A stretch of 13,702 bases of DNA, taken from positions 89,422 through 103,123 of the forward strand of contig JBGAQA010000009.1 in the NCBI GenBank assembly GCA_044220955.1, read 5' to 3'. Under the pieces are notes generated by a model. It did not search any database and had not been told where the DNA came from. It worked only from the letters and a program-made list of their open reading frames with translations. Made by a program: the position numbers and the translations under genes. The DNA is from Sandaracinaceae bacterium (GTDB taxonomy: Bacteria; Myxococcota_A; Polyangia; Polyangiales; Sandaracinaceae). Below are positions 1 to 13,702 of this stretch, one piece after another (position 1 is the stretch's first letter; each line of letters starts with the position of its first letter).

Positions 1-359
1 CGCTCGAACGCGTACCAGCGCTCGTTGACGATGTTCGTGCAGGCCTCGTCGTCGCAGAGCTGCGCTTTGACGTGCAGGCCCAAGGTGATCTCGCCGCCCT
101 CGGCCGGGACCGACACCATGACGGCGCGTCCCGCCGTCTCGAGCGCGACCGCGGGCGTGAGCCACTGCAGGCGCTCGACGCCGAACGCGGCCGTGCCCGG
201 GAGCACCTGCACGCGCGCGAAGCGGGCGCTTCGACCGCCGACCGTCGTCCCCGCCGCGCCGAGCGCGGGCAGATCCACGTGCAGCTCGAAGATCGCGTTC
301 TGGGCACAGCCGCCCAGCATCCAGGTCGCGAGCAGCGCGAGGCAGGCCTTCGAGCGCAC
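1..359 (-). CDS. Putative lipoprotein of unknown function (partial; 3' end runs off the window; not in the ORF track)
   Basis: Hand translation from GTG at 359, 2 nt after the upstream TGA at 364-362: MRSKACLALLATWMLGGC-AQNAIFELHVDLP...AQLCDDEACTNIVNERWYAFE. Basic n-region, hydrophobic core, LGGC lipobox. Open to the window edge with high GC at third codon positions. Confidence 0.8.
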   Translation of the reverse strand, partial: MRSKACLALLATWMLGGCAQNAIFELHVDLPALGAAGTTVGGRSARFARVQVLPGTAAFGVERLQWLTPAVALETAGRAVMVSVPAEGGEITLGLHVKAQLCDDEACTNIVNERWYAFE

Positions 360-361
360 GT

Positions 362-1117
362 TCAGCCCCCCACCGGGATGACGAAGCCGCCGCGCGTGTC
401 GAGCTGCGCGTCCTGCTGCAGCCACCAGCCGAGCACCGCCCCGCCCGCGATCGCGCACGCTCCGAGGACGATCGCGATCCAGAACCCGGCGTCCTCGTAG
501 ATCGGGTGCGGGACCGAGGGGAGCAGCGGCAGGGTCACGTCCAGGTCGAGGGTCTGACCGTCGGAGAGCACACCCTCCCATCCGAACTCCTGATGGGCGT
601 CCTGGCTGACCGAGACTCCGTGCGCGCCCGGATCGGCCTCGAGCACGAGCGGCTCGTCGTCCCCGACCGAGAGCGTGCGACCGTCGAGGCGCACGCGCAG
701 CGAGGCGTCCCAGCCGGGCGACGAGGCATGCGGCACGTCGTGGAGGCGAACGCGGGCCACCCGCGCGGCCTCGGTCCCGTACTGCCGCGCCGCCTCCGAG
801 CGCGTCTCGTCGTCGAGCTCGGCGGCGTGGTCGCGCATGAGCGAGTCGAACGCGTCGCGCGCCTCGCGGTGCCGGCCGAGCGACTGGAACGCGATGCCGA
901 CGTTGTAGAGCGCCGAGGGCGCGTGCGTCTCGGCGTAGAGCGCCTGGAACTGCGAGAGGGCGTCGGCCCAGAGCCCCTCCTCGGCGGCCTGCGCCGCGCA
1001 CGCGAAGCGCTGGGCAGCCGTCGAGCCGGGCCCGCAGGCCTGCGCGGCGGCAGGGCTCCCGGAGAGAGCGTGCAGGCCGATCGAGAGGCAGAGAGCGAGC
1101 AGGCCGGAGCGCGTCAT
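362..1117 (-). CDS. Exported TPR + PEGA-like protein with C-terminal transmembrane anchor
   Basis: 3' part of ORF 362..1534; the upstream Arg-rich part is antisense to the next gene. Start is ATG 1117 (MTRSGLLALCLSIGL...AAA|Q signal peptide), alternatively ATG 1132. TPR-like helices (GLWADALSQFQALY...ALYNVGIAFQSLGRHREARDAF), PEGA-like strands (VRLDGR...ADPGAHGVSV), and a C-terminal hydrophobic helix (FWIAIVLGACAIAGGAVLGWWL). Confidence 0.8.
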   Translation of the reverse strand: MTRSGLLALCLSIGLHALSGSPAAAQACGPGSTAAQRFACAAQAAEEGLWADALSQFQALYAETHAPSALYNVGIAFQSLGRHREARDAFDSLMRDHAAELDDETRSEAARQYGTEAARVARVRLHDVPHASSPGWDASLRVRLDGRTLSVGDDEPLVLEADPGAHGVSVSQDAHQEFGWEGVLSDGQTLDLDVTLPLLPSVPHPIYEDAGFWIAIVLGACAIAGGAVLGWWLQQDAQLDTRGGFVIPVGG

Positions 1118-1130
1118 CGTGTCCTGCTGC

Positions 1131-1157
1131 ATGATAACCGAGGCTCTCGGGTATGCT
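1131..1157. promoter_or_regulatory. Candidate compact bidirectional promoter
   Basis: TATCAT on the minus strand (1136-1131) and TATGCT on the plus strand (1152-1157) are placed symmetrically around the inverted repeat CCGAG-GCT-CTCGG (1138-1150), between divergent genes less than 50 nt apart. Confidence 0.5.
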
Positions 1158-3837
1158 CGACTTCGTGTCGCGCCCCGCCCCGAGCCGCCTGCTCCTCGCC
1201 GTCCTGTTCGCGGCCGCTTGCACGGGCGCGCCGGCGCCCGATCTCGACGCGAGCATCCGCGACGCCGGGCACGACGCGGCCACGAACGACGCGGGCCACG
1301 ACGCCGCGCCTCCCCCGGGACCTCGCTGGTGCGGCCTGTGTCACGTGGACGCGGACTGCGGCAACGCGCTCTGTCTCTCGCTCGGCTCGGGTGGTGCGGA
1401 GCACGTCTGCGGCGCGCAGTGCAACACCGACCTCGAGTGCGACGCGATCCGCGCCGACGCCACGTGCATGGAGGTCTACCCGGGCCTGCCGCGCCAGTGC
1501 GTTCCGCGGAGCGGCTCGTGCACGGTGAGCGCACGCGGAAGTCCCTGCTCGGAGGCGGTGCCGTGCACGGGGACCTACGACGTCTGCGTCTCGTTCGACG
1601 TCCGGGCGCCGTCCGTCTGCACCGCGCGATGCAACACGAGCGCCGACTGCCCGATCGGGATGCGCACCTGCGTCGCGGCGCGTGACGGGACCTTCTGCGC
1701 GCCCGATGCGACCTACGGGATGGACACGTGCGCGTCCGGTCGTAGCCCCGCCTCGCCCCTCTGCGCCTGCTCGGCCGAGAGCGCGACGTCGATTAGTGGC
1801 GCGCTGCTCGCCTCGAGCGGCCTCGACGCGTGCGACCTGCGCTTCGACGAAGCGGCCCTCGACGCCTTCGGCCCGGCCGCGGCGCACGACCGCTTCCGGC
1901 TCGACTTCACCGACCGCATCCGCTCGTACGCGCCCGAGGTGCCGCGCTTCGGCCACGAGATCGCCATGGTGCTCGATCACGCGGCCACGACGGGCACGCC
2001 GGTCACGAGCGCGCTCACCGAGAGCGCGACGCTCGCCGACCTCGCGCCGCTTCGTCCGAGCGTGCCGACCGACGCGACCGACCTGCCGGGCGAGCTCGCC
2101 GCTCTCATCACCGAGGCCGGCGGCACGCCGAACCTCGCCGAGCTCACGAGCGCGACGGGCAGTCTGCCCCCCGGCACGCAGGCGACGATCGCGCCCATCG
2201 TCCGCGCGACCCGCAGCGCGCTGATCGCGCGCGAGATGGCCCTGGCCGGGCTCGACGCGCCCACGAGGATGGAGGCGTTCGACGTGGGCTCGGCGATGTT
2301 CCTGCCGGCGGTGGGCTTCGCCATCTCGCCAGCGGACACCGGCACGCAGGGCCTGCTGCTCGGCGACGTCCGGACGGACGTGATCGCGCAGGCGGCGATC
2401 GACCTCAGCGCGACCCTCGAGACGTACGCGATCGAGACGCTGGTCGGGAACACCATCCACCTCTTCGTCGACACGCCGGCCGGCGCGATCGTGATGTCCG
2501 GAGACAGCGACGACGTGCACGCGAACCCGGCGATCTTGCTGCTCATCGACTTCGGCGGGGACGACACGTACCGCGGCGCGACGGGCGCCACCGCGTCGCC
2601 GGCGAACGGCGTGTCGGTGGTGATCGACGTCGCGGGCATGGACACCTACGGCTACGCCGAGGTCCCGGTCCCGTCGGACACGAGCGGACCACCGGACAGC
2701 CGGCGCCTGCCCTCCGACGGCGGTGGTCGCGCGCCGGCCGGCGCCACGAACGGGCCTTTCAGCCAGTCGATCGCGTCGCGTCAGGGCGCCGGCCGTCTCG
2801 GCATCGGCATGCTCTTCGACTTCGGCGCCGACGTCGATCACTACCGCGCGCTCCGGATGTCGCAGGGCTACGGGGCGCTCGGCGTCGGCGTGCTCTACGA
2901 CGGCGGAGGCGACGACGTGTACGAGGGGGAGGCCGCCGTGCAGGGCGCGGCGTCGTTCGGCCTCGGCCTGCTCTACGATCGCGGCGGCGACGATCACTAC
3001 GTCGCGTACGCGTTCGCGCAGGGCTTCGGGTACAGCCGCGGCGTCGGCACGCTCTACGACCAGGCGGGCACGGACGACTACTTCTCCCACCCCACCGACG
3101 TCCTCTACTACTCGCCGCAGAACCCGGGCGGCTCCAACTCGAGCTTCTCGCAGGGCGCGGGGTTCGGCCGCCGCGCGGACTTCGGAGACGGCGTGAACAT
3201 GTCGGGCGGGCTCGGCGTCCTTCGCGACGCGACCGGCGACGACACGTACACGGTCGGCATCTTCGGCCAGGGCACCGGCTACTGGTTCGGCACCGGGCTC
3301 TTGCTCGAGGGCGACGGCGCCGACCACTACGACGGCTGGTGGTACGTGCACGGCTCGGCCGCGCACTATGCCGTCGCGGCGCTCGTCGACGAGGGCGGGG
3401 GCGACACCTATCAGGTCGCGAGCCCGGGCGATCCGGCGCGAAACACCTCGGTCGGCGTCGGACACGACTTCTCGATCGGCTGGCTCGTCGACCGCGGCGG
3501 CGACGACGTCTACCACGCGCCGAACCTCTCGCTGGGCTCGGGCAACGCGGCCGGCTATGGGTTCTTCGTCGACCTCGCGGGCGACGACGTCTACACCGCC
3601 ACGAGCGACTTCTCGTTCGGGAACGCGTCGATCGAGTCGCCCGGCGACACGCTGCGGGCGATGGCCGGCACCCTCGGGCTCTTCGTCGATCGCGGCGGCG
3701 CCGACTCGTACACGCGACCGACTCCGGCCCCGGTCGCCGAGAACGCGACGTGGACCCAGGAACAGCACCCCGGGATGGGCGAGCACGGAGCGGGCGTCGA
3801 CGTCGCCAGCGGGACGGTCGGGCTGGGCCTCGATTGA
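1153..3837 (+). CDS. Lipoprotein with N-terminal Cys-rich domain and C-terminal Gly/Asp-rich D-x-x-G-x-D-x-Y repeats (probable Ca-binding beta-solenoid); function unknown
   Basis: 894-aa ORF with coding-like codon bias. RLLLAVLFAAA|C lipobox (Cys at 1219), DAGHDAA linker, Cys-rich segment ~1330-1835, helical Ala/Leu-rich middle, then about 12 repeats such as QGAASFGLGLLYDRGGDDHY. Start is ATG 1153 or in-frame GTG 1165. Confidence 0.85.
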   Translation: MLDFVSRPAPSRLLLAVLFAAACTGAPAPDLDASIRDAGHDAATNDAGHDAAPPPGPRWCGLCHVDADCGNALCLSLGSGGAEHVCGAQCNTDLECDAIRADATCMEVYPGLPRQCVPRSGSCTVSARGSPCSEAVPCTGTYDVCVSFDVRAPSVCTARCNTSADCPIGMRTCVAARDGTFCAPDATYGMDTCASGRSPASPLCACSAESATSISGALLASSGLDACDLRFDEAALDAFGPAAAHDRFRLDFTDRIRSYAPEVPRFGHEIAMVLDHAATTGTPVTSALTESATLADLAPLRPSVPTDATDLPGELAALITEAGGTPNLAELTSATGSLPPGTQATIAPIVRATRSALIAREMALAGLDAPTRMEAFDVGSAMFLPAVGFAISPADTGTQGLLLGDVRTDVIAQAAIDLSATLETYAIETLVGNTIHLFVDTPAGAIVMSGDSDDVHANPAILLLIDFGGDDTYRGATGATASPANGVSVVIDVAGMDTYGYAEVPVPSDTSGPPDSRRLPSDGGGRAPAGATNGPFSQSIASRQGAGRLGIGMLFDFGADVDHYRALRMSQGYGALGVGVLYDGGGDDVYEGEAAVQGAASFGLGLLYDRGGDDHYVAYAFAQGFGYSRGVGTLYDQAGTDDYFSHPTDVLYYSPQNPGGSNSSFSQGAGFGRRADFGDGVNMSGGLGVLRDATGDDTYTVGIFGQGTGYWFGTGLLLEGDGADHYDGWWYVHGSAAHYAVAALVDEGGGDTYQVASPGDPARNTSVGVGHDFSIGWLVDRGGDDVYHAPNLSLGSGNAAGYGFFVDLAGDDVYTATSDFSFGNASIESPGDTLRAMAGTLGLFVDRGGADSYTRPTPAPVAENATWTQEQHPGMGEHGAGVDVASGTVGLGLD
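2490..3712 (+). repeat. About 12 protein-level repeats, consensus (Q)G-x-G-x-x-G-h-G-h-L-h-D-x-x-G-D-D-x-Y
   Basis: IDFGGDDTY, IDVAGMDTY, FDFGADVDHY, YDGGGDDVY, YDRGGDDHY, YDQAGTDDY, RDATGDDTY, LEGDGADHY, VDEGGGDTY, VDRGGDDVY, VDLAGDDVY and VDRGGADSY read from the translation. The shortest spacing is 26-27 aa, with variable loop insertions. Confidence 0.8.
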
Positions 3838-3851
3838 GCTAGAGTTGCGGG

Positions 3852-6800
3852 ATGACCTTCCCGCGGCCTCGGTCTTCGCTCGCCTCGTTGCTCCTGCTGC
3901 TCGTCGTGACCCTCGTGGCGACGCGATGCCCGCGCGTACATCGACCAGGCCGACGGGACCGTCGTGCCGCAGACGACGCGCCTGCAGCAGTGCCTCGACC
4001 TCCCCGCGACCGCCGAGACGAGCGTCGGCGCGGTGGACGCGATCGCGAACGCGCAGGTGCTCCCCGAGGCGTACCGGCCCGTGTTCGACGCGGTGAGCGG
4101 GCACTACCGCGTCACGTTCCTCGACATCGGCGAGGGCGCCGGGTACCGGAACACCTTCGGCTGGTTCTGGGTCGGCACCGACGTCACGAACCCGGCGAAC
4201 CTGCACACGGTGTTCGGCTGCCGCACGTACGCGACGTGCAACTGCCCCTGCACGACCACGCGCACCGTCACCGTCGACTTCGACACGCAGACCGGCTTCG
4301 CCGCCGGCCGCCCGATCGGCTTCTGGCTCCGGAGCCCCGAGTACCTCGTCGGCGGCAGCGAGGGCGGCGCCTTCCCCGGTGGCTGCACGCTCCCCGTCGG
4401 CTGCGATCCGGCGGGCGCCAACGTCGACGACTCCTGCGGCGGCCGCAACGACACGAACAACCGCATCTACTTCACGAGCGCGGCGCTCAACGACGACGGC
4501 GACTACCGGCACTTCCTCGTCTATCGCAGCGCGACGCGCACCAACACGTACTACTTCGGCTTCGAGGATCTCTACCGCGGCGGTGACAACGACTTCGAGG
4601 ACATGCTCGTGCGCGGGACGGGCCTGGTGCCCGACTGCGATCCGCGCGCGGAGGCGTGCGACACCATCGACAACGACTGCGACGGCCTGATCGACGAGGA
4701 CGTGACCATGGCGTGCGCCACGGCGTGCGGGTCCGGCACGCGCGCGTGCATGGCCGGCTCGTTCGGCGCGTGCAGCGCGCGCATCCCGACCACCGAGACG
4801 TGCAACAACGTGGACGACAACTGCGACGGCACGACCGACGAGGGTCTCTCGCGCTCCTGCTCCAGCATCTGCGGCAGCGGGACCGAGATCTGCATCGCCG
4901 GCACCTACGCCGGCTGCACGGCGCCCACGCCCGGCATCGAGAGCTGCAACGGCGTCGACGACGACTGCGACGGGCCCGTCGACGAGGGCCTCACGCGCGC
5001 GTGCGCGTCGCTCTGCGGCAGCGGCACCGAGACGTGCACGGCGGGCGTCTACGGCGGCTGCACCGCGCCCGCGCCGATGACGGAGACCTGCAACGCGCTG
5101 GACGACAACTGCAACGGGCAGGTCGACGAGGGGCTGACCCGCGCCTGCTCGAGCGCGTGCGGCAGCGGCACCGAGGTGTGCGTGGCGGGCTCGTACGTCG
5201 GCTGCACGGCGCCGACGCCGCGCGTCGAGGCGTGCAACAACGTCGACGACGACTGCGACACGATGATCGACGAGGGCCTGATGCGCGCCTGCTCGAGCGC
5301 CTGCGGCACCGGCACCGAGACGTGCTCGGCCGGCGCGTGGGTCGGGTGCGACGCGCCCGCGCCCGGCGTCGAGGTCTGCAACAACGTCGACGACGACTGC
5401 GACGGCGTCGTCGACGACGGCAACCCCGGCGGCGGGGCGGCCTGCGTTCCCTTGCCGGACGGCGGCATCGGCGCGGCCGACGATGGAGGCGCGGCGGCCG
5501 ACGGCGGCGTCGTGTGCGCCAACGGGATGGTCGTCTGCGTCGACGGCGCGCTCACCTGTCGCGGCTCGACCAGCGGCTCGCGCGAGGTCTGCAACTGCAT
5601 CGACGACGACTGCGACGGCACCATCGACGAAGAGGCGAGCGGCGATCTCTGCCCCGGCGGCCTCTGCTTCGCCGCCGAGTGTCAGTGCATCGATCCGTGC
5701 GGCATGAGCGAGTTCGTCTCGTGCCCGCCGGGCCAGATCTGCGACGAGTCGCTCGCCGACCCCTCGATGGGGATCCGCGGCTACTGCGTGCTCGGCATGT
5801 GCGCCGGCGTGACGTGCACCGGCATGGAGGTCTGCAACCCGCTCACGGGCGCGTGCGAGGACCCCTGCGACGGGGTCATGTGCCCCACGGGCCAGGTGTG
5901 CCTCGGCGGCGGCTGCGTGTCGGACACCTGCTACGGGCGCGGGTGCCCGCGCGGCCAGCTCTGCCGGACGCCCGCCGCCGGCGGGACGCCCGCGTGCGTC
6001 GCCGATCCCTGCGCGAGCGTGACGTGCGCGGCGGGCCAGTACTGCGACGACGGAGCCTGCGTCGCCGACTGCGGCGCGGGGTGCCGCACCGATCAGGTCT
6101 GCGTGGACGGAGCCTGCGCCCCGGCCCCCTGCGGCGGGCACTGCATCGCGGGCGAGTCCTGCATCTCGGGCACGTGCACGATGAACCGCTGCACGATGCC
6201 CTGCGGCCTCGGCCGGGTCTGCCAGGGCACGACGTGCGTGGACGACCCCTGCGCCTCCATCCGCTGCCCGTCGGGCCTGACGTGTCGCGAGGGCGCGTGC
6301 TGGGGCAGCGGCGTCGGCGCCGCCCCGGTGCGCGGCCTCGCGGCGGGCGGCGGGCTGATCTGCTCGGCGTCTGCGGGCGGCCCGGGGAGCGGCGCGGCCG
6401 GCGTCCTCGGGCTCGTCCTCGCGCTCGCCGGGCTGCTCGCGCGCCGGAGCAGGCGCCTGCGCGCGTCGCGCCTGGCCCTCGCGGCATTAGCCGCCTCGCT
6501 CGGTGCCGGCGGCTGCACCGTCGAGCCGTACTGTTTCTCGGGCTGCGACGACGACCCCATCCGACTCGACGCCGGCGAGGCGGGCACGCCGGATGCCGGC
6601 CCGCGCGAGGACGCCAACATCCGTGTCGACGGCTGCGTGCCCACCGGCGCCGAGATCTGCAACGCGATCGACGACGACTGCAACGGCGTCGTCGACGACG
6701 GGTTCGACCTCGACGCCGATCCCGCGAACTGCGGCCGCTGCGGCAACGCCTGCGCCATCTCGCACGCGTTCCCGGCTTGCGCGGCGGGCTCCTGCGCGAT

Positions 6801-9309
6801 CGACCACTGCCAGATGGGCTGGCACGACCTCGACGGCGTGCTGACCAACGGCTGCGAGTACGCCTGCCCGCCCTCGGGCGACGAGCTCTGCGACCACATC
6901 GACAACAACTGTGACGGGCGCATCGACGAGGGCATCGACCTCACGATGAGCCTCGCGAACTGCGGCAGCTGCGGCAACCTCTGCAGCTTCCCGGGAGCGA
7001 ACGCGGCCTGCGTGTCGAGCACCTGCGTCGTGGCGAGCTGCCGCGCCGGGTTCGTGGACGTGAACTCCGACCCGACGGACGGCTGCGAGTATCGCTGCAC
7101 GGCGACCTCCGCGACCGAGACGTGCAACGGCGTCGACGACAACTGCGACGGGACGATCGACGAGACCTTCGACACGATGGGCGACCCGATGAACTGCGGG
7201 ACCTGCGGCACGATCTGCAGCTTCCCTCACGCGACGCCGCGCTGTGGCCTCGGCGTTTGCACGTTCGGTCCGGGGGACTGTGCTCCCGGCTTTCACGACG
7301 TGGACGGCGACCCGCTCGACGGCTGCGAGTACAGCTGCACGCCGAGCGCCGCGCCCGACACGTGCGACGGCATCGACCAGGACTGCGATGGCCGCGTCGA
7401 CGAGGCCGACCCGATGGTCGGCGGGACGTGCGGCGCGGCCGTCGGCGCGTGCCGCACCGGCACCACGGTCTGCGTGCTCGGCGCGCTCGGGTGCAGCGGC
7501 GACATCGGCCCCACCGCCGAGACGTGCAACGGGATCGACGACGACTGCGACGGCACGACGGACGAGTCGAGCGCGGCCTCGCCGATCCCCGGCGTCGGCG
7601 ACCGCTGCGGCCCGAGCAACGTCGGTCGCTGCGCGTACGGCCAGGTCGTGTGCACGACCGGCGCCCTGACGTGCGGCGGCACGCTGGTCGGTCCGATCGC
7701 CGAGACGTGCAACGGCGTCGACGACGACTGTAACGGTGCGGTGGACGACGGGCTGACGACGCCTTCGCCGGCCTCCGTCCCGACGTGCGTCGAGGTGCGC
7801 GGCGTCTGCGCCGGGCGCGTCCCGACGTGCCGTGGTGCGAGCGGCTGGGCGTGCGATCTGCCGGCCACCTACCAGGCGGTCGAGACGCTCTGCGACACGC
7901 TCAACAACGACTGCGATGCGTCGGCCGACGAGAACTGCATCGCGCCCACCGGCACCGACCTGCGCCTCGACACGATGGACGCGCAGAGCCTCACGAACTC
8001 GCTCGACCCGAGCATCCTCGGCTCGGGGAGCGGCGCGACGACGCGCCTGCACGTCGCGTGGCGCGATCTGAGCGGCGGTACGGTGCCGCACGTGTACACG
8101 ATCCGCAGCCTCGACGCGGGCGGGACGTTCCCGGGCGCTCCGAGCCGCGTCGACACGGCGGGCGGCGCGGTCTTCGCGCCCAGGATGGTGCTCCCCGGCG
8201 CGACCGGCGTCGTGTGGGGCTGGCCGGACTTCCGCGGCGGCACCGGGTACCGGGAGTCGTACTCTCGCCGCTCGGCCGACTCGGGGGCCACGCTCGCGGC
8301 CGAGGTGAAGATCAACGCGCTCGGCGGCACCGCGACGCAGGACTCGTACGACCTCGCGCTCGCGAGCTCGGGGACGAACGTCTACGCGACCTACAACACG
8401 TTCACGGGCACCCGGCAGCGTCACGTCTTCGTCGCGCGCTCGACGGACTCCGGCGCGACGTGGAGCACGCCGCTGCAGCTCTCGACGCCCGCCGGCGCGA
8501 CCTTCGTCGCCGCCGAGCCGCGCGTCGCCGCCGCCGGCAGCAACGTGTTCGTGACGTGGCGCGACAACCGCTCGGGATCGCTGGACGTGTACGTGCGCGT
8601 CTCGACCGACGCGGGGGCGACGTTCGGAGCCGAGACCCGCATGGACCTCGGCACGCCCGCTGGCGCGTCGTCGAGCTTCTCGCCCGCCGTCGCGGCGAGC
8701 GGCACCGGCGCGTGGGTCGTGTGGATCGACGATCGCGACACGGGCTCGTTCGACGTCTGGATGAACCGCACGACGAACGCCGGCGCGAGCTGGCTCGCGG
8801 GCGCCGTGCAGCTCGACCAGGACCCGCTCCATCACGACTCGATCGAGCCGCACGTGATCTCGCCCGCGGCGGGCACCGTGATCGTCAGCTGGCTCGACTA
8901 CCGCTTCGGCCAGCCCGACCCCTACAGCGTGCTCTCGACCGACTCGGGCGCGACCTTCGCGGCGCCCATCCGGCTCGACACCGGCACGACGCCCGGCGCC
9001 TCGGCGAGCCACGACCTCGACATCGCCGCGAGCGGCACGCTGGTCGCGGCGGTGTGGGCCGACTCGCGCAGCGGCCTCACGGACGTGTACGCGAACTTCT
9101 CGCTCGACCAGGGCGTGACCTGGCAGCCGCAGGACTACCGGCTCGACTCGGGCGCGGCGGGCAGCGCCGACTCCGAGACCCCGCGCGTCTGGGCGACGAC
9201 CGGCGCGTTCCACACGGTCTGGGTCGATCACCGCCGCGGTGCCTCGTGCCCGTACGCGGGCACGACCAGCTGTCCGAACGGCGACATCTACTACCGCCGC
9301 GTGCAGTGA
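3852..9309 (+). CDS. Large Cys-rich surface (poly)protein: signal peptide, DUF4114-like domain, MopE-type repeats, internal MYXO-CTERM-like tag plus internal lipobox, more MopE-type repeats, BNR/Asp-box beta-propeller. Apparent frameshift at ~3921-3925; the track's ORF is 3964..9309
   Basis: 1781-aa ORF 3964..9309. The FGFEDLYRGGDNDFEDMLV motif matches DUF4114 as I recall it. There are 14 E-x-C-[ND]-x-x-D-x-[DN]-C-[DN]-G-x-x-D-[ED]-type motifs and 7 S-x-D-x-G-x-T-[WF]-type Asp-boxes. The signal peptide MTFPRPRSSLASLLLLLVVTLVA starts at ATG 3852 in another frame and joins DARA|YIDQADGTVVPQ in the main frame. Confidence 0.85.
4651..5418 (+). repeat. Tandem 144-bp (48-aa) MopE-type Cys-rich repeats, 5 full units plus a partial sixth
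   Basis: The E-x-C-[ND] motif starts at 4651, 4795, 4939, 5083, 5227 and 5371 (exact 144-nt period). Consensus ExCNxxDDxCDGxxDEGLxRACSSxCGSGTExCxAGxYxGCTAPxPxx. Confidence 0.9.
5692..6300 (+). repeat. About 9 short four-Cys repeats (D-P-C-x-x-V-x-C-x-x-G-x-x-C-x-x-G-x-C type)
   Basis: Examples in the translation: DPCDGVMCPTGQVCLGGGC, DPCASVTCAAGQYCDDGAC, DPCASIRCPSGLTCREGAC. Confidence 0.75.
6337..6516 (+). other. Internal MYXO-CTERM-like sorting tag directly followed by a lipoprotein (SPase II) signal peptide
   Basis: LAAGGGLI-C(6361)-SASAGGPGSGAA-GVLGLVLALAGLLA-RRSRRLRASR-LALAALAASLGAGG-C(6514)-TVEPYC, all in one open frame. Confidence 0.75.
6652..7356 (+). repeat. Three 77-80-aa Cys-rich repeats (MopE-type motif + NCGxCGxxC + GCEYxC)
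   Basis: Units start at 6652, 6883 and 7117, with the next MopE-type motif at 7357. Each unit contains NCGxCGxxC ... G[WF]xDxxxxxx[ND]GCEYxC. Confidence 0.85.
8104..9123 (+). repeat. Seven BNR/Asp-box repeats (beta-propeller blades)
   Basis: SLDAGGTF (8107), SADSGATL (8272), STDSGATW (8440), STDAGATF (8602), TTNAGASW (8770), STDSGATF (8935), SLDQGVTW (9100). Spacing is 162-168 nt. Confidence 0.85.
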
Positions 9310-9329
9310 GCGGCGGATCGCGCTGACGC

Positions 9330-10223
9330 ATGCCCGAGCTCCCCGACCTCACGGTGTACGTCGAGGCGCTCGAGCGCCGGATCCTCGATCAGCCGATCCA
9401 GAAGATCCGCCTCGCGAGCCCCTTCGTGCTCCGCTCGGTCGAGCCGGGGGTCGCCGAGGTCGTGGGCAAGCGCGTGCGGGGGATCGAGCGGCTCGGCAAG
9501 CGGCTCGTCTTCGTCCTCGACGACGACCTCTTCGCCGTCGTCCACCTGATGGTCGCGGGGCGCTTCCAGTGGAAGGACGGGCCGGGCGCGAAGGTGCCCG
9601 GCAAGGTGGGCCTGCTCGCGATCGACTTCCCGAGCGGGACGCTCCTCTTGACGGAGGCGAGCACGAAGAAGCGCGCGAGCCTGCACCTCGCGCGCGGGCG
9701 CGCCTCGCTCGAGGCCTTCGCGCGCGGTGGGCTCGAGCCGCTGGGGTCGAGCTTCGTGGCGTTCGCCGAGGCGCTCCGGCGCGAGCGCCACACCCTCAAG
9801 CGCGCGCTCACCGACCCGCGTCTGTTCGCCGGCATCGGGAACGCCTACTCGGACGAGATCCTGCACCGCGCGAGGATGTCGCCCGTGACGCGGACCGACC
9901 GGCTCGACGACGCCGCGATCGCGACGCTGCACGGCGCGACGCTCGAGGTACTGGGCGAGTGGACCGCGCGGCTGCGCGCCGAGGCGGGGCCCGCGTTCCC
10001 GGCGAAGGTCACGGCGTTCCGCGCGGAGATGGCCGTGCACGGCAAGTTCGGTCAGCCCTGCCCGGTCTGCGGGACGAAGGTGCAGCGGATCGTGTACGCG
10101 GAGAACGAGTCGAACTACTGCCCGCGCTGTCAGACGGACGGCAAGCTCCTGGCCGATCGCTCGCTCTCGCGCCTGCTCAAGGAGAACTGGCCGCGCACGA
10201 TCGAGGAGCTCGAGGGGCGATGA
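9330..10223 (+). CDS. mutM: Fpg/Nei family DNA glycosylase/AP lyase (MutM-like)
   Basis: N-terminal MPELPD (catalytic Pro2/Glu3), GKRL, HLMVAG, H2TH motif FAGIGNAYSDEIL, and C-terminal zinc finger CPVC...CPRCQ. It may be a paralogous subfamily rather than the true mutM ortholog. Confidence 0.93.
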   Translation: MPELPDLTVYVEALERRILDQPIQKIRLASPFVLRSVEPGVAEVVGKRVRGIERLGKRLVFVLDDDLFAVVHLMVAGRFQWKDGPGAKVPGKVGLLAIDFPSGTLLLTEASTKKRASLHLARGRASLEAFARGGLEPLGSSFVAFAEALRRERHTLKRALTDPRLFAGIGNAYSDEILHRARMSPVTRTDRLDDAAIATLHGATLEVLGEWTARLRAEAGPAFPAKVTAFRAEMAVHGKFGQPCPVCGTKVQRIVYAENESNYCPRCQTDGKLLADRSLSRLLKENWPRTIEELEGR

Positions 10224-11134
10224 GCGCCGACGTCCTGGTGCCCGCTGCGCTGCGGGTCTTCGCCGCGGTCGCCGAGCAGGGCGGCGTGACGGCCGCGGCG
10301 CGCTCGCTCGGTCTGAGCCAGCCGGCCGTGACCGCGGCGATCCACAAGCTCGAGGCCGAGCTCGAGACGACGCTCCTCGTGCGCACGAGCCGCGGCGTGA
10401 CGCTCACGGTGACGGGTCGGGCGCTGCTCGAGCACGCGCGCCGGCTGGAGCGGGCGGCGACCGAGACGCGGCGCGAGATCGGCGGCCTCGAGAGCGAGCC
10501 GCGCGGGCGCTTCACGATCGGGTGCCACGAGAGCCTCGGGGCGTACTTCCTGCCGCCTCTCTTCGCCCACTTCTTCGCCGAGCACCCGGGCATCGACCTC
10601 GTGCTGAGCAACGCCAACTCGCGCGACGTCGAGCGCGCGGTGATCGAGCGCCGCGTGGACTTCGGCATCGTCGTGAACCCCGAGCGGCACCCGGAGAGCG
10701 TCGTGACGCCGCTCTTCGTCGATCGCGTGGCGGTCGTGGCGCACGCTCACCTCTTGCGCGGCAAGCTCGGCGCCGCCCAGCGGATCTCCGAGCACGCGCT
10801 CGTACACGTGCCGGCGCTGCGCCAGACGCAGTTCATCCTCGGCGCGCTCGAGCAGGCGGGCATCACCCCGAAGCGCGTCGTGCCCTGCGCGAGCCTCGAG
10901 CTCGTGAAGAGCCTCGTGCTCGACCGCGCGGGCCTGGGGATCTTGCCGCTCCGCGTGGCGCGCTACCACACGCCCAAGGACACGGTCCGCGTCGTCTCGC
11001 GCGAGCTGCCCGGCTTCGACGACACCATCTCGCTCGTGCGGCGCGTGGACCTGCACGTGACGGCCGCCGCGCGCCTCGTGCTCGACGCGTTCGCGGCACG
11101 CGGGAAGGCGCTGACGCGCCATCAGAACGATTGA
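10220..11134 (+). CDS. LysR-type transcriptional regulator
   Basis: 3' part of ORF 9239..11134. ATG 10220 overlaps the fpg stop (ATGA). HTH: LRVFAAVAEQGGVTAAARSLGLSQPAVTAAIHKLEAELETTLLVRTSRGVTLTVTG, followed by a substrate-binding domain (FTIGCHES...HPGIDL...VDFGIV...GLGILP). 304 aa. Confidence 0.95.
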   Translation: MSADVLVPAALRVFAAVAEQGGVTAAARSLGLSQPAVTAAIHKLEAELETTLLVRTSRGVTLTVTGRALLEHARRLERAATETRREIGGLESEPRGRFTIGCHESLGAYFLPPLFAHFFAEHPGIDLVLSNANSRDVERAVIERRVDFGIVVNPERHPESVVTPLFVDRVAVVAHAHLLRGKLGAAQRISEHALVHVPALRQTQFILGALEQAGITPKRVVPCASLELVKSLVLDRAGLGILPLRVARYHTPKDTVRVVSRELPGFDDTISLVRRVDLHVTAAARLVLDAFAARGKALTRHQND

Positions 11135-11157
11135 TGGTGCTGATACGAACGTTCGAT
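11119..11157. promoter_or_regulatory. Two tandem LysR-type T-N11-A boxes upstream of the WD40-like lipoprotein gene
   Basis: Perfect dyad CCATCA-N7-TGATGG (11119-11137; T11122-N11-A11134) and a weaker ATA-N9-GAT (11143-11157; T11144-N11-A11156), 22 nt apart, in a locally AT-richer patch. Confidence 0.65.
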
Positions 11158-11192
11158 TGTGCGGATGGATGGCGCGCGTGCACGATGGCCTC

Positions 11193-12302
11193 ATGCACAC
11201 ACGAACGACGCTCCTCTTCGCGGTCCTGGGCACCCTGACCTCCGGCGGCTCGCTCGGCTGCACGGCCTCGCACGCGCTGCCCGAGCCCGAGCCCGACCTG
11301 CACGCCGTCGTCCGGCCTCACGGCACCGCGCCCGTGGCCGCCGTCGTCGACCTCGACTCCTGCTTCGGCGGCGGCGGCGCCCTGCTCGAGCTCGGCGCGG
11401 TGAACAACGACGACCAGGCCGACCACGGCTCGCTCCTCACGTTCGGCATCTCACCCTCGGGCGTCGTCGCCGCGGCGGGCGAGGACGGCACGCTGAAGTT
11501 CTGGACGATGGACGCCACGCTCGTCGGCGAGGCCGACCCGGGCGTGCTGACGTACGGCCCCGAGCTCGGCGGCGCGCCCATCACCGACCTCGCGTTCACC
11601 GAGGACCACGCGATCGCGGGCGACGTGCGGGGCCTCGTCCAGCGCCTCGGGGCCGAGGGCACGGCCGATGTGCTCGGAGGGACGATGCCCGACGTCCCGA
11701 TCGCGTCCGTCGCGTTCGACCGCGCGGCGCAGCGTCTCGCGCACGCGCAGGGGGACAGCGCGATGCCCGACGTGGCGCGGCTGGTCGTGGGCACGCTCGA
11801 CGGCGCGCAGTACGTCACGCTGAGCGACACGCTCGCCTCGATCACCGACCTCGCGTTCACGCCGGAGGGCGTGCTCGTGATCGGCGGCACCGAGGGCGCG
11901 CGCGCGGCCCTCGAGCTGCGCGACGGCGCCGATCCCACGCGGATCGTCGCGCGCCTCGACGTGGGCGACGACGCGAGGGTGGTGGAGGTCGCCGCGGCGC
12001 GGGAGGGCGCGGCGATCGTGGTGGCGACGACGAACCACCTCTACGCGATCGACGGCGAGCGCGTGAGGCTGCTGGGGTCGAGCGACGTGGCGCTCCGCAG
12101 CGTGGACCTCACGCCGAGCGGAGATCACGCGTTCACGGTCGACGCGAGCGGCACGCTGATCGTGCGATCGACGGCGGACGGTGTCGAGCTCGCGCGCACG
12201 AGCATCACGACCGGGTTCGGCGTGCGGATCGACGCGACGGGCCAGCGCATCGTGGTCGGGGCGACCGACGCGATGCTGCACGTGCTCGCCTGTTCGCGCT
12301 GA
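11193..12302 (+). CDS. WD40-like beta-propeller lipoprotein
   Basis: Within ORF 11157..12302. Best start is ATG 11193: MHTRTTLLFAVLGTLTSGGSLG|C (Cys at 11259). WD-like blades: AAAGEDGTLKFWTM, ITDLAFT (twice), LRSVDLTPSG, VVGATDAMLHVL. 369 aa. Confidence 0.8.
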   Translation: MHTRTTLLFAVLGTLTSGGSLGCTASHALPEPEPDLHAVVRPHGTAPVAAVVDLDSCFGGGGALLELGAVNNDDQADHGSLLTFGISPSGVVAAAGEDGTLKFWTMDATLVGEADPGVLTYGPELGGAPITDLAFTEDHAIAGDVRGLVQRLGAEGTADVLGGTMPDVPIASVAFDRAAQRLAHAQGDSAMPDVARLVVGTLDGAQYVTLSDTLASITDLAFTPEGVLVIGGTEGARAALELRDGADPTRIVARLDVGDDARVVEVAAAREGAAIVVATTNHLYAIDGERVRLLGSSDVALRSVDLTPSGDHAFTVDASGTLIVRSTADGVELARTSITTGFGVRIDATGQRIVVGATDAMLHVLACSR

Positions 12303-12328
12303 GTCTCGCTCTCGTTCACGCTCCGTTC

Positions 12329-13015
12329 GTGCTCCCCATCCTGCACCGAGAGCCCGGGCTCGTCGTCGTCGACAAGCCCTCCGGGCTCTCGGTGCATCGC
12401 GGCTGGGACGCCTCGCACGACGTGGTGATGACCCGCGTGCGCGACCAGCTCGGGCAGTGGGTGTACCCGGTGCATCGGCTCGATCGCGGCACGAGCGGCT
12501 GCCTGGCCCTCGCGCTCGACCAGGACGCCGCCCGCGAGCTCGGCGCATCGTTCGCCGAGGGCCGCGCGCGCAAGAGCTACGTCGCGCTGGTCCGGGGCGC
12601 GCTGAAGGACGAGCGCGGCACCATCGATCATCCCGTGCCGCGATCCGAGGACGGCCCGCGGGTCGAGGCGCTCACGGAGTTCGTGCGGCTCGCGCTGCTC
12701 GATGGCGCGACGCTCGTCCTGGCGCGGCCTCGCACGGGGCGGCTGCACCAGATCCGACGCCACTTCCGCCACCTCGGTCACCCGCTCCTGGGCGACACGA
12801 CCTGGGGCGACAACAAGGCCAACAAGAGGCTGCGCGACCCGGTGGGCCTGCGCCGCCTCGCGCTCCACGCCCTCACCCTGAGCCTGCCCTTCCGTGGACA
12901 CGACGTCCACGCGTCGGCCCCGCTGCCCGACGATCTGTCGCTGCCCCTGGCGCGGCTCGGCCTCGAACGTGATGCGCTCGAGGCCCTGCTGGCCGCTCAC
13001 TGGCCAGCCGCGTAG
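12329..13015 (+). CDS. truC: RluA-family pseudouridine synthase, TruC-like (tRNA pseudouridine-65)
   Basis: 3' part of ORF 11159..13015, from GTG 12329: MLPILHREPGLVVVDKPSGLSVHRGW...VMTRVRDQLGQWVYPVHRLDRGTSG (catalytic HRLD), YVALVRG, PRTGRLHQIRRH, GHPLLGD, LALHA. It has no S4 domain, and its N-terminus resembles E. coli TruC as I recall it. 228 aa. Confidence 0.88.
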   Translation: MLPILHREPGLVVVDKPSGLSVHRGWDASHDVVMTRVRDQLGQWVYPVHRLDRGTSGCLALALDQDAARELGASFAEGRARKSYVALVRGALKDERGTIDHPVPRSEDGPRVEALTEFVRLALLDGATLVLARPRTGRLHQIRRHFRHLGHPLLGDTTWGDNKANKRLRDPVGLRRLALHALTLSLPFRGHDVHASAPLPDDLSLPLARLGLERDALEALLAAHWPAA

Positions 13016-13017
13016 CC

Positions 13018-13040
13018 GGCTGGCGACGAGGCCGCCAGCC
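13018..13040. terminator. GC-rich hairpin between convergent genes (possible terminator or 3' stabiliser)
   Basis: GGCTGGCG-ACGAGGC-CGCCAGCC: perfect 8-bp stem with a 7-nt loop, between stops at 13015 (+) and 13050 (-). No U-tract on either strand. Confidence 0.4.
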
Positions 13041-13049
13041 CATCGGTCG

Positions 13050-13292
13050 TCAGGCGAGGCGCGGCGCCCAGGTCTCGAACGCGAACGCCATCTCCGACAG
13101 CGCGCGCACGTCCCGTGCGGACGCGACGTCGGTGACCACGGGCCGACCCTTCTGGATCCACCAGCGCCCGATCGGCCCGGAAATCGACGGGATGTGCTTG
13201 CCCCAGGCGTCCACGGCCCCGTTGTCTCGTGCGAGCGCTCCGAGCGCGTCGAACTGACCCTGACTCTCCTCGACGAACTTCGTGGTCTGCAT
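13050..13292 (-). CDS. Small hypothetical protein (80 aa)
   Basis: ATG 13292 within ORF 13050..13304: MQTTKFVEESQGQFDAL...FETWAPRLA. High GC at third positions, balanced composition, and it fills the gap between neighbours without overlap. Confidence 0.65.
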   Translation of the reverse strand: MQTTKFVEESQGQFDALGALARDNGAVDAWGKHIPSISGPIGRWWIQKGRPVVTDVASARDVRALSEMAFAFETWAPRLA

Positions 13293-13384
13293 GTCCCCGT
13301 TCAAGCACGCGGCGGGCCAGCCGTGGAGCGGGTGGGGTCCGACGCCTCACGTCCGTCGGGCCAGCGGTCTGGTAACATCACCCC

Positions 13385-13702
13385 GTGGATCTGCTGCGCG
13401 CGCTCCTCGTGTCGCTCCTCGGTGCCGCGATCGCCGGTGTCGCCCTCGCGCAGGGCGTCACCTGGCAGCTCGTGTCCGGCGACGAGTACCGCTTCGACGC
13501 GCCCGGCGACTGGCAGCGCTTCGCGGCGGCCGAGTCGGACGAGGTGCCCGTGGTGCTCGCGGGGGAGCGTCACTCGAGCGGCCGGCGTCAGAACGTCCAG
13601 CTCTCGGTGGCGACCGAGCCCGTGCGGCCGACGATCTGGCGAGAGGTGATCGCGGCAGAGACGGCGCAGGCGCAGAGCGAGGGCACCCTGCTCTCGAGCC
13701 GC
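13385..13702 (+). CDS. Secreted hypothetical protein (partial; runs off the window; not in the ORF track)
   Basis: Hand translation from GTG 13385: MDLLRALLVSLLGAAIAGVALA|QGVTWQLVSGDEYRFDAPGDWQRF...EGTLLSSR. A-L-A SPase I site, open to the window end, preceded by TGG-TAACAT 6 nt upstream. Confidence 0.8.
   Translation, partial: MDLLRALLVSLLGAAIAGVALAQGVTWQLVSGDEYRFDAPGDWQRFAAAESDEVPVVLAGERHSSGRRQNVQLSVATEPVRPTIWREVIAAETAQAQSEGTLLSSR

Follow-up and report, generated by a model that had tools for sequence, protein, structure and literature searches.

Can a single bacterial gene encode two separately anchored surface proteins, held together by sorting signals that normally stand at the ends of a chain? 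The question is raised by a gene in a Sandaracinaceae bacterium (assembly GCA_044220955.1, a 7.5-Mb draft genome of 72.5% GC), lying within a stretch of 13,702 nucleotides (contig JBGAQA010000009.1, positions 89,422 to 103,123; contig C301 in our numbering), which was analysed as a whole and is referred to below as the window. In the middle of its product, a stretch resembling the MYXO-CTERM sorting tag runs directly into a lipoprotein signal. We conclude that the single 1818-aa chain is probably a polyprotein, from which the usual sorting enzymes of the cell would release two proteins, a tagged LecB-like one of 809 aa (product A) and a propeller lipoprotein of 931 aa (product B).

Gene start and continuity of the sequence

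The first-pass annotation had described an ORF of 1781 aa, which misses the true start. Compared to the contigs of runs X1, X2 and X4, each of which is without one base at 3923/3924, the window carries one extra base; once this is set aside, ATG 3852 and a signal-peptide-like stretch are joined to the ORF, giving the 1818 aa mentioned above. GTG 3964, also considered as the start of the ORF, was ruled out by the same extra base. The tag-carrying protein has thus a predicted N-terminal signal peptide (judged by eye), and the homologues display the same first mature residue, preceded by similar signal-like stretches.

At the junction itself, the positions 6440-6480 are bridged without gap or stop by the contigs of six of the eight runs compared, from four studies (P1-P4), one of these runs being possibly the source sample of the window: X1 (5604-6685, with 0 differences), X2 (5604-6527), X4 (6417-6649), X5 (6150-6649), X7 (6372-6532) and X10 (6150-6527). 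Runs X12 and X13 have no listed contig piece over the junction, which speaks neither for nor against it. A fusion created by the assembly was rejected on the basis of the six bridging runs. Among the 22 runs listed for the sequence, none is of RNA, which says nothing either way on expression.

Anatomy of the junction

The features of the gene are listed in Table 1. All the junction elements share frame 1, uninterrupted by any stop from the first to the last, so that the succession originally proposed for this locus (Gly-rich motif with Cys, helix, Arg cluster, lipobox with Cys) was recovered in full, in frame and uninterrupted. The topology was deduced from hydropathy and the positive-inside rule. 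The absence of in-frame ATG, GTG or TTG codons from 6331 to Cys2, also put forward in the first-pass annotation, was borne out by a codon scan of positions 6250-6519, in which GTG 6328 is the sole such codon.

Table 1. Features of the focal gene (positions in the window)
Feature	Position	Strand	Basis and details
True start codon (ATG 3852), then a 28-aa stretch predicted as a Sec/SPI signal peptide, A-x-A site at its end	3852..3936	+	Frames, contigs; signal judged by eye
Product A, head: DUF4114, LecB/PA-IIL-like fold, invariant acidic motif; predicted Ca-dependent lectin	3937..4632	+	PF13448, 37.7 bits (cut-off 27)
Product A, Cys-rich stalk: MopE-type repeats, then other Cys-rich repeats	4633..6345	+	PF11617; 88 Cys in mature A, tag Cys excluded
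Gly-rich motif with terminal Cys1 (6361-6363), resembling the MYXO-CTERM signature; predicted to be lipidated and cut by myxosortase	6346..6363	+	
Linker and first predicted membrane helix of the tag (6400-6441)	6364..6441	+	Kyte-Doolittle mean 2.8 over 13 residues
Arg-rich loop, predicted to act both as the cytoplasmic tail of the tag and as the n-region of the second signal; CTG 6457 with GGAG upstream	6442..6471	+	
Second predicted helix and lipobox (6472-6513), Cys2 (6514-6516); internal lipoprotein (SPII) signal	6472..6516	+	Cys2 aligned in 39/39; N-terminal lipobox Cys of split relatives
Product B, Cys-rich stalk	6517..7944	+	PF11617; 56 Cys after Cys2
Product B, tip: Asp-box (BNR) beta-propeller, eight strand groups in the model; stop at 9307-9309	7945..9309	+	PF13088; pLDDT 95.6

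Neither signal occupies its usual place. Cys2 is residue 860 of the mature chain, hence the lipoprotein signal is not at the N-terminus, a position that it has in the split relatives only. Likewise, 955 aa follow the basic cluster of the tag, whereas TIGR03901, the MYXO-CTERM model, is defined for a C-terminal position, which is found in the split relatives alone.

Conservation of the junction among relatives

Relatives were collected from both halves of the gene. With part B as anchor, the propeller was matched in 26 of the 32 genomes of the family and in 33 of 401 genomes sampled from the class. At the family level, long regions were obtained for 27 of the 28 matches outside the window (that of G015 was not extended), and four loci, in which the junction is missing or lies beyond the contig (G005, two in G029, and G013:C310), are uninformative; the unpublished genome G029 is counted solely in the family propeller tally and carries no junction claim. 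Whenever the junction was on the contig, the family loci are fused (24/24, window included). As for the class, 20 of the 31 further matches, hand-picked for long contigs and mixed ORF lengths, provided 15 fused and 5 split loci, bringing the propeller-anchored total to 39 fused loci in 37 genomes. With part A as anchor, the best 80 of the 169 relatives found by the head profile, all of them metagenome-assembled, comprise 54 loci fused in frame, 13 split loci and 13 ending or breaking before the junction, i.e. a fused share of 54/67 among the informative ones; this set overlaps the propeller-anchored one and contains one duplicate pair (L117, L119). As to whether homologues keep the junction in frame or divide it into two genes, a check suggested along with the first-pass annotation, most are thus fused and some are split. 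Since the relatives are kin, the conservation counts are not independent of each other.

The two Cys and the Gly-Cys of the lipobox, on which the initial proposal was built, proved to be conserved. Cys1 and its Gly-rich lead-in are present in all 37 complete junctions (in G009 and G373 the contig ends within it), and Cys2 falls into one aligned column in 39/39 fused loci, even though the aligned windows were placed on the basic cluster and Cys2 itself was not used. Position -1 of the lipobox is Gly in 37/39 and Gly or Ser in 39/39 loci. The lipobox consensus has Leu, Val or Ile at position -3; such residues were found in only 16/39 loci and Ala in 12, among which the focal gene. The internal h-region, with a Kyte-Doolittle mean of 2.41, equals in hydrophobicity the genuine N-terminal signals found in six split B genes (2.3-3.0).

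Between the two Cys, the spacing varies from 40 to 82 aa while the reading frame is kept in every fused locus, implying that many indels took place and that all were frame-preserving. The letters of the loop diverge, whereas its charge, the hydrophobicity and both Cys stay: 3 to 13 Arg/Lys are found in 39/39 fused loci, and acidic residues are nil in 36/39. A low-GC relative uses Lys in place of Arg, showing that the charge of the loop is no GC effect. Concerning the Cys numbers, they are even in 28/28 A parts (tag Cys excluded) and in 34/38 B parts after Cys2, the other four being odd, and four fused loci have lost the two Cys following Cys2 but retained Cys2. Cys2 thus looks unpaired, and this parity pattern fits a free thiol, bearing in mind that it comes from related, non-independent sequences.

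Product B might instead be made mainly from a separate start within the junction, read-through giving only product A. This alternative, which we regard as improbable, draws on the focal CTG 6457 with its upstream GGAG, from which a 19-aa textbook lipoprotein signal would begin, and on a small drop of GC3 in the loop and h-region relative to the gene body (0.81 vs. 0.87; lower in 26/37). Yet, in 19 of the 39 fused loci the usable span holds no ATG, GTG or TTG at all; a Shine-Dalgarno-like motif combined with one of these codons exists in a single locus (1/39) and a near-cognate codon with such a motif in two (2/39), whereas the split loci have GGAG(G) and ATG. No conserved internal start was found in the junction among the 39 fused loci, and a separate start would leave the missing stop and the kept frame unexplained.

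Resemblance of the tag to MYXO-CTERM

The assignment of the internal tag to MYXO-CTERM held for its layout and not for its score or position. The invariant-Cys signature, followed by a hydrophobic helix (identified by hydropathy only) and a basic cluster, is present in 37/37 complete junctions. Against TIGR03901, the focal tag obtained 10.1 bits (joint top hit), below the curated cut-off of 20. Together with its counterparts in three relatives of the same genus, it belongs to a set of single-Cys tags with 10-13 bits or no hit, the focal one having one Cys and not a CxC motif. No MYXO-CTERM match came out when the entire ORF and an 80-aa piece around the junction were scanned against NCBIfam (E 0.1). 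The genome-wide TIGR03901 search, in which 150 of 214 candidates were scored, placed 47 of the 86 listed matches above the cut-off, and the focal locus was absent from the matches listed.

A second model was built from 61 terminal tags of the same genome. The focal tag reached 10.6 bits with it, vs. a maximum of -0.5 for its 200 shuffles, and among 9000 shuffles covering all 45 fragments, only 3 attained 10.6 bits. The focal tag therefore resembles MYXO-CTERM beyond chance; given its TIGR03901 score and the weak tags of its same-genus relatives, it is to be seen as a MYXO-CTERM look-alike rather than a member by position or score.

In single-Cys tags such as this one, a mutual pairing of Cys1 and Cys2 is possible.

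Split loci and history of the fusion

In the split loci, part A stops just past the Arg cluster and part B starts by means of a GGAG(G) and an ATGA overlap. This pattern was found in 6/6 propeller-anchored cases (the five orthologous loci, plus a pair of paralogs from the focal genome) and in 12/13 head-anchored ones. The split products are a MYXO-CTERM protein and an ordinary lipoprotein, separated exactly at the junction, which indicates that the halves are complete stand-alone proteins, coupled in either arrangement.

A quick maximum-likelihood tree (unrooted) was computed from 43 propellers, leaving out G021 and the propeller-less paralog. The five split loci appear in it as two separate starred groups among the fused ones, requiring two changes, and forcing them into one group was rejected (AU p 2.6e-37, under a simpler model). 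With a midpoint root, the root itself being not inferred, the propeller phylogeny suggests that the fused state is likely ancestral and was split twice.

These data also bear on the possibility that the fusion was produced by misassembly, or that a stop between two genes was lost recently and neutrally. The slip at 3923/3924 indicates that the window holds one assembly error, and the split paralog pair resides in the same genome. Such an origin, of very small probability, is nevertheless refuted: six runs, drawn from four studies, bridge the junction gap-free, fused loci occur in 37 genomes with propellers sharing 27-72% identity with the focal one, and the split loci lie as two distinct groups among the fused ones.

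The two predicted products

The sizes of about 810 and 930 aa announced for the two products in the first-pass annotation were computed as 809 (A) and 931 aa (B), with a hairpin of 50 aa in between. The domains expected were also retrieved, i.e. a DUF4114 head (PF13448) on A and a propeller tip (PF13088) on B, so that the first-pass interpretation is supported on these points as well.

The head of product A combines the traits of LecB/PA-IIL-type lectins: the DUF4114 match, the PA-IIL fold, and an acidic motif predicted to bind Ca. This motif, at residues 210-222, is invariant in the alignment, and the heads are 75-83% identical among near relatives. The structural model (pLDDT 83.9) retrieved with Foldseek 15 top rows consisting exclusively of LecB-family lectins, with E-values of 0.006-0.07, none being below 0.001. 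Superposed on PA-IIL, it gave a middling match (Z 7.1, rmsd 3.0, 110 of 114 residues aligned). A search of the PDB sequences with the head profile returned 0 hits.

The propeller of product B contains 7 Asp-box motifs, and its nearest folds, similar only in a loose way, are sialidase and lectin propellers (TM 0.34-0.54). GH33 sialidases have a six-bladed propeller and a [FY]R[IL]P motif. Such an identity was rejected for the tip of product B, which lacks [FY]R[IL]P, has eight strand groups in the model and shows a TM of about 0.4 to sialidases. The prediction of a complex between head and propeller, with a median of 0.17 (mark: 0.32), speaks neither for nor against their pairing. A and B would most likely represent a glycan-binding surface pair.

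Machinery and recurrence in the genome

The genome encodes MrtC, on contig C230 (233 bits, cut-off 195, with five of the eight CPBP matches scanned), and has five matches for Lgt, two for LspA, and a GspD above cut-off. A prefiltered scan of the same genome for tags gave 98 tag-like hits, 82 of them terminal and 16 internal. Eleven of the latter were set aside by eye as long-tailed terminal tags or polytopic membrane proteins. The five others, focal tag included, run directly into a second signal whose cleavage site is plausible (by eye), of lipoprotein type in two ORFs and of SPI type in three. The four other ORFs of this kind are unrelated in domain content; one of them, on contig C263, displays Ig repeats, tag, signal and OmpA, and is an MXAN_5598 look-alike (see below).

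Proposed maturation of the precursor

Since the joint is kept in most relatives and split into two genes in some, it is likely that one precursor gives, by cutting, two proteins each anchored by lipid. Established knowledge covers Sec export, the positive-inside rule, the processing of lipoboxes by Lgt and LspA, and the Cys-dependent cleavage of TraA by MrtX (PMC11980579). The hairpin, its two cuts (one at each Cys), the lipidation, the display at the surface and the 1:1 output are our inference, as follows. The N-terminal signal would direct part A through Sec and be removed by signal peptidase I. The helix of the tag would then act as stop-transfer, the Arg loop remaining cytoplasmic, and the second helix would restart export for part B, the resulting hairpin having Cys1 and Cys2 on the outer face. 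Lgt would lipidate Cys2 and LspA cut before it, releasing the 931-aa lipoprotein with its Cys stalk and propeller tip, while Cys1 would be lipidated and myxosortase MrtC would cut after it, yielding the 809-aa protein, anchored by its C-terminus and made of a LecB-like head on a Cys stalk. The hairpin of 50 aa would remain after both cuts. If TraA and the type II secretion route are a guide, A and B would probably be found at the surface, as an equimolar and most likely glycan-binding pair. In the literature searched, which lacks most subscription papers, no account was found of Lgt/LspA acting some 880 residues into a chain. Further points count against this reading: the focal tag is below the TIGR03901 cut-off and has a single Cys, Leu, Val or Ile at -3 is found in a minority of the lipoboxes, four B parts have an odd number of Cys, Cys1 and Cys2 could pair with each other in single-Cys tags, and the match of the head to the lectin fold is middling.

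A less complete processing can also be envisaged, where one internal site (most likely the lipobox) or none is cut, the product remaining, in whole or in part, an inner-membrane hairpin with two periplasmic arms and the tag being mainly a stop-transfer helix. The weak TIGR03901 scores and single Cys of the focal and same-genus tags go in this direction, as does the partial presence of uncut TraA at the surface in an mrtX mutant, reported in the accessible part of PMC11980579. Nonetheless, a plain hairpin anchor requires neither Cys1 with its Gly-rich lead-in (37/37) nor Cys2 (39/39), and the terminal tags of the split relatives are equally uneven: 3/6 pass the TIGR03901 cut-off, vs. 16/37 for the fused tags, and the terminal paralog tag of the same genome has no hit. 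We therefore consider partial or absent cutting unlikely, though less so than a separate start for B, and retain the two-cut polyprotein as the probable reading.

Comparison with known systems and significance

The production of two mature envelope proteins from one gene by means of an internal signal sequence is known from FbcH, the cytochrome b-c1 precursor of Bradyrhizobium japonicum. FbcH differs from the focal gene in that it serves a respiratory complex and undergoes a single internal signal-peptide cut, and is not known to have a sorting tag or a lipobox.

The closest case is MXAN_5598 of Myxococcus xanthus, in which, according to the available part of Guo, Haft and Wall (2025, PMC11980579), a MYXO-CTERM stands in mid-protein, preceded by an adhesin-like N-terminal part and followed by a second envelope protein. 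It is presented there as a probable TraA-TraB-like fusion, with the N-terminal part proposed to be processed and surface anchored, and it appears in a proteome table of outer-membrane vesicles (PMC4158809, accessible in part). The same portion of PMC11980579 calls internal MYXO-CTERM motifs rare and states that tags work in mid-protein, with two papers cited, including one on an archaeosortase tag; it also reports that the cleavage of TraA by MrtX needs the tag cysteines, and raises the question of whether the acyl-transferase sought for MYXO-CTERM is Lgt. The rarity implied by the first-pass annotation was thus overstated, the internal tag being shared with MXAN_5598. The differences, as far as that portion goes, are that the second half of MXAN_5598 is a beta-barrel/OmpA with no second signal peptide mentioned, whereas in the focal gene the tag is succeeded by a lipoprotein signal, both halves are predicted to be lipid anchored, and the fused form is the majority of a whole family.

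With TraA and the MYXO-CTERM/myxosortase system (MrtX, MrtC and MrtP; 10.1101/2023.06.07.544157 and PMC11980579, in their accessible parts), the focal gene has in common a variable head, a Cys-rich stalk, a Gly-Cys motif, a helix and an Arg cluster; it departs from it by its tag, far from the C-terminus and below the HMM cut-off, and by its partner, a propeller lipoprotein and not TraB. As for the head, the available text on AcMBP-1 of Acanthamoeba describes DUF4114 as a mannose-binding domain, this domain having been shown to bind mannose-agarose (PMC11934332), and that on PilY1.1 of M. xanthus proposes that DUF4114 binds Ca and sugar (PMC9109919). From these excerpts, AcMBP-1 resembles part A in having a DUF4114 head followed by Cys-rich repeats and a membrane anchor, but both it and PilY1.1 are single proteins, while the focal gene is predicted to code for a two-product chain.

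In the literature searched, which lacks most subscription papers, no paper was found on a MYXO-CTERM tag joined to a lipoprotein signal, and an internal tag was found in PMC11980579 only (as seen in part). The internal tag is therefore already known; for the double-lipid joint, its place as the majority and probably ancestral form in a family, and its repeated use by one genome, no description came up in the literature searched. On a broader scale, we put forward, with somewhat more doubt than confidence, that Myxococcota reuse the hairpin of tag, Arg loop and signal as a polyprotein linker, with, in the present family, an ancestral fused state, two fissions, and three peptidases giving equimolar lectin and propeller arms. 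The signal-cleaved joints of viral glycoprotein precursors would be a counterpart of this hairpin.

Bacterial stoichiometry is thought to be mostly set via operons; the linker could display two proteins 1:1. C-terminal sorting tags and lipoprotein signals are, for their part, defined by their position at the chain ends. That both are kept mid-chain by a family spanning dozens of genomes points to membrane geometry, and not position, as what myxosortase and Lgt/LspA read. The hairpin would set the tag Cys beside the lipobox Cys in opposite orientation, which bears directly on Lgt as the acyl-transferase of MYXO-CTERM. Finally, since end-anchored predictors would miss the second product, the surface proteomes of such bacteria are probably undercounted.

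Start of the focal gene and its neighbours

At window positions 3923-3924, one surplus assembly base, absent from the contigs of three runs, cuts ATG 3852 and the signal peptide off from the long ORF. Fourteen nucleotides upstream of this ATG ends the gene of an 894-aa predicted lipoprotein, for which no Pfam or NCBIfam match was found at an E-value of 0.1. As for the downstream genes, none was seen to relate to the tag-plus-signal arrangement. Within the junction itself, an in-frame CTG with a GGAG 7 nt upstream (6446-6459) would begin a lipoprotein signal of 19 aa; this pattern is present in just two of the 39 fused loci, i.e. those with both parts in one frame.

Features in the window and in its own genome, G000 (C, contig; tag-then-signal ORFs from sequence only)
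Feature	Location	Strand	Remarks
894-aa predicted lipoprotein	window 1153-3837	+	Cys-rich start, many Gly/Asp-rich repeats
Fpg/Nei-like glycosylase, LysR regulator, WD40-like predicted lipoprotein, RNA pseudouridine synthase	window 9330-13015	+	downstream genes
GspD	C301:31662-33677		focal contig
Subtilase, tag, lipobox, second tagged protein	C111:188188-191265	-	
Tag, SPI-like signal, second tagged protein	C77:68520-72548	+	
Ig repeats, tag, SPI-like signal, OmpA	C263:4911-11423	+	
Tag-then-signal ORF	C251:14491-16227	-	low-complexity, less certain
Split paralog pair (L054)	C222:5821-11756	-	

Sorting machinery and similar ORFs

Five Lgt-family matches above cut-off in this one genome, located on contigs C267, C40, C299, C236 and C279, are candidates for the MYXO-CTERM acyl-transferase. 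The type II secretion protein GspD, also above cut-off, is encoded on the focal contig, about 60 kb upstream. Sequence-based prediction gave four further ORFs (L164-L167) with an internal tag and then a signal, among which the one on C263 resembles MXAN_5598.

Family variants and exchangeable heads

Among the relatives (L049-L052 and L075), there is a class of longer fused proteins, some 2350 aa in length, that share this junction. Two paralogs of the fused type are present in genome G020, and likewise two in G400. In L094 (genome G022), L114, L128 (G059) and L161, the repeat-rich part A stalk is interrupted by frame breaks or a stop, probably assembly slips; downstream of them, the fused junction is intact in all four. 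Concerning the split paralog pair, its stalks and junction motifs are the same as those of the focal gene and its heads are different: one is vWA-like, as judged by eye (a Pfam search gave no match for it), and the other is an FGE-sulfatase-like tip. The pair suggests a scaffold carrying interchangeable heads.
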